Assembly (NCBI GenBank): GCA_036498835.1
Contig: DASYEV010000002.1
Location: 1,763-65,762 of the forward strand
DNA length: 64,000 bases
Direction: 5' to 3'
DNA from: Acidobacteriaceae bacterium
GTDB taxonomy: Bacteria; Acidobacteriota; Terriglobia; Terriglobales; Acidobacteriaceae
In this document: positions 1-64,000 of the stretch, in pieces
Numbering within the stretch: position 1 is the first letter of the stretch
Layout: each line of letters opens with the position of its first letter
Program-made: the position numbers and the translations under genes
Notes under the pieces: generated by a model
Told to the model about the DNA's origin: nothing
Seen by the model: the letters and a program-made list of their open reading frames with translations, nothing else
The model's database searches: none

Positions 1-246
1 AAGCAGACCCATCACGATTGGCCACCAAATGCTGCTGGTCGGAGCCACGTGGAGAATATCGAACACGTGCGGCACCATGATGCAGGCGATGAGTGTGGGT
101 GCAATCAGCCACGCGGCGACGCCCTGGATGATCCAGTAGATCTCCCAGGACCAGCGCTTGATGCCGCGGAAGGGAATGAAATTGCTGGCCGAGGCGAGAC
201 CGCCCAGCCAGTGGAAGATGACGCCGATGAACGGATTCGGACCCAA
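1..246 (-). CDS. rhaT: L-rhamnose-proton symporter, N-terminal part (gene runs off the left edge)
   Basis: Not in the ORF track. Manual minus-strand translation from TTG at 246 gives GPNPFIGVIFHWLGGLASASNFIPFRGIKRWSWEIYWIIQGVAAWLIAP, matching the RhaT N-terminal pattern (G.F.H..GA.SAA.FY.PFK.VK.WSWE..W). Divergent from the rhamnose isomerase. Confidence 0.85.
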   Translation of the reverse strand, partial: MGPNPFIGVIFHWLGGLASASNFIPFRGIKRWSWEIYWIIQGVAAWLIAPTLIACIMVPHVFDILHVAPTSSIWWPIVMGLL

Positions 247-340
247 CGTTGACCCTCGTAGGAGAATTGGAGGACTGGAGGATACCGCGAGCGCTACACG
301 CCGCGACAGTGCAGCCCATCCTACCTGATCCATGGAAATG

Positions 341-363
341 TATAGAAACTATTTGCCTATTGG
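341..363. promoter_or_regulatory. Candidate operator of the rha-locus regulator, copy 1 (TATAGAAA-N7-CCTATTGG)
   Basis: Near-identical spaced motif at 3022-3044. Lies between the divergent rhaT and isomerase genes. Confidence 0.55.
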
Positions 364-500
364 AGAAACCTGACTGTCCGCAACCGTCAGCTACCTGTAC
401 AAAACGGACGACTCTCTCGCAAAATGGTTTCAATACGTATTATAGTTTCCGTGGAGAAACGAACCCCTTCTCCGTTTTCAATCCAAGGCCAGGTCTTTCC

Positions 501-1688
501 ATGAACGCTGCTGCAAAAAACCGCGTATTTTCCGCTCTCGACGAATTTTCGATCGAGATTCCCTCCTGGGGTTTCGCCAATACCGGAACGCGCTTCGGCA
601 AGTTCCTGCAGGCCGGAGCGGCCACGTCGATTGAAGAGAAGTTTGCCGACGCGGCGGAAGTCCACCGACTGACCGGCGTGACGCCCAGCCTGGCGCTCCA
701 CGTATTGTGGGACCTGCCCAACGGGGTAGGGGACGCGGAACGGATCAAGAAGCTGGCCGCTGAAACGGGTGTTCGCCCGGGGTCCATCAATCCCAACCTG
801 TTTCAGGACGCGGAATACAAGTTCGGCTCCATCTGCAATCCCGATGCTGAAGTTCGCGCCAAGGCGCTGGCGCACCTACTGGATTCGGTGGAGATCGGCA
901 AGGCCGTTGGATCGCCTGAAGTCTCGTTGTGGATTGCCGACGGCTCCAACTATCCGGGCACGCAAAGCATGCGCCGCCGCATCGGCTGGATGAAGGAAGT
1001 TCTTGAGCGCACACATGCGGCCCTGGCTCCCGGCCAGATCATGCTGGTGGAGTACAAGCCCTTTGAACCGGCTTTCTACCATACGGACATTGCCGACTGG
1101 GGTATGGCGCTGGAGCTGGCGCGCGATGCCGGTCCGCAAGCCAAAGTGCTGGTCGATACCGGCCACCACTACCAGGGCACCAACATCGAGCAGATCGTGG
1201 CCTGGCTGCTGGAAGCCAACGCGTTGGGTGGTTTCCACTTCAACGACCGCAAGTATGCCGACGACGATCTCACCATTGGTTCCATCGATCCGTACCAGGT
1301 CTTCCGCATCTTCCATGAGCTGCTGGCCGAAAAGGCTGCACGTGGGAGCCGGCTGCCGGCCTTCATGATCGACCAGAGCCACAACCTCAAGGGCAAGGTC
1401 GAAGCCATGGTCCAGACCGTCGCGACCGCCCAGGAGCTGTTTGCCAAGGCAGCGCTTGTCGATCATGCCGCGCTGGCTGAACTGCAGGATGCATGCCGGC
1501 TTGTCGAAGCGGAAGAGCTGTTCCGCGGCGCGTTCTGGACGGATGTCCGTCCGTTGATGCAGGAGTGGCGCCAAGGCAAAGGTCTTCCGGCCGAACCACT
1601 GACGGCATTGCGTGAGAGCGGTTATGTGGAGCGCATCAGCGCGCAACGCGGCCAGAAGAATGCCCAGGCGCAAAGCTCGTACGCCTGA
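501..1688 (+). CDS. rhaI: L-rhamnose isomerase (xylose-isomerase-like TIM barrel, RhaI type)
   Basis: Motifs IEIPSWGFANTGTRF, ALHVLW, INPNLFQ, EYKPFEP, DTGHHY, HFNDRKYADDDL and MIDQSHN. Start placed at ATG 501; the ORF-track extension from 249 looks non-coding. Confidence 0.88.
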   Translation: MNAAAKNRVFSALDEFSIEIPSWGFANTGTRFGKFLQAGAATSIEEKFADAAEVHRLTGVTPSLALHVLWDLPNGVGDAERIKKLAAETGVRPGSINPNLFQDAEYKFGSICNPDAEVRAKALAHLLDSVEIGKAVGSPEVSLWIADGSNYPGTQSMRRRIGWMKEVLERTHAALAPGQIMLVEYKPFEPAFYHTDIADWGMALELARDAGPQAKVLVDTGHHYQGTNIEQIVAWLLEANALGGFHFNDRKYADDDLTIGSIDPYQVFRIFHELLAEKAARGSRLPAFMIDQSHNLKGKVEAMVQTVATAQELFAKAALVDHAALAELQDACRLVEAEELFRGAFWTDVRPLMQEWRQGKGLPAEPLTALRESGYVERISAQRGQKNAQAQSSYA

Positions 1689-1762
1689 GCCGCATAGGCC
1701 ACAGGAATTTTGAAGACGGAACAGGCGCTCTAGAATCACGGGCTCAGCAATCCATTAGGGAA

Positions 1763-1785
1763 ATTATGAGCTCCTCGCTCATAAT
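1763..1785. promoter_or_regulatory. Perfect 9-bp inverted repeat ATTATGAGC-TCCTC-GCTCATAAT upstream of the regulator gene
   Basis: Seen directly, 38 bp upstream of the ATG at 1824. Function (operator or hairpin) unknown. Confidence 0.35.
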
Positions 1786-1823
1786 GTGAACTGCCGGGAA
1801 GAAGTGATCGCGGCCGAGGTGAA

Positions 1824-2990
1824 ATGGCGCAGAAGGGCAAACCCAAGAGGCTTTATCTGATTCCGGTGCTGACCAAGGCGCTCGATATTCTCGAGCTGCT
1901 GCAGACCGAAAACCAGCCGATGGTGCTGGAAACCATCCACAAGCGGACGAAAATTTCGAAGACCACGGTCTACCGGATTCTCAAGACGCTGGTGCATCGC
2001 GGCTATGTGGGACAGACCGCGGACCGCCACTATCGCCACATCGCGCGGCCTCGCAAGCTGCGCTTCGGGTTCGGCGGCCAGAGTGCGGAAATGCCGTTCT
2101 CGGAAGCTGTGACCGCCAGCCTGCGGGAAGCGGCGACGGCGGTGGGCGTCGACCTGCTGGTGCTGGACAACAAGTACGACGCGGATACCGCCATCCAAAA
2201 TGCGGAAACGTTTATCCGCGAGCGGGTGGACGTCGTCATCGACTTCCAGGTTGAACAGCGAGCGGCGCCGATCATTGCGGACAAGATCTCCGAAGCCAAG
2301 ATTCCGTTGATCGCGGTGGACATCCCACACCCTCATGCGACCTACTTTGGCGTCGACAACTACCGCGCCGGCCTGTACGCGGGCGAGCTGCTGGCCGAGT
2401 TTGCCACCAGCCGCTGGAGCGGCAAGATCGACTGGATGCTCGGGCTGGATATCGAAGAAGCGGGGCCGCTGGTCCAGAGCCGCATTACCGGCGCGTTTGA
2501 AGGCGTGAAGGCAAGACTGTCCAACGTGCCCGTTGAGTCCTATGTGCGCGTGGACGGACGTGGATTGCGGGATAAAAGCCACAAGATCGTGCTGGAATTC
2601 CTCAACCGCCACCCTAAGGACAAGCACATCCTGATCGCGGCAGCAAACGATACCAGCGCTCTGGGTGCGATCGCGGCGTCCCGCGAGCTGGGCAGGGAGC
2701 ACCATGTTGCCGTTGTCGGCCAGGATTGCGTCGAAGAAATGCTGGCGGAGCTGCAGCGTCCCGGCACTCCCGCGGTGGCTTCCATTTCGCACGAAGTGCA
2801 GCAATACGGCCCACGGATCATTGAGCTGGGTTTAGCTCTGTTGCGCGGCGAAACCGTGCCTCCCTACAACTACGCGCAGCACCGCGCGATCACAGCGGAA
2901 ACGCTGAACCGGACACGGCCCGCGGAGACGTCCACTGTGGGCACCTCCGAGGCGAAGGCGGCCGTCAAAACAAAGCGGATGAAGGCTTAA
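1824..2990 (+). CDS. Transcriptional regulator: IclR-type N-terminal HTH fused to a LacI/RbsB-like sugar-binding domain
   Basis: N-terminus IPVLTKALDILELL...ISKTTVYRILKTLVHRGYV is an IclR wHTH. C-terminus (LLVLDNKYDA, VDVVIDF, IPLIAVD, YFGVDNYRAG, AANDTSALGA, VAVVGQD) is a type I periplasmic-binding-protein fold. Confidence 0.85.
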   Translation: MAQKGKPKRLYLIPVLTKALDILELLQTENQPMVLETIHKRTKISKTTVYRILKTLVHRGYVGQTADRHYRHIARPRKLRFGFGGQSAEMPFSEAVTASLREAATAVGVDLLVLDNKYDADTAIQNAETFIRERVDVVIDFQVEQRAAPIIADKISEAKIPLIAVDIPHPHATYFGVDNYRAGLYAGELLAEFATSRWSGKIDWMLGLDIEEAGPLVQSRITGAFEGVKARLSNVPVESYVRVDGRGLRDKSHKIVLEFLNRHPKDKHILIAAANDTSALGAIAASRELGREHHVAVVGQDCVEEMLAELQRPGTPAVASISHEVQQYGPRIIELGLALLRGETVPPYNYAQHRAITAETLNRTRPAETSTVGTSEAKAAVKTKRMKA

Positions 2991-3021
2991 TTCCGGAGAT
3001 TTTTCGGCTCCTTAATTTCTC

Positions 3022-3044
3022 TATAGAAATAGTTGTTCTATTGG
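3022..3044. promoter_or_regulatory. Candidate operator of the rha-locus regulator, copy 2 (TATAGAAA-N7-TCTATTGG; palindromic ATAGAA-N7-TTCTAT)
   Basis: Matches 341-363. About 70 bp upstream of the aldolase/dehydrogenase start at 3117. Confidence 0.55.
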
Positions 3045-3116
3045 TGTTTGGCGTGGCATCATTATCTCGCCGCCGAATTGCACGCCGGAACCCATTTCCA
3101 GAAAGAAACCAACCTC

Positions 3117-5321
3117 ATGAGCACTCCTACCAAGCTGCAATTTCTTGAAGACCGCTGGGACGACGCGGTAGCCGCCACGCTGGATGAACCCGAGTTGTTG
3201 CGTTACCGTTCCAACCTTCTTGGTTCGGATCTGCGGCTGACCAATTTCGGCGGCGGCAACACCAGCTCCAAGCTCGATCAGGTAGACCCGCTCGACGGGC
3301 AGACGAAGAAGGTGTTGTGGGTGAAGGGATCGGGCGGAGACCTGGGCAGCATCAAGCGCTCGGGATTCGCAACGTTGTATCTCGACAAGGTGCTGGCGCT
3401 GGCGAAGAGCTATCACGGTGTGGAGTTTGAGGACGATATCGTTGCGATGTACCCGCTCTGCACGTTCGGCAACAATCCCGTAGCTGCTTCGATCGATACG
3501 CCGCTGCATGGCTTTCTGCCGTTTCCGCACGTCGACCACCTGCACCCGGACTGGGGGATCGCGCTGGCTGCGTCTGCGAACGGCAAGCAGAAGATGGAAG
3601 AGTTCAACAAGCGCTTTGGGCACAAGATGGTCTGGCTTCCGTGGCAGCGTCCGGGCTTTGAGCTGGCCATGATGCTGCAGCGCGCGGTGGCGGAGACCCC
3701 TGGCTGCGATGGCGTCGTGCTCGGCGGCCATGGACTTTTCACCTGGGGCCAGACACAGCGCGAAAGCTACCTGAACACCATCACCATCATTGACCAACTC
3801 GGCCAGTTCGTCTCGGAACACGCCACGAAGAAGGGCGCTAGTTTCGGTGGAGCGAAGCACACCTCCCATGCGGAGCGCGCAACCCTGGCACGGAAACTGA
3901 TGCCGAAGATTCGCGGACGTGTCTCCGCAAAGCAGCGCGTGATTGGCAGCTTCAGCGATGCGCCTGACGTTCTGAACTTTGTAAACTCGAACTCCGCGAA
4001 ACAGCTTGCTCACCTGGGCACGAGCTGCCCTGATCACTTCATCCGCACCAAGATCCGGCCGCTATTTGTGGAGTGGGATCCTTCCACCGAAGCATCGGCG
4101 CTGGAAGCCAAGTTCGACGAGGCGCTGGAAAGCTATCGCGCGGAGTATGCCGAGTACTACAAGGCGCATGCGCTTCCTGAGTCGCCGGCGATGCGCGACG
4201 CCAGCCCAACCGTGGTCCTCGTCCCGGGTGTGGGTATGTTCAGCTTTGGCAAGAACAAGGCGGAGTCGCGTATTACGGGCGAGTTTTATATCAACGCGAT
4301 CCACGTAATGGAGGGTGCGGGCGGCATGGACGAAGGCACGTGTCCTCCGGAGCTTCCGCAGGCCGGAGATGCTGCGCCGACCAGCGCGTTCGCCGTGCAC
4401 GAAAACTATGTAGCGCTGCCGCCCAGCGAGGCGTTCCGCATCGAGTACTGGGCGCTGGAAGAAGCGAAGATTCGCAGGCAGCCGCCGGAGAAAGAACTGA
4501 GCCGCCGTATTGTCCTGGTGGTCGGCGGCGCAAGCGGCATTGGCCGCGAGGTCGTGCTGCTGGCTGCCGAGCGCGGTGCGCACATCGTGGTTGCGGATCT
4601 TTCCGAGGCCGCAGCGCAGAAGGTTGCGGAAGAAGCCAAAGCTATCGGCGGCAAGGAATGCGCGGTGGCGACGGCCATCGACATTCGCAAACGCGACGCC
4701 ATCAACCTGGCGCTTGACGCAGCGGTGGCCGCATTTGGAGGCGTCGACCTGTTGATCAACACGGCGGCCATGTTCCCCTCGTCTCCGGATGGCGTCATCA
4801 GCGATGCGCAGTGGGCGCTGACGCTGGAAGTGAATGTCACGGCCAACTATCTGCTGACGGACGAAGCGGCCAAGGTCTTCAAGACCCAGGGCCTGCCGGG
4901 CAGCGTGGTGCTGACCAGCTCGGCGAATGCGGTCGTTCCCAAGAAGGGTTCGGAAGCGTATGACGTGAGCAAGGCAGCGTTGAGCCATCTGGTGCGCGAG
5001 TTTGCGGTGACCTATGCGCCGTTGCTGCGTGTCAACGGCATCAGCCCCGCCACGGTGGTGAAGGGCTCGACGATGTTCCCGCGCGATCGCGTCAAAGCCT
5101 CTCTCGCAAAATACGACATCCCGTTCGAAGAGAGCATGGATGACGATCAGCTTCGCAACAAGCTGGCCGGGTTCTATGCCAAGCGCACGCTGACCCATGT
5201 GCCCATCGATCCCAAGGACTGCGCGGAAGCCATCCTGTTCATCGGCGGACCCAAGGCTCCGGTAACCACCGGACACCTGATCCCGGTGGACGGCGGTCTG
5301 ACCGAGGCCTATCTGCGATGA
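3117..5321 (+). CDS. rhaD: Bifunctional rhamnulose-1-phosphate aldolase / short-chain (lactaldehyde) dehydrogenase (RhaEW/YuxG type)
   Basis: Class II aldolase motifs GGGNTSSK, VKGSGGDL, DHLHPD and GTSCPDHFIRTK. C-terminal SDR with GGASGIG and YDVSK (YxxxK). Start at ATG 3117. Confidence 0.9.
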   Translation: MSTPTKLQFLEDRWDDAVAATLDEPELLRYRSNLLGSDLRLTNFGGGNTSSKLDQVDPLDGQTKKVLWVKGSGGDLGSIKRSGFATLYLDKVLALAKSYHGVEFEDDIVAMYPLCTFGNNPVAASIDTPLHGFLPFPHVDHLHPDWGIALAASANGKQKMEEFNKRFGHKMVWLPWQRPGFELAMMLQRAVAETPGCDGVVLGGHGLFTWGQTQRESYLNTITIIDQLGQFVSEHATKKGASFGGAKHTSHAERATLARKLMPKIRGRVSAKQRVIGSFSDAPDVLNFVNSNSAKQLAHLGTSCPDHFIRTKIRPLFVEWDPSTEASALEAKFDEALESYRAEYAEYYKAHALPESPAMRDASPTVVLVPGVGMFSFGKNKAESRITGEFYINAIHVMEGAGGMDEGTCPPELPQAGDAAPTSAFAVHENYVALPPSEAFRIEYWALEEAKIRRQPPEKELSRRIVLVVGGASGIGREVVLLAAERGAHIVVADLSEAAAQKVAEEAKAIGGKECAVATAIDIRKRDAINLALDAAVAAFGGVDLLINTAAMFPSSPDGVISDAQWALTLEVNVTANYLLTDEAAKVFKTQGLPGSVVLTSSANAVVPKKGSEAYDVSKAALSHLVREFAVTYAPLLRVNGISPATVVKGSTMFPRDRVKASLAKYDIPFEESMDDDQLRNKLAGFYAKRTLTHVPIDPKDCAEAILFIGGPKAPVTTGHLIPVDGGLTEAYLR

Positions 5322-6754
5322 GCCAGGCTGGCTTGGTGGCTGATGGCCGCGCTCTGGTTGCCATCGACCTGGGTGCGGAAAGCTGCCGTGTGTCGCTGCT
5401 GCGTTGGCACCAGGACGGTCCACGTATGGAGCTCGTGCACCGCTTCCCCAACCATGCGCAGGAACGCCTGGACGGATTGCACTGGGACCTCCAGGGCATT
5501 CTTGCCGGGCTGCAAGCCGGTCTGGCAAAGTGCGCAGAGGTGGCGACCGAAGGCATTCGCTCCATAGGTGTGGACGGATGGGGTGTTGACTACGTCCGGC
5601 TGGATGAGCAGGGAAAGCCGGTGGCGGATCCCTTCTGCTACCGCGATGAGCGTACTATCGCCGCGCAGCAGGGGCTTCACGAACGCATCAGCGAAGAGCG
5701 CATGCGTGAGCTGACCGGGCTGCAGATCCTTCGCCTGAATTCCGTGTACCAGATGTTCGCGGATTCGTCTGAGCTGCGCCACGACCGTTGGTTGCAGTTG
5801 CCGGAGTATGTGCTTTACGCACTGGGCGGCCGTCCGGTGGCGGAGTTCACCAACGCGACCCACACGCAGATGGTCGGCCTCGATGGCAGTTGGTCGGCAG
5901 AGATTCTTCGAGCGGCGGATCTGCCGCTCGAAACCATGCCGGAGCTTGTACCGGCAGGCACGGACGTCGGCGAGTTGAGCGGTGAGACGGCAAAGCTCCC
6001 CGCATTCGCGGGAGCCCGTCTGATCGCACCGGCATGCCATGACACAGCTTCAGCGATCGCGGCGATTCCCGACCAGGGCGATGACTGGGCCTATATCAGT
6101 TCGGGAACGTGGTCGCTGGTGGGGACGCTGCTGGACGCTCCCTTGAATACTCCGGAGGCGCGGGAAGAGAACTTCACCAACCTCGGCGGAGCAGACGGCC
6201 GCATCTGCTTCCATAAAAACGTGAACGGCATGTGGCTTCTGCGGCAGTGCATGGAGTGCTGGGAAACCCAGGGTGTCTCCCATGACATCGCCGATCTCGT
6301 TCGCGGAGCGGCGGGCCGGGCTTCGCTGGGCTATGTGCTCGATGTCGACGACCCTGATCTGTTGCTCCCCGGCCACATGCCGGAACGCATCAACGCACAG
6401 CTTCGCTCGCGGGGCCTCGACACGTTGAACGAACATCCGGACGAAGCGGTCGCCATGGCAGCCTTTCTGTTTCATAGCCTTGCCGGGCGATATGCCGAAG
6501 TTCTCAGCAAGGTAGCGCAGATTACCGGGAAGCCGCTGCGCAAACTGTACATGATGGGCGGAGGCAGCCAGAACGAAATGCTCAACCGCCTGACGGCCGA
6601 AGTGACAGGGCTGGAAGTGATCAAAGCCGGTGTAGAGTGCTCCACCCTGGGCAATTTCTCCGTTCAGCTAGCGACCTTGGAGCAAACCGGCAAAGAAACG
6701 ACGCGTCCCGCAGCCCTATGGGCCTCACGTTTGTCGGCGGCTCCTTCCCAGTAA
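5318..6754 (+). CDS. rhaB: Rhamnulokinase (FGGY family)
   Basis: AIDLGAESCRV, GVDGWGVDY, YRDERT, HDTASA, YISSGTWSLVG, NFTNLGG and KNVNGMWLL. ATGA overlap with the upstream gene. Confidence 0.9.
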   Translation: MSQAGLVADGRALVAIDLGAESCRVSLLRWHQDGPRMELVHRFPNHAQERLDGLHWDLQGILAGLQAGLAKCAEVATEGIRSIGVDGWGVDYVRLDEQGKPVADPFCYRDERTIAAQQGLHERISEERMRELTGLQILRLNSVYQMFADSSELRHDRWLQLPEYVLYALGGRPVAEFTNATHTQMVGLDGSWSAEILRAADLPLETMPELVPAGTDVGELSGETAKLPAFAGARLIAPACHDTASAIAAIPDQGDDWAYISSGTWSLVGTLLDAPLNTPEAREENFTNLGGADGRICFHKNVNGMWLLRQCMECWETQGVSHDIADLVRGAAGRASLGYVLDVDDPDLLLPGHMPERINAQLRSRGLDTLNEHPDEAVAMAAFLFHSLAGRYAEVLSKVAQITGKPLRKLYMMGGGSQNEMLNRLTAEVTGLEVIKAGVECSTLGNFSVQLATLEQTGKETTRPAALWASRLSAAPSQ

Positions 6755-6792
6755 AGCTGGAGACGGGGCTGTCCCGTCCAGCCTTGGTGAAA

Positions 6793-6862
6793 GCATGCCC
6801 TCAGGCGCTGAAGCGCAATGCGCGCTTGGCCTTGGATGTCCGGTCTGAAGACCGGACCTACC
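6793..6862 (-). repeat. REP-like element (CTTCAG-centred hairpin plus GCTTCAGCGCCTGAGGGCATGC arm)
   Basis: The reverse complement GTAGGTCCGGTCTTCAGACCGGAC...GCGCTTCAGCGCCTGAGGGCATGC parallels 42264-42328. Confidence 0.55.
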
Positions 6863-6899
6863 GTGTGGCGGTTGGCCGGTGACATGGGCCGGAGCGTGA

Positions 6900-7029
6900 A
6901 GCAGGTCTCTCCGCTGCGCGTCACGATGAGGCTGTGACGCTTCGGTCGAGATGACAGGGTATGGGTGGTGCGAAGAAACAGCAGATCCCCTACGGGGATG
7001 ACAGAAAGAAAAGCAACAGCAAGAGCAAC
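6900..7029 (+). repeat. GTCATC/GATGACA-type palindromic repeat pair (GGTCTCTCCGCT...CGGTCGAGATGACA plus CAGCAGATCCCC.ACGGGGATGACA)
   Basis: The same two modules recur in both orientations at 45451-45751. Confidence 0.75.
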
Positions 7030-7051
7030 CGCGAAAGGTTTCGCGCATCGC

Positions 7052-7098
7052 AACCTAGAACCTAGAACCTAGAACCTAGAACCTAGAACCTAGAACCT
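7052..7098. repeat. Heptamer tandem repeat (AACCTAG)x6 plus partial copy, abutting the pgsA stop codon
   Basis: Six perfect copies read directly. Confidence 0.95.
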
Positions 7099-7757
7099 CA
7101 GGCCGTCGGCGTAACTTCGCGCTTCTTCCGGCTCAAGACCGAGCCGCGGCGTTTACGCCGGCGCTCGGAGACGTGGTCGATCTTCTTCCAGAAGCCGACG
7201 AAATAGTCGACTGCCGAAATGATGGAGACGATGGTCATCCAGTAGATCGCCATGATGGCGATGAGGTGGACGCCGACCGGAAAACCCCACAGGTTCCACA
7301 TATCCCAGCGATGATTCAGGATGGCTGCGACCACCGAGACGATCTGGATCACGGTTTTGAGCTTGCCGATTTCGCTGGCGTCGATCGTGAAGCCTTCCGA
7401 CGCGGCGATGGAGCGTAACCCGCTGACCAGGAACTCGCGCCCGATGATGAGCACGGCGATCCACGGGGGCACGATGCGAGGGTTATAGGCCACGAGGATG
7501 ATGTAGGCGGCTGTGATCATCAGCTTGTCGGCGAGGGGGTCAAGCAGCATGCCGAGCGTGGTGATCTGTTTGCGCCGCCGGGCCAGATAGCCGTCCAGGC
7601 CGTCGGTGATGGAGGCCAGGATGAAGAGTGAAGACGCAACGGCTTCCTGTTCGCCCGGGAACCGGTTCACGGGTGAGTGCGCCGAAAGCACCCAGATGAG
7701 CAGGGGGACCGAGGCGATTCGGCTGAGCGTGATGGAGTTCGGAAGGTTCACGGCCAC
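7098..7757 (-). CDS. pgsA: CDP-diacylglycerol--glycerol-3-phosphate 3-phosphatidyltransferase
   Basis: NLPNSITLSRI and the CDP-alcohol phosphotransferase motif DGLDGYLARRRKQITTLGMLLDPLADK, plus IIGREFLVSGLR. Confidence 0.93.
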   Translation of the reverse strand: MAVNLPNSITLSRIASVPLLIWVLSAHSPVNRFPGEQEAVASSLFILASITDGLDGYLARRRKQITTLGMLLDPLADKLMITAAYIILVAYNPRIVPPWIAVLIIGREFLVSGLRSIAASEGFTIDASEIGKLKTVIQIVSVVAAILNHRWDMWNLWGFPVGVHLIAIMAIYWMTIVSIISAVDYFVGFWKKIDHVSERRRKRRGSVLSRKKREVTPTA

Positions 7758-7893
7758 ACGCAGGGAACAATGTCATTCTGCCATAACAGGCATGGTGTCT
7801 GTGCATTCTGCAAAGGTGGTACGCGAAGTACCTGTCTTTACACGCTTCTCCGGCCCGGCGTAGGCTGAGTGCAGATTCACCATTCGGGCACAC

Positions 7894-9705
7894 ATGCAGC
7901 CAATATGCCGCGGTTTCCGGGTAATCCGCTGGTTTGTCCTCCTCCTCTGCTTCGGAGGGGCAGCCAACCTGCTGCGGGCGCAAGCGGTAAGCCCCACGGG
8001 AGTGCTTTCCGCCGACCAGGAACCTTCCCCATATGAGGCGGACTTCAAACTGACCTGGGTACTGAGTCCTCCGCCCGGTTCAGGTTTGCCGATTCCTACC
8101 GGTACGGTGATGTTTTCGATTGATACGGGAAGTGTGGGGGTGGTGTCGTTAGCTGGCGGCGTCGCGACGGTGGATCTGCAGATGCAGACCTACTCCATCG
8201 GTTTTCACAAGGTGACTGCGGCATATTCAGGCGATAGCACGTATCTGCCGTATACCCAGTCGTTCAATCATGAGATTCGTAAGCTCAAGAGCGCTATCGT
8301 CCAGAGCCTGACATCCCCGCAGTTCATTTACGGGCAGATTCTGCAGGCACAATCAAGCCTCGCTGCCGTGGAGTCTTCGAGAGACGCCACGCTCAATGGA
8401 GGAACGCTTTCATTCTGGGTCGATAACGTAGACGTCTGCGACCTGGTGTTCGCCGGTGGAAATCAACAGTGTCCAGCTTCGGCCGGCATGGGCTACAACG
8501 TGGGTACACACACCCTGTTCACCACCTACTCCGGCAATGACTATTACTTCTTCTCGCAATCAGCGACCGACACCTTTACGGTGTTCCCGGATGACACGTC
8601 CAATATCCTGACGACCTCGGGGAGTCCCAGTTTTTTCGGACAGGCGGTGACCTTTTCCGCACTGATCCGAGCGCCGTATGCGATCCCGGTAGGCCCGGTC
8701 ACATTTCGGGACGGGGGGGCGCTCCTGGGAACCATCTCCCTGGATGCGACGGGTACCGCCGACCTTTCCACGTCCACCCTTTCGGTCGGCACGCACACGA
8801 TTACGGCAAGCTACGCGGGGAACCAGAATTTCAATCCGCCGCCGGATTCCACGGTTACGCAGGTTGTCATTGTGGCGCCTCCTGTTCCTTCCGCGACGGT
8901 GACGCTGCTGCAGTCGAGTGTGAACCCGTCGACCTTCGGACAAAATGTCACGTTTACCGCTTCAGTCGCGACGACCGGCGCCTTCATCAAGATTCCGGCG
9001 GGCACCCTCACGTTCACCGACGGAGCCACCATGCTGGGGTCCATGGCGCTCGATGCAAGTGGAGTTGCCAAACTCACGACGTCGACGCTCGCCATCGGGC
9101 AGCATCCGATTGTCGCCTCCTACAAGCCGTCTACCCAGAACTTCGTCGCGAGCACCTCAGCTCCCCTGACACAGGTCGTTGTGACGCCGCTGCAGTCGGC
9201 GGGAACAGGCTTCATGCTGACCGTAGCGCCCGCGACCTTTTCGGTGGGTATAGGCAGCACCGTGAGTATCAGCGTTTCGATCCTTGCGCTGAACGGCTTC
9301 GATCAACCGGTGCAGTTAAGCTGCCTCGGCGCGCCGTACGGGACAACGTGCTCGTTCGATGAGGAGACGGTGCCTGTGGGCGGCGGTTCGACCAGAATGG
9401 TGATCCATCCTGCGGCTCCGCACAACTGCGGGTCCGATGTGCCTTACTTCACCGCAACTGGAACGGCGACGGGTGTGCCGGTCTTCGCAGCGGCGATCCT
9501 GCTGCTGTTTCGCAGGCGCCGCCGCGTGATGAAGGGCATTGCTCTTGCCGCTGCGTTGGCGATGCTGACCGTGCTAAGTGGCTGTGGCCGCTGCACCGAT
9601 CTGGGCACGAGACCCGACAACTACACCTTCACCGTGCAGGCTTCATCCACCGGAACGCCCGTGGTGACGCATACGCAGGTGGTGACGATGCATGCGCATA
9701 TTTAG
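7894..9705 (+). CDS. Secreted Ig-like (Big_3-type) repeat surface protein with a C-terminal double-TM/lipobox-like tail
   Basis: N-terminal signal peptide, about four repeats of S.NPS.FGQ.VTF.A...P.G.VTF.DG...LG...LD..G.A...TS.L..G.H.I.A.Y, then TM-RRRRR-TM-LSGC. Confidence 0.85.
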   Translation: MQPICRGFRVIRWFVLLLCFGGAANLLRAQAVSPTGVLSADQEPSPYEADFKLTWVLSPPPGSGLPIPTGTVMFSIDTGSVGVVSLAGGVATVDLQMQTYSIGFHKVTAAYSGDSTYLPYTQSFNHEIRKLKSAIVQSLTSPQFIYGQILQAQSSLAAVESSRDATLNGGTLSFWVDNVDVCDLVFAGGNQQCPASAGMGYNVGTHTLFTTYSGNDYYFFSQSATDTFTVFPDDTSNILTTSGSPSFFGQAVTFSALIRAPYAIPVGPVTFRDGGALLGTISLDATGTADLSTSTLSVGTHTITASYAGNQNFNPPPDSTVTQVVIVAPPVPSATVTLLQSSVNPSTFGQNVTFTASVATTGAFIKIPAGTLTFTDGATMLGSMALDASGVAKLTTSTLAIGQHPIVASYKPSTQNFVASTSAPLTQVVVTPLQSAGTGFMLTVAPATFSVGIGSTVSISVSILALNGFDQPVQLSCLGAPYGTTCSFDEETVPVGGGSTRMVIHPAAPHNCGSDVPYFTATGTATGVPVFAAAILLLFRRRRRVMKGIALAAALAMLTVLSGCGRCTDLGTRPDNYTFTVQASSTGTPVVTHTQVVTMHAHI

Positions 9706-9711
9706 GTGTTA

Positions 9712-9739
9712 GAGAACAGAGATTAGAGAACAGAGATCA
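9712..9739 (+). repeat. Degenerate heptamer array GAGAACA-GAGATTA-GAGAACA-GAGATCA
   Basis: Starts 6 bp after the stop at 9705. Inverted counterpart at 9830-9857. Confidence 0.85.
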
Positions 9740-9780
9740 GGGCAAAGCAGCAGTTTGGATTTGACCAGATGCGCGGCCGA

Positions 9781-9820
9781 AAGAACAGCCGGCAGACTTG
9801 AGTGTCTCCCGGCTGTTCTT
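9781..9820. terminator. Probable bidirectional intrinsic terminator between convergent genes
   Basis: 12-bp perfect stem AAGAACAGCCGG / CCGGCTGTTCTT with purine and pyrimidine tails on either side. Confidence 0.7.
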
Positions 9821-9829
9821 TCATACCGC

Positions 9830-9857
9830 TGTTCTCTAATCTCTGTTCTCTGATCTC
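9830..9857 (-). repeat. Degenerate heptamer array (minus strand GAGATCA-GAGAACA-GAGATTA-GAGAACA)
   Basis: Starts 4 bp after the gdhA stop on the minus strand. Confidence 0.85.
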
Positions 9858-9861
9858 TACA

Positions 9862-11145
9862 TCATGCGTAGATTCCGCGTTGCTTTGTCGTATACGCTAC
9901 GCGGTCGATGGCCAGCATGTAGGCAGCGATGCGGTTGTTGACGTCGTGATTGACGGCGTATTGGACGACATCGTTGAAGCTGTCGACCATGATGCGTTCC
10001 AGGCGCTGGTTCACTTCCGATTCCGTCCAGAAGTAGCCCATGCGGTCCTGGACCCATTCGAAGTAGCTGGTGGTGACGCCACCCGCGTTGGCGAGGATGT
10101 CCGGTACAACCACGATGCCTTTGTCCGCGAGGATGTCATCGGCGACCGTGGTGGTGGGACCGTTGGCTCCTTCAACGAGTACGCGGCACTGGAGCAGACC
10201 GGCGTTGCGGCTGGTAATGACGTTTTCCGTGGCGGCTGGAATCAGCACGTCGCAGTGACGGGTCAGGAGTTCGTCCTTGTCGGCAGTTTCCGCGCCCTTG
10301 AACCCGTGAATCGAGCCGGTGCGGGCTTTGTGTTCCATCAACTCACTGATGTCCAGCCCGCTGGCGTTATACAGGCCGCCATCGTATTCCGCGATACCAA
10401 TGATCTTGTAGCCCATTTCCCAAAGCAGTTTCGCGGAGAAGGAGCCTACATTGCCGAAACCCTGCACGATCACCGTCGCGCCTTGCGGCGACATGTTCAT
10501 GTGCTTCAGGGCCTCGTTGGTGACGATGCTGACGCCGCGGCCTGTGGCTTCACGGCGTCCACGCGAACCGCCGATGTTGACCGGCTTCCCGGTCACCACG
10601 CTCGTGCAGGTCTGGCCGACGTGCATGGAGTAGGTGTCCATGATCCAGGCCATCGTCTGCTCATTGGTGTTCATATCCGGAGCGGGAACGTCTTTTTCCG
10701 GCCCCAGGAATTCGATCAGGCTGGCTGTGTAACGGCGTGTGATGCGTTCGAGCTCGCCTTGGCTGAGGTTCTTGGGGTCGCAGATCACGCCGCCCTTGGC
10801 TCCGCCGAAAGGGATGTTGACCACGGCGCACTTCCAGGTCATCCAGCTTGCCAGTGCGCGTACTTCGTCGAGGGACACATCGGGCGAGTAGCGGATGCCG
10901 CCCTTGCCGGGACCGCGTGCGACCGAGTGCTGCACACGATAGCCGGTGAAGACTTCGATGGTGCCGTCGTCCATGTTGACCGGGATGTGAACAATGATTT
11001 CGCGGGAAGGGTAACGAAGGACTTTCCAGATGCCTGGATCAAGTTTGAGTTTTTCCGCGGCCAGATCGAAGCGCGCTGCCTGCGCTACCCAGGGATTGGT
11101 TTCCTGCTCCAGGGTAAGCGGAGCGGAAACTGTTGTTGCTGCCAT
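9862..11145 (-). CDS. gdhA: Glutamate dehydrogenase (Glu/Leu/Phe/Val dehydrogenase family)
   Basis: [61 protein letters not shown] and SYFEWVQ. Start at 11145 with an AAGGA RBS. Confidence 0.92.
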
Positions 11146-11543
11146 ACTGCCATCCTTTGGTGATGCATGAACTGGATGAGCGGCCAGCGCCGCGCCATCC
11201 GGTATCAATCGTTCTCCGGCCATCGCTGTTCCTCCGTGGGTGCGGCTCATCTTGTATTCTGACGCGCCCGCCGCTCAATTGGAGGAACAAAATTCGTACT
11301 TCTGGCCAGACCGGTCTGTGGCCAAACCCGAGGAGTATAGGCTCGCAGAAAAACCATAAGCAAGCCGTTAAGATACGGCTTTCGTTCAAGGGACATCCCC
11401 CGGCACGTGCATCGAAATAGGCCGGATTTTGGCGGGTTCGTAAACCTCTGGTCGAAGCATCGGATGCTGTAAGACAGGCTTAGAGCCATGGGGCACCTTG
11501 GGCGACCGTCGTTCTTCGGCGTTGCCCCGGTATCATGTGGGGG

Positions 11544-13058
11544 ATGCCTTTCTCGCGTACCCCAACCACACCCGCTTTCCGTGAGTTCCAAAGGCTTGCG
11601 CGAGCCCACTCGCTGGTCCCGGTGACTCGGACGGTCGCCGCCGACCTGGAAACGCCGGTTTCCGCCTTTCTGCGCGTAGCCGCGCGGGAGCCCGAAGCTT
11701 TCCTGCTGGAGTCGGTCGAGGGCGGCGAGCATGTGGGGCGATACACCTTTATCGGGATCCGACCTTATCGCAAGATGACGGCGAGCGAGGGCCAGATTAC
11801 AGTCACCGAAGGCCGCAAGCGGCGTAAGTATGCTGGCGATATCTTTTCGGAGTTGAAGGCGGTGCTTGAAGATGCCCGTCCCGCTAAACTGCCGGGACTG
11901 CCGCCATTCACAGCGGGCGCGGTGGGTTTTTTTAGTTACGACGTCGTCCGCCGTATTGAAAAGCTGCCGGAGCTGACGGCGGATGAACTTCACGTCCCCG
12001 ATGCCCACCTGATGTTTTTCGACGAGGTGCTGGCCTTCGACCATGTGAAAAAGGCCATCCACCTGATCGTGACTGCAGGCGCCCGCCAAAAAGCGGATAG
12101 GCGTGGGTATGAGGACGCGAACAAGCGGCTCGACCGTCTGGAACGCATGTTGAATGCGGCTCTTCCCAAGCAGGCGAAACGCGGAGCCAAAGGGCCGCTG
12201 AAGCTGAAAGCGCGCACGGCGAAAGCGCAGTTCATGCGCTCGGTGGCGAAGACCAAGGAATACATCGCCGCCGGCGACATTTTTCAGTGCGTCCTGTCCC
12301 AGCGTTTCGACTGCAAACCGGGTGTCGATCCGTTCGAGATCTATCGTTCCCTGCGCATCGTGAATCCCTCACCCTACATGTATTTCCTGCGTTTCGGGCT
12401 GGATGGGGGCAAGAAGAAGCAGCGCGAAGCTCACATCGTGGGGTCGTCGCCTGAATTGTTGGTGCGTGTCCACGATGACGTGGTGGAGTACCGGCCAATC
12501 GCCGGAACGCGCCCCCGCGGTTCGAGCGAGGCGCAGGATCGGGACTTCGAAGAAAGTCTTCGTGCCGATGCGAAGGAGGTCGCCGAGCACGTGATGCTGG
12601 TGGACCTCGGCCGCAATGACGTGGGACGTGTCAGCGAGTTCGGCACCGTTAAGGTGAAGGATCTGATGTTCATCGAGCGTTATTCCCACGTCATGCATCT
12701 GGTGAGCGCGATTGAAGGCAGGCTGCGCAAGGGCTTGGCGCCGATCGATGCGTTCCGCGCCTGTTTTCCCGCGGGAACGCTATCTGGCGCGCCCAAGATT
12801 CGCGCCATGGAAATTATCGAAGAGCTCGAGCCGGCGCGGCGCGGCGTCTATGGTGGCGCGATCTTCTATGCCGACTTCAACGGCAACCTGGACTCCTGCA
12901 TCGCCATCCGCACTCTGTTCATGGATGGCGAGAATGGTTACATCCAGGCAGGCGCAGGTGTGGTCGCCGACTCCGTGCCGGAAAAAGAACACGAAGAGTG
13001 CGTGAACAAATCGAAGGCCGTGGTACGAGCGATCGAACGCGCCCGGCAGTCCGCATAA
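11544..13058 (+). CDS. trpE: Anthranilate synthase component I
   Basis: DLETPVSAF, FLLESVEGGE..GRYTFIG, NPSPYM, GSSPELL, PIAGTRPRG, EHVMLVDLGRND, FPAGTLSGAPKIRAMEII and IAIRT. Confidence 0.9.
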   Translation: MPFSRTPTTPAFREFQRLARAHSLVPVTRTVAADLETPVSAFLRVAAREPEAFLLESVEGGEHVGRYTFIGIRPYRKMTASEGQITVTEGRKRRKYAGDIFSELKAVLEDARPAKLPGLPPFTAGAVGFFSYDVVRRIEKLPELTADELHVPDAHLMFFDEVLAFDHVKKAIHLIVTAGARQKADRRGYEDANKRLDRLERMLNAALPKQAKRGAKGPLKLKARTAKAQFMRSVAKTKEYIAAGDIFQCVLSQRFDCKPGVDPFEIYRSLRIVNPSPYMYFLRFGLDGGKKKQREAHIVGSSPELLVRVHDDVVEYRPIAGTRPRGSSEAQDRDFEESLRADAKEVAEHVMLVDLGRNDVGRVSEFGTVKVKDLMFIERYSHVMHLVSAIEGRLRKGLAPIDAFRACFPAGTLSGAPKIRAMEIIEELEPARRGVYGGAIFYADFNGNLDSCIAIRTLFMDGENGYIQAGAGVVADSVPEKEHEECVNKSKAVVRAIERARQSA

Positions 13059-13114
13059 GACAAGCTTTCCGGATAACCACGGTGTCAATGAGATCGTGAT
13101 CCAGCCACGGAATC

Positions 13115-13329
13115 GGGTGGCCCATCCTTTCACGCTTTTGTGAAAGGGTGGGGTATCGCGTGCGGAGCACGCGACCGCTTCTGCCCATGCATGGGTGGAG
13201 AAAACCTTCTTGGCCAAGCCTCATGCATTTGCCGCTCGTCGTGAACACCGGCCCGCATCATCGTGGCCGCCCGAGACAAAGGCGGGAGCACCCCACCCTT
13301 CGCAAGAAGCCGCGAAGGATGGGCCACCC
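13115..13329. repeat. Inverted pair of CCCACCC...GGGCCACCC-type REP elements (13115-13153 and 13291-13329)
   Basis: GGGTGGCCCATCCTTTCAC-GCTTTT-GTGAAAGGGTGGGG versus CCCCACCCTTCGC-AAGAAGCC-GCGAAGGATGGGCCACCC, between convergent genes. Confidence 0.75.
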
Positions 13330-13346
13330 GACCTGTGGTGACGAAC

Positions 13347-14252
13347 CTACGTCCCTGTACTGCTGATCCGTTTGTGGTTCTCGCGCAACAGCGCCAGAAA
13401 CTCGTTCAACGCTGGGCCTTCATTGCGCGGGTTCCACGCCACCGACACACCCAGCGACAACGTATTGGGAACAAGCGTGCTGAAGTCGAGGATGCGTGTC
13501 TGCAGGTGGCGCGCCCCGGAAGGCACCAGCGCGATGCCTTCCCCGGCCTCGACAAGTGTGAGGATGCCGGACCATGTATCCGAGGTATTCACAATGTTGG
13601 GCGAAAAACCCGCTGCCGTACACATGGTCACAATGCTGTCGTAGAGCAAGGCGTTGGTGCGTCGGTTATGGAGTACCAGGCGCTCATGACGCAGCTCGCT
13701 GAGTGGGAACTCCTTGCCCGCAAGCTTGTGGTCGCTCGGTACCGCAACGACGATAGGATCGCGGTAGAGTAGCTCCGAGCGCAGGATGCGGTCATAGGGC
13801 GGTTCCAGCGGGCGCGTCAGGCCGACATCGATACGGCCGTTTTCCAATGCCTCGGTCTGCTCGCGCGTGTGCATGTCGATGAGCGAAAGGCGGATGCCTG
13901 GATGGCGGCTGCGGTATTCGCGAATAATCCGGGGAAAAAACCCGCCGGCTCCCCAGAGAAAGAACCCGATCGACAGCGTACCGATTTCTCCGCGAAGCGA
14001 ACGTTGGGTGCGTTCCACAGCCCGGTTGGCTGCTTCCAGCGTCTTGCGTGCTTCCTCCAGAAAGACACGTCCCTGCGGCGTGAGCTGAACCCGGCGGCCG
14101 GAGCGGTCGAGGAGCGAACCGCCAATTTCATTTTCCAGGTCCAGAATCTGCTCGCTGATAGATGATTGAGAGACACGGAGCCGCTGACCGGCGGCTGTAA
14201 AGCTGCCAAACTCAGCGACGGCCTCAAAGTAGCGCAGGTGTCGCAGTTCCAT
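13347..14252 (-). CDS. LysR-family transcriptional regulator
   Basis: MELRHLRYFEAVAEFGSFTAAGQRLRVSQSSISEQILDLENEIGG HTH plus substrate-binding domain. Divergent from the RND operon. Confidence 0.93.
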   Translation of the reverse strand: MELRHLRYFEAVAEFGSFTAAGQRLRVSQSSISEQILDLENEIGGSLLDRSGRRVQLTPQGRVFLEEARKTLEAANRAVERTQRSLRGEIGTLSIGFFLWGAGGFFPRIIREYRSRHPGIRLSLIDMHTREQTEALENGRIDVGLTRPLEPPYDRILRSELLYRDPIVVAVPSDHKLAGKEFPLSELRHERLVLHNRRTNALLYDSIVTMCTAAGFSPNIVNTSDTWSGILTLVEAGEGIALVPSGARHLQTRILDFSTLVPNTLSLGVSVAWNPRNEGPALNEFLALLRENHKRISSTGT

Positions 14253-14262
14253 ACCCGGCATT

Positions 14263-14281
14263 CTATCGGTTTATCCGATAG
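14263..14281. promoter_or_regulatory. LysR recognition site (CTATCGG-N5-CCGATAG, containing T-N11-A)
   Basis: Dyad symmetry ATCG-N7-CGAT 11 bp upstream of the LysR start, the canonical LTTR arrangement. Confidence 0.7.
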
Positions 14282-14363
14282 TTGTGGCCGGAAATAACTG
14301 TGCAACGGATAGATGGGCTGGGATGTCTTTAAGAGAGACTTCTGTCACGGAGCGCCGCAAAGC

Positions 14364-17300
14364 ATGTGGATTGTTCGAATCGCCCTGAACCGGCCCTACA
14401 CGTTTATCGTTCTGGCGATCCTGATTCTGATTGCAGCGCCGGTCGTGATCATGCGCACGCCGACCGACATCTTCCCCAACATCAATATCCCGGTGGTTTC
14501 GATTGCCTGGCAATACACGGGTCTAAGCCCGGATGAGCTGGAAGGCCGCCTCACTACGCCGTACGAAAAAGCCGTCACCACGCTGGTGGACAACGTGGAG
14601 CACATCGAATCGACCACGCTGAACGGTGAGGCGATCGTCAAAGTTTATCTGCAGCCGGGCGCATCGCTGGATACTGCGAATGCGCAGGTCTCGGCGGCGT
14701 CTGAGTTCATGCTGCGGCAACTGCCTCCGGGCATTCTTCCTCCGCAGATCATCAATTTCTCCGCATCCAGCGTGCCGATTTTGCAGCTTGGACTTTCAGG
14801 GAAGGGGCTCTCGGAACAGCAGTTGAACGACTATGGCGTCAACCAGGTGCGTCCGCAGCTGGTGACGGTCCGCGGCGCCGTGATGCCGAACGCGTACGGC
14901 GGCAAACAGCGTTCGATCATGATCTTTCTCGATCCGAAGCTGCTGCAGGCCAAGGGACTTGCCCCGGTCGACGTGCTGACTGCATTGGCGCAGCAGAACG
15001 TTGTGGAACCGGGAGGCACGGCGAAGATCGGCTCGGCCGAGTATGACGTCAAGCTCAACAGCTCGGCTTCCACCATCGAAGGCCTGGCGAACCTGCCCAT
15101 CCGCCAGATCAACGGCGCCATGGTGTACGTGCGTGATGTAGCCAACGTTGCGGATGGAAACATTCCGCAAACCAACATTGTGCGTCAGGATGGCCGCCGC
15201 GGCGTGCTGCTGAGCTTGCTGAAATCGGGCAATGCGTCCACGTTGGATGTCGTTAAGGGCGTGCTTGGGCTGTTGCCGCGCGTGAAGCAGATTGTGCCTT
15301 CGCTCACCATCACGCCTATCGGAAACCAGGCGGTCTTCGTGCGTGGATCCGTCAACGGCGTCATCCGCGAAGCGGTGATTGCCGCGGCTCTGACCGGTCT
15401 GATGATTCTGCTGTTCCTCGGCTCCTGGCGCTCGACCTTGATCATTGCGGTGTCCATTCCGCTCTCGATCCTGACCTCGATCATCATCCTGGGCCTGTTG
15501 GGCGAGACCATCAACATCATGACGCTGGGAGGGCTCGCACTGGCGGTCGGCATCCTGGTCGACGATGCGACGGTCACTATTGAAAACATCGAGCGCTACC
15601 TGGAAGAAGGCCACGGCCTGCATGATGCCATTCTGGAAGGCGCCGCGCAGATCTCAGTCCCAGCGCTTGTCTCCACGCTGTGTATCTGCATCGTGTTTCT
15701 TCCGATGTTCTTTCTGGCGGGCGTATCGCGTTACCTCTTTGTGCCGCTGGCGGAAGCGGTGGTCTTCGCGATGCTGGCCTCCTATGTGCTTTCGCGAACC
15801 CTGGTGCCGACACTGGCCATGTACCTGCTGAAAGCGCATGACCACCACAAGGCTCCATCGCGCAATCCGCTGGCGCGCTTTCAGAAGGCGTTTGAGCGTG
15901 TCTTCGAGCGGACGCGTGCAGGCTATACCGCCCTGCTGACCCGGCTGGTGAATGCGCGCGTGCTGTTTCTCCCTGTGTTTCTCGCCGGCTGTGTGCTCAT
16001 GATGCTGCTGGTGCCAACGCTGGGCCAGAACTTTTTCCCCGCGACCGACAACGGTTCCTTCATCCTGCATGTGCGCGCCAAGACCGGTACCCGCATTGAG
16101 GAAACCGCGCGCCTTTGCGACGACGTGGAGAAGTCCATCCGCGCAACCGTTCCCGCCAACCAGATGGACAACATCCTGGACAACATCGGGCTGCCGTATT
16201 CCACGTTGAATACGCAGCACGCGACCAGCGGTCTGTTCGGCGCCGCCGATGCGGACATCATGGTGTCGTTGCGTGAGAACCATGGGCCTACGGCCGACTT
16301 TGTGCGCACACTGCGCCAGCGCCTGCCGCGCGAGTATCCGGGAACGACGTTTTACTTTTTGCCTTCGGATATCGTGACCCAGATCCTGAACTTCGGCCTG
16401 CCGGCGCCCATCGACGTGCAGGTTGAAGGGACGGATGACGCGGGCAATCGTAAAGTGGCGACCAAAATTCTGCAGGAACTTCGCCAGGTTCCCGGTTTGA
16501 CCGACATTCGTCTGCAGCAGCCCAACGACTATCCCGTGCTGAACCTGAGCGTGGACCGTACCAAGGCGCAGCAGGGCGGCTATACCGAGCGCGATGTGGG
16601 CACGTCGGTGCTCAATATCCTGTCGGGCTCGTCGCAGCTTTCGCCGATGTTCTTTCTCAACACTCGCAACGGCGTGCTCTACAACATCGTGGCGGAGAGC
16701 CCGCAATACAACATCAACTCCCTGGGCGACCTGCAGAACATCCCGCTCACTGCGCCCAATGCGCGGCGTCCGGAAATCCTCGCGGATGTTGCGGATATCG
16801 ACCGCTCCTCGGAAGTTCCCATCATCTCGCACTACAACATCCGCCGCGTGCTGGACGTTTATGCGAATGTGCAGGACCGCGATCTTGGCTCTGTGGCGAA
16901 GCAGGTGGAGAAGATCATCGACGAGAATCGCCCGTCGTTGAGCACCGGCAACTTTATCCGTATGCGCGGGCAGGTAGACACCATGCGCAGCTCCTACACC
17001 GGTCTGCTGTTCGGGCTCATGTTCTCGATCGTGCTGGTGTACCTGCTGATCGTGGTGAACTTCCAGTCATGGCTGGATCCATTCATCATCATCACTGCGT
17101 TGCCCGCGGCGCTGGCCGGCATCGTGCTCTTCCTGTTCCTTACCGGCACAACCTTGTCGGTTCCGGCTTTGATGGGCGCGATCATGTGTATGGGGGTGGC
17201 CACCGCGAACTCGATCCTGGTGGTGTCGTTTGCCAAGGACCGCCTGCTGGAAGTTGGCGATGCGGTGCAGGCAGCCATTGAAGCGGGCGCAACGCGCTTT

Positions 17301-17540
17301 CGTCCGGTCATGATGACGGCTCTGGCCATGATCATCGGCATGATTCCGATGGCGCTGGGTGCAGGCGAGGGCGGCGAGCAGAATGCTCCACTGGGACGCG
17401 CCGTGATCGGCGGTCTGTGCCTGGCGACTGTTGCCACCCTGGTTTTTGTTCCCGCGGTGTTTGCCATGCTGCATGGCGGCGGGAAACACAAGAAATCCGT
17501 GGTGGAAGCTCCACCCGAAAGCGCGCACGCGACCGCATGA
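14364..17540 (+). CDS. RND efflux transporter permease subunit (AcrB/MdtB-like)
   Basis: About 1058 aa from MWIVRIAL. Motifs DIFPNINIPVV, INIMTLGGLALAVGILVDDATV and RFRPVMMT. Confidence 0.93.
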   Translation: MWIVRIALNRPYTFIVLAILILIAAPVVIMRTPTDIFPNINIPVVSIAWQYTGLSPDELEGRLTTPYEKAVTTLVDNVEHIESTTLNGEAIVKVYLQPGASLDTANAQVSAASEFMLRQLPPGILPPQIINFSASSVPILQLGLSGKGLSEQQLNDYGVNQVRPQLVTVRGAVMPNAYGGKQRSIMIFLDPKLLQAKGLAPVDVLTALAQQNVVEPGGTAKIGSAEYDVKLNSSASTIEGLANLPIRQINGAMVYVRDVANVADGNIPQTNIVRQDGRRGVLLSLLKSGNASTLDVVKGVLGLLPRVKQIVPSLTITPIGNQAVFVRGSVNGVIREAVIAAALTGLMILLFLGSWRSTLIIAVSIPLSILTSIIILGLLGETINIMTLGGLALAVGILVDDATVTIENIERYLEEGHGLHDAILEGAAQISVPALVSTLCICIVFLPMFFLAGVSRYLFVPLAEAVVFAMLASYVLSRTLVPTLAMYLLKAHDHHKAPSRNPLARFQKAFERVFERTRAGYTALLTRLVNARVLFLPVFLAGCVLMMLLVPTLGQNFFPATDNGSFILHVRAKTGTRIEETARLCDDVEKSIRATVPANQMDNILDNIGLPYSTLNTQHATSGLFGAADADIMVSLRENHGPTADFVRTLRQRLPREYPGTTFYFLPSDIVTQILNFGLPAPIDVQVEGTDDAGNRKVATKILQELRQVPGLTDIRLQQPNDYPVLNLSVDRTKAQQGGYTERDVGTSVLNILSGSSQLSPMFFLNTRNGVLYNIVAESPQYNINSLGDLQNIPLTAPNARRPEILADVADIDRSSEVPIISHYNIRRVLDVYANVQDRDLGSVAKQVEKIIDENRPSLSTGNFIRMRGQVDTMRSSYTGLLFGLMFSIVLVYLLIVVNFQSWLDPFIIITALPAALAGIVLFLFLTGTTLSVPALMGAIMCMGVATANSILVVSFAKDRLLEVGDAVQAAIEAGATRFRPVMMTALAMIIGMIPMALGAGEGGEQNAPLGRAVIGGLCLATVATLVFVPAVFAMLHGGGKHKKSVVEAPPESAHATA

Positions 17541-17573
17541 ATGCGAAGCGCATGTTGACTGGAGAATTTTGAG

Positions 17574-18818
17574 ATGGCCGTGGATATAAATACCGAGATG
17601 ACGACCCCGTCGACCGAATATGGTGGCGCCGAGCCTGCTCATGCACCCCGGGCGATCGAGCCTGCTCCGGCCCGTGGTCTCACACCGGGCATCTGGATTG
17701 GTTTGCTGGTGATTCTCGTCCTGCTGGGCGCGGCGGTTGTGTATGGGCTTTGGTCGCGTTCGACCGCGGAGAAAAAGCTGGTCGAGACCAGCAAGGACGC
17801 CGCGGTGCTGACCGTAAACATCACGCATCCGACGATCAACGGAACCCAGAGCGAAATCGCGCTGCCTGGCAATACGCAGGCGTTCAACGACACGCCCATC
17901 TACGCGCGGACCAACGGCTACCTGAAAGCGTTCTACGTCGATATCGGACAGCGCATCAACAAGGGCAAGCTGATGGCGACCATCGAAACGCCCGAAGTAG
18001 ACGAGCAGTTGCAGGTCGCCCAGGCGAACCTGAAGAGCGCGCAGGCGGACCTGGCGCTCGCCAACACCACCTCGGAGCGGTACCAGAACCTGTTGAAGCA
18101 GGACTCGGTATCGAAGCAGGAGACCGACGTTGCCATCAGCGGAGCCGCGGCTCATCAGGCTGCACTGGATGCGGCTGAAGCGAATGTGCGCCGCCTGCAG
18201 CAATTGCAGTCGTTTGAAAAGATCTATGCGCCGTTCAGCGGCGTGGTCACGGCTCGCAACACGGACATTGGCGCTCTGATCGATTCGGGTTCAGGCAGCG
18301 CGCAACCGCGCGATCTATTCCGCATTGCCTCGACGGATAAGCTGCGCGTCTTCGTGGCGGTGCCCGAAACTTACGCGCCCGCCATCCACAATGGCGATAC
18401 CGCAACGCTGACGTTGCAGGAATATCCGGGCCAGCAGTTCGTTGGCACAATTGCACGCAACTCCAATGCCATCGATATGACATCGCGCACGCTGAATGTT
18501 GAAGTCGATGTGAACAATGCGGACGGCAAGCTGCTCCCCGGCGCCTATGCGTTTGTGCACTTCAAGCTGCCGCAGCAGGTTCGCCAGCTTTCGGTTCCTG
18601 CAAATACCTTGCTGTTTCGCGCCGAAGGTCTGCGCGTGGGCGTGGTGCGTGACGGGCGCGTACACCTGCAACCGGTCACTATCGCCAAGGACAATGGGGC
18701 CACGCTGCAGATCGCTACGGGTCTTACAGCGAATGACGCCATCATCCTGGATCCCTCGGACTCGCTGGCGGAAGGTCAGTCCGTAGAGATCAGCAGCAAA
18801 CCTGTGGAGGTTCGATGA
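17574..18818 (+). CDS. RND periplasmic adaptor (membrane fusion protein)
   Basis: N-terminal TM, IYARTNGYL, helical hairpin, IYAPFSGVVT..N.DIG and LLPGAY. Confidence 0.92.
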   Translation: MAVDINTEMTTPSTEYGGAEPAHAPRAIEPAPARGLTPGIWIGLLVILVLLGAAVVYGLWSRSTAEKKLVETSKDAAVLTVNITHPTINGTQSEIALPGNTQAFNDTPIYARTNGYLKAFYVDIGQRINKGKLMATIETPEVDEQLQVAQANLKSAQADLALANTTSERYQNLLKQDSVSKQETDVAISGAAAHQAALDAAEANVRRLQQLQSFEKIYAPFSGVVTARNTDIGALIDSGSGSAQPRDLFRIASTDKLRVFVAVPETYAPAIHNGDTATLTLQEYPGQQFVGTIARNSNAIDMTSRTLNVEVDVNNADGKLLPGAYAFVHFKLPQQVRQLSVPANTLLFRAEGLRVGVVRDGRVHLQPVTIAKDNGATLQIATGLTANDAIILDPSDSLAEGQSVEISSKPVEVR

Positions 18819-20275
18819 AGCGCGCCGCTGCGGGCATGGCGCTGCTGACCGCGGCGCTGCTGGCTGGATGCCGTGTGGGCCCGAAGTATGTGGTGCCCGC
18901 AACTCCGGCGCCTCCTGCTTATAAAGAACTCGGCCCGGACGCGTTCAAGGAAACCGCCGAGTGGCAGCATGCGCACCCGGAAGATGCGATTCCGCGCGGC
19001 GCGTGGTGGACCATCTTCAACGATCCGCAACTCAACGCGCTGGAAACCCAGATCGAGACCGCGAATCAGACGCTTCGCCAGGCCGACGCCAACCTGCGCG
19101 CCGCCCGTGCGGAAATACGTGTGCGCAATGCCGACCGGTTTCCAACCGTAGGCGTTCAGCCCACGACAACCGGCAGCCGCTACAACCGGGGGGCGGCATA
19201 TTTCAATCCTTCCCCCGCGTATAGCGTGAGCTCCAACCTGCAGTCGCCGGTGGAGATTTCCTACGAAGTCGATCTCTGGGGACAGGTGCGGCGCAACATC
19301 GCTGCTGGAAAAGAAGAAGCCCAGGCGACGTTTGCCGATCGCGTCAACATTCTGCTGTCGCTGCAAACCGAACTGGCGCTGGACTACTTTGAGCTGCGCA
19401 CCGCGGACTCGCAGCAGAAGCTGTTGAACGATACCGTCGCGCAGTACCAGGACGCATTGCGCATCACCACCAACCGCTACAACGGTGGCATCGCGATCAA
19501 GGCCGACGTAACCCAGGCCCAGACGCAGCTTGAAGCGGCAGAGGTCCAGGCTTCCGATATCGCGGTGCAGCGCGCGCAGTTTGAGCATGCGATCGCCAAC
19601 CTGATCGGTAAAGCGCCGGCCGACCTGACCATTCCGTTTTCGCCTTTGGCTACGGACTCGCAGCCGCCTCCGGTGCCGGTGGGCTTGCCCTCGCAGTTGC
19701 TGGAGCGCAGGCCCGACATCGCGGCTTCGGAGCGGCGCGCACAGGAAGGCAACGAGGCGATCGGTATTGCCCAGGCTGCTTTCTATCCGGCGATTGTGCT
19801 CGGAGGCTCGCTCGGTTTCCAGAGCACGGCCACGGTGCAGTCGTTGTTTTCTCCAGCGAACGTGGTGTATTCGCTGGGCCCCGGGCTGGCGCAGACGTTT
19901 TTCGATGGTGGACGCCGCAAGGGTGTGAAGGAAGAAGCGCTCGCGCAGTTCGACCGCAACTCCGCGGACTACAAGCAGACTGTACTGAACGCCTTCCAGC
20001 AGGTGGAAGACAACCTGGTTGGGCTGCGCGTGCTTTCCACTGAAGCCCAACAACAGCATGCGGCAACCGCAGCGGCGCTGGAGTCGCAGCGCATTTTCAA
20101 CAACCGTTATGTCGGCGGCGTAGACACCTATCTTCAGGTGATTACCGCGCAGACGACGGCGCTGAACAACGAGCGCAACGAGATCGATATCCTGCGCCGC
20201 AGGATGGATTCGACCGTGCTGTTGGTGAAGGCAGTCGGCGGAGGTTGGGATCGCTCGCAGCTACCTCCGCAGTAA
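18815..20275 (+). CDS. Outer-membrane efflux lipoprotein (NodT/OprM family)
   Basis: Lipobox LAGC, WWTIFNDPQLNAL, YEVDLWG, LLERRPDIAASER and LVKAVGGGW. Confidence 0.92.
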   Translation: MKRAAAGMALLTAALLAGCRVGPKYVVPATPAPPAYKELGPDAFKETAEWQHAHPEDAIPRGAWWTIFNDPQLNALETQIETANQTLRQADANLRAARAEIRVRNADRFPTVGVQPTTTGSRYNRGAAYFNPSPAYSVSSNLQSPVEISYEVDLWGQVRRNIAAGKEEAQATFADRVNILLSLQTELALDYFELRTADSQQKLLNDTVAQYQDALRITTNRYNGGIAIKADVTQAQTQLEAAEVQASDIAVQRAQFEHAIANLIGKAPADLTIPFSPLATDSQPPPVPVGLPSQLLERRPDIAASERRAQEGNEAIGIAQAAFYPAIVLGGSLGFQSTATVQSLFSPANVVYSLGPGLAQTFFDGGRRKGVKEEALAQFDRNSADYKQTVLNAFQQVEDNLVGLRVLSTEAQQQHAATAAALESQRIFNNRYVGGVDTYLQVITAQTTALNNERNEIDILRRRMDSTVLLVKAVGGGWDRSQLPPQ

Positions 20276-20312
20276 GGCGGCAGGGAGCATGCATCACGAT
20301 TCGTGAGGGCAA

Positions 20313-20666
20313 GAACCGGAAGGGCCTGGTTTCAACCAGGCCGAAAACGGAGACCTGCGAATTCCTTCCACGCTGCCGCAGGCTGGAGTAAAGCCCGTAG
20401 GGCGTAACGACTGAATTGCCGTTCGCGGCTGATGGATGTGCCATGCGTTCTGTGTCGCGGCTGCGTATCTCGTTGCTCCAGGCCTTCGCGAGGTGTGCGG
20501 TACGAAGAGGTTCTTCGCTGGCTTCTGTCGGCATGGGCAGTCCGCACACTCGTGGAAGGCAATTCAGTCGTTACGCCCTGCGGGCTTCACTCAGGCCTGC
20601 CGGCAGCAAGGAACGTACGCACTTCGGCGTTCTTACGGCCTGGTTGAAACCAGGCCCTTCCGGTTC
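20313..20666. repeat. ~350-bp element with ~108-bp inverted arms (20313-20420 / 20558-20666), REPIN-like
   Basis: The outer GAACCGGAAGGGCCTGGTTTCAACCAGGCCG and inner GCCC.TAGGGCGTAACGACTGAATTGCC segments are mirrored in the right arm. Confidence 0.85.
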
Positions 20667-20740
20667 GTGTCTCATGACGGATGTTGCAGGCGTTCAGCGT
20701 CTGCCAAGCGGTGCGATAGAGTTTAGGCAGGTGGGGGTTC

Positions 20741-21874
20741 ATGCATCGATTCAATCCGTGTGCCTGGTTGCTGGCACTTTGCGTTCTTGGTGTTGGAGTT
20801 ATGCCTGCAACCGCCGCGACGGATGACAGCGTCGCTGCACGGCGTGCGGCGGTACTGCAACGCGGCGTGAATCTATCAGGATGGTTTGCCAGCAGCGGCG
20901 ATCTTTCGCCACAGCATTTCGATACCTACACGACACCCGCCGACCTGCAGCTCATCCACGATGCGGGCATGCAGAATGTCCGGCTGGGTGTCGACCCAGT
21001 TTTGTTCACGCAGCACGGATTGAACTCGGCTGAAAGCACGGCGGCCTTGGCGAGACTGGATCTCGCGATCGACGAGATTCTGCAGGCGGGCCTGGCGGTG
21101 CAGATCGTCGTATTCCCGCGCGACGACTACAAGCAGCAGCTTGCCAATCAGAAGGGCGTGGATGACTTTGTGATGCTGTGGCGCTTTCTGGCCGGGCATT
21201 TTGCACATCGTGATCCGGAGCGCGTGTTCTTCGAGCTGATGAACGAGCCCGAGGTTAACGACCCCTATCGCTGGATGGGCATCCAGGCCACCGTGGTGGA
21301 TGCGATTCGCAAGGTGGATGGGGTTCACACCATCATCGCCACGGCGGCGCACTATTCAGGTCTGGGCGATCTGCTGGTGCTGCAGCCGGTGAATGACGCC
21401 AACGTGATCTATAACTTCCATTTCTACGAGCCGTACCCGTTCACCCACCAGGGAGCGACATGGGGCAGCTCAGAGTGGAACTACTTCCACGACATCCCGT
21501 ACCCGGCCACCCCGGAAACTCTGAAGTCGGCCATGTCGGGTGTGCAGGACGATTCCGCGCGCAACGTCCTGTTCCAGTACGGCGCCGCCGGCTGGAATCA
21601 GCAGACCATGCTGGCGCGGCTGCAGTTCGCCCGTGACTGGGCAGACGAGCACCATGTTCCATTGATTTGCAACGAATTCGGCGCGTACCGCGATACGGCG
21701 CCCGCAGACTCCCGTGTGAGGTACATCCACGATGTGCGCAGCGATCTGGAGCATCTTCACATTGGCTGGGCAATGTGGGACTATCGAGGGAATTTCGGCA
21801 TGGTAGCGCGGACCGGGCCGGTGCCAGTGCCGGATGAAAGAATTTTCGGGGCACTGGGGCTGACAACGCGGTAA
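20741..21874 (+). CDS. Secreted glycoside hydrolase family 5 (cellulase superfamily)
   Basis: Signal peptide, RGVNL, FELMNEP (acid/base), YNFHFYEP.PFTHQGA.W, ICNEFG (nucleophile) and IGWAMWDY. Confidence 0.88.
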   Translation: MHRFNPCAWLLALCVLGVGVMPATAATDDSVAARRAAVLQRGVNLSGWFASSGDLSPQHFDTYTTPADLQLIHDAGMQNVRLGVDPVLFTQHGLNSAESTAALARLDLAIDEILQAGLAVQIVVFPRDDYKQQLANQKGVDDFVMLWRFLAGHFAHRDPERVFFELMNEPEVNDPYRWMGIQATVVDAIRKVDGVHTIIATAAHYSGLGDLLVLQPVNDANVIYNFHFYEPYPFTHQGATWGSSEWNYFHDIPYPATPETLKSAMSGVQDDSARNVLFQYGAAGWNQQTMLARLQFARDWADEHHVPLICNEFGAYRDTAPADSRVRYIHDVRSDLEHLHIGWAMWDYRGNFGMVARTGPVPVPDERIFGALGLTTR

Positions 21875-21949
21875 TCAGTGATGCGGAATGTTGGTTGGCT
21901 GCGAACGGTGGATCCAGACAGAAGCGAAAACGCGACTTTTGCTAGTGGG

Positions 21950-22168
21950 TCAGTTTGAATTTGATTGCAGACCCAGGTAGCGTCGCCCATTCCTGATCGC
22001 ATCAGCCACTAACATCAGTGCAATCAGGATGCCGACAATGGCGGGGCCATAGAACATCCAGGTAGGCCACCCGAACTGTGGGAGGAAGAACTGTCTAATA
22101 CCGACAACCAGCAAATAGGCGGCTATGAGCAGCTCAATCACTATTCTGAACATCACTTTCTTGTTCAT
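21950..22168 (-). CDS. Small hypothetical membrane protein (72 aa, two TM helices)
   Basis: Fills the gap between the GH5 gene and purF. Two hydrophobic stretches and a basic N-terminus. Confidence 0.55.
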   Translation of the reverse strand: MNKKVMFRIVIELLIAAYLLVVGIRQFFLPQFGWPTWMFYGPAIVGILIALMLVADAIRNGRRYLGLQSNSN

Positions 22169-22386
22169 GCCGACATGCTACCGCATCACATCTGTCGGAA
22201 CTGGAACCTCCGCGCTTCTTGGCTAGGCCCGGGTATTTGACCTACGACTGTCGAGACTTGATTTCAAACTGACCCCCCTTCCTGACTTTTCCTCACCGGA
22301 CATGAGACCATAGAGTTGGTGTTTTACGTTCCGGGGCCGCTTTTTCGCTCCGGGCAACGGTCGTCTCAAACAGGCAGCGAGGCAGA

Positions 22387-23898
22387 ATGTGCGGCATTGT
22401 CGGGGTCTTTGGACATAGCCCTGTAAGCCATGTGATTTATGAATCGCTCTCCATGCTCCAGCACCGTGGGCAGGATGCGGCCGGCATTGCTACATGCTTC
22501 GGCGAGCGGTTCTATCTTCATAAGGGCAATGGTCTTTTGACCGATGTCTTCGACGCCGGCAACATGGCCCGGCTGCTCGGCAATATGGGTATCGGCCACG
22601 TGCGTTATCCGACCGCAGGCTGCGCGTCGGTGGCGGAAGCCCAGCCGTTTTATGTGAATTCACCGCACGGCATCGTATTTGCTCACAACGGTAACCTCAC
22701 CAATGTTTCGGAAATCGTCGACAGCCTGTTCAAGACCGACCTCCGGCATCTGAACACGTCTTCAGATTCCGAGGTCATGCTGAACGTCTTCGCCCATGCC
22801 ATGACGCGGCGCGCGATGGTGACGCCCAATGAGCTGGATATCTTTGCCGCTGTCGAGGAAGTGCATCGCCGCTGCAAGGGCGGATACGCTGTGGTGGTGA
22901 TGATCGCCGGTGTGGGTATGGTGGCGTTCCGCGACCTGCATGGCATCCGCCCCCTGGTATTCGGCACGCGCGTGGAAAACGGCAAGACCGATTACATGAT
23001 CGCGTCCGAAAGCGTGGCCTTACAGGTCGCAGGCTTCAATATCGATCACGATCTTGCTCCGGGCGAAGTGGTCTTCATCGATATGGAAGGCGAGCTGCAT
23101 TCTCACTTGAGCCTGCTGGCGCATGAGAAGGCTCCCTGCATGTTCGAGTTCGTCTATCTGGCGCGGCCTGATTCCGTGCTTGATGGCGCCTCGGTCTATG
23201 AGGCTCGCATCAACATGGGCGCGAAGCTCGCGGCCAAGATCAAGCGCGAGTGGGCGCATCTCAAAATCGATGTGGTGGTGCCCATCCCATCGACCAGCCG
23301 CGTGGCTGCGCAGGAAATGGCGACGGTCCTGAACCTGCCCTATCGCGATGCGCTTGTACGCAACCGCTACGTGGGGCGCACGTTCATCATGCCGGGGCAG
23401 GCACAGCGCAGGCAGTCCATCCGCCGCAAGCTGAACCCGATTCCCCATGCATTCCAGGGCAAGAACGTGTTGCTGGTCGACGACTCGATTGTGCGCGGCA
23501 ACACCATCAAGGAAATCATTGCCATGGTCCGTGAGCAGGGCGCGAAGCATGTGTACGTATGCTCTGCTGCTCCTCCGGTGCTGTTTCCCAACGTGTACGG
23601 CATCGATATGCCGGCACGCTCGGAGCTGATTGCAAACGGCAAGGATATTCGCCAGCTTGCGGATCTCATCGGCGCCGACGAATTGATCTTCCAGGATTTG
23701 CAGGACCTGAAAGATGCTGTCACCGCAGCGTGCCCCGATCTGAAAGACTTTGACACATCCGTCTTCGATGGCCGTTATGTGACGGGTGATGTGACCGAAG
23801 AGTACCTTGCAACGCTGGAAAAGCAACGGAACGATGCCGCTAAGCACACAGAAGATGTCGCCAGCCATATCTCCAGAAACCTCTCCGCGCACCTCTGA
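22387..23898 (+). CDS. purF: Amidophosphoribosyltransferase (E. coli type, no propeptide)
   Basis: MCGIV (N-terminal nucleophile Cys), [36 protein letters not shown] and [13 protein letters not shown]. Confidence 0.96.
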
Positions 23899-23911
23899 AA
23901 ACGGTGTAACG

Positions 23912-26900
23912 GTGAGGCTGCTGCCTGGTCAGGCAGCACTGACCTCCTTTGAAGCCGCACGCCTCGCCGACAAGCTGCGTTCGCTGGACCCCGGCGTGCG
24001 CTCGGTGGACGCCCACTATCTCTACCTGCTTGCACTCCCCGAAGGCGCGGCGTCTCTGGATGCCGTAGACGAGCAACGCCTCGCCGAGCTTCTGGAGACG
24101 GGCGATGACATTCCCGCGGGTCCAAGTGTTTGGATAGCCCCGCGTACCGGTACGCAGTCGCCGTGGTCCAGCAAGGCAACCGACATCCTGCACAACACGG
24201 GCTTTGAGAGCGTTATGCGCATCGAACGTGCGCGCGTGGTGCGGATTGAGGGTGCAAGCGATGTGCGTGTGCTGGCAGGCGCCTTGCATGACCGCATGAC
24301 GGAAAGCGTGTTCTTCTCTGGCGCTGACGAACTGCGTGCTCTGTTTGCTCCACGGCATGGAAAGCCTTTGGCTCACATCGATGTGTTGGGTGAAGGCGCG
24401 GATGCGATTGCGAAGGCTGATCGCGATCTGGGCCTTTCGCTGGCAGCGGATGAAATCAACTATCTGGTCGCGGAGTTTCAGCGTTTGGGGCGCAATCCAA
24501 CCGATGTTGAGCTGTACATGTTCGCGCAGGCCAACAGCGAGCATTGCCGCCACAAAATCTTCAACGCGCAGTGGACCGTAGACGGCGTGAAGCAGGAACG
24601 CTCACTGTTCGGCATGATCCGCAATACGTATGAAACGCACAGCGAAGGCGTGCTTTCCGCGTACCGCGACAACGCGGCGGTGATGGAAGGTTGGCGCGGC
24701 GGGCGGTTCTTCCCCGAGCCTGGTGATGGGACGTATCGCTATCACCAGGAAGACATCGCCATCCTGATGAAGGTGGAAACCCACAACCACCCCACGGCAA
24801 TTTCGCCCTGGCCAGGCGCGGCCACGGGTTCAGGTGGAGAGATTCGAGATGAAGGGGCAACAGGCCGAGGCGGCAAGCCCAAGGCAGGGTTGAGTGGATT
24901 CACGGTTTCGAATTTGAACCTGCCCCAGGCGCCGCAGCCGTGGGAAAAGCACTACGGCAAGCCCGCGCACATCGCATCGCCGCTCGACATCATGATTGAA
25001 GGGCCGCTGGGTGCGGCGGCGTTCAACAACGAGTTCGGACGGCCCAATCTCTGCGGCTACTTCCGTACCTACGAGCAGTCGAGCGAAGGCCAGGTCTTCG
25101 GATATCACAAGCCCATCATGCTGGCAGGCGGCCTGGGCAACATTCGCAAGGAGCACGTTGAAAAGGGCACCATGAAGCCCGGATATGCCCTGGTGGTTCT
25201 GGGCGGTCCCGCGATGCTGATTGGTCTCGGAGGCGGTGCGGCCTCAAGCCAGGCAGGCGGCGGAAGCGGCAGCACGGATCTCGACTTCGCTTCCGTGCAG
25301 CGTGACAACGCGGAGATGGAGCGGCGAGCGCAGGAAGTCATCGATCACTGCTGGCAGCGTGGCGAGAAGAATCCGATTGCCTTCATTCATGACGTAGGCG
25401 CAGGTGGTCTGTCGAATGCGTTTCCTGAGCTGGTCAAAGATGGAGGCTGCGGTGGCACGTTTGATCTGCGTGCGATTCCACGTGGTGAAGAAGGCTTGAG
25501 CCCGCTTGAAACATGGTGCAACGAGGCGCAGGAGCGCTATGTGCTGGCGATTGCGCCCGACGATCTCCCGCTGTTTGAAGAGCTTTGCGCACGTGAACGC
25601 TGTCCGTTTGCGGTGATCGGCCATGCACAGAGTGAACCACACCTGACGCTCACTGATGGGGCGGAGAAGCCGATCGATCTCCCGCTGCAGGTATTGTTCG
25701 GCAAACCACCCAAGATGGAGCGGGCGTTTCAACGGGAGACGGCTGTTGTCTCAGCGCTCGACTGGAGTGGAGTAACAGTCGAAGACGCAGTGGAGCGTTT
25801 GCTGCGGCTGCCGGCGGTTGCGTCGAAATCGTTTCTCATCACGATCGGCGACCGCAGTGTCGGTGGCATGGTCGTGCAGGACCAGATGGTGGGGCCATGG
25901 CAAGTGCCGGTTGCCGACTGCGCTGTAACACTGTCCGCGTATGACGTGACCACCGGCGAAGCGATGGCCGTTGGCGAACGCACGCCCCTGGCAGTGACAG
26001 ACGCTGCGGCATCCGCACGCATGGCCGTGGGCGAGGTTGTGACCAACCTTGCGGGAGCGGCAATCGGCCAGCTTTCCGAGATCAAGCTTTCCGCCAACTG
26101 GATGGCCGCGGCTGGGCAGGGCAGGGAAGACCAGAAGCTCTTCGATGCGGTTCATGCGGTCGGCATGGAATTTTGTCCCGCGCTTGGACTGACGATTCCC
26201 GTCGGCAAAGATTCCATGTCGATGAAGACGCGCTGGCGCGATGGCGAAGACGACAGGTCGGTGATCGCGCCACTCTCGCTGATCATTTCTGGTTTTGCTC
26301 CGGTTGAAGATGTGCGCCGCACCTTGACGCCGCAGGTCACACAGGATGAGAACGCGCTGTTGCTGATTGATCTGGGCGAAGGCCGCAATCGTCTTGGAGG
26401 CTCGGCGCTCGCGCAGGTGTATGGGCAGGCCGGCGGCGAATGTCCGGACGCGCCCGAACCCGCGGTTTTGTCGCGCTTCTTTGCGGCGGTCCAGAAACTC
26501 AATCGCGAAGGAAAGCTCCTCGCGTATCACGACCGCAGCGACGGCGGATTGTTGGTCACGTTGGTGGAAATGGCCTTCGCCGGGCATACCGGTCTGGAGA
26601 TTGATCTTGCTGCGGCTTCTGGCGAGGGCGGGGTGCTCGCGCAGTTGTTCAGCGAAGAGTTGGGTGCGGTGGTCCAGGTTCGAGCAGACGAAGCGGACGC
26701 GATCCGCGCTGAACTGGAGAGCGCCGGCTTACATGCCGTTTCCGTTGGCCGAGCCGTGGTTGGGAATGACGCGGTCTTCTCGGCGGGTGGTGATGTTTTG
26801 TACCGGAGCACACGCTCAGGTCTGCAGAAAATCTGGGCGGAGACCAGCTTCCATATTCAGTCCCTGCGCGATAACCCGGAGAGCGCTCGGCAGGAGTTTG

Positions 26901-27736
26901 CCCTGCTGGAGCAGGTTGACCGGCCCGGGCTGTCGGTGACCGTTCCTTTCGATCTTGAGGAACGTGTGAGCGCGCCCTTCATGCATACGCAGCGGCCCAG
27001 AGTTGCCGTGCTGCGCGAGCAAGGCGTGAACGGCCAGGTTGAAATGGCTGCGGCATTCGATCGCGCTGGATTTACCGCGGTCGACGTCCACATGAGCGAC
27101 CTGCTGGCTGGGCGCGTGCATCTCCGCGATTTCAGCGGACTGGCGGCATGCGGCGGATTTTCCTATGGCGATGTGCTCGGCGCCGGCAGCGGATGGGCCA
27201 AGACCATCCTGTTCAACGCTCAGTTGAAAGACCAGTTCACCGAGTTCTTCCAACGCGACAACACATTTTCGTTGGGCGTATGCAATGGATGCCAGATGAT
27301 GGCGCAACTGCGCGACATTGTCCCCGGTGCTTCCGCTTGGCCCAGCTTCAAACGCAACACGTCCTCCCGCTATGAGGCACGGCTGTGCATGGTCGAGCTA
27401 CCGCACACGGCGTCGCTGTTCTTTGAGGGCATGGCAGGTTCGCGGGTTCCGATTGTGGTCGCCCACGGCGAAGGGCATGCAAGCGCGGAAGCTCCGGAGG
27501 CGATGATCGCGATGCGTTTCATCGATGGGTACGGACGGGTAACGCAGCACTATCCGTTGAACCCGAACGGATCGCCGAAGGGAATTGCGGGATTGACGAG
27601 CGAGGATGGGCGCGCTCTGATTGTGATGCCGCATCCTGAACGCGTTCATCTCGGTGTGCAGCACACGTGGACGCGCGCCTTGCGGGAAAGCCCCTGGCAG
27701 CGCATGTTCGACAACGCGCGCAAATGGGTGGGATAA
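23912..27736 (+). CDS. purL: Phosphoribosylformylglycinamidine synthase, large single-chain type
   Basis: About 1274 aa from GTG 23912. [40 protein letters not shown] and a fused glutaminase with GVCNGCQ and MPHPER. Confidence 0.96.
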
Positions 27737-27739
27737 GAC

Positions 27740-28798
27740 ATGAGTGAAACGATCGACTACAAGTCCGCGGGAGTGGACATTGAAGCAGGGAATGAAGCCG
27801 TCCGGCGCATGAAGCAGCATGTGGCCAAAACTCACCAGATCCACGGCTCCGCCGTGATCTCAGGGCTCGGTTCCTTTGGCACGCTGTTCTCGCTGAAAGA
27901 TGCGCTCGCAGGATTGAACGATCCGGTCATGGTGCAGAGCACGGACGGCGTCGGCACCAAGACCAAGGTGACGGTGATGGCTGGGCGTTATGAAGCGCTG
28001 GGCCGCGACCTGGTCGCCGCGGTTGCCGGCGACATCGCGGTGATGGGTGCGAAGCCGCTGACCTTCCTCGACTACCTTGGCCTGCACAAAACCGATCCGG
28101 CCATCGTGGAGCAGCTGGTGAAGGGCATGAGCGAAGCCTGCGCGGAAGCGGGCATTGCCCTGGTTGGTGGCGAGACCGCGGAGATGCCCGCCGTGTACTC
28201 GGAGGGCGAGCTCGACGTGGTTGGCTTTGTCACCGGTGTGGTGGAGCGCGAGAAGCTGATCACAGGCGCTGCGATCGCTTCGGGCGATGTGCTGTATGGC
28301 GTGAGTTCCAGCGGCCTGCATACCAACGGCTGGTCGCTGGCTCGCAAGCTCTTCTTCGAGATTGGCGGATACAAGATCGATGACGCTCCGGAAGAGCTTG
28401 GCGGCGCGACGCTTGCGGATGTCCTGCTGGAACCTCATGCGAATTATGTGATGGCGATTCGCCGCGCGCTTGATGCCGGGACTGCGATCAAGGGCATGGC
28501 GCATATCACCGGTGGTGGTCTGGTCGAGAACGTACCGCGCGTTCTGCCTGAAGGTCTGGGCGCGGTGGTCGAGCGCAAGACATGGACACCGCAGCCGGTG
28601 TTTGGCATGATGCAGCGGCTCGGCAATATCGGCGTTGAAGAGATGCACCGCGTCTTCAATATGGGTGTGGGCCTGGTTGTCATCGGTGAACCGGGTCTGC
28701 TGGATGGACTTCAGGCAGCGATGACGCCGTTCCGCGTGTGGGAGCTAGGACGAGTGGAAGCCGGTCTCGAAGGCGTGCTTTTGAAGGAGGTAGAGTGA
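27740..28798 (+). CDS. purM: AIR synthase (phosphoribosylformylglycinamidine cyclo-ligase)
   Basis: DYKSAGVDIEAGN, TDGVGTK, GGETAEMP, SSGLHTNG, AHITGGGL and FNMGVG. Confidence 0.96.
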   Translation: MSETIDYKSAGVDIEAGNEAVRRMKQHVAKTHQIHGSAVISGLGSFGTLFSLKDALAGLNDPVMVQSTDGVGTKTKVTVMAGRYEALGRDLVAAVAGDIAVMGAKPLTFLDYLGLHKTDPAIVEQLVKGMSEACAEAGIALVGGETAEMPAVYSEGELDVVGFVTGVVEREKLITGAAIASGDVLYGVSSSGLHTNGWSLARKLFFEIGGYKIDDAPEELGGATLADVLLEPHANYVMAIRRALDAGTAIKGMAHITGGGLVENVPRVLPEGLGAVVERKTWTPQPVFGMMQRLGNIGVEEMHRVFNMGVGLVVIGEPGLLDGLQAAMTPFRVWELGRVEAGLEGVLLKEVE

Positions 28799-29775
28799 TC
28801 GATCGTGAGGTTCTACTCGAGGCCATTGCTCACTGCCTGACGGAAAGCAATCTGCCACTGCCTGCGAAGTATGCGGGCAAGGTGCGCGACACTTATGATC
28901 TCGATCCGGGCAAACCTCAGGGTCGCCTGCTGCTGGTAACAACCGACCGGCAGAGCGGATTCGACCGCATGCTGGGCGCGATTCCGTACAAGGGCCAGGT
29001 GCTGAACCGCACGTCGTTGTACTGGTTTGAGCAAACGAAGAACATCATCGCCAACCATGTCATCGGAAGCCCGCATGCGAATGCATTGCTGGCGCGCAAG
29101 TGCCGTGTGCTGCCGATTGAATTTGTGGTCCGCGGGTATATGACCGGGTCGACGGATACCTCGATCTGGACGCAGTACGCCAAGGGCGCGCGGCAGTATT
29201 GCGGCCACGTACTGCCGGAAGGCATGAGCAAGAATCAGCCGCTTCCGCACAACCTGGTTACGCCGACCACGAAGGAAAAGCTGCATGACCGGCCCATCAC
29301 CGCGGAAGAGATTGTTGCCGAAGGTTGGCTGACGAAGGATGAGTGGGAGTTTGCTTCGACGAAGGCGCTGGAGCTGTTTACTTTTGGACAGCGGCTGGCG
29401 GCAGAACGCGGTTTGATCCTCGTCGACACCAAGTACGAGTTTGGCGTGGATTCGGACGGCAACATTCTGCTCATCGATGAGATCCATACGCCCGATTCAA
29501 GCCGCTACTGGCTGGCTGGAACCTATGCCATGCGGCTGGCGGAAGGCAAAGAGCCGGACATGATCGACAAGGAGTTCTTCCGGTTGTGGTTCCGTGAGCG
29601 CTGCGACCCGTATAAGGACCCGGTGCTGCCTACACCGCCGGATGATCTGATCGCGGAACTGGCATCACGTTACATACTGCTGTTTGAGACCATCACCGGA
29701 CAGGCGTTTGAACCCGATCTCCGGCCCCTGGATGCGACCGTGCTGGCGGCTCTGCAGGCGGACGCTTCGGAATGA
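28795..29775 (+). CDS. purC: SAICAR synthase
   Basis: GKVRDTY, TDRQSGFD, IPYKGQVLN, VDTKYEFG and DEIHTPDSSRYW. GTG start overlaps the purM stop after an AAGGAGG RBS. Confidence 0.95.
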   Translation: MIDREVLLEAIAHCLTESNLPLPAKYAGKVRDTYDLDPGKPQGRLLLVTTDRQSGFDRMLGAIPYKGQVLNRTSLYWFEQTKNIIANHVIGSPHANALLARKCRVLPIEFVVRGYMTGSTDTSIWTQYAKGARQYCGHVLPEGMSKNQPLPHNLVTPTTKEKLHDRPITAEEIVAEGWLTKDEWEFASTKALELFTFGQRLAAERGLILVDTKYEFGVDSDGNILLIDEIHTPDSSRYWLAGTYAMRLAEGKEPDMIDKEFFRLWFRERCDPYKDPVLPTPPDDLIAELASRYILLFETITGQAFEPDLRPLDATVLAALQADASE

Positions 29776-31094
29776 AAGAAGCGATTCTCATTGTCGGCTC
29801 GGGAGCGCGTGAGCATGCCATCGCTGCGTCGCTGGCGCGGTCTCCGCAGAAGCCCGACCTGCTTTGTTTCGGCGCCACGCGCAATCCCGGGATCGAACCG
29901 CTTTGCCGCGCGTATGCGACGGGCAGCGTGACCGATGCCAAAGCGATTGTGACCTTCGCCGGGTTGCACAACGCAACGCTGGCGGTCATCGGGCCGGAAG
30001 CTCCGCTGGCTGCGGGTGTTGCCGACGCGTTGTGGGCCGCGAATGTACCGGTTGTGGGGCCACGTGAGAAGCTCGCCCAGATTGAAGCCAGCAAGAGCTT
30101 CACACGCGAGCTGCTGGTGAAGTACGGGATTCCCGGCAACCCCTTCTTCCAGCGGTTTGAGTCCATGCATAGCGTGGAGGATGTGCTGACGCGCTATGCC
30201 GCACAACACGTAGTGAAGGATGACGGCCTCGCCGGTGGCAAGGGCGTGAAGGTCTGGGGCGATCATCTGCTCACCCACGAAGACTCGGTTGCGTATTGCC
30301 AGGAACTCGCTGAAGCCGGACGCCCTTTTGTTATCGAAGAGAAACTCGAAGGCGAAGAGTTCTCGCTGCTGAGCTTCTGTGATGGCACTACGTTGCGTCA
30401 CATGCCTGCCGTCCAGGACCACAAGCGCGCCTATGAAGGCGACAAGGGGCCGAACACCGGTGGCATGGGGACATATACCGATGCCGATGGCAAGCTTCCG
30501 TTCCTGACGCAAGCGGATATTGAAGCGGCTCAGAGCATCAACGAGCGTGTGGTGAAAGCGCTGGCGGAGGAGTGCGGCGCTCCGTATCAGGGCTTTCTGT
30601 ATGGCGGATTTATGGCCACACGCGATGGCGTTCGCCTGATTGAATACAACGCACGCTTTGGCGACCCCGAAGCTTTGAATCTCCTTACGCTTCTCGAAAC
30701 GGATTTTGTCGCGGTCTGCCGTGCCATTGTGGATGGAACACTCGGCGAAGTGCCGGTTACGTTCGCGCCGCAGGCCAGCGTCTGCAAATACGTGGTGCCG
30801 GAAGGCTATCCGGTAGATACTCGCCAGGGAGACGCAGTGGTGATGCCGCAAGGGATTCCCGACAACGTGACAACGTATTTCGGTGGTGTGATCGAGAAGA
30901 ACGGCGGTCTGGTCGTGGCCGGGACGCGCGCGGTTGGTTTTGTAGGTCGCGCTGCAACCATTGCGGAAGCGGAAGCATTGTGCGAGCGCTTCGCCGCACA
31001 GGTACCGGGAAGATTCTTCCATCGCACCGACATCGGGACGGAAGCTGCCATTGCAAATCGCGTAGCGCACATGCGCACATTGAGGCAGGCATGA
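29772..31094 (+). CDS. purD: Phosphoribosylamine--glycine ligase
   Basis: GSGAREHA, IGPEAPL, GLAGGKGV, EEKLEGEEFS, QDHKRAYEGDKGPNTGGMG and EYNARFGDPE. Confidence 0.96.
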   Translation: MKEAILIVGSGAREHAIAASLARSPQKPDLLCFGATRNPGIEPLCRAYATGSVTDAKAIVTFAGLHNATLAVIGPEAPLAAGVADALWAANVPVVGPREKLAQIEASKSFTRELLVKYGIPGNPFFQRFESMHSVEDVLTRYAAQHVVKDDGLAGGKGVKVWGDHLLTHEDSVAYCQELAEAGRPFVIEEKLEGEEFSLLSFCDGTTLRHMPAVQDHKRAYEGDKGPNTGGMGTYTDADGKLPFLTQADIEAAQSINERVVKALAEECGAPYQGFLYGGFMATRDGVRLIEYNARFGDPEALNLLTLLETDFVAVCRAIVDGTLGEVPVTFAPQASVCKYVVPEGYPVDTRQGDAVVMPQGIPDNVTTYFGGVIEKNGGLVVAGTRAVGFVGRAATIAEAEALCERFAAQVPGRFFHRTDIGTEAAIANRVAHMRTLRQA

Positions 31095-31666
31095 ATCTCA
31101 AGGTAGGTGTGCTGGGTTCAACACGTGGCACTGCGCTTGCGGGCGTGATCGATGCAATCGAAGTCGGTGACCTGGACGTTGAGATTGTTCTGATCGTTTC
31201 CGACAAAGCGACCGCTCCGATCCTGCAGCGCGCGGCGAAACATGGGCTGCAGGCACGGTACATCGATCCGGCGGGGTTGACGCGCGAGGAGTATGACGCG
31301 GAAGTCACCAAGGCGTTGCGTGTCGCGGGTGTCGAACTTGTGCTGCTGGTCGGCTATATGCGCATCGTTTCGGACAGCTTCGTCGAGGCGTGGCGCGGAC
31401 GCATGCTGAATGTTCATCCGTCGCTGCTACCGGCGTTCGGCGGCCTCATGAACAAGAAGGTGCATGAGGCGGTGCTGGCCAGTGGCGTTACCGAAACCGG
31501 ATGCACCATCCATCAGGTGACGGAAGAAGTCGATGGCGGTGAGATCGTATTGCAGAAGCGCTGTGCGGTGCTTCCCGGTGATACGGTGGATACGTTGAAA
31601 GACCGCGTGCAGGCGCTGGAGCAGGAAGCGTTTGTGGAAGTCTTGCGTACTTGGAGGGCGGAGTGA
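31091..31666 (+). CDS. purN: Phosphoribosylglycinamide formyltransferase
   Basis: [23 protein letters not shown] and [17 protein letters not shown] at 31091. Confidence 0.94.
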
Positions 31667-32160
31667 CCCAGGAAGCTGTTGTAGTAGGCATCGTCATGGG
31701 ATCGCGCTCGGATTGGGCGACGATGCAGGCGGCCGCGACGATGCTGGATGAACTAGGCGTCCGTTATGAGGCCGAAGTTGTCTCGGCGCATCGCACCCCC
31801 GACAAGATGATGCAGTATGCGGAAGCCGCCGAGTCCCGCGGCCTGAAGGTCATCATTGCCGGCGCAGGCGGGGCAGCGCATCTGCCCGGAATGATTGCCG
31901 CCAAGACCCGCCTTCCTGTACTGGGTGTTCCGGTGAAGAGCGAGGCGCTGAACGGGCTCGACAGCCTGCTGTCCATTGTGCAGATGCCGGGTGGAGTGCC
32001 CGTCGCGACCTTTGCCATCGGTGTAGCGGGAGCGAAGAATGCAGGGCTGTTTGCCGCGGGCATTCTGGCGCTGCAGGATGAGACGTTGGCGAAGAAGCTC
32101 CAGGCATTTCGCGATACTCAAACCGAAACTGTACTTGCGAGCTCCGATCCACGCGCATGA
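31663..32160 (+). CDS. purE: N5-CAIR mutase
   Basis: [24 protein letters not shown] and [16 protein letters not shown] at 31663. Confidence 0.96.
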
Positions 32161-33239
32161 AGGACGAGTCGCCGCAGCGTGTGGGGATATTGGGCGCGGG
32201 CCAACTCGCGCTCATGCTGGCGCAGGCGTCCGAACGGCTCGATCTTGAAGTGCTGTGCGCAGGCCAGGACGGCGACTGTGCGGAACAGGCTGCGCCGGTA
32301 CTGCAGGTTGAGTTGAATCGCGCGGCGGAAGTTGCGGCGTTTGCGAAACGCGCCGATTTGGTTACGGTCGAAAGCGAAAACATCGATGCCTCCGTACTGC
32401 ATGGCCTGGAGCTTTATCCGAATGCCCACGCCATCGGCATTGCCCAGGACCGTCTGCTGGAAAAGCGCTTTTTTGGGCAATGCGGCATCCAGGTAGCTCC
32501 GTTTGCCGCAGTCGATTCGCTCGATGATCTGAAGCAGGCACTCGCCCAGATTGGTTTGCCCGCAATCCTCAAGACGCGCCGCATGGGTTATGACGGCAAA
32601 GGCCAGGTTCGGCTTCAACACCTTGAAGAAGCTGCGGGTGCCTGGGATGCAGTCGATCAGGTGCCTTCCATTCTGGAAGGGATGGTGCGGTTCGATACGG
32701 AAGTGTCGATGATCGCGGTTCGCGGCCGCACGGGCGACACGGCGTTCTATCCACTGGTTGAAAACTTCCATCGTGATGGCATCCTGCGAAAGTCCATCGC
32801 GCCCTACGCTCGCGCATCCGAATTGCAGGAGCAGGCGGAAGCCTACCTGCGTGTTCTGCTGGAACAGTTGGAGTACGTCGGCGTCTTGACGGTCGAGTTC
32901 TTTGTGCAGGGTGAGCGGTTGATTGCCAATGAGATGGCGCCGCGTGTGCACAACTCCGGCCACTGGACCATTGAGGGATCGGTCTCTTCGCAGTTCGAAA
33001 ACCATCTTCGCGCCATTGCCGGACTTCCGTTGGGAAGCACGGAAAGCCTGCCCATGGTCATGCTCAACTGCATTGGCTGGATGCCGCCTTTGGCGGAGAC
33101 GGAAGGGTGCCCTTCGCTGCTGCGCCACGACTACGGCAAAGACCCGCGACCCGGACGCAAGGTTGGACATCTCACCTTTCCCGCTTCTGCGGAGAAGGAC
33201 ATTGCGGAGTGGGAAGCGCGCCTGGCGCAGCATGGTTAA
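32157..33239 (+). CDS. purK: N5-CAIR synthase
   Basis: [50 protein letters not shown] and RPGRKVGH. Confidence 0.95.
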
Positions 33240-33307
33240 GCCCCAGGCCTTTCAAGGTGTCTGCCTCATAGTGAAAACGCCACGTGAGAGCGCCGCGCGA
33301 GGTCTTT

Positions 33308-33513
33308 GTTTTGCTTAAGGACACGGGTTCACCCGTGTCGTAGGTTGCGGGAAGATCGCGGCTTGAGCCGCTGAGGTACCCGTATCAAGCTTGAGAAGAC
33401 GCTGGAGTCGCAGTGAGGTGCTGTGGCCGCCTTGGAACGGTTTCCTCCGGGGCTGAAGCCCGCGTCGTTTTAAGTTTGAACGTCACGGGTGAACCCGTGA
33501 CCTTAAGCAAAAC
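33308..33513. repeat. ~205-bp REP composite with 19/20-bp terminal inverted repeats
   Basis: Left GTTTTGCTTAAGGACACGGG versus reverse complement of the right end GTTTTGCTTAAGGTCACGGG. Internal palindromes CACGGG....CCCGTG (twice), GCGGCTTGAGCCGC and GGGCTGAAGCCC. Confidence 0.75.
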
Positions 33514-33580
33514 GATCTGGTACCGCAAACACCTCCAAGCTTCCATCGGATAAAGTTCGTGACCTTGAAAGGGCTGTGGC

Positions 33581-33696
33581 TAGAGCAGTTCCGGTAATGG
33601 TGTAGACCGAAGAGATGGTGCTGAAGCCGTTTTCTCCCAATGAAAACGGCATTCTCCACCGTTCGGGAAGACCACAGTATTACCGGAACCGCTCTA
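33581..33696. mobile_element. 116-bp MITE, TAGAGC family (subtype A)
   Basis: TIRs TAGAGCAGTTCCGGTAAT / ATTACCGGAACCGCTCTA. Near-identical to 45777-45892. Confidence 0.85.
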
Positions 33697-33929
33697 AGCC
33701 CCCTCTCTTGCATCGTGAGAAGAAATTTTCGTCACAGCCCTGTGAACATGCGGGCTCGCGTGCTGTACAGTAGCTACATCACCTTGCAATCTGCGGGCTT
33801 TTCCTTACATCACCTCGCGCGATAAGCGTCTTCGTCTATCTGTTTCGCGAGTCAAAAGCTTTCTCTCACCGGCGCTCGCCGGTGTTTCGCGGCGTTGTCT
33901 CTCACAGAGAAGCAGCGCTTCACGATGTT

Positions 33930-34043
33930 CCCAGCGGTTTCGGTAAGGGAGTAGCCGGAACAAAGAGTGCTGAAGTCCTTTTCTTGCAAGGAAATGACCT
34001 TCTCCGCTCTTCGTAAGGCCACAGTATTACCGAATCCGCTCTA
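33930..34043. mobile_element. Degenerate ~114-bp MITE, TAGAGC family (subtype A)
   Basis: AGCGGTTTCGGTAA...GTGCTGAAG...CCACAGTATTACCGAATCCGCTCTA aligns to 33581-33696. Confidence 0.7.
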
Positions 34044-34064
34044 ACCATGGAGGGTTAAGCGAGC

Positions 34065-35771
34065 ATGGGTTTTACACGACGGGATTTCCTGATGAAGGTC
34101 GGAAACGCGGGCGGATACAGCGCGGCGTTTCTCGCAATGCAGGGCCTTGGGCTGGTGGAAAGCAAGGCCGCTGCGCAGCCGGTGATCGAGGCCGCCCCAG
34201 GATCGGGGAAGGGCACGAAGGTTGTGGTGCTGGGTGGCGGGATTGCGGGCCTGGTGGCGGCCTATGAGCTGCGCGCGCTGGGCTACGAAGTGACGGTGCT
34301 TGAGGCACGTTCGCGCCCCGGCGGGCGTAACTGGACGGTGCGCGGCGGCGACAAGGTGACGTTCACGGACGGCACAACGCAGCAATGTACGTGGCAGGAG
34401 GGCCACTACCAGAACTTCGGTCCGGCTCGCCTGCCATCTATCCATCCCAACATCCTGGGCTACTGCCGCAAGCTGGGTGTGGAGCTCCAAGTTGAAGTGA
34501 ACATGACCAACTCCGCACACCTGCAGAACGATAACGCCAACGACGGCAAGCCGGAAGTGATGCGGCGCGTGGTGAACGATGCTCGCGGTCATGTCAGCGA
34601 ATTGTTGATGAAGTGCATGAATACCGGCGCGCTGGATGCCGACTTCAGCGGCCAGGACCGGGACAAGATGCTGGCGTTCCTGCGTATGTATGGTCCCCTG
34701 GACAGCGCAGGCAAATACGTTGGCAGCGACCGGGCGGGCTACGTGAAGACGGCGGGGGCAGGCGATGAAACCGGCGTGTTGAATCAGCCGATCGACATGC
34801 ACACGCTGCTGGATGAAAATTTCTGGCAGGGCATGATGTTCGACCAGCAGTTCGATATGCAGGCGACCATGTTCCAGCCGGTCGGCGGTATGGACCGCAT
34901 CCCCTATGCGTTCGCGAAGTCACTGGGCTCCATCGTGAAGTTCGACGCGCCCGTGACCGAGATTCGCAAAACCGCGAAGGGCGTGAAGGTTTCCTACAAG
35001 GAAAAGGGCGCGGCCAAGATGATCGAAGCGGATTACTGCATGTGCGCCATGCCGCTGACGATCCTCAAGACGATTCCCAACGACTTCAGTGAGCCCTATC
35101 AAAAGGTCATCGCTGAATGCACCTATGCCAGCGCCTACAAGGTGGCCTGGGAGAGCCGCAGGTTCTGGGAGCAGGACTACAACATCTACGGCGGCCTGGA
35201 GTTCTGCAGCGTCGGTTGCAGCCCCATCTGGTTCCCGTCGGCAAGCCTGTTCGCCGACCGCGGCGTCGTGGTGAGCGGTTATACCGATGAAACCAACAGC
35301 CCCTTCGGCAAACTCTCGATACCGGAGAAGTTTGAGGAAAGCCGTAAGTCGATTGAGCGCCTGCATCCCGGTCACGGGAAGGAACTCGAGAAGCCGATGT
35401 ATGTGGGCTGGGGCAAGGTGCCGTACAACGAGGGCTCCTGGATTCGCAGCTATTCCCCCAATCAACCGCGACGCGGTGGTAACTCCGTGACCACCCAACC
35501 GGGCGCGGGCGGTGGGCAGGCTCCGGGCATGACGCAGGCACGCAGCACAGGTGGCGCACAACAGCCGGCCGCGGCTCGTACACAATCGAACCCGGGCTAT
35601 GACACGCTCACGCAACCGGATGGGCGCGTTATCTTTATCGGCGATCACGTGAGCCACATCGTGGCGTGGCAGGAAGGCGCGGCGGTCAGCGCGCTGCGCG
35701 GCGTCAAGCTACTCAGCGAACAGGTCAAGGCTGCACGTCTGGCCACTACCAGTGATAGCGTTTCAGCATAA
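34065..35771 (+). CDS. Tat-exported flavin amine/L-amino-acid oxidase (monoamine oxidase family)
   Basis: Twin-arginine TRRDFLMK, FAD motif VVVLGGGIAGLVAAYEL, EARSRPGGR, NFGPARLP, FQPVGGMD and IFIGDHVSHIVAWQEGA. Confidence 0.88.
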   Translation: MGFTRRDFLMKVGNAGGYSAAFLAMQGLGLVESKAAAQPVIEAAPGSGKGTKVVVLGGGIAGLVAAYELRALGYEVTVLEARSRPGGRNWTVRGGDKVTFTDGTTQQCTWQEGHYQNFGPARLPSIHPNILGYCRKLGVELQVEVNMTNSAHLQNDNANDGKPEVMRRVVNDARGHVSELLMKCMNTGALDADFSGQDRDKMLAFLRMYGPLDSAGKYVGSDRAGYVKTAGAGDETGVLNQPIDMHTLLDENFWQGMMFDQQFDMQATMFQPVGGMDRIPYAFAKSLGSIVKFDAPVTEIRKTAKGVKVSYKEKGAAKMIEADYCMCAMPLTILKTIPNDFSEPYQKVIAECTYASAYKVAWESRRFWEQDYNIYGGLEFCSVGCSPIWFPSASLFADRGVVVSGYTDETNSPFGKLSIPEKFEESRKSIERLHPGHGKELEKPMYVGWGKVPYNEGSWIRSYSPNQPRRGGNSVTTQPGAGGGQAPGMTQARSTGGAQQPAAARTQSNPGYDTLTQPDGRVIFIGDHVSHIVAWQEGAAVSALRGVKLLSEQVKAARLATTSDSVSA

Positions 35772-35820
35772 CCAGCAAACTCGTAACCAACAAGCAGCAG
35801 GAACGAACAAGGAGAATGCG

Positions 35821-36309
35821 ATGAAGATTTTTCGAGCAGTAGTTCTGGCGGGCGCGGTGTTGGGCGCTGCGTGTGCAGCGCAGGCGCAAACCGTAGTGAA
35901 GCATATCCAGACCGAGAAGGGTGCGATCGCCACGGGCGTGTGGGCGGGTGACACCTACTACCTGAGCGGACAGCTTGCCAGCCCGGTCACCCCGGCAGAC
36001 GCGGCCAAGGGAACTCCAGCCGACTACGGAGATACCAAGACGCAGGCTGCCAGTGTGTTTGCGAAAATTCAGAAGGCCCTGCAGGAGCAGGGGCTGGACA
36101 TGAAGGACGTGGTGAAGATGACCGTGTTCCTCGGGCCCGATCCCAAGACCGGCAAGCTCGACTTCGCCGGCATGCAATCTGAGTACGTCAAATATTTCGG
36201 CACCAAGGAGCAGCCCAACAAACCTGCACGCTCGGCTTTCCAGGTTGCAGCCTTGGCAGCTCCATGGGCATTGCTTGAAATTGAAGTGATCGCGGTGAAG
36301 GGCAAGTAA
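35821..36309 (+). CDS. Rid-family (YjgF/RidA) imine/enamine deaminase with a Sec signal peptide
   Basis: MKIFRAVVLAGAVLGAACAAQA-QTVV signal, YYLSGQ, DVVKMTVFL, PARS (catalytic Arg) and LEIEVIA. Confidence 0.88.
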   Translation: MKIFRAVVLAGAVLGAACAAQAQTVVKHIQTEKGAIATGVWAGDTYYLSGQLASPVTPADAAKGTPADYGDTKTQAASVFAKIQKALQEQGLDMKDVVKMTVFLGPDPKTGKLDFAGMQSEYVKYFGTKEQPNKPARSAFQVAALAAPWALLEIEVIAVKGK

Positions 36310-36380
36310 GACGATGGCGGCTCTGAGATCGTAATAGGGATGTAAGGTTCGTATAGATCGTAATTGCGACCACAAACCTA

Positions 36381-36567
36381 AGCGCCAAAGGCGCGCCGCT
36401 ATACCAGCCCAGGGCGAAGCCCTGGGTACCGAATCATTGTGAATTTGAGGGCTGAAGGCCCGATCTATAGTGACGCCACTATAGGTCGGGCCTTCAGCCC
36501 TCTATCTCTTAGGCCAACCTAACCCAGGCCTTCGGCCTGGGCTGGTATAGAACGCGCCTTCAGCGCT
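36381..36567. repeat. 187-bp nested-palindrome REPIN-like element, copy 1
   Basis: AGCGCCAAAGGCGCG-CTATACCAGCC-AGGGCGAAGCCC...GGGCTGAAGGCCCG...CGGGCCTTCAGCCC...GGCTGGTATAG-CGCGCCTTCAGCGCT. Recurs at 42452 and 57301. Confidence 0.9.
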
Positions 36568-36657
36568 ATCTGGTTCGACAGCAAGCCATATGAGACACAA
36601 CCGTTCTGTTCGGGGCGTCGTTGTGCGATGTTGAACATAGGATCCAAACGCGTTGAC

Positions 36658-36692
36658 AAAAAGGCTCCGGCGTTTGCCGGAGCCTTTCTTGT
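36658..36692. terminator. Bidirectional intrinsic terminator
   Basis: AAAAAGGCTCCGGC-GTTT-GCCGGAGCCTTTCTTG between convergent genes. Confidence 0.8.
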
Positions 36693-36703
36693 TTGTGTCC
36701 TGG

Positions 36704-37963
36704 TTACGCGAAGTGCGCGTAGGTAAGGGGATCCGCAAGATCATGCATCGGATCAGCACTATTCATCGCGACTGCGGGCGTGTCCATCACGGTCTTGAAC
36801 GCCGCTTTGAACTTCGCCATTTCCGTGGGTGTGCCCACGGAAACACGCACAGCCTGGGGCCATATGGGCCATGTGCGGCCGATATAGACCTTCTGCGCCT
36901 GCATCGCTTTGATCACGGACTTGCCATCGCGTCCGGTGTCGATCATGAAGCAGTTCGATTGCGACTCGCCGATCACCTTGTAGTTATTCGTCTTCAGCCA
37001 TGCCAGCGTGTCGCGGCGTGTGTCGCCGATGATCTTCTTGCGGGTTGGAATCAGGTCGGCATCTTCCAGCGAAACGCGCGCTGCCGCGGAACCGGTGATC
37101 GGCATGGCATTCTGTCCGAACGGCTGCAGCTTCGCGAGGAGGTCGGGGCGGGCTACTGCGAAGCCGCAGCGAATGCCGGCCATGCCGTAGATCTTGGAGA
37201 ACGTGCGCAGGACGATGAGGTCCTTGTCGGCTGCCACAAAGTCCAGCACATCCGGCGAGTCGGAGAGGTGAATGTAGGCTTCATCGACCAACAGGATCGA
37301 ACCCTTGGGTTTGTTCTCCAGTGCCCAGGCGATGTCCTCCTTGGTGGTGAGTGTGCCCGTGGGGTTGTTGGGGTTGCAGATGTACAGCACGCCGGCATTG
37401 GGGTCGGCAGCCACCATGGCCTTCACATCATGGGCATGGTTTGAGGTGAGAGGAACCTTGGAGATTTTCGCTTTGGCGACAGTCGCGGCGCGCATGCCTG
37501 CTTCATACGAAGGGTCCGCTGTCACAAAGCCGCGTGTCGGCGAAGTGAATGCCAGCACGCTGTAGTGCAGAGGCTCCGATGAGCCTGCATACACCGCGAT
37601 GTAGGACTCTTTGAGGTTGTGCTGCTCTGCGAAAGTTTTGGTGAGCTTGCCGGTTTCGCCGTAAATATCGTAGCGGCCTCCCATGGGTGCGATCGAAGCG
37701 ATGACTTCGCACGCGGCCTTACAAGGCCCCAGCGGGTTTTCATTGGCGTTGATCAGCACGGCGTCGGCGGGCATCGCCTGACGTGTACGGCGTGGTGTTG
37801 CGGCCTGCGCACCGGGGTCCATGGTGGCGCCGGGAATCTTGCCTTGTTGTGCGGCATAGGCGAAGTGGGCTTCAGTCAGGATGGGCGCTGCTGCGGCCAG
37901 CGCGGCATAGCGGAGAAATGTGCGGCGAGATTTAGCGTTGCCGGATGCTTCGAGCGGGTACAT
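36704..37963 (-). CDS. Tat-exported PLP-dependent aminotransferase (class I/II, HisC-like)
   Basis: SRRTFLRY twin-arginine signal, INANENPLGP, CNPNNPTG, LVDEAY and RTFSKIYGMAGIRCG (PLP Lys). Confidence 0.88.
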   Translation of the reverse strand: MYPLEASGNAKSRRTFLRYAALAAAAPILTEAHFAYAAQQGKIPGATMDPGAQAATPRRTRQAMPADAVLINANENPLGPCKAACEVIASIAPMGGRYDIYGETGKLTKTFAEQHNLKESYIAVYAGSSEPLHYSVLAFTSPTRGFVTADPSYEAGMRAATVAKAKISKVPLTSNHAHDVKAMVAADPNAGVLYICNPNNPTGTLTTKEDIAWALENKPKGSILLVDEAYIHLSDSPDVLDFVAADKDLIVLRTFSKIYGMAGIRCGFAVARPDLLAKLQPFGQNAMPITGSAAARVSLEDADLIPTRKKIIGDTRRDTLAWLKTNNYKVIGESQSNCFMIDTGRDGKSVIKAMQAQKVYIGRTWPIWPQAVRVSVGTPTEMAKFKAAFKTVMDTPAVAMNSADPMHDLADPLTYAHFA

Positions 37964-38124
37964 GAGATTCTCCTTCGTCGTTCGTGAATGGGGAACGCAA
38001 AAGCAACTATGTCAGTGATGCCTGTCAGGGACCAGCGAAACGCGGGAATGGAAACTTGGCGCTGCTTGTTGGAGTGAATGTAAATCAAAACTCGCTCAGC
38101 GCAATGCATTATTTTATTTTTCTG

Positions 38125-38152
38125 TTGACACGAAGTTCGCATGCGTCATACT
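38125..38152 (+). promoter_or_regulatory. Candidate sigma70 promoter TTGACA-N16-CATACT with an AT-rich upstream element
   Basis: Perfect -35, partial -10, preceded by ATTATTTTATTTTT. About 570 bp upstream of the TonB receptor start. Confidence 0.4.
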
Positions 38153-38726
38153 CTCGGCTCTATTACCAAAAGTAGCCTTTTCGGGGTTCGCGAACTCCGC
38201 ATATAACAGTGCGGCTCCACGAATCACACAGTCCAATCGGCCTGTACGTTGAGTCATTTCAAACGAACGCGACTCCGTGTACAAAGCGATCTTGCCCTTG
38301 CAGCACCCGCAGCAGAGCAGAACTGTAAATCCGTAAGAGCATCTCTCATGATGCAGTGCCCTCGCTAAGCAATCGAGAACGTTGTTTTCTTTGGCGGAAA
38401 ACGACTTCAACATCTTCAGCCTCGGTAAGCCTTCACGAGAAATGTCTAGCTCATCAAGGCGAGCTTGCGCTCTTCGAGTGCAAAGCATGCAATCGCCAGG
38501 CAGCACGCACTCGTAGTGCCTTTGTCCAGCTTTCTTTGTTTCGCAACTGAGTGAGAAAACAGCAGCCGGCGTACCGGTGCCGCTGTAGTTTGCCCATCCG
38601 GCGAACACGCCTCTGCCGTTTCTCGATGTGCCGGCCATCGCTACTGTCTCGCGCGACGACGCGGACTGTGCGAGCGATGGGGCCGCATACCTGTATCTAT
38701 TTGCAGTTTTTCGAGGAGGACACACC

Positions 38727-41700
38727 ATGAAGACAATGCAACGACGCATCACCCGATCTCTGGCCGCGGTCGCGATGTTTGTGTTCGCACTATGTGCTGC
38801 AACCGCGCAGTCCAACTACGGAGCTATTCGAGGGATCGTGACTGATCCTCAGGGCGCTGCACTCGGCGACGCTTCTGTGACTCTCAAGTCGGGCGCGACG
38901 AAAATTGCTCGCGACACCCATTCCAACAACGCGGGTGAGTATGTCTTCAACGCCGTCGATCCAGGTACTTATACGCTTATCGTCACGCGCAGTGGTTTCA
39001 AGGCGTTGGAGCGAACCAACGTCATCATCGATTCAGGCAATACCAATGTCACCGATCTCAAACTCGCGGTAGGTGCTACTTCGGAGAGCATTGAAGTCAC
39101 GGCGATCGAACCCATCGTCGACAACGGCACTTCGTTTAGCGGCCAGCTCATCGATTCGCAGAAGCTGCTGAATCTTCCCAATCCAGGCCGCAATCCATTT
39201 CTCTTTTCCAAGCTCGACAACAGCGTGACACCCACCGGCGATCCCCGTTTCGTCCGCTTTCAGGATCAGAGCGGCTCGTCGACGATTTCCATTGCCGGCG
39301 CGCCCATGAGCTCGAACAACTATCTCGTCGATGGGGTGCCCATCACGGATTCAAGCAACCGGGCAGTGATCATTCCCAGCCTGGAAGCGGTCGAAGAGGT
39401 CAAGGTTCAGGCCAACACCTATGACGCCGAAATCGGCCGTACCAGTGGCGGTAATTTCAACACCACACTGCGATCAGGCTCAAGCACATTGCATGGCGTC
39501 CTGCAGGGTGAAACCCGTCAGACAAACTGGGGCGCAAATACGTTCTTCAACAATCGCAGCTCGGGCACCATCAACGGTGTGGTCTACAGCCAGCTTCCTC
39601 GCGGCGCAGCGGAGTTTTATTCCTACGTCGGAAGTTTGTCGGGTCCGTTGCCTTTGCCTGGTTTTCTGGGTGGCAAGAATAAGACTTTCTTCGCGATTAC
39701 GGAAGAGGGGTACCGGCAGCGCTCGCCGTATGTGAACAGCACGCAATTCGTTGTGCCGACAGATCTGCAGCGCGCGGGAAACTTTTCTGAGATTGGGACA
39801 GTGACCTCGGCAGGCATATGCGTCACGGGAAACTGCATCAAGAACATCGCGGCCAGCACGACCAGCGTGCCCGTGTACTACCCCGGCAATATCGTTACGG
39901 GGATCAACCCGATCGGACAGGCGCTGGTGAATTCCTTTCCGCATGCGAACACCGCGGTTACAGCGCTTGGCAAAGCCAACTTCAACGGCTATGACACGCT
40001 TGGCGATCGTGCCGATGAATTCAATGGCAAGCTGACCCATGAATTCTTCAATCGCTGGCTCGCGGACTTTTACTACTTGCACTATGGCTCGAAGGAACCT
40101 GGCGGCAATCCGCTGACGAACGTAGCTGGTTCTTCAGGTTCCTATCTTCTTTATCGCAAGGTCGATGCCATCGGTATTCAGAACACCATTACGGTCACAC
40201 CGACAACGGTGTTGACCGTCGGCTTCGGCTTCAACCGTTTCCCCAACGATACCCAGGACATCAGCAAAGGCTTCGATCAGACGACTCTCGGTTTTCCAGG
40301 TACATATGTCGCCGCTCAATCCAAGAAGGCCTTTCCGCGCTTGACGTTTGACAGCACGTTGACCAATGAAGGCACATCGAACTCCGGTCCCGTGGTCTTC
40401 TTCTCCCGCAATTTTGTTGTGGGGCTCGCCAGGAACATCGGCCGGCATAGCCTGAAGGTCGGCTATAACTATCGTGCGATCAGCGAGACCTTCACAAGCT
40501 TGAGCGACACGTCAGGCACATTCAACTTCAACTCGCTTTCAGGCGCGGCTGCCGCGGATATGCTGCAAGGCATCCCTACCAGCGGCGCGCTGATTATTCC
40601 TTCGCAGCTTGCCTACACCACCGGGTATCAAGCCGTCTATGTGCAGGATGACTGGCGTGCAACTTCGCGGCTGACACTGAACCTGGGTTTCCGCTATGAG
40701 TTCGAACCCGGGATTCACGAGCGCAACAACCATATCGCGGTTGGCTTTGACCGCACTCTTTCCTACAACGCTCTCAACTCCGGTATCACCGCGAAAGGTG
40801 GTGTAGAGTTCGCCGGCCAAGGCGGCTATGGCGCCAATACCGGGAACATGGCCGGCAAATACAATCCGCGCGCGGGCTTTGCCTTTGCAGTGGATAAGAA
40901 CACTGTCGTGAAGGGCGGCTATGGCGTGTTCTATGCGCCCCTGTACTACTCCAACAACAATGGCTACGCTCCCGGTTACATCCTTACGAATTCCATCCCC
41001 ACGCAGTCGATCGGAAATGCGAGCACTACGCTGAGCAATCCGTATCCAACGCTGAAGACCCAGCCGACCGGGAACAGCGCCGGTCCTGGTACGAACATCG
41101 GCACGACGCTTTCACTGATTGACCAGTACCGGCGGTCGCCTTTGTTTGATTCCTACTCCTTTGAGGTTGAGCGTCAGTTTCCCGCGGGTATCGCGTTCAA
41201 GCTCGGCTACGTGGGCGGACATGGCCGCAACCTGCCCGACAGCTTGAACGTCAACCAGCTTGGGGACAACTACTATCCGCTGGGCACGACGGCGCTCGGC
41301 GCCGCTACTCCTTTCGCTTTCTCGGGTCTGGGGCAGTGGAAGGCTGGAACCCAGCCGCTGTATCAGACGGTATTTCCATTCCCTCAGTATCAGAGCGTCA
41401 CACTTGCCACGAGCCTTGGGCGTTCCGACTACAACGCACTCAATCTCAAGGTGCAGAAGCGCTTCAGCAAGGGCATGACGATTCTGGCGGCGTACACGTG
41501 GTCCTCCAACTGGGACAACATCTGGGGCGCCTACGGCTCGTCGAACACGCTCAACAGCGGCAACAACGGACCGCAGGACATCTACAACCTGGCTCCGGAG
41601 TATGCCCGCGCATCCAACGATATTCCCAACCGCTTCACGGTGGCTGGCACGTATGAGCTGCCGTTCGGCCGCGGCAAGCATTTCCTCAACGGCGGTAACC

Positions 41701-42233
41701 GCTGGTTGGATCTCGCCGTGGGTGGATGGAAGTTCCACGATATCTCCGCGGTCCAGAATGGCGGTCCGCTGGCCATCACACAGACCAGCAACATCACGTC
41801 GTACGGCAACAGCACGCAGCGTCCGACCATCATTCCCGGAGTCAACCCATGCAAGTCGGGCCGGCCTGAGGATCGCATTGCGCAATACTTCAACCCACTG
41901 GCGTTTGCGGCAACGCCTCCTCCGGCCGCGGGTGGTGCGCTACCGTATGGCAACCAGCCTCGAGCCAGCAGTTGCTATGGACCGGGCTACATCAACTCTG
42001 ACCTTTCTCTCAACAAGGATTTCCGGGTAAGCGAGCGCGTTCACATGGAGTTCCGCGCGGAAGCGTTGAACGCCTTCAACACGCCGCAGTTTGCGACTCC
42101 CGGCCTCTCCATTGGCAGCTACAGCGCCAGTTCCACAACCAACGCCACCGCCTATAACTCAGGCGCCGGCCAGATCACCGGCACACTGGGCTTCCCCAGG
42201 CTGATCCAACTTGGAGGACGGTTAACCTTCTGA
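38727..42233 (+). CDS. TonB-dependent receptor, Oar-like, with a carboxypeptidase-regulatory-like N-domain
   Basis: Signal peptide, GAIRGIVTDPQGA, LPNPGRN, NNYLVDGV, YDAEIGRTSGG, YVQDDWR..SRLTLNLGFRYE and C-terminal PRLIQLGGRLTF. Start ATG 38727 after GGAGG. Confidence 0.92.
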   Translation: MKTMQRRITRSLAAVAMFVFALCAATAQSNYGAIRGIVTDPQGAALGDASVTLKSGATKIARDTHSNNAGEYVFNAVDPGTYTLIVTRSGFKALERTNVIIDSGNTNVTDLKLAVGATSESIEVTAIEPIVDNGTSFSGQLIDSQKLLNLPNPGRNPFLFSKLDNSVTPTGDPRFVRFQDQSGSSTISIAGAPMSSNNYLVDGVPITDSSNRAVIIPSLEAVEEVKVQANTYDAEIGRTSGGNFNTTLRSGSSTLHGVLQGETRQTNWGANTFFNNRSSGTINGVVYSQLPRGAAEFYSYVGSLSGPLPLPGFLGGKNKTFFAITEEGYRQRSPYVNSTQFVVPTDLQRAGNFSEIGTVTSAGICVTGNCIKNIAASTTSVPVYYPGNIVTGINPIGQALVNSFPHANTAVTALGKANFNGYDTLGDRADEFNGKLTHEFFNRWLADFYYLHYGSKEPGGNPLTNVAGSSGSYLLYRKVDAIGIQNTITVTPTTVLTVGFGFNRFPNDTQDISKGFDQTTLGFPGTYVAAQSKKAFPRLTFDSTLTNEGTSNSGPVVFFSRNFVVGLARNIGRHSLKVGYNYRAISETFTSLSDTSGTFNFNSLSGAAAADMLQGIPTSGALIIPSQLAYTTGYQAVYVQDDWRATSRLTLNLGFRYEFEPGIHERNNHIAVGFDRTLSYNALNSGITAKGGVEFAGQGGYGANTGNMAGKYNPRAGFAFAVDKNTVVKGGYGVFYAPLYYSNNNGYAPGYILTNSIPTQSIGNASTTLSNPYPTLKTQPTGNSAGPGTNIGTTLSLIDQYRRSPLFDSYSFEVERQFPAGIAFKLGYVGGHGRNLPDSLNVNQLGDNYYPLGTTALGAATPFAFSGLGQWKAGTQPLYQTVFPFPQYQSVTLATSLGRSDYNALNLKVQKRFSKGMTILAAYTWSSNWDNIWGAYGSSNTLNSGNNGPQDIYNLAPEYARASNDIPNRFTVAGTYELPFGRGKHFLNGGNRWLDLAVGGWKFHDISAVQNGGPLAITQTSNITSYGNSTQRPTIIPGVNPCKSGRPEDRIAQYFNPLAFAATPPPAAGGALPYGNQPRASSCYGPGYINSDLSLNKDFRVSERVHMEFRAEALNAFNTPQFATPGLSIGSYSASSTTNATAYNSGAGQITGTLGFPRLIQLGGRLTF

Positions 42234-42263
42234 CGGACCTTTGAACAAATGTCGCGCCTTGAA

Positions 42264-42328
42264 GCGGCGGGACTTCAGTCCCGCCGTAAATCCGCAGAAT
42301 CAGTGCGGGTTAGCCGCTGACGGAATGC
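42264..42328 (+). repeat. REP-like element (GCGGCGGGACTTCAGTCCCGCCG ... GGTTAGCCGCTGACGGAATGC)
   Basis: Same architecture as 6793-6862. Lies just downstream of the receptor stop. Confidence 0.55.
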
Positions 42329-42451
42329 TCGCATCCTGTTCAGAGGCTCTCTAGTGAGTTGACCGTTCGTAACCTCAAAGGAAAAGCTTGGCACAAGGGT
42401 GTGCGTGAGAGCTGTTGCAGACCCGAGCAAGCCGAGACGGGGATGGTTTCG

Positions 42452-42639
42452 AGCGCCAACGGCGCGCCCTATACCAGCCTGGGGCGAAGCCCCAGGTAAT
42501 GGTCCAGAACTGAACGGAGGGCTGAAGGCCCGATCTATAGTGGCGTCACTATAGATCGGGCTTTCAGCCCTCCACGTTCACAAGGCGCGGTCGACATGGG
42601 GCTTCGCCCCAGGTTGGTATAGAACGCGCCTTCAGCGCT
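42452..42639. repeat. 188-bp nested-palindrome REPIN-like element, copy 2
   Basis: Same modules as 36381-36567. Confidence 0.9.
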
Positions 42640-42779
42640 GTTTTGTTCTATCTGTCTCCTGACGATGAGATGCGGCAACATCGCCGGACTAACATTTGCT
42701 CTAGCCTTGAGTACTCCAAGCAGCTCTCACGCACACACATAAAGCCGGGCTTCTTCTCTTGTATGCAAGTAAGCGTGCC

Positions 42780-44066
42780 TTACTGCCCCTGGGTGACCGA
42801 AGATACCGCGACAGCACGGTGGCTGGTATCGGGATTGCGGGCGAGTTCGCGGCGCACATGCGCCGTGACTCGTGTCGCCGCATATCCGGCGCCTGCGGCG
42901 AAGCGTTGCAGCGGACCGAAGTTGGAAGCGCTCGCGGGGCCTACGAAATACAGGCCGCGCACGCTGGATTCGAAATAGCGATTGAGGCTGGCGGCGCCGT
43001 TCTTTTCGCGGCGCAGCAACCGGCGGATATCGCTTGAAAGAAAGCCCAGGCGTTTGAGGTCGACGCGATAGCCCGTCCCCGCGATGATGTGCGAGGTGAT
43101 GTGTTCGCGTGATTCGCCCTTCGGTCCGCTCAGCGTGAGCTTGACGGCGGGTGACCGGTTGCTTCCTGTGATCGCTTCGGCGGATTGAATCGACCAGCCC
43201 ATGAGCTGGGGGAATTTGCCTTCCACGCGGCCCTGCAATGCCGTTCCTCCCGCAGGTCCGAGATGTTTGAAGACGATGATGCGGCGGACGGCTGCGGGAA
43301 GAATGCGGTACAGGTCAGGTATCGTGCTGGCCAGCCATGAGCGCAGACCCACGCCCAGCGGAGAGAGAGGATGACGAAGCTTCTGGTACAGCGACCGGTC
43401 ATCCGACGTGGGTTCGTGGATGTGAATTTTGCGGCTGCGCGCGATCAGTGTCACATCTGAGCCGAGTTCTTTCAGGATCACCGCAGCGTTCAGCGAACTG
43501 GCTCCACGCCCCAGAACGGTAACATCCTGGCCGGCAAACTCATCGAAGGTGCGGTGATCGGAGGTGTGGGTAACAAGGCCCTCCGGCAGGCGGGCTAGAA
43601 AATCCGGGATGTGGTTGAAGTGGCCGATGCCCATCGCGAGAATCACATGCTCGGCGTGGAAGGTTTCCCCGGTTTCAATCTCGATGCGGAACCCATCGTC
43701 TTCGCGTTCCAGGCCTGTGATATTGCGTTCTTCCAGGTTGGGTACGAAGCGGCGCGCGAACTCTTCGCCGTAGGCGATGAAGTCTTCAATGGGAACCGGG
43801 ATCAGCGTGTCGTGATAGGCGAGACCATTGAGGTCGCTGAACTCTTTGAGCGTGAAACTCTGTGAGCCGGCGGAAAGGCTGGAGGCAAAGCCATCGGACT
43901 TCAGCTTCATGCCGACCGGCATCTGCGTCTTCCAGGTGCGCATGGGATGACCGAAGATGCGGAAGGGAATTCCTGCTTCTCGAAAGTGCGCCGCCAGCGA
44001 AAGCCCGTAGGGACCTGCTCCAACGATGACGGCATGGATACGGTTTGTGTCGCTGCGATTCGCCAT
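42780..44066 (-). CDS. FAD/NAD(P)H-dependent oxidoreductase (flavoprotein monooxygenase/TrxB-like fold)
   Basis: VIVGAGPYGLS (FAD), VLGRGASS (NADPH), IAGTGY (FATGY-like) and GLYFVG. No CxxC pair. Start at ATG 44066. Confidence 0.82.
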   Translation of the reverse strand: MANRSDTNRIHAVIVGAGPYGLSLAAHFREAGIPFRIFGHPMRTWKTQMPVGMKLKSDGFASSLSAGSQSFTLKEFSDLNGLAYHDTLIPVPIEDFIAYGEEFARRFVPNLEERNITGLEREDDGFRIEIETGETFHAEHVILAMGIGHFNHIPDFLARLPEGLVTHTSDHRTFDEFAGQDVTVLGRGASSLNAAVILKELGSDVTLIARSRKIHIHEPTSDDRSLYQKLRHPLSPLGVGLRSWLASTIPDLYRILPAAVRRIIVFKHLGPAGGTALQGRVEGKFPQLMGWSIQSAEAITGSNRSPAVKLTLSGPKGESREHITSHIIAGTGYRVDLKRLGFLSSDIRRLLRREKNGAASLNRYFESSVRGLYFVGPASASNFGPLQRFAAGAGYAATRVTAHVRRELARNPDTSHRAVAVSSVTQGQ

Positions 44067-44173
44067 GCACACTTTCCGGGCAAAGCCCTCCCTCAGTGTA
44101 GAGCGTTGAAGGATTTCGCGGATATGCACCAAGTGGGTCACATCGTTGTCGCCTGAGAGAACGGTAAACTTGC

Positions 44174-45415
44174 GTGGTGAGCAGACCTGCGAGCCAGAGA
44201 GATTGTCCCGATGCGCCGCGGGTATTGATTGTTTCCACCGAGTTGTGGCTTTCCACTGCGCGGCAGTCCATGGCGCTCCGCTCCCTGGGTTGCGAGGTGA
44301 TGCTGCTGGCGCCGCCGAGTCATCCGGCGCTGTTGACTGGCGCCATCACCGCTTTCCACAAACACCAGCCACTACGCCCATTCCCAGCGTTGATGAAGGC
44401 GATGCGGGAGTTTCGTCCCGATGCACTCATCCCCGCGGACGAGCGCACCGTGATTCACCTGCAGGAACTGTGGATACGCACGGAAGCCGGCACGGATCAG
44501 GACCGTGCGTGGATCCTCGAATTGCTGGACCGCTCCTTCGGCTCACGTGAGGCTCTGTTTGCCGTTCGCTCCCGGATGTTTGTGTTGGACATCGCTCGCG
44601 AAGAAGGTGTCGCGATCCCGGATACGGTGCGGGTCGAAAGCGAAGCCGATCTTGATGGCGCGATCCGTGAGCTTGGTTTACCGCTGGTATTGAAAGCGGA
44701 CATGACCTCCGGCGGTGACGGCGTGGCGATTGCCGCTGACTCTGGTGAAGCTCAGCGGAGCTGGCGCAAGCTGCATCATCCGCCCAACCTGGCGCGGGTA
44801 TTGCGGCGGGGAATCCTCTTTAAAAACTGGGCCCACCTGCGCTCCTGGGCCAGGCGCGAACGGCTGGGGATGACGGCGCAGCGTTTTGTGCAGGGCGGAG
44901 AGCGGACCAGCATGGCCGTCTGCTATCGCGGTGAAGTGATTGCGTCAGCCTGCCTGGAGGTCGCGAAGACATGGCAGGTGCGTGGGCCTTCGAGCGTGCT
45001 CCGCGTGGTGAAGGATGAGGCCATGGAGAACGCCATGCGGCGTGTTGCCAGGCGGCTTAACCTGTCAGGGTTTTGCGGCTTCGACTTCATGGTGCCGCAG
45101 GACAGCGGTCAGTCGCTTTTAATCGAAATGAACCCACGGCCCACGCAGACGGCTCACCTGGCGCTGGGTGCCGGGCACGATCTCGTTGCTGCGTATGTGC
45201 GCGCCGTTCTAGGCAAGACGGATACGCCGGATCGTTCAGCCGTCAGTGACGGAGAGCTGATCGCGCTGTTCCCCCAGGAGTTGGTGCGCGATGCGAACAG
45301 TGAACTGATCCAAGCGGCATACCATGACGTGCCCTGGGAGTCGCCGGAACTGATGAAGCGTGCGCTGAATCCGCTGCCCGCTGTGATTACGGAGGATCCC
45401 CGCTGGCGCGGTTGA
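44174..45415 (+). CDS. ATP-grasp domain protein (putative amino-acid/carboxylate-amine ligase)
   Basis: LPLVLKADMTSGGDGV, QRFVQG, GFCGFDFM and LIEMNPRP. Confidence 0.85.
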   Translation: MVSRPASQRDCPDAPRVLIVSTELWLSTARQSMALRSLGCEVMLLAPPSHPALLTGAITAFHKHQPLRPFPALMKAMREFRPDALIPADERTVIHLQELWIRTEAGTDQDRAWILELLDRSFGSREALFAVRSRMFVLDIAREEGVAIPDTVRVESEADLDGAIRELGLPLVLKADMTSGGDGVAIAADSGEAQRSWRKLHHPPNLARVLRRGILFKNWAHLRSWARRERLGMTAQRFVQGGERTSMAVCYRGEVIASACLEVAKTWQVRGPSSVLRVVKDEAMENAMRRVARRLNLSGFCGFDFMVPQDSGQSLLIEMNPRPTQTAHLALGAGHDLVAAYVRAVLGKTDTPDRSAVSDGELIALFPQELVRDANSELIQAAYHDVPWESPELMKRALNPLPAVITEDPRWRG

Positions 45416-45450
45416 TGCCTCCGCCGCCTTCTTGACGGCGAGGTATTGGT

Positions 45451-45751
45451 GTTGTCGTTGTCTTTCTGGTTGTCATCCCCGCAGGGGATCTGCTGTTTTT
45501 CCTTGCTATCCATACTCTGTCATCTCGACCGGAGCGAAGCGTAGCGGAGAAACCTGCTTTTCGTCTGTGGCTTCACAACTCCAGCTGGACGGCACGAACA
45601 GCCTTAACAGCAGATCCCCTTCGGGGATGACAACCAGAAAAGCAACGGCTCCCACAGTTCCGTACACGAAGTGGCGTTCCCGACACATGGGCAGGGGCAG
45701 AAGCGGGTCTCTCCGCTACGGCGCAAAAGCGCCTCCGGTCGAGATGACAAG
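45451..45751. repeat. Cluster of GTCATC/GATGACA-type palindromic repeats (four modules)
   Basis: GTTGTCATCCCCGCAGGGGATCTGCTGTT, GTCATCTCGACCGGAGCG..CGGAGAAACC, CAGCAGATCCCCTTCGGGGATGACAAC and GGTCTCTCCGCT..CGGTCGAGATGACA. Same family as 6900-7029. Confidence 0.8.
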
Positions 45752-45776
45752 CGATGGGTGATACGAAGCGGAAGGT

Positions 45777-45892
45777 TAGAGCAGTTCCGGTAATGGTGTA
45801 GACCGAAAAGAGGGTGCTGAAGCCGTTTTCTCCCAATGAAAACGGCATTCTCCACCGTTCGGGAAGACCACAGTATTACCGGAACTGCTCTA
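45777..45892. mobile_element. 116-bp MITE, TAGAGC family (subtype A); its right end overlaps the stop codon of the priming glycosyltransferase
   Basis: Perfect TIRs TAGAGCAGTTCCGGTAAT / ATTACCGGAACTGCTCTA. CTA at 45890-45892 is the TAG stop of the minus-strand gene. Confidence 0.88.
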
Positions 45893-47428
45893 GTACGCGC
45901 CGTCGCCGCGGAACACTGCGCTGAACGTCCGCAGCAGAATCTCCATGTCCATCAGCAGCGACCAGTGATCGATATAGCGCAGGTCAAGCTTGATGGCTTG
46001 GGAGAAGTCCGTGTTGGAGCGGCCTGAAACCTGCCACAGGCCGGTGATGCCGGGCTTCACGGAGAAGCGGCGCATCAGCCAGGGCTCGGAGAAGAGCTGA
46101 ACGTCACGCAGCGGAAGCGGACGTGGGCCTACCAGCGACATATCGCCCATCAGCACGTTCATCAACTGCGGCAGTTCGTCCAGTGAGGTACGGCGCAGGA
46201 TGGAACCGAAACGGGTAATGCGCGGATCGTGACGGATCTTGAAGATGGGGCCATCGTTCTCGTTCATGTGCTCGATGGCGTTCTGGCGCGCCTCGGCGTC
46301 GACGACCATGGAGCGGAACTTGATCATGCCGAACATGCGCTTGCCCAGGCCGAAGCGCTGCTGCACGAAAAACACGGGGCCTTTGCTGCCGAGCTTGATG
46401 CCGAGAGCGATGATCAGGAACACCGGCGAGAGCAGGACCAGCCCGATGGCGGCGGCTACACGGTCCAGCGCGTTCTTCAGCAGCAGGCGATGGTCGTTGT
46501 GCACCATCTGCAGGACCACACGTGTGCCGTCTTCTTCTTCCACGGCGTTGTTCTTGGCGACGTCGCTGTGGAAGTTCAACAGCGGGTATTGCGTCTGGAT
46601 GCCGGCCCGGCCGCAGACGTCCACAACATGTTCAATCTCGGAAAAGTAGCTCTTGATGGGCAGCACGACGATCACTTCGTCGATGGGCTGGCGCATCAGG
46701 ATGTTTTCCAGCTCGTCGATTTTGCCCAGCATGGGGCCAAGGCGGCTGCAGGCCGGCTGCATGTGGTTGTCGACAAAGCCGGCAAGCTGGTATTTGTAAT
46801 CGCGGTTGGAAGCCAGTCCCAGCACTACCGAGCGGGCGCGCACGCCTGTGCCGCAGATCACGATGGTGCGGCGGCGGCGGAAGGCCGGCCGAACCTGGCT
46901 TTCGTAGACCATCACGCCGGAGCGGGTCAGCAGCATCAGCGACGTGGAAATGAACCAGAACAGAAGGCAGGAACTGAGTGCGTCGGCCGGGCGTGCCCAG
47001 AGAAGCAGGGGGCACAGGATGCCGGTGCACAGGGCCGCGGTCAGCGGGATGCGCCAAAGCAGGGTGGTCATGCGCGGGTTCAGGCGCGGCTGGTAGGTGC
47101 CAACCACCCAGAACAGGAACCGCCAAACGATCAGAAGGGCAATCTGCAGAAGCAGGTTCCGCATGGAAATGCGGAGACCGAGGTAATGCTCAAAGGTTTC
47201 GCCCCGCTGGATGGAGGCGCTGAACAGGGAGAAGACGACGGCGAGGACCAGCGCGACCTGATCGGCGACCCGGACCAGCGGGGAGCACATGCTCCGCGCC
47301 AGGGCCGGAACCTGGTTCTGGTTGGCCGGCTCGGTAATGGCCTGAATTCTGGCGGACGATTCCCGTTGAGCCCTGATACGTATCCCCGAGCCCTCGTCAC
47401 CGGCGGCCTGTAAGAGCTGTTCAGACAT
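45890..47428 (-). CDS. Undecaprenyl-phosphate sugar-1-phosphate transferase (priming GT, WcaJ/CpsE family)
   Basis: N-terminal TMs, Rossmann-like domain (IVICGTG), [56 protein letters not shown] and DLRYI..WSL..D..IL. Confidence 0.92.
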
Positions 47429-47748
47429 CGGAAGGTCTCGGTTCCATGGAAGCCTTGGTATCCTTCGATCCACTCATTATAGAGAGTGGCGTGAGCAGAC
47501 TGTTTAAACGTCGCACAGCATCAACAAGTCGGGCATTCCACCGATGGGTCACCCGGCTCGGCAAATGGAGTCAAAGCCAGCCGCATGGGGATGCAGGGAC
47601 GAATCGCTGCCGTGTGAATAGGTCCAACTGACTGAATGGTACATTCTTTTCATGTCGGGATGGTTACTCCCTTGAACGCTTTCCAGGCCAAGGTTGATAC
47701 ACTGCAACAAGCACCCCGCGCTTTACGTCTTTCCAGTAGCCGCCCGTC

Positions 47749-49884
47749 ATGAAGAGTTACGCTCCGCCGAAACTGCGACAAATCGTTACTGAAGCTGTAT
47801 TTCGGCGCAAGCGCATCTTTGTGCTGACGATCGTAGCGGTCGTAGGTCTTGTTGCGATTCTCACACTGTTGATGCACAAGAAGTACCGTGCGGAAGCCAA
47901 GCTGCAGGTGCAGAATGTCCGCACGCTGACGCCGTTGAGCGCCAACACCAACAGCCAGACCATCTCGCAGAACGAAGTCAGCCCGGAAGACGTCAACAGC
48001 GAAGTCAACCTGCTGCAAAGCCGTGCCGTAGCGCAGCGGACCCTGCAGGATGAGCTGACCGGTCTGCCCACAGCCGACAAGGATGCGAAGATTGCCAACC
48101 TGACGCGCCGTCTGGGGGTGGATGCCGTTCACCAGACCAACCTGATCGATGTCACCTTCATCGCGAACTCTCCCGTCGATGCCGAGGCCGAGCTGCGTAA
48201 GGTGCTGGATGCCTACTTTGAAGTGCGAGCAGGCACGGCGCGGTCGACTGGCGCAGCTTCCTTTTTCGATAAGCAGGCCCAGGCCCAGAGCAATCAACTG
48301 GATGCCGATCAGAAAGCGTTGACTGACTTTGAAGTAACCCACGGGATTGCCGACCTGGACGATCAGAAGCGGCTGCAGGTCCAGCGCATTGCGACCCTGC
48401 AGGACCAGGTGACCACCGCCGATGCGGGCCTGGCTCGCCAGATGAGCCTGCGGGATGCGCAGCAGCGGCAGCTGGCGATGACGCCGCAGCGCACCCGGAC
48501 CACCGAACGCACGATTACGAACCAGTATTCGCAGGAACACTTCCTGACCGGGCTGGTGGACCTCGAAAACCGGCGTACCGAGCTGTTGAAGCGCTATGTC
48601 CCCACGGACCGCCAGATTGTGGAGATCAACGAAAAGATCGCCACCATGCAGAAGGCGATGCAGACGGCTTCCACCCAGCCCGCCGGCGAACAGGCAACGG
48701 ACGTCAATCCGGTGTGGGCGCAGTTGAGTTCCGCGCTGGTCACGTCCGGGACGGAGGTTCGCGGCACCGCGGCACAGCGCGACGAGTTGCACGCGCAATT
48801 GGGTGAAGCCAAAAAGCGTCTGACGGAACTCGAGCAATCGACTGCGGATTTCGACTTTTTGAAGCGCAAGGTGGCGCAGTCTCAGGCGGATTACACCGCC
48901 TACACGCAGCGCCGTGACGAAGCGCGTATCGGCGAAGAGCTGGATAAAGCCAAGATGTTCAACGTCTCGCTGGTCCAGGCTCCTGTAGCTTCGGCACAGG
49001 CGGTTCGTCCCAAACCGGTGCTGTATCTGGCGGCCGGTCTGGCGTTTGCCATCCTGCTGGGCACCGCGCTTGCGCTCTATTCCGACACTTCCGCGGAACA
49101 GGTCTACACCCCTACCCAGCTCGATACATTGACCGGAACGCGCACGATCGCGACCTTTGCCGACGAGGCGGATCCCATCGCCAACGCGGAGAACAACCGG
49201 CTGGAGTACAGGAGAATTTTGTTTGCGTTGCGAAACGCCCTGGTCACTCATGGGGAAGGCGCGGAAGAAGACGAGACCCTCAGCAGCGCTCCTGGACGGA
49301 CGATCTTTGACCCTGCACCTGCCGAGCCCTCGGATATTCCCGTCGGCCATTGCGTAGCATTTACGGCCGCGACACAGGGCGAGGGTGTGACCTACCTGGT
49401 GAACAACCTGGCGCAGGAAGCTTCCAAACAGGCCAGCAGCCGCGTGGCTGTGCTCGATATGGGCGGTCTGCTTCGTCAGTTTGAGGCGGAAGAAGATCTC
49501 ACCTTCGTGCTGAAGTACCTGCCGGACAAACAGTACTGGGTGCTGACCTTTGGTAAAGAAAATCCCGCCGCGGCCAACCCGTTCCGTTATGGAGCTTCCC
49601 AGGGCGCGTTTTCAGCGCGCATGACGCCGCTGCTTGCGGATGCCCGCAAGGAGTTCGATTTCCTGTTCCTAGACTGCCCCAGCTTTGCGGAGTCGACTCT
49701 GGCCAGCGAGTTGGACATCTGCGTCGATGGATTTGTCGCTGTGGTGAGCGCGGGCAAGGCTCGGAAGGGCAACCTGGAGCAGATGTCTGCAGTGCTCAAG
49801 GAATCGCGCGCGCCGCTGCTTGGCTATGTGCTGAACCGCCGCCAGTACCCGGTGCCGGAATGGATGCATCGCCTGCTCTGGTAG
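47749..49884 (+). CDS. wzc: Polysaccharide co-polymerase (Wzc/GumC family) with a degenerate BY-kinase domain
   Basis: TM1, coiled coil, TM2 preceded by P...VRPKP. Cytoplasmic domain with Walker A-like AATQGEGVT and Walker B FLFLDCP. Confidence 0.82.
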   Translation: MKSYAPPKLRQIVTEAVFRRKRIFVLTIVAVVGLVAILTLLMHKKYRAEAKLQVQNVRTLTPLSANTNSQTISQNEVSPEDVNSEVNLLQSRAVAQRTLQDELTGLPTADKDAKIANLTRRLGVDAVHQTNLIDVTFIANSPVDAEAELRKVLDAYFEVRAGTARSTGAASFFDKQAQAQSNQLDADQKALTDFEVTHGIADLDDQKRLQVQRIATLQDQVTTADAGLARQMSLRDAQQRQLAMTPQRTRTTERTITNQYSQEHFLTGLVDLENRRTELLKRYVPTDRQIVEINEKIATMQKAMQTASTQPAGEQATDVNPVWAQLSSALVTSGTEVRGTAAQRDELHAQLGEAKKRLTELEQSTADFDFLKRKVAQSQADYTAYTQRRDEARIGEELDKAKMFNVSLVQAPVASAQAVRPKPVLYLAAGLAFAILLGTALALYSDTSAEQVYTPTQLDTLTGTRTIATFADEADPIANAENNRLEYRRILFALRNALVTHGEGAEEDETLSSAPGRTIFDPAPAEPSDIPVGHCVAFTAATQGEGVTYLVNNLAQEASKQASSRVAVLDMGGLLRQFEAEEDLTFVLKYLPDKQYWVLTFGKENPAAANPFRYGASQGAFSARMTPLLADARKEFDFLFLDCPSFAESTLASELDICVDGFVAVVSAGKARKGNLEQMSAVLKESRAPLLGYVLNRRQYPVPEWMHRLLW

Positions 49885-49923
49885 AGCGGCGCGGGCTTGT
49901 GTGAGCGGCAGGGAAGTGGGAGC

Positions 49924-50655
49924 ATGGAGATGATGAGACTGAAGCTGATCGTCGCAGTGGCTGCCCTTGGGTTCCTGGCGCAGGGCGTGCTTGCGCAAAC
50001 GCAAACGGAAGCTCCAGCACCCATCCAGATCACTCAGGCGACCGAGGCGGCCACCCAGGAACGCACCCTGCTGAGATCCACCAGCGACTATTACCGCCTG
50101 CAACCGGGGGACACCGTCACCATCAACTTCCGCTTTACGCCGGAGTTCAATGACGAAGTTGTGATTGGCCCGGACGGCCGTGTAATGCTGAAGTCCGCGG
50201 GTGAAGTTCGCCTGGCGGGACTTTCGCTGGCAGAGGCACAGCGCGAAGTCGTTCGCATGTCGTCCACGAAGCTGGTGAATCCTGAAGTCTCGATTTCACT
50301 GAAAGACTTTGAGCGTCCCCACGTCATCGTGGGTGGCGACGTGCAGACACCGGGACGCTTTGAGTTGCGCAAGGCGACGACCGCGCTCCAGGCGATCCTG
50401 ATGGCCGGCGGCCCCAAAGAAGATAGTGCGATGGGCCGTGTGCTGGTATTCCGCAAGCTCAACTCGGAGACCGCCGAAGTCCACGTGTTGCAGCTTGGCA
50501 AGTTCCGCGCTAAAGACCGCGCCAAGAATGACATGATCCTGCAGCCGGACGACATGATCCTGGTCCAGCACGACAACCTTTCGAAGATCGAGCGCTACGT
50601 CAAGGTGGCCAACATCGGGGTCTACTTCGATCCGCTCAGCAGGATCAATTTCTAA
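49924..50655 (+). CDS. wza: Polysaccharide export protein (Wza/OPX, Poly_export plus SLBB)
   Basis: YRLQPGDTV, IGPDGRV, AGLSLAE, VGGDVQTPG, AILMAGG and LQPDDMILV. Confidence 0.88.
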   Translation: MEMMRLKLIVAVAALGFLAQGVLAQTQTEAPAPIQITQATEAATQERTLLRSTSDYYRLQPGDTVTINFRFTPEFNDEVVIGPDGRVMLKSAGEVRLAGLSLAEAQREVVRMSSTKLVNPEVSISLKDFERPHVIVGGDVQTPGRFELRKATTALQAILMAGGPKEDSAMGRVLVFRKLNSETAEVHVLQLGKFRAKDRAKNDMILQPDDMILVQHDNLSKIERYVKVANIGVYFDPLSRINF

Positions 50656-50704
50656 AGCGATTGGCCTCATCCTGTATCCGGCGGAGCGGGTGTGCGGGTT
50701 CCGT

Positions 50705-50820
50705 CACGGCAAATCCCCTGAAGGTGTACAGGAAAGCGAAATCGCACAAGCCGTTTTCTCTCAAGGGAAACGGCCTCCACCACCGCCTATCGACTCCCCA
50801 GCATCAGGGAATTTGCTCCA
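50705..50820. mobile_element. Degenerate 116-bp MITE, TAGAGC family (subtype B)
   Basis: Right end CATCAGGGAATTTGCTCCA and core AAGCCGTTTTCTC...GAAACGGC match the reverse complement of 57133-57247. Confidence 0.7.
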
Positions 50821-50847
50821 GCGGAAGCCGCTCTCGAAGGGGGCCTG

Positions 50848-52194
50848 ATGAAAGTGCTGCTGATGGCGTACGAATGCAGCCCCTATCGCGGATCCGAGTG
50901 GGCCGTGGGCTGGGGACGCCTGCTCCAGGCCTCCCGTGCAGCGGAAGCTCATGTCATCACCAGCGAGTCGAATTTTGCAGCCCTGAAGCGTGCGCGTGAA
51001 GAAGGGCTGTTGCCGGAAGGCGTCCACATCTACACACCGCCTCAGGATGCCCGACGGCGTAAGACGGAAGACCGGCCGGGCATGTTTGCCTACAACTACA
51101 CCGCCTATCATCACTGGCAAAAGCTTGCCCTGAAGCTGGCAAGGGAACTGCATAGCCGCGAGCACTTCGACCTGGTCCACCAGGTGAACGTCTGTACCTT
51201 CCGCGAGCCTGGTTACACGTGGCAGCTCGGCATCCCGTATCTGTGGGGTCCGGTTGGCGGCAGTCAGGATTTCCCTGCAAGCTTCCTGACTATGCTTCCA
51301 GCGAAGGAAGCGTTCAAGGAAGCTGCCAGGAGCGTAAGCAACTGGCTTTCCCTGCGCTTCAAGAAGCGTGTGCGCCAGGCGGCCAGGAGCGCGGCGCGGA
51401 TTGTCGCGGCAAACTCCACCAATCAGCGTGATTACGAACACGTCTTTGGAAGGAAGATCGACCTGCTTCTCGAAACCGGTTTACACAGGGTCGACGAGCC
51501 TGATCGCTCACGCTGGATCGAGCGGGTCGAAAAGCTTCAGCGCGGTGAAGAGTTGCCGCCGCTGCGCCTCTTGTGGAGCGGCCAGTTCGATACCCGGAAG
51601 GCTCTGCCCATCCTGTTACACGCGCTGGCACAGTTGCAGGGCAAGGTGCGATTCACACTACGTGTCCTGGGTGATGGCGCAATGCATGATGTCTGGATCC
51701 AGGAAGCCAGGAGCCTTGGACTACGCGTCGTGCTGGGTCACGATCGCGAAGCGGATAGCGTGAGCCACAACACGGTGGAGTTTCTCGGCAAGCTGCCGTT
51801 TCAGGCGGCGGTCGCGGAGATGAACTCCGCTGACCTCTTCTGTTTCACCAGTCTGCGCGATACCAGCGGCAATGTGGTGCTGGAGGCTTTGGCCGCGGGG
51901 GTGCCTGTTGTGTGCTTCGATCACCAGGGCGCCGGCGACATGGTGATCGATACCAGCGGCGTGAAGCTGCCGGTAACGTCACCCAAGCGTGCCATTGCGG
52001 ATTGGGCGCATACCCTTCGTACACTGTCCGAGGATCCCGCGCGTCTGCTCGCATTGAGTGAAGGGACGACCGAGCAGGCCCGCCGTTTTCTGTGGAGCGC
52101 CAATGGCGACTGGATCAACGCGGCGTATCGCAGGCTTGCCGGTGAACGGGAGCCTGGAACCCAGGTGGAGAAGAAGGAGACCGTAAGCGCGTGA
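50848..52194 (+). CDS. Glycosyltransferase family 4 (GT-B)
   Basis: MKVLLMAYECSPYRGSE, WGPVGG, KALPILLHAL and ADLFCFTSLRDTSGNVVLEALAAGVPVVC. Confidence 0.88.
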   Translation: MKVLLMAYECSPYRGSEWAVGWGRLLQASRAAEAHVITSESNFAALKRAREEGLLPEGVHIYTPPQDARRRKTEDRPGMFAYNYTAYHHWQKLALKLARELHSREHFDLVHQVNVCTFREPGYTWQLGIPYLWGPVGGSQDFPASFLTMLPAKEAFKEAARSVSNWLSLRFKKRVRQAARSAARIVAANSTNQRDYEHVFGRKIDLLLETGLHRVDEPDRSRWIERVEKLQRGEELPPLRLLWSGQFDTRKALPILLHALAQLQGKVRFTLRVLGDGAMHDVWIQEARSLGLRVVLGHDREADSVSHNTVEFLGKLPFQAAVAEMNSADLFCFTSLRDTSGNVVLEALAAGVPVVCFDHQGAGDMVIDTSGVKLPVTSPKRAIADWAHTLRTLSEDPARLLALSEGTTEQARRFLWSANGDWINAAYRRLAGEREPGTQVEKKETVSA

Positions 52195-53507
52195 CGCTGC
52201 TGCCCGAGGCCTCGGTCGCCGTCGAAGAAGAATCCCCGGCGCCCCGGCCGGGCGTGTGGCTGCGTGCACGCAAGTTCGCCAGCGGACGCCTCAGCTATGC
52301 GCTTGCCGACCAGGTCACTTACAGTTTCGGCAACATGGTGGTGGCCGCGCTGTTGCGCCGCCACACCTCGGAGTGGGAATTCGGAATCTACATCCTGACC
52401 CAGCGCGCGTTGGATGTGTTGATCCAGATGTGCAACAACGTCATGTGGGGCCCGTACATGTTCAATCGTCCGGGCCTTGCCAAACAGCGTCAGCGGCTTT
52501 ATCTCGGCAGCATTTTTGCGGTGCAGATGGTTTGCTCCGCGCTCATGTTCCTGTTGTTGTGGGGCATCACCAAGTGGTGCAGCACGCCTTCACGCGGGCT
52601 GTATTACGGCGTCTTTCAGCCGCTCATCCTGACCTCGGCAGGGATCGTGTTTCGCGAATTCACACGGCGGATGTATTTCGCCGACCTGCGCATGAAGGAA
52701 GCGTTCTGGACGGAGGTTGCCACGGTCGGCCTGCAGATTGCCGGGGTGGAGTGGCTGTTCTATACGCACCGCCTCACGGTCCCGAACACGCTGCTGGTCT
52801 TGTCGGGTGCGGCCATTTTCGTGTCCTTGTGGTGGCTTGTACGCGAGTGGAATACATTTGTGATCCGCGTTCGTGAGATTCGCGAAGACTTCGTGCGCAA
52901 TCTGAATCTCGGCGGATGGTTTGTCGGCAGCAACATGGTGTTTCTCGCCAGCTCACAATGGAATCCCTGGACGTTGAGTGCCTTGATGGGCGGCGCTGCC
53001 GTCGGTTCCTACTCCGTCTGCGAGCAGGTGGTGAACATTCCCCGTGTCGCGCTGGTCAGCCTGCAAAATATGCTGTCCCCGATGATGGCGCAGAAGTATG
53101 CCGACGGTGGAAAGCCGGCGCTGCACGCGCTGGTGAAAAAGTTCAACCGCATCCTGTTCCTGGGGGCGGCGGTTTGCGCACTCGGTATCATACTGATAGG
53201 GCCGAACGTGGCGAGAATCATCTTCAAGGACATTCCAGGAAATGCGCGGCTCATTCTCGCTGTGCTCGCGCTGAACTTCGTTGCCCTGGCGGCGACGCTT
53301 CCTGAAAGTTATGGGCTATCCGCCGTGAAGAAAGCCGGTCCAACCTTCTATGCGAATCTTGCTGGTTTTTCCGTGCAGGCGGTGACCGCCCTCTGGCTGG
53401 TGAAAACGCTCCATGTACCGGGCGCCGCGGCAGCGATGCTGCTGGGCAGTCTGGTGGTGATGGTGGTGCGTCACGTGTATTACAACCGCGAGGTGGCCCC
53501 GGCATGA
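52191..53507 (+). CDS. wzx: Wzx-like flippase (MATE/polysaccharide biosynthesis family)
   Basis: Multi-TM protein, ALADQVTYSFGN, EFGIY and AVGSY. Translationally coupled within the EPS operon. Confidence 0.78.
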   Translation: MTLLPEASVAVEEESPAPRPGVWLRARKFASGRLSYALADQVTYSFGNMVVAALLRRHTSEWEFGIYILTQRALDVLIQMCNNVMWGPYMFNRPGLAKQRQRLYLGSIFAVQMVCSALMFLLLWGITKWCSTPSRGLYYGVFQPLILTSAGIVFREFTRRMYFADLRMKEAFWTEVATVGLQIAGVEWLFYTHRLTVPNTLLVLSGAAIFVSLWWLVREWNTFVIRVREIREDFVRNLNLGGWFVGSNMVFLASSQWNPWTLSALMGGAAVGSYSVCEQVVNIPRVALVSLQNMLSPMMAQKYADGGKPALHALVKKFNRILFLGAAVCALGIILIGPNVARIIFKDIPGNARLILAVLALNFVALAATLPESYGLSAVKKAGPTFYANLAGFSVQAVTALWLVKTLHVPGAAAAMLLGSLVVMVVRHVYYNREVAPA

Positions 53508-54997
53508 GCGCTGTTCTTGCAGAACGTCTTGCGGTTGCGGAACGAAATCGGGCAAGCAACGAGTTTGAAAGCCAATCGTTCCGCGTGCGGCTGATCAAGA
53601 TTGTCTCCGCGGTGTTGCTCGGTGTTTGTTTCTGGTTTTCCGTGCCGTACTATCTGCCGCTGAAGATGGATCCCGACCCCAAGAAGGCCGCGGCGAATGA
53701 AGCCGAGGCCTACGAAGGAAACTTCAGCCGGCAACTCGCGATGCCGGTCATCGCATTAGCTGCCGCCTATCTGTTGTGGCGTTTGCCCAAACGTGGACGC
53801 TTCGGCAGCAGACTGATGCCGATCGCAATCATGTATGTCGGCTGGGCACTATTGAGCGCTTCCTGGAGCACCGATCCATCCATCACGATCAAGCGGCTGG
53901 TTGTGTTTTCGATCAACTGTTTTTTTGCTTACACGGTCGCGCGAATTTTTACCGTGGTGGAGATGTCCCTGTTCGGCTTTGCGCAGACGGGCATTGTGGG
54001 GCTGATGTCGCTCTACGTCGACCTGTTTCACGAACACAATTTCGCGCCATTCGATCCCGACTACCGTTTCAACGGTGTGATGACCGCGAATTACCAGGCG
54101 ATGAACCTGGTGGTCTGCATGGTCTGTGCTCTCACCCTGCTGCAAAGACGCCCGCACTGGATCAAGTGGATCGCGCCCACCATTGCCCTGGGGCTGGGAC
54201 TCGTCTATCTCACCCGCTCGCGCCTTGGTGCGGTTCTGGGCCTCATCATGCTCACGATCATCGGGTTGCGCATTGCGAAAAAGCAGCTTCAGCCGCACGC
54301 ACGCGCCATGCTGGTGGTGGCGAGCCTGACCATCGTGGTACCTGGGCTGATCTACGCGGTTGGACGCAATGGCGAGCAGGCTGCCCAAAGCGCCTTCATG
54401 ATGGGGCGTACGGATACGGAGAACACCTCCAACCTTTCCAACCGCGCGCCTCTCTGGGCCGAGTTGATGGATAGCGTGCGTGACCGGCCCATCATCGGCT
54501 ATGGGTATGAGGCTTTCTGGACGCCCGCGCGCGTGGAACGCATCTCCGCCGACCAGGGATGGATGGTGCCGCACGCGCATGACACCTATCTCGACCAGAC
54601 CCTGTCGCTCGGCGTCGTGGGCATGCTGCTCTACGTGGGCATGCTTTTGGGTGGGGCGATCACGGCATGGCGGCGTCATCGCAGAAATCCGTCGGAGACA
54701 TCGCTCTATCCCGCGATCCTGCTGACCTGGCTTGCGTTGACCGGCGTCGCGGAATCCGTCCCGCTGGACCCTTATCTTCCAACCCTTCTGGCTTACACGT
54801 GCATTGTGAAGATGTGCATGATCGAAGGCTCGGAAGGCGAAGCGGACAATCTCTATGGCGATGAGTTGATCCACGGTTTGCCGCGGGTTCCTGTGGCCGC
54901 GGCGATCGCGCCGCCTCAACCCGACAAGCCGGTGAAGCCCATGAAGCCCGAAGAACCTCGCCGTCTTCCGGCCCGGTCCACCGCTTTTGGGCGGTAG
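53504..54997 (+). CDS. wzy: Wzy polymerase / O-antigen ligase family protein
   Basis: Multi-TM, SASWS.DP, TRSR, NRAPLW, RPIIGYGY..FW and HAHDTYL (Wzy_C). Confidence 0.8.
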   Translation: MSAVLAERLAVAERNRASNEFESQSFRVRLIKIVSAVLLGVCFWFSVPYYLPLKMDPDPKKAAANEAEAYEGNFSRQLAMPVIALAAAYLLWRLPKRGRFGSRLMPIAIMYVGWALLSASWSTDPSITIKRLVVFSINCFFAYTVARIFTVVEMSLFGFAQTGIVGLMSLYVDLFHEHNFAPFDPDYRFNGVMTANYQAMNLVVCMVCALTLLQRRPHWIKWIAPTIALGLGLVYLTRSRLGAVLGLIMLTIIGLRIAKKQLQPHARAMLVVASLTIVVPGLIYAVGRNGEQAAQSAFMMGRTDTENTSNLSNRAPLWAELMDSVRDRPIIGYGYEAFWTPARVERISADQGWMVPHAHDTYLDQTLSLGVVGMLLYVGMLLGGAITAWRRHRRNPSETSLYPAILLTWLALTGVAESVPLDPYLPTLLAYTCIVKMCMIEGSEGEADNLYGDELIHGLPRVPVAAAIAPPQPDKPVKPMKPEEPRRLPARSTAFGR

Positions 54998-55006
54998 GCT
55001 ACAACA

Positions 55007-56032
55007 GTGAGTGAAGCGATGCCAATCGGACAGCCTGCCATGAACGAAAGCGCTCTCGTCAGCATCGTGATCCCAACCTACCGGCGGCTGCCTGATCTGC
55101 GCCTCGCGGTCGCGAGCGCGCTCACCCAGACCTACAGGAACATCGAAGTCATTGTGGTCTCGGATGGGCCGGACGCGGAAGTGCGTGCGGCGCTCGAAGG
55201 CACTCATCCGCTGTTGCGCTACGTTGAGCTCGCGGTAAACAGTGGTCCGGCAGAGGCGCGCAATGAAGGCGTGCGTGCAAGCCGCGGTGAGTGGCTGACG
55301 TTTCTCGATGACGATGACACGATGCTTCCGGAGAAGGTGGAACACCAGCTCAGGCTCACCGACCGGAATGCGCCCAAGAAAATGATTTCCTGCCGCACCA
55401 TCTATCGCCACGACGGTCAGGACGACGTGTGGCCGCGACGGCCGCTCGCTTCCGGGGAGGATGTGGGCGACTACATTCTTCTACGGCCTTCTCTCCTGGG
55501 CCGCCCCGGTGTCTTACCCATACAGTCGCTGCTGATCCATCGCAGCGTGATCGAACAGGTCCCGTTCACCACCCACAGCGATCACGAAGACTGGGCATGG
55601 CTTCTGGATGTCTGGCACCGCATTGGAGCGCGCATTGAATTCGTTTGGGAGCCGTTGGTGGTCTACAACATCGTGACGGACAGCATTTCGCGAAGCCGCC
55701 GGATGAATTGGCGTGACTCGCTGGCCTGGGCGGAACAGTATCGGCCGTGGCTAAGCCATCGCGCCTACACCTCCTTCCTGGCAACCAAGGTCGCGCTTAA
55801 GGCGAAGCGCGCTGGCGATTGGAAAGGGCTGCGCGAAATTGCGGGCCTGGTGGGAAAGAACAAACCGGGTATGTTGGACCTCATGTTCCTGGCCGGCATC
55901 TTCTTGTTGCCGGGATTCGTTTTGCATGCCGCCTGGAAGCGGTCGCTCTCGGCGGGTGGATCGAAGCCGGGTGTTACAGACGGGACCGGACGGGAAGCGC
56001 ATTCCGCTTCCGGAACTGCGGGAGCCGCATGA
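55007..56032 (+). CDS. Glycosyltransferase family 2
   Basis: VSIVIPTYRR, VIVVSDG, GPAEARNEGV and TFLDDDD (DxD). Confidence 0.9.
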   Translation: MSEAMPIGQPAMNESALVSIVIPTYRRLPDLRLAVASALTQTYRNIEVIVVSDGPDAEVRAALEGTHPLLRYVELAVNSGPAEARNEGVRASRGEWLTFLDDDDTMLPEKVEHQLRLTDRNAPKKMISCRTIYRHDGQDDVWPRRPLASGEDVGDYILLRPSLLGRPGVLPIQSLLIHRSVIEQVPFTTHSDHEDWAWLLDVWHRIGARIEFVWEPLVVYNIVTDSISRSRRMNWRDSLAWAEQYRPWLSHRAYTSFLATKVALKAKRAGDWKGLREIAGLVGKNKPGMLDLMFLAGIFLLPGFVLHAAWKRSLSAGGSKPGVTDGTGREAHSASGTAGAA

Positions 56033-57135
56033 TGGCGCGTGCGTGGGTGATTGCGTTGCCGTTTGTCGCGCTGGCGGTTGCCGGCGCCGGATGGTGGAAG
56101 TCTCAGCAGGGAGACACTCCCGTATCGTCAGCGGCCGCGGATACATTGCGGCGCGCCGCAGCGGCTGCTCCTGCGCCGCGTGCGTTTTATGGAAGGCGAC
56201 TGGAGCCGAAGGAGCCGGTGGTTCTGCATGGCGCCGGGCAAAGCGATGAGTCGAGTTTCGCGGCTTATAGCAAGGCCGTTGCTCCGGCGAAGCCGATGCT
56301 GACGATGAGCTATATCGACCTGCGCGAAGATGTGCCCTCGTACTTCGGACGGCTGCGGGTTGAGCTGGCGCGATATCCGGATCTGCTGATTCCGCAGATC
56401 GGCCTTTCCTTGAACTCGGACGATGCAAAGAAACACTACGAAGCGGACATTGCGCGCGGCGTCGACGATGCTCGATTGAAGCTGCTGTGCGATGGTCTGC
56501 GTTCGCTCGACCGGCCTGTGTTCCTGCGCGTGGGATATGAGTTCAACGGGCCGTGGAATGGCTATGTGGCTTCGAGCTATGTGGCCGCCTTTCGCCACAT
56601 AACGGAAACCATTCGCGCTTGCGGGCTCGACAACGTCGCCATCGTCTGGGACTGGTCCGTGGGCGCCGAGCTCGATGCCGAATCGGGAGGCGCTAACGCG
56701 GCCGATGCTGCGAAACGCTACATGGCGTTTTACCCAGGCGATGCGTGGGTGGATTGGTGGGGGCTCAACATCTTCAGCGCAACGGATACCTGGACTCCCG
56801 CAACGAAGGCATTTCTCGCGGATGCGGAAAGGCATCGCATGCCGGTGATCATTGGGGAATCGACACCCAAGGGTCACTCCGTGCAGGAAGGCTCCCGCAT
56901 CCTGGATGCCTGGTACAAGCCATACTTCGGGCTGATTCACACATCACCGGGCATCAAGGCGTTCTGCTATATCGACTGGGACTGGAGCATCTATCCTCAG
57001 TGGGCGGACTGGGGCGATGGACGCATTGAACAGGACCCCACAGTGCTGGGCTTTTACCGCGCCGAAGTACAGCGTCCTCTCTATGCAGGCGCGCGCAGCC
57101 GCGCAGAAACCCTGGCGCTGCTACGCGCGCATTAG
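56029..57135 (+). CDS. Glycoside hydrolase family 26-like (clan GH-A), N-terminally anchored or exported
   Basis: PVFLRVGYEFNGPWN (acid/base Glu), FYPGDAWVDWWGL and PVIIGE (nucleophile Glu). ATG 56029 overlaps the GT2 stop. Confidence 0.82.
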   Translation: MMARAWVIALPFVALAVAGAGWWKSQQGDTPVSSAAADTLRRAAAAAPAPRAFYGRRLEPKEPVVLHGAGQSDESSFAAYSKAVAPAKPMLTMSYIDLREDVPSYFGRLRVELARYPDLLIPQIGLSLNSDDAKKHYEADIARGVDDARLKLLCDGLRSLDRPVFLRVGYEFNGPWNGYVASSYVAAFRHITETIRACGLDNVAIVWDWSVGAELDAESGGANAADAAKRYMAFYPGDAWVDWWGLNIFSATDTWTPATKAFLADAERHRMPVIIGESTPKGHSVQEGSRILDAWYKPYFGLIHTSPGIKAFCYIDWDWSIYPQWADWGDGRIEQDPTVLGFYRAEVQRPLYAGARSRAETLALLRAH

Positions 57136-57247
57136 AGCAAATTCCCTGATGCGGTGGTATCGATACGCGATGGGAAAGGCCGTTTCCTTTGGGAAAAGAC
57201 ACCTTAAAATCTCCGGCCCTGGGTACACCTTCATGGGAAATGCCTTA
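57133..57247. mobile_element. 115-bp MITE, TAGAGC family (subtype B); its left TAG is the GH26 stop codon
   Basis: TAGAGCAAATTCCCTGA ... TCATGGGAAATGCCTTA imperfect TIRs. Confidence 0.78.
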
Positions 57248-57300
57248 GTGCCCAGCCCCCAACGTGGGTGAGCCATTCTTGCTGACCGGACACAGATCTG

Positions 57301-57494
57301 AGCGCCAAAGGCGCGACGCTATACCAGCCTGGGGCGAAGCCCCAGGTAGGCTTCTACCCGAGGCACTAAGGGCTGAAGGCCCGCCCTATGCATTTGTGGT
57401 TGGATATAGGTCGGGCTTTCAGCCCTCTGTTCTCATCATGATCAACTACCCAGGCCTTCGGCCTGGGCTGGTATAGCGTCGCGCCTTCGGCGCT
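57301..57494. repeat. 194-bp nested-palindrome REPIN-like element, copy 3
   Basis: Same modules as 36381-36567, with an additional flanking IR ATCTG/CAGAT. Confidence 0.9.
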
Positions 57495-57517
57495 CAGATT
57501 TATGGCTGATCTACTGT

Positions 57518-58519
57518 CTACTGTTCGTTTGTAGACCGCAAAGCGGTTTCTTTACGCTCTCCATTCCGTGCCCGGAAATCCAGAGAGCGCAGGAAGGCCG
57601 AATCACCCGGCTTGCCGACCATGAATGCCGGCAATGCCCGCAGAAGCCCGGTCGTGTACCAGAGGCTGCACTGGACGTCCGTCTTCAGGCGAAGGTTACG
57701 TGTGAGTACCGCAAACGTCAGCAGCGGCAGGTCTCGCAGCAGGGTAGTGCCGAGACGCAGACAGGCCAGGCCCAGTAAATGCAATGTGCCCCGCCGCGCG
57801 AAGCGGCGGGCATCGCTGGCGCCCAGACGCAGCGAGGTCCAACGGAGATTGCTGCGCGACAACCGTGTTGCCGGAGTGATGTGCAAGGCCCGTGCCTCGG
57901 GCTGAAACCAGATCGAGTACCCAGCATTGCCTATGCGGTCGAAAAGGTCCGCGTCTTCCGCACCTTCGGTGAAGCTGGTGTCGTAGCCGTGCATGGCAAG
58001 AAAGACATCGCGGCGGATCAGCACGTTGTTACTGGCGGGGTCGATGCCACCGAATTTCGGTACATCGCCATCGAGATGCTCGCCCAGAATGCCGCGCACA
58101 CGCGGACCCAGTTCGGCGAGGGAGCGATCAGGAGGCAATTGCAAGGCAAGAGCGCCGCTGACACAGGCTGCTCCGGTTTCTTCCGCCAGGGTACGCAGAG
58201 CCGCCAGCCACCCGTGTTCGGCCAATTGGTCGTCGTCGAAACTCGCCAGCCATCTCCCAGCCGCATGTTCTGAGGCGAGGTTACGTGCCGCTGCGACGCC
58301 CCTGCGCGGACCTGCAAGTATGGTTACGGGGACACCCGCACTTTGTTGAAACGTAGCCAGCAGCTCGGGGGTCTCGTCCGTCGAGCCGTCATCCACAATG
58401 ACGAACTCCACCGGCGCAGACCAACCGATAGCCTCAGCGAGGAGACTTTGGAGCGCGCCACGAAGCAGGGGCGCACGGCTGCATGTAGCTAAAACGATGC
58501 TGGTGTCGATCGCTGGCAA
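57518..58519 (-). CDS. Glycosyltransferase family 2
   Basis: SIVLATCSR, VIVDDGSTD, GVAAARN, ASFDDDQ and GAEDADL. TTG start. Confidence 0.88.
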   Translation of the reverse strand: MPAIDTSIVLATCSRAPLLRGALQSLLAEAIGWSAPVEFVIVDDGSTDETPELLATFQQSAGVPVTILAGPRRGVAAARNLASEHAAGRWLASFDDDQLAEHGWLAALRTLAEETGAACVSGALALQLPPDRSLAELGPRVRGILGEHLDGDVPKFGGIDPASNNVLIRRDVFLAMHGYDTSFTEGAEDADLFDRIGNAGYSIWFQPEARALHITPATRLSRSNLRWTSLRLGASDARRFARRGTLHLLGLACLRLGTTLLRDLPLLTFAVLTRNLRLKTDVQCSLWYTTGLLRALPAFMVGKPGDSAFLRSLDFRARNGERKETALRSTNEQ

Positions 58520-58633
58520 TGCTTCCGCTCAAGAGTGGAGTTCAGTTCAACGAACAACGCTCTTCTTGAAGCATAGTAGAGACCGGCGCGTCGCGTCACG
58601 ATAGGCCCATCGACTGGTACGTACTACGTTTGT

Positions 58634-58885
58634 TCAAGCAAGCCGGGGAAACCGGAGGCTGCGGAAATCGGAGGGATGGGAATGACTTCGATCCTCCATG
58701 CCCGGAGCCGGAGATTTCATCGTGTGAGGTGCGGTTGTCATCCTGCTGATTTTTTCCGCTACCGCCAGGCTGATGAAGTGGTTGAGGGACGTACCTTCCT
58801 CGCGTGCAATCTCTGTGGCCTGCTGCCGCACAGAAACCGGCAAGCGGAGAAGAAAACTCTGCTTCCGCTTTTGTTCCTGATCCAT
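58634..58885 (-). CDS. Ribbon-helix-helix DNA-binding protein (Arc/HicB-like)
   Basis: SFLLRLPVSVRQQATEIAREEGTSLNHFISLAVAEKI: an alternating beta-strand followed by two helices. Confidence 0.8.
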   Translation of the reverse strand: MDQEQKRKQSFLLRLPVSVRQQATEIAREEGTSLNHFISLAVAEKISRMTTAPHTMKSPAPGMEDRSHSHPSDFRSLRFPRLA

Positions 58886-58969
58886 GGTCGAGACCTTTCG
58901 AAGCCCTGCGTTACGGAGCCCCGCCCTTTTTTGATATCAGGGAGTCTCGACGGATCGTTCACACCATTC

Positions 58970-58989
58970 AATGGCACTTTCGTGTCATT
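58970..58989. promoter_or_regulatory. Candidate RHH operator AATGGCAC-N4-GTGTCATT
   Basis: Imperfect palindrome about 85 bp upstream of the RHH gene start. A TGATATCA palindrome also lies at 58932-58939. Confidence 0.4.
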
Positions 58990-59027
58990 ACCAAGGTTTT
59001 GGCAGGCGTCGGAGGTGCCCTAAATGC

Positions 59028-60266
59028 TTAGTTTGCAAGGGTTTGCGTTGAGTCAAGAAGCACCACGGGGGGTGGCGCCCAGGGTGCCTGTCCGGGCATT
59101 TCACTCATCACGACCCGGTTGCGGCCCAGCGCTTTGGCTTCGTACAGCGCGGTATCGGCCCGTTGCAGCATGTCATTCATGTTGTCGCCGCATTCCGAGT
59201 AAGTTGCCACACCCACGCTCACGGTGATGCGTATCGCGCGTTCGACCGACTGGCTCGAGGTCGCGGGATCGGGGAGCCGCATCCGTGCGACATTGGTGCG
59301 GAGGCGCTCTGCAACCAGCATGGCGGCTTCGCAGTTCGCGCCCGGCAGCAGAGCGGTAAATTCTTCGCCGCCCCAGCGCCCAAGCACATCGATGCCGCGG
59401 ATGGCGTTCTGCATATGCTCGACGGCGGTGCAGAGCACCTCGTCGCCTACGCTGTGCCCATAGGTGTCGTTGATCGATTTAAAGTGATCGAAGTCGATCA
59501 TCAGGATGGAAAAGGGGGTATGCGCCCGCAGGTTGCGTTCGCGCTCGCGTTCGCACCAGCGCAGAAAGACGCGCCGGTTGTAGGTGCGGGTAAGCGGATC
59601 TGTGCTGGCCATTTGTTCCAGGCCTTCGGTCAGGGTCGTCGTTGCCATCCAGAAACCGCCGAAGCCTAATCCAAGTGCAATTGCAACAAAGACGGCGAAG
59701 GCGCCCACCGCGACGGCATAGTAGCTTTCCGCATCGCGAAAGAATCCCAGGCAGATTGCAAGGCTGCGGCCGATGTTGACGACAGCCACCGTGCCAAGCA
59801 GGGTGCTGCAGTACGCCACCGGAAGCCGCATGCGCTGTTTCGCGGAGGGCAGAAGCGTGATCACGGTCTGGCAGACCTGGGCGCCGATCAGCACACCGGA
59901 GAAGATGACCCGTCCGCGGCCTGTGCCGTGAAGGGCAATCAGGGTAAAGTCACAAAGCGTCTGCAGGATCATCAGGCATATGCCGAACCTGGGAATCCGC
60001 CAGTCCTTCTCCTGCAACTCCTGGAAGGTTATGTGCAGCAGGACAAAGGAGCCAAGTACGCACAGATCGGCGAGCACCACGGCGCCGAAAGCTGTCAATT
60101 TATCGGAAAACAGCAACAGCCCCGCGCCCGCGCTGCCCGCGGCAAATGACGCTCCGAGATAGCCCAATCCTCGCAGTAGCGGACTTGTCAGGCGTACCAG
60201 CAGCAGACCTAGGCTGCCACACCCGAGCATTACCGCACCGAGGATGAGAATCGCACGAATGGCCAT
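59028..60266 (-). CDS. Membrane-anchored diguanylate cyclase (GGDEF)
   Basis: About six N-terminal TMs, DPLTRTYNRR, MIDFDHFKSINDTYGHSVGD, I-site RGID five residues before GGEEF, and ADTALYEAK..GRN. Confidence 0.92.
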   Translation of the reverse strand: MAIRAILILGAVMLGCGSLGLLLVRLTSPLLRGLGYLGASFAAGSAGAGLLLFSDKLTAFGAVVLADLCVLGSFVLLHITFQELQEKDWRIPRFGICLMILQTLCDFTLIALHGTGRGRVIFSGVLIGAQVCQTVITLLPSAKQRMRLPVAYCSTLLGTVAVVNIGRSLAICLGFFRDAESYYAVAVGAFAVFVAIALGLGFGGFWMATTTLTEGLEQMASTDPLTRTYNRRVFLRWCERERERNLRAHTPFSILMIDFDHFKSINDTYGHSVGDEVLCTAVEHMQNAIRGIDVLGRWGGEEFTALLPGANCEAAMLVAERLRTNVARMRLPDPATSSQSVERAIRITVSVGVATYSECGDNMNDMLQRADTALYEAKALGRNRVVMSEMPGQAPWAPPPVVLLDSTQTLAN

Positions 60267-60460
60267 ATTTCAACGGTCCTGCTAGGCCGCACGCGTGCCT
60301 GAAAGCTTCTGCTGGGCCCTGGAGAACTGCCGCTTTCTGAAACGCTATGTGTCGTTATAGGGGAACCGGGATGGAAACATTACTGCACGGAAGTGGTATG
60401 TAACCAATCATTTGTGCCGTGCGACTAGCCCCTCCGGTCCATGTCCGGAGAGCAAAGAAG

Positions 60461-60492
60461 GACGGCCAGCCCTGTGCAAGCGGCTGGCCGTC
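60461..60492 (-). terminator. Intrinsic terminator after the TonB receptor
   Basis: 11-bp stem GACGGCCAGCC / GGCTGGCCGTC followed on the minus strand by CTTCTTT. Confidence 0.6.
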
Positions 60493-60513
60493 AAGTGCGA
60501 AGCCGGCGGCGAT

Positions 60514-63500
60514 TTAGTACAGAATCTTTACGCCGAACTGGATGATGCGCGGTTCGAAGGTGCTGGTGACCAGGCCGCCGGTGCTTGCAGGCTGACCCAG
60601 CGTACCGCCAACCGTGGAAGGCAGGAACAGGTTGGTGTGGTTGAGGATGTTGTAGAACTCCGTGCGAAACTCGACCTTCAGGCTCTCCACCGGGGTGGAG
60701 AACCTTTTGTTGAGAGCGAGGTCAGTCTGGTAGAAGGGGGTGGAGCGGCCCGGATTGCGAGTCGCATTGCCGAATGGGCTCAACACCGCGCCGCCGGTTC
60801 CGGTTGTTGGCGGAAGCAGGAAGGCCGCGGGGTTGACGTATTGAATGAAACCCGAAGCAAGCTGCTTGTTTTGCAACAGCGGAACACCGGCTGCGCGGTT
60901 GGGGCGGTAGGCGTTGGCGCCACGATAGTTGGCCCCGATAAGCGGCGACACGGCGTTGGTTGAGCTGGGGCTGTAGGTGATATTGAACGGCGTGCCGGCC
61001 TGCATGGTGTTGATCAGGCTGACCTGCCACCCGCCCAGGAAGCTGTCGACCACGCCGTTTGCCCCGGACATGAATTTGCGGCCATGGCCGAACGGGAGTT
61101 CGTACACCAGGCTGGTCACGTTGATGAGCGGGAGGTTGTAATCGGACTGGCTATAGTCCGCACTGATGTTGTTGCCGTCCTGCGGCGCCGGGGTATTGCC
61201 TTCGAGCGAAGCGCTGGCGTTGTCCAGCGAGTGCTCCCAGGTGAAGGAGTTCAGCAGTGTGAGCCCGGCCACCGAGCGCTGTTCATAACGTACCTGCAGC
61301 GCGTCGTAGTGGGAGTAGAACTCGTTGACCGCCGCGGTGATATCGGAAGGCCACTTGGTGTAAGGACGCGCGAAGCCCAGGGACGGGTTCTTCTGGTTGG
61401 CGTTCAGGAAGCCCTGCAGTTTGACGCCGTGGTTGCCGACGTACGCCACATCGATCAGCGTGTTCTTGGCAAGCTGACGCTGCAGGCTGAGGTAATAGCT
61501 TTCGACGTAGCTGTCTTTCGTGTTCCTGGGGATATACGTGATGTTGTCGGTTGCGGGGTTGAAGGTCGTTACCAGCGCGGAAGGGAAGCCCTGGTCGACC
61601 GTGGCAAAGCAACTCGGCGTGGTGCCGTTGACCGCGATGATGTTTGCGGGAAGCGGATTGCAATGGTTGGTGGCGGTCGGAGCGATCTGCGTAACACCCG
61701 CAAACTGTGCCTGCGGAGCGTTGATGGCGAGGATGTCGCCGGAACCCGCGCGGGTGTAGTGCACATAGCTCATGCCAAAGCCGCCGCGGATCGCCGTCTT
61801 CGGATCCATCGCGAAGGCGAAGCCGATACGAGGCCCGAAATCGGTGAGGTCGGGGTCCACAAGGGTCGAGCCATAGGCGCCCGAACCGGTGGTGGGGGTT
61901 ATGCCCGTGCCGGTTGCTCCAGGCGTGATGGTCAGCACGGTCTGCGAAATCGGATCGAAGTTCGAAACGAAGTTGTTCTGCTCGGAGTAAGGCGAACCGT
62001 ACTCCCAGCGCAGGCCAAGGTTCAGCGTCAGGCGCGGATTGACGCGCCAGTCGTCCTGGGCATACACGCTATCCAGCGTCTGGCGCAGGTGCGCGACGAA
62101 GTAGTTCGCCAGTGAATAGTTGTTGGGGTTGCCGAAGAGGAAGTCGGCGAAGTAGTTGTCCGCAACGGTGGAGGCGATGCTGGCGCAGTTGGTGGGATCA
62201 ACAGGCGTCTTGACTCCGGCGACCGTGGTGCTCGGGCAAAGGCTGTAGCCTGCGGCGTAGCTGAAGGAGCCGTACAGCGGGTTGTTGTCGTTGACCGCCA
62301 TCCAGACGTGTTCGTATTCGTAGCCGAATTTGAGGGAGTGCATGCCTTTGACCCAGGTGAAGTTGACCTTGGGGTCGAGCAAGGCGGGGTTCTGCCACTG
62401 TGGATTGGTGCTCTGACGGCCGAACGAGGTGAAGCCGCCATTGATGCTGGTCGAAGGCAGACCGCCGGAGACAACAGGATTGCTCGGCAGGCCGGGCACG
62501 GTGATGGAGTTGTTGCCGATCGACAGGGAATACTTGCCTGCCTTGGTGCGGGAGAGGCCCAGACGCGCGTCGAAGATCTTGTTAGAGCCTAGGAGGCGTG
62601 TGTAGCCCAGCGCGATCTGCTGATCGAGCACGCGGATGCGTCCATTGCTCTGGCCGTCGAGCGGGATCGGAAGCGGTGTGAAATTGACGCCGTTCTCTTT
62701 GCGGTCGCTGACACGCAGAAACCACGAAGTGTTGGGGTTCTGCTGGTAGTCGAGACGAAGATCGCCTTTATCGGCGTTGTCCGTAAAGGGGACCTGGACC
62801 GCGTAATCCGCCGTGTTGATGCCGGTGGTAGCCACACCGTTAACCGGAAGCCCGGGGATGGTCTTGAACACGTTCACGATCTGCTGCGAGATGGGATTGA
62901 TGTCGCCCGCGGGGATCGCGGTGCCGGCCTTGTAGTGCTTGCCGGTGATGGGGTTCTGCACGTCCACGGCGAGAATGCCGTTGAGTTCGTTCTGGGTGGG
63001 GACGGTGAGAACGCTGAGAGGCTTGAGCGTCTGGCGGAAACCCTCGTAGTCGAGGAAGAAGAACAGGTGGTCCTTGATGATGGGGCCGCCGAAGTTCATG
63101 CCGAACTGGTTGCGATTGAAGGTCGGCTTTTTGAACGGTACGGGGCCGGATGTGCCGGCGGTCGTCGGCTTGAAGAAGCCTGCCGCGTTGAGGTCGGTGT
63201 TGCGAATGAACTCATACACGGTGCCGTGGTAGCGGTTGGTGCCGCCCTGCGAGGCCACGTTGATGGTTGCGCCTGAGGAGCGGCCGTATTCCGCGCTCTC
63301 GTTGTTGGTCACCACGGAGAACTGGGCAACGGAGTCGGGCGGCACCGCGATGATCTGGTTGTCGAACCCCTGGTTGCTTTCGCCGTACGCATTGTTGTCC
63401 ATACCGTCCAGCAGAAAGTTGTTGAACATGCTGCGCTGGCCGTTGACGTTGTAAGCGCCCGCGCGTACCAGGCTGTTGATGGAGCTGGTCGTGGCGGCCG

Positions 63501-63999
63501 TCGGAGCCTGGCGCACACCGGTGACGAGGCCCAGCAGGTCGGAGTAGTTGCGGCTGACCAGCGGGAGGGCTTCCGACTGGTATTGCGTAATGGTCTGATC
63601 GCGCTGGCTGGTGTCGGTTTCGGCCTGCAGGGCAATGCCGTTCACTTCGACGGTGCTGACCGCTTCACCCACCGGCAGCGAAAGATCGATGCGCTGACGG
63701 CCGCCCACTGAAACGCTGATGTTGGTGGCCTTGGCGTCCGAGAACCCCACGTGCGAAATGACGATGTTGTATTCGCCAACACGAAGATCGGGAACTTCAT
63801 AGGTGCCGGAGTCTGTGGTGGTGCGGGTGCTGACAACACCTGTGGCGGTGTTGGTGACTCGAACGGTTGCGCCGGAGACAACAGCGCCGCTGCCATCATG
63901 GACAGTTCCCACGATGCTGCCATTCTCAAACTGAGCGACTGCGAGTGTAGCGGGCAGAAGGCACAGCACGGCTGCCAGGAGACGAAAGATTGTTCGCAT
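60514..63999 (-). CDS. TonB-dependent receptor, Oar-like, with a carboxypeptidase-regulatory-like N-domain
   Basis: Signal peptide, GSIVGTVHDGSGAVV, LPLVSRN, NNFLLDGMDNN, SAEYGRSSG, YAQDDWRV.PRLTLNLGLRWEY and PRIIQFGVKILY. ATG lies at the window edge; the upstream region is not visible. Confidence 0.92.
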   Translation of the reverse strand: MRTIFRLLAAVLCLLPATLAVAQFENGSIVGTVHDGSGAVVSGATVRVTNTATGVVSTRTTTDSGTYEVPDLRVGEYNIVISHVGFSDAKATNISVSVGGRQRIDLSLPVGEAVSTVEVNGIALQAETDTSQRDQTITQYQSEALPLVSRNYSDLLGLVTGVRQAPTAATTSSINSLVRAGAYNVNGQRSMFNNFLLDGMDNNAYGESNQGFDNQIIAVPPDSVAQFSVVTNNESAEYGRSSGATINVASQGGTNRYHGTVYEFIRNTDLNAAGFFKPTTAGTSGPVPFKKPTFNRNQFGMNFGGPIIKDHLFFFLDYEGFRQTLKPLSVLTVPTQNELNGILAVDVQNPITGKHYKAGTAIPAGDINPISQQIVNVFKTIPGLPVNGVATTGINTADYAVQVPFTDNADKGDLRLDYQQNPNTSWFLRVSDRKENGVNFTPLPIPLDGQSNGRIRVLDQQIALGYTRLLGSNKIFDARLGLSRTKAGKYSLSIGNNSITVPGLPSNPVVSGGLPSTSINGGFTSFGRQSTNPQWQNPALLDPKVNFTWVKGMHSLKFGYEYEHVWMAVNDNNPLYGSFSYAAGYSLCPSTTVAGVKTPVDPTNCASIASTVADNYFADFLFGNPNNYSLANYFVAHLRQTLDSVYAQDDWRVNPRLTLNLGLRWEYGSPYSEQNNFVSNFDPISQTVLTITPGATGTGITPTTGSGAYGSTLVDPDLTDFGPRIGFAFAMDPKTAIRGGFGMSYVHYTRAGSGDILAINAPQAQFAGVTQIAPTATNHCNPLPANIIAVNGTTPSCFATVDQGFPSALVTTFNPATDNITYIPRNTKDSYVESYYLSLQRQLAKNTLIDVAYVGNHGVKLQGFLNANQKNPSLGFARPYTKWPSDITAAVNEFYSHYDALQVRYEQRSVAGLTLLNSFTWEHSLDNASASLEGNTPAPQDGNNISADYSQSDYNLPLINVTSLVYELPFGHGRKFMSGANGVVDSFLGGWQVSLINTMQAGTPFNITYSPSSTNAVSPLIGANYRGANAYRPNRAAGVPLLQNKQLASGFIQYVNPAAFLLPPTTGTGGAVLSPFGNATRNPGRSTPFYQTDLALNKRFSTPVESLKVEFRTEFYNILNHTNLFLPSTVGGTLGQPASTGGLVTSTFEPRIIQFGVKILY

Positions 64000-64000
64000 A

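Follow-up and report, generated by a model that had tools for sequence, protein, structure and literature searches.

A purine biosynthesis operon allied to Francisella-type gammaproteobacteria in place of the dispersed native genes in a genus of Acidobacteriaceae

The purine gene cluster

The window analyzed here, a 64,000-nucleotide stretch of contig DASYEV010000002.1 from an Acidobacteriaceae bacterium (assembly GCA_036498835.1), contained eight closely packed genes on the forward strand between positions 22387 and 33239, in the order purF-purL-purM-purC-purD-purN-purE-purK (Table 1). All eight products were full length and exceeded the curated NCBIfam equivalog cut-offs, which identified them as enzymes of steps 1-7 of de novo purine synthesis, from PRPP to SAICAR. 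There was a 13-nt gap between purF and purL and a 3-nt gap between purL and purM, and the remaining junctions were 4-nt overlaps: ATGA at purC/purD, purD/purN, and purE/purK, and GTGA at purM/purC and purN/purE, the latter two depending on the start codon chosen. The purB and purH genes were found outside the cluster, on two other contigs (C117 and C50). A preliminary description of this DNA had reported the same gene order, the five overlaps, and coverage as far as SAICAR without purB or purH, and all of these were borne out. The locus is predicted to be a functional operon, the eight genes of which are probably co-transcribed.

Table 1. Coordinates of the purine genes and upstream leader in the window
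Feature	Position	Strand	Product or description	Profile match
Leader upstream of purF	22169..22386	+	No recognised regulatory RNA or conserved motif	
purF	22387..23898	+	Amidophosphoribosyltransferase, cluster-free E. coli type	TIGR01134, 481.8 bits
purL	23912..27736	+	Single-chain (large) FGAM synthetase, GTG start	NF003672, 1948 bits
purM	27740..28798	+	AIR synthetase	TIGR00878, 344 bits
purC	28795..29775	+	SAICAR synthetase, NF009251 (PRK12607) subtype	NF009251, 402 bits
purD	29772..31094	+	GAR synthetase, non-classical clade	TIGR00877, 397.6 bits
purN	31091..31666	+	GAR formyltransferase	TIGR00639, 174 bits
purE	31663..32160	+	N5-CAIR mutase, class I-type SAHRTP loop	TIGR01162, 222.8 bits
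purK	32157..33239	+	N5-CAIR synthetase	NF004679, 391.6 bits

No Rfam family matched the leader (one sub-threshold chance match was found inside purL), no promoter-like site was seen upstream of purF, and scans for promoters and terminators did not exceed the shuffle expectation. Across the genus, nothing in the leader was kept beyond the GAGG ribosome-binding site and the start codon. The flanking genes encode OEP, GH5, amine oxidase, and RidA, and no integrase, transposase, or other mobile-element gene was present among them. Because flanks and leader varied among members of the genus, there was no conserved insertion site, and the GH5-to-oxidase interval, earlier put forward for such a comparison, did not serve as one. 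Gene order relative to a sister genus (G334) was largely rearranged, and the purC site alone gave usable information.

The GC content of the operon was flat at about 0.60, and its GC3 and codon-usage distance were ordinary, so compositional foreignness was rejected as a sign of recent transfer. The operon had been called apparently foreign in the preliminary description; the phylogeny presented below agreed with this, but the composition did not. The lack of both atypical composition and mobility genes fits a transfer old enough to have been ameliorated.

Enzyme types encoded in the operon

Several of the proteins were of types that differ from those of related Acidobacteriaceae. PurF begins with MCGIVG, placing the catalytic Cys right after the initiator Met with no propeptide, and has V, N, D, and V at the four columns that hold Cys in native acidobacterial PurF, which we take to be the [4Fe-4S] ligands from knowledge of the B. 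subtilis enzyme. PurL covered positions 3-1290 of the 1290 in profile NF003672 and combines a PurS-like N-domain, a synthetase, and a C-terminal glutaminase in a single polypeptide. There was no second match to PurL or PurQ in the genome, and PurS was absent as well. The large PurL and the propeptide-free PurF had both been correctly recognised before. The purC gene is an open reading frame of its own, in a different frame from purD, and its product belongs to the NF009251 subtype, as do those of Francisella and of the Francisella relative L206 described below, rather than to the NF010568 subtype of the native sister genera. PurD falls in a non-classical clade common to Francisella PurCD fusions, Legionella, and eukaryote-like fusions. 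PurE has an 11-residue SAHRTP-type 40s loop from which we presume it to be class I; a TTG at 31651, 12 nt upstream, is also a possible start for its gene.

Distribution of the operon and loss of the native genes

The genome belongs to a GTDB genus-level group in the Acidobacteriaceae, probably Terracidiphilus. In all eight of the loci from this genus that were compared over 20 kb the operon was collinear, and the large PurL was found in each of 18 genus genomes (68-81% identity), versus 26-29% identity to the split PurL of the sister family, in which 12 of 12 genomes encoded split PurL and PurQ. Twenty-two other genera of the family were without the operon, and those examined had dispersed pur genes with split PurL/PurQ/PurS. 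None of the 20 genomes from nine other genera of the family contained a large PurL, and only 29 of the 301 sampled Acidobacteriota genomes did, in keeping with the earlier statement that this phylum mostly uses split PurL. In the Acidobacteriota outside the genus that have a large PurL, the gene stands alone and the proteins form separate clades, and they were rejected as a source. The best 120 PurL clusters were all members of the genus and were uninformative on outgroups.

The source genome is a 261-contig draft (99.97% complete), in which a proteobacterial contig might have been misplaced during assembly or binning. This explanation has almost no probability. The contig around the operon is 77 kb long and uniform in composition. 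The operon also occurs in genomes of the genus that are complete, single-contig chromosomes (G003, G015, and G018), which refutes an artefact, and these genomes would be left with none of steps 1-7 if it were taken away.

In the sister genera the same pathway steps are encoded by a solitary purF, a solitary purC, and the pairs purM-purN and purD-purE, in contrast to the single operon in the window. Their PurF has the propeptide and the Fe-S cysteines that the PurF in the window lacks, and they encode PurL, PurQ, and PurS, PurC of the NF010568 type, and a classical PurD. PurK scored above the HMM cut-off in three of three genus genomes but in only 2 of 14 sister genera, being absent in the other 12. 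The purH and purB genes were common to both and orthologous (63-72% identity).

Evidence for loss of the native set came from PurS, which was found in none of nine genus genomes versus 14 of 14 sister genera, and from a native purC site, which was empty. Each of the eight operon genes was single-copy when all eight proteins were searched against the whole genome with tblastn. The preliminary description had proposed either a second copy or a xenologous replacement; these results eliminated the former and favor the latter.

Protein identities showed the same boundary. The operon proteins were 62-86% identical within the genus, and 32-50% identical (PurE, 53-63%) to the proteins of 14 sister genera with dispersed pur genes. 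Control proteins (PurH, PurB, GuaA, PyrG, and RecA) had identities of 71-92% within the genus and 63-86% with those sister genera. In other words, identity dropped by 30-45 points from genus to family for the operon proteins, versus about 10 points for the controls.

Phylogenetic affinities

In all eight gene trees the genus grouped with Francisella-type genomes and not with the other Acidobacteriota, as the horizontal origin suggested earlier would predict. This grouping was starred for PurM, PurC, PurN, and PurE, and for PurD at the level of the clade. PurF fell within a proteobacterial clade (100/100, starred) as sister to Francisella (94/92, unstarred), and PurL was nested in the Gammaproteobacteria (96/98, both starred), also as sister to Francisella (SH-aLRT 94, unstarred). 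PurM formed one clade with Francisella and Legionella-layout groups (100/100, starred) and PurN a clade with Francisella-type groups (100/98, starred). Francisella was the nearest relative in the PurC tree (99/99, starred), the PurE tree (100/98, starred), and one concatenated tree (98/97, starred), and PurK grouped weakly with Francisella types (82/88, unstarred). A deep split (100/100, starred) separated the PurD of the genus from the classical type found in typical Proteobacteria and in sister Acidobacteriaceae, and within the non-classical clade the genus was not specifically sister to Francisella.

AU tests rejected acidobacterial monophyly for six of the seven genes tested, namely PurF, PurM (p = 6e-5), PurC (p = 8e-57), PurD (p = 0.002), PurN (p = 5e-5), and PurK (p = 2e-4), and for the concatenate (p = 2e-4), but not for PurE (p = 0.096). 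The acidobacterial and Francisella clades were reciprocally monophyletic (100/100, starred, for each), and support for their sister relation dropped from the 98/97 of the concatenated tree to 81/78 once L206 and Legionella were added. Francisella, L206, and several other rows had deviant amino acid composition and long branches, and long-branch attraction may have contributed to the Francisella grouping.

Vertical descent would require an Acidobacteriaceae ancestor that had both the operon and the dispersed set, and loss of the operon in every other genus. The operon is universal in the genus and its composition is indistinguishable from that of the genome, as this would predict, but the 22 family genera without it would represent many independent losses, the identity drop is 30-45 points against about 10 for the controls, PurF and PurL nest inside the Gammaproteobacteria, and monophyly was rejected for six genes and the concatenate, so we consider it extremely improbable. 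The preliminary description had associated such descent with an operon that is the norm in its lineage and with proteins that branch with acidobacterial orthologs; the operon is indeed standard throughout the genus, though the family at large does not share it, and its proteins did not group with those orthologs.

Typical gammaproteobacteria were considered as donors and rejected, since identities of 53-60% for PurF and PurL fit but those of 31-47% for PurM, PurC, PurD, and PurN do not, and the poor fit of these four led us to the Francisella-type set. The best identities outside the genus were only 46-66%, and no actual donor was found. For PurD, the best non-genus identity reached a plateau at about 54% in a search of 1.84 billion representatives and the Francisella PurCD neighborhood. 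In a scan of genome contigs for related loci, no genus members were among the 600 matches listed, which covered part of the Proteobacteria. Neither the Aquicella PurD (P0363) nor P0318 could be traced to an encoding contig.

Related gene clusters in gammaproteobacteria

A purMCDN operon has been described in F. tularensis (PMC2429968). The Francisella layout given in the preliminary description, purF-purL plus purM-purCD-purN-purE-purK in two distant clusters, was confirmed, and the internal order of both clusters is that of the window. The purC and purD genes are fused in Francisella (an open reading frame of 769-780 aa) and unfused in the window and in L206. Francisella and the window have in common a cluster-free PurF, a single-chain PurL, an NF009251-type PurC, and a non-classical PurD. 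However, the window has one contiguous operon with overlapping genes, protein identity between the two is only 44-71%, and the host, unlike Francisella, is a high-GC soil acidobacterium.

L206 is a locus on ENA ERZ25073828 contig_1, from a Francisella-relative genome of 1.79 Mb and 35.5% GC. It has the identical contiguous purF-purL-purM-purC-purD-purN-purE-purK order on one strand, and its purN, purE, and purK abut as they do in the window. Its proteins are 46-66% identical to those of the window, its genes are spaced farther apart (9-116 nt), and it groups with Francisella (100/100, starred), not with the acidobacterial genus. A third arrangement, the Legionella layout (L. moravica L207 and 'group 2' genomes of the Francisella-type order), is small purL-purM-purQ-purC-purF-purD-purN. 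Its PurM, PurC, PurD, and PurN clades are related to the Francisella and acidobacterial clades (100/100, starred), but its PurL is split and its PurF keeps three of the four Cys columns.

Origin of the operon

The explanation that we regard as highly probable is that the common ancestor of the genus gained the operon by horizontal transfer from a Francisella-related gammaproteobacterium, and that the dispersed native genes were then lost. Because L206, a Francisella relative, has the same contiguous order, transfer as one block is most likely. After the acquisition the native Fe-S/propeptide PurF, PurL+PurQ+PurS, PurM-PurN, PurC, and PurD-PurE were lost, purB and purH remained native, and the operon is now the only route of the genus to SAICAR. 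Vertical inheritance and full adaptation to the base composition of the host would have followed. The acquisition is not recent, since the operon is genus-wide and fully ameliorated in composition and codon usage, which places the event at the stem of the genus.

It is unlikely that there were at least two separate transfers, for example of purF-purL and of purM-purC-purD-purN-purE-purK, which were joined later in the ancestor of the genus. Francisella proper keeps two distant clusters, PurF and PurL lie among typical gammaproteobacterial sequences (53-60% identity), and PurM, PurC, PurD, and PurN are in a distinct clade shared with the split-PurL Legionella-layout genomes, but the eight-gene order is already contiguous in L206 with purC and purD unfused, and the same neighbors appeared at similar relative distances in all eight trees. 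Movement in the opposite direction, from an origin in the acidobacterial genus into the Francisella lineage, is very unlikely. The PurL tree does join Francisella to the genus rather than to its taxonomic neighbors Cysteiniphilum and Piscirickettsia. However, the joint PurF and PurL clades are embedded in the Gammaproteobacteria, the PurM, PurC, PurD, PurN, PurE, and PurK types are common to a broad Francisella/L206/Legionella-layout assemblage with different types in all other Acidobacteriota, and the reciprocal monophyly of the two clades also argues against it.

Transfer into the genus ancestor would have brought a qualitative change in enzymes, from an Fe-S PurF to a cluster-free one and from a three-subunit to a one-subunit PurL, with PurK gained. 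The genus may have benefited from dropping an O2-labile Fe-S PurF, from a PurL of one subunit rather than three, or from acquiring PurK. A more speculative and rather doubtful idea is that purFLMCDNEK is a self-sufficient 'pathway cassette' that has travelled between soil Acidobacteria and Francisella- or Legionella-like gammaproteobacteria that are aquatic or amoeba-associated, and that was fixed in this genus for the changed physiology. If so, a first enzyme free of iron and insensitive to oxygen, a PurL of one subunit, and the ATP-driven carboxylation by PurK that most Acidobacteriaceae lack may have aided the ecological success of the genus, which is abundant in forest soil.

Conclusions

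Genes of core biosynthesis commonly serve as markers of vertical descent. In the soil genus described here, eight enzymes of an essential pathway appear to have been replaced in one or very few strokes from a source in a distant phylum, and no fewer than nine native genes to have been lost. Neither the enzymes nor this type of event is new, and wholesale swaps of a core pathway by gene transfer have precedents, of which this is a clean example; no prior report of the replacement in this genus was found in the literature searched. With the recipient clade being one genus and the sister genera unaffected, the case is a sharply bounded natural experiment on the displacement of native genes by a xenologous operon. 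In this genus Pur proteins should not be trusted as markers for phylogeny or binning, because they would read as gammaproteobacterial, and the eight-gene order is a handy synapomorphy by which to recognise the genus in metagenomes.

Organization and composition of the pur operon

Each of the eight ORFs of the purF-purL-purM-purC-purD-purN-purE-purK operon scored above the curated cut-off of its own NCBIfam equivalog in an HMM search, and the operon, judged from its sequence, is real and predicted to be functional. Start codons for junction spacing were chosen from HMM alignments and homologs in the genus. The purH and purB genes, confirmed by family models, were encoded outside the operon contig, on contigs C50 and C117. 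The HMM matches, the junctions and the N-terminus of PurF show that the preliminary description (eight coupled, overlapping genes, no purB or purH, and a PurF beginning MCGIV) was accurate.

Features of the pur operon region (window coordinates)
Feature	Position	Strand	Model or character	Junction with next gene
72-aa ORF	21950-22168	-	hydrophobic; between GH5 gene and purF leader	
purF	within 22387-33239	+	NCBIfam equivalog; N-terminus MCGIVG	13-nt gap
purL	within 22387-33239	+	large single-chain; NF003672, 1948 bits, full length	3-nt gap
purM	within 22387-33239	+	NCBIfam equivalog > cut-off	4-nt overlap, GTGA
purC	within 22387-33239	+	NF009251 subtype	4-nt overlap, ATGA
purD	within 22387-33239	+	NCBIfam equivalog > cut-off	4-nt overlap, ATGA
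purN	within 22387-33239	+	NCBIfam equivalog > cut-off	4-nt overlap, GTGA
purE	within 22387-33239	+	NCBIfam equivalog > cut-off	4-nt overlap, ATGA
purK	within 22387-33239	+	NCBIfam equivalog > cut-off	

The foreign appearance attributed to the operon was not seen in its composition. GC content was flat at ~0.60 over the whole window; the GC, GC3 and codon-usage distance of each operon gene lay in the main range set by 3,252 long ORFs from the host genome, and the operon as a whole was at the 93rd percentile among random 11-kb gene sets. The region is thus not compositionally distinct from the genome. No Rfam family and no convincing promoter or terminator were found in scans of the operon, and the leader upstream of purF was not conserved within the genus; the gene overlaps suggest co-transcription of the eight genes. 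The 72-aa ORF had no Pfam match and was not beside the operon in other genus members.

Distribution, copy number and loss of native genes

A large PurL was found in all 18 same-genus genomes returned (68-81% identity) and in 29 of 301 genomes sampled across the phylum. Within the host family it was restricted to the host genus, being absent from 20 genomes of nine other genera, and adjacent small PurL and PurQ (26-39% local identity) were found in 12 genomes of a neighboring family. The whole operon was collinear in all eight genus genomes compared over 20 kb, complete chromosomes included. The genus is probably Terracidiphilus; the name is only probable because close PurL relatives carry mixed source names ('Terracidiphilus sp.', 'Acidobacteriaceae bacterium' and 'Acidobacteriota bacterium').

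The operon had been proposed to be either a second copy or a xenologous replacement. A search of the host genome (6.7 Mb in 261 contigs, 99.97% complete) with all eight Pur proteins gave one locus only for each and found neither small PurL nor PurQ. The PurS model matched nothing in the host genome or in eight other genus genomes, and matched in all 14 sister genera of the family. The operon is not a second copy. In the sister genome G334, native purC lies between genes for 1294-aa and 173-aa proteins; homologs of these two genes adjoin on host contig C217, where an unrelated lipoprotein-like ORF lies between them and no purC remnant was found.

The native pur genes of sister genera are dispersed (purF alone, purC alone, and the pairs purM-purN and purD-purE). 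The seven operon proteins other than PurL, as a concatenate, and five controls from the host genome were compared with the same 14 further Acidobacteriaceae genera. The step in identity from genus to family was 30-45 points for the operon versus ~10 for vertically inherited genes.

Identity and phylogenetic placement of Pur and control proteins (AU, test of whether the data reject a single clade of all Acidobacteriota)
Protein	Sister genera	Within genus	Placement of the genus (support)	AU p
PurF	36-40%	73-86%	with Proteobacteria versus all Acidobacteriota 100/100; sister to Francisella 94/92	0.009
PurL	26-29% (split type)	68-78%	monophyletic 100; inside Gammaproteobacteria 96/98; sister to Francisella SH-aLRT 94	
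PurM	45-50%	69-75%	with both Francisella-type groups 100/100	6e-5
PurC	36-41%	69-79%	sister to Francisella 99/99	8e-57
PurD	32-38%	63-71%	in non-classical clade 100/100, no firm position inside it	0.002
PurN	35-43%	65-81%	with Francisella-type groups 100/98	5e-5
PurE	53-63%	68-78%	with Francisella 100/98	0.096, not significant
PurK	in 2/14 only	62-70%	weakly with Francisella types 82/88	2e-4
PurH (control)	63-67%	71-76%		
PurB (control)	64-72%	75-81%		
GuaA (control)	68-72%	80-86%		
PyrG (control)	77-86%	84-91%		
RecA (control)	76-86%	89-92%		

PurK had no HMM match in 12 of the 14 other genera. In these PurK-less genera the PurE gene adjoins purD (e.g. G334:C1:2850900-2853500), and PurE has a class-I-like SAHRSP loop, 'AAHLAGV' in place of 'AAHLPGM' in the 70s loop, and a position in a very divergent clade (100/97, branch ~1.7). 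Candidate routes of AIR carboxylation in these genera are a class II-like PurE and PurK-independent N5-CAIR formation. The purS of sister genera (e.g. G338:C86:11515-12273) is not by purQ or purL but directly upstream of a gene for a 625-650-aa glutamine amidotransferase, probably glmS.

Phylogeny

Trees were inferred with IQ-TREE, single genes under LG+C20 PMSF, and AU tests were run for seven genes (PurF, PurM, PurC, PurD, PurN, PurE and PurK). The genus was placed apart from other Acidobacteriota, and acidobacterial monophyly was rejected for six of the seven genes, PurE being the exception. The classical side of the PurD split held typical Proteobacteria, sister Acidobacteriaceae and other Acidobacteriota, while the non-classical clade held the genus, Francisella, a second group of the Francisella-type order, a spirochaete PurD-PurN fusion and eukaryote-like fusions.

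In a 3,645-column concatenate the genus grouped with Francisella (98/97), then with the second group (100/100), with Acidobacteriota apart (100/100); forcing Acidobacteriota together cost 740 lnL units (AU p=2e-4). When L206, the locus of a Francisella relative, and Legionella were added, Francisella grouped with L206 (100/100) and the genus was their sister at only 81/78, within a three-way clade at 100/100. A caveat to these placements is that the rows of Francisella type deviate in composition and sit on long branches.

Large PurLs of other Acidobacteriota fell into two or more further clades: one, near Betaproteobacteria, has a member that pairs with a Myxococcales MAG (97), and one is very distant (39-43% identity). 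Single-chain PurL elsewhere in the phylum is solitary, and appears to have entered Acidobacteriota several times independently.

Nearest relatives outside the genus

The closest named species genomes by PurL, among the matches listed, were all Pseudomonadota (53-60%), an identity at least as high as that of the other acidobacterial large PurLs (55-57% and 39-43%). PurF was 53-60% identical in named gammaproteobacteria versus 36-42% in any acidobacterium, and PurM, PurC, PurD and PurN were only 31-47% identical in named gammaproteobacteria. An exhaustive search of PurD against 1.84 billion representatives reached at best 47-53% identity and returned many fusion proteins; first in rank was a PurC-PurD fusion of 769 aa from 'Francisellaceae bacterium CB300'. 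With best outside identities of ~55%, either the true donor has not been sampled or it diverged long ago.

In the order around Cysteiniphilum, 14 of 25 genomes sampled, Francisella/Allofrancisella by name, had purM-purC·purD-purN-purE-purK, exactly the operon's order (PurM 54-59%, PurC+D 52-55%, PurN 44-47%, PurE 62-70%, PurK 47-50%). Unlike the contiguous operon of the window, complete genomes of this type have purF-purL as a second, separate cluster. The two-cluster Francisella layout given in the preliminary description was therefore correct, and a 'purMCDN operon' has been described in F. tularensis (PMC2429968). In Legionella moravica and the second group the layout differs from the operon and PurL is split.

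L206 (ENA ERZ25073828 contig_1:1638232-1659560; genome 1.79 Mb, 35.5% GC) has the same contiguous eight-gene order, with purC and purD unfused; its Pur proteins are 46-66% identical to those of the window and 49-73% to those of Francisella. This suggests that the two clusters and the purCD fusion of Francisella are derived states. A purB-like ADSL_C-domain fragment lies just downstream of L206 on the opposite strand.

Francisella PurL and PurF did not group with those of the taxonomic neighbors Cysteiniphilum and Piscirickettsia, and Cysteiniphilum has classical PurD and PurM with 35-40% identity to those of the window. A past transfer within Gammaproteobacteria is possible for the Francisella-type pur set itself. 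The PurD and PurC subtypes of the operon are those related to eukaryotic forms, with relatives including fusions of GARS-AIRS(-GART) length and a eukaryote transcriptome match; plant SAICAR synthetases are 54-58% identical to Francisella PurC.

Replacement of purine synthesis steps 1-7

The trees, AU tests, single copy, loss of native PurS and purC and genus-only distribution in the family bear out horizontal acquisition in the form of a xenologous replacement. It is an ancient replacement, at the stem of the genus, of purine steps 1-7 by a gene set of Francisella-lineage type, which very probably came as one block.

The replacement changed the enzymes themselves. Native acidobacterial PurF carries a propeptide of 9-11 residues and, at the [4Fe-4S] ligand columns, four conserved cysteines, which we take to be Fe-S ligands from established knowledge of B. 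subtilis PurF. The acquired PurF begins M-C and shows V/N/D/V at these columns, as do the PurF proteins of Francisella, Stutzerimonas and Grimontia. Native PurC is of subtype NF010568, and that of the operon, L206 and Francisella is NF009251. A one-polypeptide PurL stands in place of PurL, PurQ and PurS, and PurK scored above the cut-off of its HMM in all three genus genomes searched and only 2 of 14 sister genera. No earlier report of this purine-operon swap was found in the searchable literature; its enzymes and the evolutionary phenomenon, xenologous replacement, are of known kinds.

Follow-up and report, generated by a model that had tools for sequence, protein, structure and literature searches.

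Four genes lie side by side at this locus of the window, the whole 64,000-nucleotide stretch of Acidobacteriaceae DNA that was analysed: a flavin L-amino-acid oxidase gene (OX), a Rid3-type imine deaminase gene (RID), a PLP aminotransferase gene (AT) and a gene for a TonB-dependent outer-membrane receptor (TBDR). An earlier note on this DNA had described four adjacent genes carrying export signals, with the receptor gene divergent from the aminotransferase gene, and all four open reading frames, their family assignments and the divergent arrangement were verified (Table 1). Purine-biosynthesis and exopolysaccharide genes flank the locus in the window, and genes for a peptidase, a regulator, or a transporter of ammonium or oxo acids do not adjoin it there. 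A flavin-monooxygenase-like gene and an ATP-grasp gene (42780-45415) were considered as further members of the locus and rejected, since their products have no signal peptide and their position beside OX is not conserved.

Table 1. Genes and sequence features of the locus, in window positions
Feature	Position	Strand	Description
OX	34065-35771	+	Flavin L-amino-acid oxidase, 568 aa
OX signal peptide	34065-34175	+	Predicted Tat signal, residues ~1-37
Shine-Dalgarno sequence	35810-35815	+	AAGGAG, 5 nt to the RID start codon; read directly
RID	35821-36309	+	Rid3-type imine deaminase, 162 aa
RID signal peptide	35821-35886	+	Predicted Sec signal, residues 1-22
Composite palindromic repeat	36381-36576		RID/AT spacer; Acido-Lenti-1 motif, 56-nt palindrome, second Acido-Lenti-1 motif
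GC-rich hairpin	36660-36687		Just 3' of AT; 12 bp, flanked by A and T runs; terminator scan and sequence
AT	36704-37963	-	PLP aminotransferase, 419 aa
AT signal peptide	37963-37853	-	Predicted Tat signal, residues ~1-37
TBDR	38727-42233	+	TonB-dependent outer-membrane receptor, 1168 aa
Repeat, further copy	42452-42648		After TBDR
Repeat, further copy	57278-57505		

The spacer between OX and RID, read directly from the sequence, is 49 nt long, and a terminator scan found no terminator-like site in it. Given this short gap without a terminator, OX and RID are likely co-transcribed as one transcript. AT is on the opposite strand and is therefore not co-transcribed with OX-RID; the hairpin next to it is probably a bidirectional terminator for the convergent OX-RID and AT transcripts. 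The two Acido-Lenti-1 motifs of the repeat in the RID/AT spacer matched Rfam RF01687 at 41.7 and 41.0 bits versus a gathering score of 37, and the repeat is probably a dispersed intergenic element that is not part of the enzyme system. The idea that this repeat and the copy after TBDR bracket AT-TBDR as a mobile unit was rejected because a third copy occurs elsewhere and the repeats have the look of dispersed intergenic palindromes. A search of the 826-nt region upstream of OX and of the AT/TBDR spacer with Rfam returned no riboswitch or leader, only Acido-Lenti-1 motifs, and a promoter scan yielded 4 sites versus 4.0 expected. Among sequencing runs, the sequence was present in soil-metagenome DNA runs only and in no RNA runs.

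The OX protein matched Pfam Amino_oxidase (PF01593, E=6.6e-35, residues 60-545) and has the dinucleotide-binding motif GGGIAGL at residues 57-63, as is characteristic of the flavin amine-oxidase fold. Its best solved relative is the L-amino-acid oxidase (LAAO) of Rhodococcus opacus (roLAAO; PDB 2jae, E=6.5e-88), to which it is 38% identical over 459 aligned residues. The pocket residues of roLAAO are R84, D227, Y371, W426, A466 and W467 (PMC10900486), and all six are conserved in OX, where they correspond to R122, D264, Y406, W459, A534 and W535. Across 16 homologues of OX these residues are invariant, except that A534 is either Ala or Gly. The predicted signal peptide includes T4-R-R-D-F-L-M-K11 (the TRRDFLMK motif of the earlier note), followed by A-A-A before Q. 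Its RR motif is nearly invariant among the 16 homologues, and mature roLAAO aligns with OX only from residue 49 on. OX also has a variable Gly/Gln/Pro-rich insert at roughly residues 463-507. Judged from its sequence, OX is a Tat-exported, roLAAO-type FAD L-amino-acid oxidase.

RID matched Pfam Ribonuc_L-PSP (E=1.6e-20), and among solved proteins it is most closely related to PSPTO3006 (9bka, E=6.6e-31) and PFL1385 (9bkc, E=3.2e-24). Matches to RidA/YabJ-type chains were at E=2.8e-11 or worse, hence RID is nearer to the named Rid3 members than to RidA, Rid1 or Rid2, and it falls under the cut-offs of the RidA models (TIGR00004, 63.4 versus 106.25). PSPTO_3006 and PFL_1385 are Rid3 proteins that in vitro deaminate imines generated by LAAO and DauA (PMC5619798). 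The catalytic KPARS arginine of RID and its LEIEV glutamate, both of which had been reported in the earlier note together with the Sec peptide, align with the same residues of these two proteins. The signal peptide reads MKIFRAVVLAGAVLGAACAAQA with predicted cleavage between AQA and QT. In all 59 sequences compared (58 orthologues and the window) the N-terminus varies in sequence and consists of K/R, a hydrophobic stretch and AxA followed by Q, after which comes a conserved mature start, VVKHIQTEK. RID is predicted to be a Sec-exported, Arg-containing imine deaminase of the Rid3 type. Export looks general for its Rid3-like clade, as 75 of 85 diverse representatives have N-termini resembling those of signal peptides or lipoproteins, and the earlier note's assumption of a normally cytoplasmic location for Rid proteins fails for this clade.

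AT matched Pfam Aminotran_1_2 (E=4e-37) and scored 544 bits against NF006580, the PRK09105 Tat-signal aminotransferase subfamily, for which the cut-off is 444. With the PtaA equivalog model NF051461 it scored 419.6 bits (E=7.8e-126), and because this is below the equivalog cut-off of 500, AT was not assigned to PtaA itself. K257, within TFSKIYGMAG, is the PLP lysine and, like N200, D227 and Y230, is invariant in the AT alignment. The SRRTFLRY motif that had been noticed before is present in the predicted signal peptide (S12-R-R-T-F-L-R18, then A-Y-A before A), and S/T-RR-x-F-L/M-R is kept in 30 of 30 full-length AT sequences, the window included, with RR invariant. AT is thus assigned to the PRK09105/PtaA-like subfamily of PLP aminotransferases, with putative export by Tat, consistent with its earlier designation as HisC-like.

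TBDR matched OMP_b-brl_4 (592 bits, E=2.4e-177) and has an N-terminal CarboxypepD_reg domain (E=5.1e-18). Its translation start is most likely the ATG at 38727, which gives a Sec-type N-terminus, MKTMQRRITRSLAAVAMFVFALCAATA, with cleavage between ATA and QS; the GTG at 38628 is less likely. The plug, barrel and signal peptide of a TonB-dependent receptor, a class with a 22-strand barrel, are all recognizable, the Plug domain being marginal at 22.9 bits, just under its cut-off of 23.9. Since no solved sequence relative of TBDR was found, no substrate could be inferred for it. A SusD/RagB-like partner is absent next to TBDR, the neighbours being AT and the flavin-monooxygenase-like gene.

Export was judged by motif and by conservation among orthologues, not with a trained predictor, and by this measure OX, RID and AT are very probably all exported. 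Cofactor-containing enzymes (FAD, PLP) are expected to use Tat and a cofactor-less Rid protein to use Sec. The choice of pathway at the locus is biologically sensible, since the Tat signals are on the FAD and PLP enzymes OX and AT and the Sec signal is on RID, which has no cofactor.

Gene order was compared across 80 related genomic loci and the window, with counts taken from loci that have enough flanking DNA. Several of the related loci derive from lichen MAGs. Among the top 120 matches listed, the protein searches returned only close relatives, at least 69% identical for OX and at least 81% identical for RID, and covered close rather than distant contexts. In these related genomes, which are not phylogenetically independent, RID is directly downstream of OX in 56 of 75 loci, and AT adjoins OX-RID in 27 of the 47 loci with RID versus 1 of the 19 without it (Fisher p=7e-5). 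The association with AT spans several OX clades and takes three arrangements: convergent, divergent upstream (L046 and L063), and with an inserted gene. In one OX clade (17 loci, ~70-73% identity), RID and AT are both missing. An orthologous TBDR is present in 8 of 62 loci, and all four genes occur together in the window and in 6 of the 80 related loci, where the TBDR orthologue has the same position. In other clades, exported S53 or M19 peptidases are encoded next to OX-RID. A gene for an S53 sedolisin-type peptidase is directly upstream of OX-RID in 17 loci, 6 of which have a second S53 gene downstream, and AT is found in none of these 17. AT and a gene for an exported M19 dipeptidase run in the same direction in 6 genomic loci, and also in L081, a locus with TBDR, AT, M19, RID and an OX that is 55% identical to that of the window. 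In the Bryocella locus L020, genes for Tat-OX, TBDR, a Tat DAO-family oxidase restricted to this locus, and Tat-AT are consecutive. The window contains no homologues of the M19, S53 and methyltransferase neighbours of its relatives.

Among 80 diverse AT homologues, OX-RID was nearby in one (L081), and AT was immediately next to a TBDR on 8 of the 70 flanks of adequate length. TBDR-like open reading frames accounted for 9 of 628 in those AT loci (p about 8e-6 for the adjacency), and the TBDR-AT pairs were divergent, convergent or co-directional. Because RID so often follows OX, and AT homologues are rarely near OX-RID yet adjoin a TBDR in eight cases, the gene order is read as two conserved pairs, OX-RID and AT-TBDR, that are juxtaposed in one Acidobacteriaceae lineage. 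The neighbourhood check called for in the earlier note thus bore out the OX-RID pair, while the view of a single four-gene locus did not hold, the full set not being tightly conserved.

From the family identities, catalytic residues, conserved export signals and gene-order statistics we infer localisation, substrates, physiological role and any coupling of AT to OX. [quoted passage not shown] OX would fold with FAD in the cytoplasm, be exported by Tat, and convert periplasmic L-amino acids and O2 to 2-imino acids and H2O2; no detoxification partner for periplasmic H2O2 is visible at the locus. RID, exported unfolded via Sec, would hydrolyse the imino acids to 2-oxo acids and ammonium, which would allow faster turnover and keep imines from side-reactions in the cell envelope. 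The ammonium, and possibly the oxo acids as well, would be taken up by the cell, which could thus draw on the nitrogen of amino acids and peptides with no need for one transporter per compound. OX-RID would be the conserved core, with AT and TBDR as accessory genes in this lineage. TBDR would probably import peptide-sized or scarce amino compounds, and AT, exported by Tat with PLP bound, would probably shift amino groups from poor OX substrates to oxo acids made by OX and RID, with OX regenerating the acceptor. The earlier note had proposed import followed by periplasmic nitrogen processing or siderophore tailoring. Its amino-acid and peptide version is favoured over siderophore tailoring because related loci have exported S53 and M19 peptidases, TonB receptors and a Tat-signal oxidase of the DAO family as neighbours of OX-RID.

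The rarity of AT homologues near OX-RID, the significant and variously arranged AT-TBDR adjacency, the convergent orientation of AT with a terminator-like hairpin before OX-RID, and the absence of AT from the S53-type loci could also be accounted for by two unrelated neighbouring modules. In that case OX-RID would deaminate amino acids while AT-TBDR imported and transaminated another amine-bearing molecule, with no metabolic coupling. We give this alternative an appreciable minority chance. It fits poorly with the finding that AT adjoins OX mostly in loci that have RID, and with the survival of the AT linkage through rearrangement (L046, L063, L020 and L081) down to 55% OX identity. Operons of AT and the M19 dipeptidase gene, moreover, suggest amino-acid or peptide substrates, which is the substrate class of OX.

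Periplasmic nitrogen release could also take a more tightly coupled form, which is offered tentatively and is somewhat unlikely. OX, RID and the PtaA-like AT would here constitute a self-contained periplasmic transdeamination cycle, in which AT moves amino groups from TBDR-imported peptides or amines onto 2-oxo acids, and OX-RID re-oxidises the product amino acid to ammonium and the regenerated acceptor. If true, this cycle would explain how Tat-exported transaminases recycle PLP from pyridoxamine without an oxo-acid pool, a question raised previously (PMC6206403), and would recast the Rid3-like clade, most of whose members look exported, as enzymes of the envelope.

The products rather than the nitrogen might be what the cell uses, either a specific 2-oxo acid as a signal (e.g. 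indole-3-pyruvate leading to auxin) or H2O2 against competitors in soil, moss or lichen. Among bacterial Tat-LAAO/RidA clusters, only that of Gluconacetobacter diazotrophicus has been studied genetically, and it is required for the pathway from Trp through IPyA to IAA (PMC5053998). LAO1 of Chlamydomonas also yields IAA, and lichens are a source of several related loci. The pocket of OX, however, resembles that of the broad-spectrum roLAAO and not a Trp-specific enzyme, the neighbourhood has neither a decarboxylase nor an aldehyde dehydrogenase for making IAA, and peptidase, dipeptidase and transaminase neighbours suit bulk amino-acid processing better, all of which make such a role improbable. 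By analogy with PtaA, the enzymes might instead tailor a secreted natural product or siderophore in the periplasm, with TBDR importing the finished compound. AT does match the PtaA model strongly, siderophore import is a classic task of TonB-dependent receptors, and PtaA-like enzymes occur in pyoverdine non-producers, for which other periplasmic biosyntheses have been proposed (PMC6206403). This reading is less probable again, as AT falls short of the equivalog cut-off, the recurring neighbours are peptidases, and NRPS, PKS and siderophore biosynthesis or export genes are absent from the window flanks and not recurrent in related loci. That the N-terminal extensions are non-functional and the enzymes cytoplasmic is very improbable: Pfam TAT_signal matches AT weakly (17.1 bits, cut-off 22.7) and OX not at all, but the S/T-RR-x-F-L motifs and AxA sites are conserved in orthologues amid drifting sequence, and mature roLAAO begins after the extension; for soluble expression, roLAAO is made without its signal peptide (PMC10900486).

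If periplasmic nitrogen release is the role of the locus, bacteria would widely use oxidative deamination outside the cytoplasm to obtain ammonium from organic nitrogen (protein, peptides and amino acids), releasing H2O2 and oxo acids as by-products. In soil, Acidobacteriaceae belong to the most abundant bacteria, and OX and RID are very common in soil metagenomes, with thousands of close homologues. The in vivo substrates of Rid3 proteins have been stated to be unknown (PMC4433059), and the subfamily would gain a physiological setting. Periplasmic PLP transaminases beyond pyoverdine biosynthesis would further gain a partner system that can be tested.

Several known systems resemble parts of the locus. 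SusC/RagA-type loci of Bacteroidota place a TonB-dependent transporter with a carboxypeptidase-regulatory-like N-terminal domain beside periplasmic processing enzymes. The window differs from these in having neither a SusD/RagB-like lipoprotein nor a dedicated regulator, and the label "PUL-like" used in the earlier note is an analogy only. Pseudomonas PtaA (PMC6206403) is, as predicted for AT, Tat-exported and PLP-loaded with a HisC-type fold, whereas the host of AT is not a pyoverdine producer, and AT adjoins LAAO, Rid and TBDR genes (plus a dipeptidase gene in relatives) instead of siderophore genes. R. opacus LAAO shares with OX the FAD fold, the pocket residues and an N-terminal signal peptide, but has a Gram-positive host; OX adds the variable low-complexity insert of ~45 residues and has F263 where roLAAO has Y226. 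PSPTO_3006 and PFL_1385 have the same Arg and Glu as RID, but the work on them used purified protein or cytoplasmic expression, and the texts of PMC5619798 and PMC4433059 make no mention of signal peptides or periplasm. Rid3 genes have been reported to cluster with amine-oxidase genes (PMC4433059).

The closest parallels concern the OX-RID pair, in which both proteins carry export signals. In Chlamydomonas reinhardtii, periplasmic LAO1 and LAO2/RIDA scavenge ammonium from amino acids (PMC10805672). As in OX-RID, the gene for an extracytoplasmic flavin LAAO adjoins a Rid-family gene, and release of ammonium from external amino acids under nitrogen limitation has been proposed. The alga is a eukaryote with other targeting and no Tat/Sec split, however, and its genes lack the transaminase, TonB receptor or peptidase neighbours of the window and its relatives. 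G. diazotrophicus has a Tat-lao-cccA-ridA cluster, with lao and ridA co-occurring in 19 other genomes and a periplasmic location proposed (PMC5053998). Its LAAO, like OX, has a Tat signal, is related to that of R. opacus and is encoded in a cluster with a Rid gene. A cytochrome c gene lies between lao and ridA, unlike in OX-RID, the phenotype is auxin synthesis from Trp, no transaminase or TBDR gene is adjacent, and export of RidA is not treated in that study. The earlier statement that no system of this four-part composition has been characterised stands in that no description of OX-RID-AT-TBDR was found in the literature searched, but it needs qualifying, since the exported LAAO and Rid core is already known from C. 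reinhardtii and G. diazotrophicus. The new part is the addition of a transaminase and an importer to this core.

Each of the four adjacent genes at this locus encodes a protein with an apparent export signal, as the earlier note had claimed. These are OX (a FAD-dependent L-amino-acid oxidase, LAAO), RID (a Rid3-type imine deaminase), AT (a PLP aminotransferase) and TBDR (a TonB-dependent outer-membrane receptor divergent from AT). Export signals were judged by motif and by conservation across homologues, not by a trained predictor. With the putative cleavage site marked by a slash, OX (MGF-TRRDFLMK-...-AAA/Q) and AT (...-SRRTFLRY-...-AYA/A) have Tat-type N-termini, RID has a Sec-type N-terminus (MKIFRAVVLAGAVLGAACAAQA/QT), and TBDR reads ...AATA/QS. 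A positive start, a hydrophobic stretch and the AxA/Q site of RID are kept in 59/59 sequences compared, and residues of the signal region vary freely up to the conserved mature start VVKHIQTEK. The motif S/T-RR-x-F-L/M-R is present in 30/30 full-length AT sequences, a strict twin-arginine motif occurs in at least 42 of 69 AT homologues, and RR is nearly invariant among 16 OX homologues. Alignment with the crystallised mature LAAO of Rhodococcus opacus (roLAAO, PDB 2jae) begins only at OX residue 49, and the signal peptide of roLAAO was taken off for soluble expression (PMC10900486). Tat signals on the FAD and PLP enzymes and a Sec signal on the cofactor-less RID are the pattern expected of genuine export, which confirms the observation.

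The accompanying premise that Rid enzymes are normally cytoplasmic does not hold for the clade of RID. Searching 1.84 billion representatives clustered at 50% identity gave 385 relatives at E≤1e-10. Among the best 150 of these, a simple rule based on charge, hydrophobicity and AxA assigns a signal-peptide-like N-terminus to 75 of the 85 single-domain, full-length-looking sequences; lipoboxes are seen in several and RR motifs in four. By this rule, export would be near-universal in this Rid3-like clade. Neither key Rid paper mentions signal peptides or the periplasm (PMC5619798, PMC4433059). Several other RID relatives are predicted lipoproteins, and P0245, P0249, P0250, P0252, P0253 and others have three tandem Rid domains in a chain of 400-490 aa, the predicted equivalent of a covalent trimer.

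The nearest solved relative of OX is roLAAO (E=6.5e-88, 38% identity, 459 aligned residues). The roLAAO pocket residues R84, D227, Y371, W426, A466 and W467 (PMC10900486) pair with OX R122, D264, Y406, W459, A534 and W535, all of which are invariant in the family alignment except A534 (Ala or Gly). This match and invariance mark OX as a likely alpha-amino-acid oxidase and not a generic amine oxidase. OX also has a Gly/Gln/Pro/Ala-rich low-complexity insert, absent from roLAAO, which varies widely in length among orthologues, is missing in the homologue P0038 and in one paralogue (locus L081), and is probably a disordered surface loop. The nearest solved relatives of RID are PSPTO3006 and PFL1385, Rid3 proteins demonstrated to deaminate imines made by LAAO and DauA (PMC5619798). 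RID retains both the Arg and the Glu, and AT retains the PLP lysine and the remaining PLP-site residues. The RID start given as likely is the ATG preceded by AAGGAG with a 5-nt spacer.

Genes flanking the four-gene region are unrelated: purM, purC, purD, purN, purE and purK upstream, and a flavin-monooxygenase-like gene, an ATP-grasp gene and an exopolysaccharide priming transferase downstream. The flavin-monooxygenase-like and ATP-grasp genes have no export signal, and their adjacency to OX is not kept in related loci. No Rfam match, convincing ORF, or promoter or regulatory site for OX was found in the unusually long purK–OX gap, which is built partly of a dispersed intergenic repeat family (a 119-nt unit with nearby 34-42-nt inverted repeats) that recurs upstream of the exopolysaccharide genes. 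A composite palindromic intergenic repeat of ~200 nt is made up of a 56-nt perfect-like palindrome with an Acido-Lenti-1 motif on one side and an inverted one on the other; it is present on either side of AT–TBDR and once more at a separate site. Acido-Lenti-1 RNA motifs (RF01687) score 41.7 and 41.0 bits in the window (gathering score 37). The composite repeat looks like a REP/MITE-like element and may bear on the real nature of the Acido-Lenti-1 'sRNA' family.

Coordinates of genes, repeats and related features (window positions unless a locus is named)
Feature	Position	Strand	Description
OX	34065-35771	+	568 aa; Pfam Amino_oxidase E=6.6e-35
OX insert	35451-35585		residues ~463-507
RID	likely start ATG 35821; ORF list start GTG 35752	+	162 aa from ATG; Ribonuc_L-PSP E=1.6e-20
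AT	36704-37963	-	419 aa; Pfam Aminotran_1_2 E=4e-37
TBDR	likely start ATG 38727; listed from GTG 38628	+	1168 aa; OMP_b-brl_4 E=2.4e-177; CarboxypepD_reg E=5.1e-18; Plug 22.9 bits (cut-off 23.9)
Flavin-monooxygenase-like and ATP-grasp genes	42780-45415		mutually divergent; weak Lys/Orn N-oxygenase similarity of the former; before exopolysaccharide priming glycosyltransferase
purK–OX gap	33240-34064		826 nt, non-coding
Composite repeat	36381-36576, 42452-42648, 57278-57505
119-nt unit	33578-33696, 45774-45892		97% identical
119-nt unit, weaker copy	33933-34044
Hairpin pairs, same family	33308-33513, 45456-45647
Partial copies, same family	near 6938-7028, 50748-50785
S53 peptidase	L031 157-3036		orthologues in 16 other loci
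DAO-family oxidase	L020 14124-15374		Tat signal, SRRQFL ... LSGC
Dehydrogenase–cytochrome c fusion	L002 10382-11932		signal-bearing; glucose/sorbosone dehydrogenase

The window comes from a soil Acidobacteriaceae genome; its nearest loci, at ≤82% identity, belong to Granulicella or Acidobacteriaceae MAGs, and the stretch is present in a soil-metagenome run. An OX alignment run against a single genome from each GTDB species detected 228 relatives, and the analysis covered the best 80 (67-82% identity, mostly Acidobacteriaceae). Loci with too little flanking DNA are left out of the counts, which take in the window as well. RID lies immediately downstream of OX on the same strand in 56/75 loci. 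AT is found within a few kb of OX in 28/66 loci: 27/47 where RID is present and 1/19 where it is absent (Fisher p=7e-5 for this contrast, ignoring phylogeny). AT adjacency survives rearrangement: most loci have AT convergent, and L046 and L063 have it upstream and divergent. An orthologous TBDR is present in 8/62 loci, and all four genes occur only in the window and six of the best 80 loci (L011, L012, L013, L014, L016 and L056).

Gene context tracks OX clades. One group of clades (17 loci) has an S53 sedolisin-type peptidase (~960 aa) immediately upstream of OX on the same strand, a second, convergent S53 downstream in six of them, and AT in none (0/17). In the S53 peptidase, a bacterial Ig-like domain is accompanied by a 'lipo-invert putative anchoring' domain at the C-terminus (NF058595, 37.5 bits, cut-off 37), suggesting a protease anchored at the cell surface. 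In an OX-only clade (17 loci) PQQ-dehydrogenase and/or fucosidase genes adjoin, and other clades have OX–RID plus AT. An exported M19 dipeptidase (PF01244, E=3.9e-105), co-directional with AT, lies between RID and AT in L008, L014, L021, L038, L057 and L070. Bryocella elongata DSM 22489 (L020) lacks RID and has the row Tat-OX, TBDR, Tat DAO-family oxidase, Tat-AT. This DAO-family oxidase, seen in no other related locus, may also be a lipoprotein and is possibly a periplasmic D-amino-acid or glycine oxidase.

A reverse scan of metagenome contigs with the AT alignment gave 80 loci (31-76% identity), and OX–RID is near AT in just one, the closest (L081: TBDR, AT, M19, two small ORFs, RID, OX), where OX is only 55% identical to that of the window. 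TBDR is the sole recurrent neighbour of AT homologues, adjoining them on 8/70 flanks in divergent, convergent or co-directional arrangement; TBDR-like ORFs number 9/628 in these loci (p ~8e-6 for the adjacency). The conserved units are two pairs, OX–RID and AT–TBDR, which one Acidobacteriaceae lineage keeps together, often with the dipeptidase. The note's interpretation is right only in part.

On the reading slightly favoured here, OX would oxidize periplasmic L-amino acids to imino acids and H2O2, RID would hydrolyse the imino acids to oxo acids and ammonium, and the ammonium would be assimilated. That relatives have peptidase and dipeptidase neighbours, and that a TBDR is present, suggests a feedstock derived from protein or peptides. 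The main rival, in which AT–TBDR works independently and only happens to adjoin OX–RID, is unlikely yet deserves weight: it agrees with OX–RID being near AT in just one AT-centred locus and is at odds with AT adjacency tracking RID among OX loci. Somewhat more doubtful is a coupling in which AT widens the donor range by passing amino groups to oxo acids made by OX, and OX then restores the acceptor. A role through H2O2 or a signalling product is improbable. Natural-product tailoring is less probable again; AT scores above the cut-off of NCBIfam NF006580 (PRK09105; 544 bits, cut-off 444) and below that of the equivalog for PtaA, the transaminase of pyoverdine maturation (NF051461; 419.6 bits, cut-off 500). 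Non-functional export signals are very improbable.

The literature searched yielded no account of acidobacterial LAAO systems or of a locus combining LAAO, Rid, a PtaA-like enzyme and TBDR. The oxidase–Rid core is a further member of an already-known kind of system. Rid3 genes were reported to cluster with FAD amine-oxidase genes (Niehaus et al., PMC4433059), and in Chlamydomonas periplasmic LAO1, with LAO2/RIDA, recovers ammonium from amino acids outside the cell (PMC10805672). PtaA is Tat-exported and also found in non-pyoverdine species, and the periplasmic regeneration of its PLP was stated to be an open question (PMC6206403). What is novel is that a PtaA-like transaminase, TBDR and peptidases are conserved associates of the core, together with the apparently near-universal export of the Rid3-like clade. 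Precedent also comes from Gluconacetobacter diazotrophicus, where a Tat-signal lao–cccA–ridA cluster is needed for Trp→IPyA→IAA, with lao and ridA together in 19 further genomes (PMC5053998). The dehydrogenase–cytochrome c fusion between RID and AT in the close relative L002 resembles the cytochrome c gene within that lao cluster.
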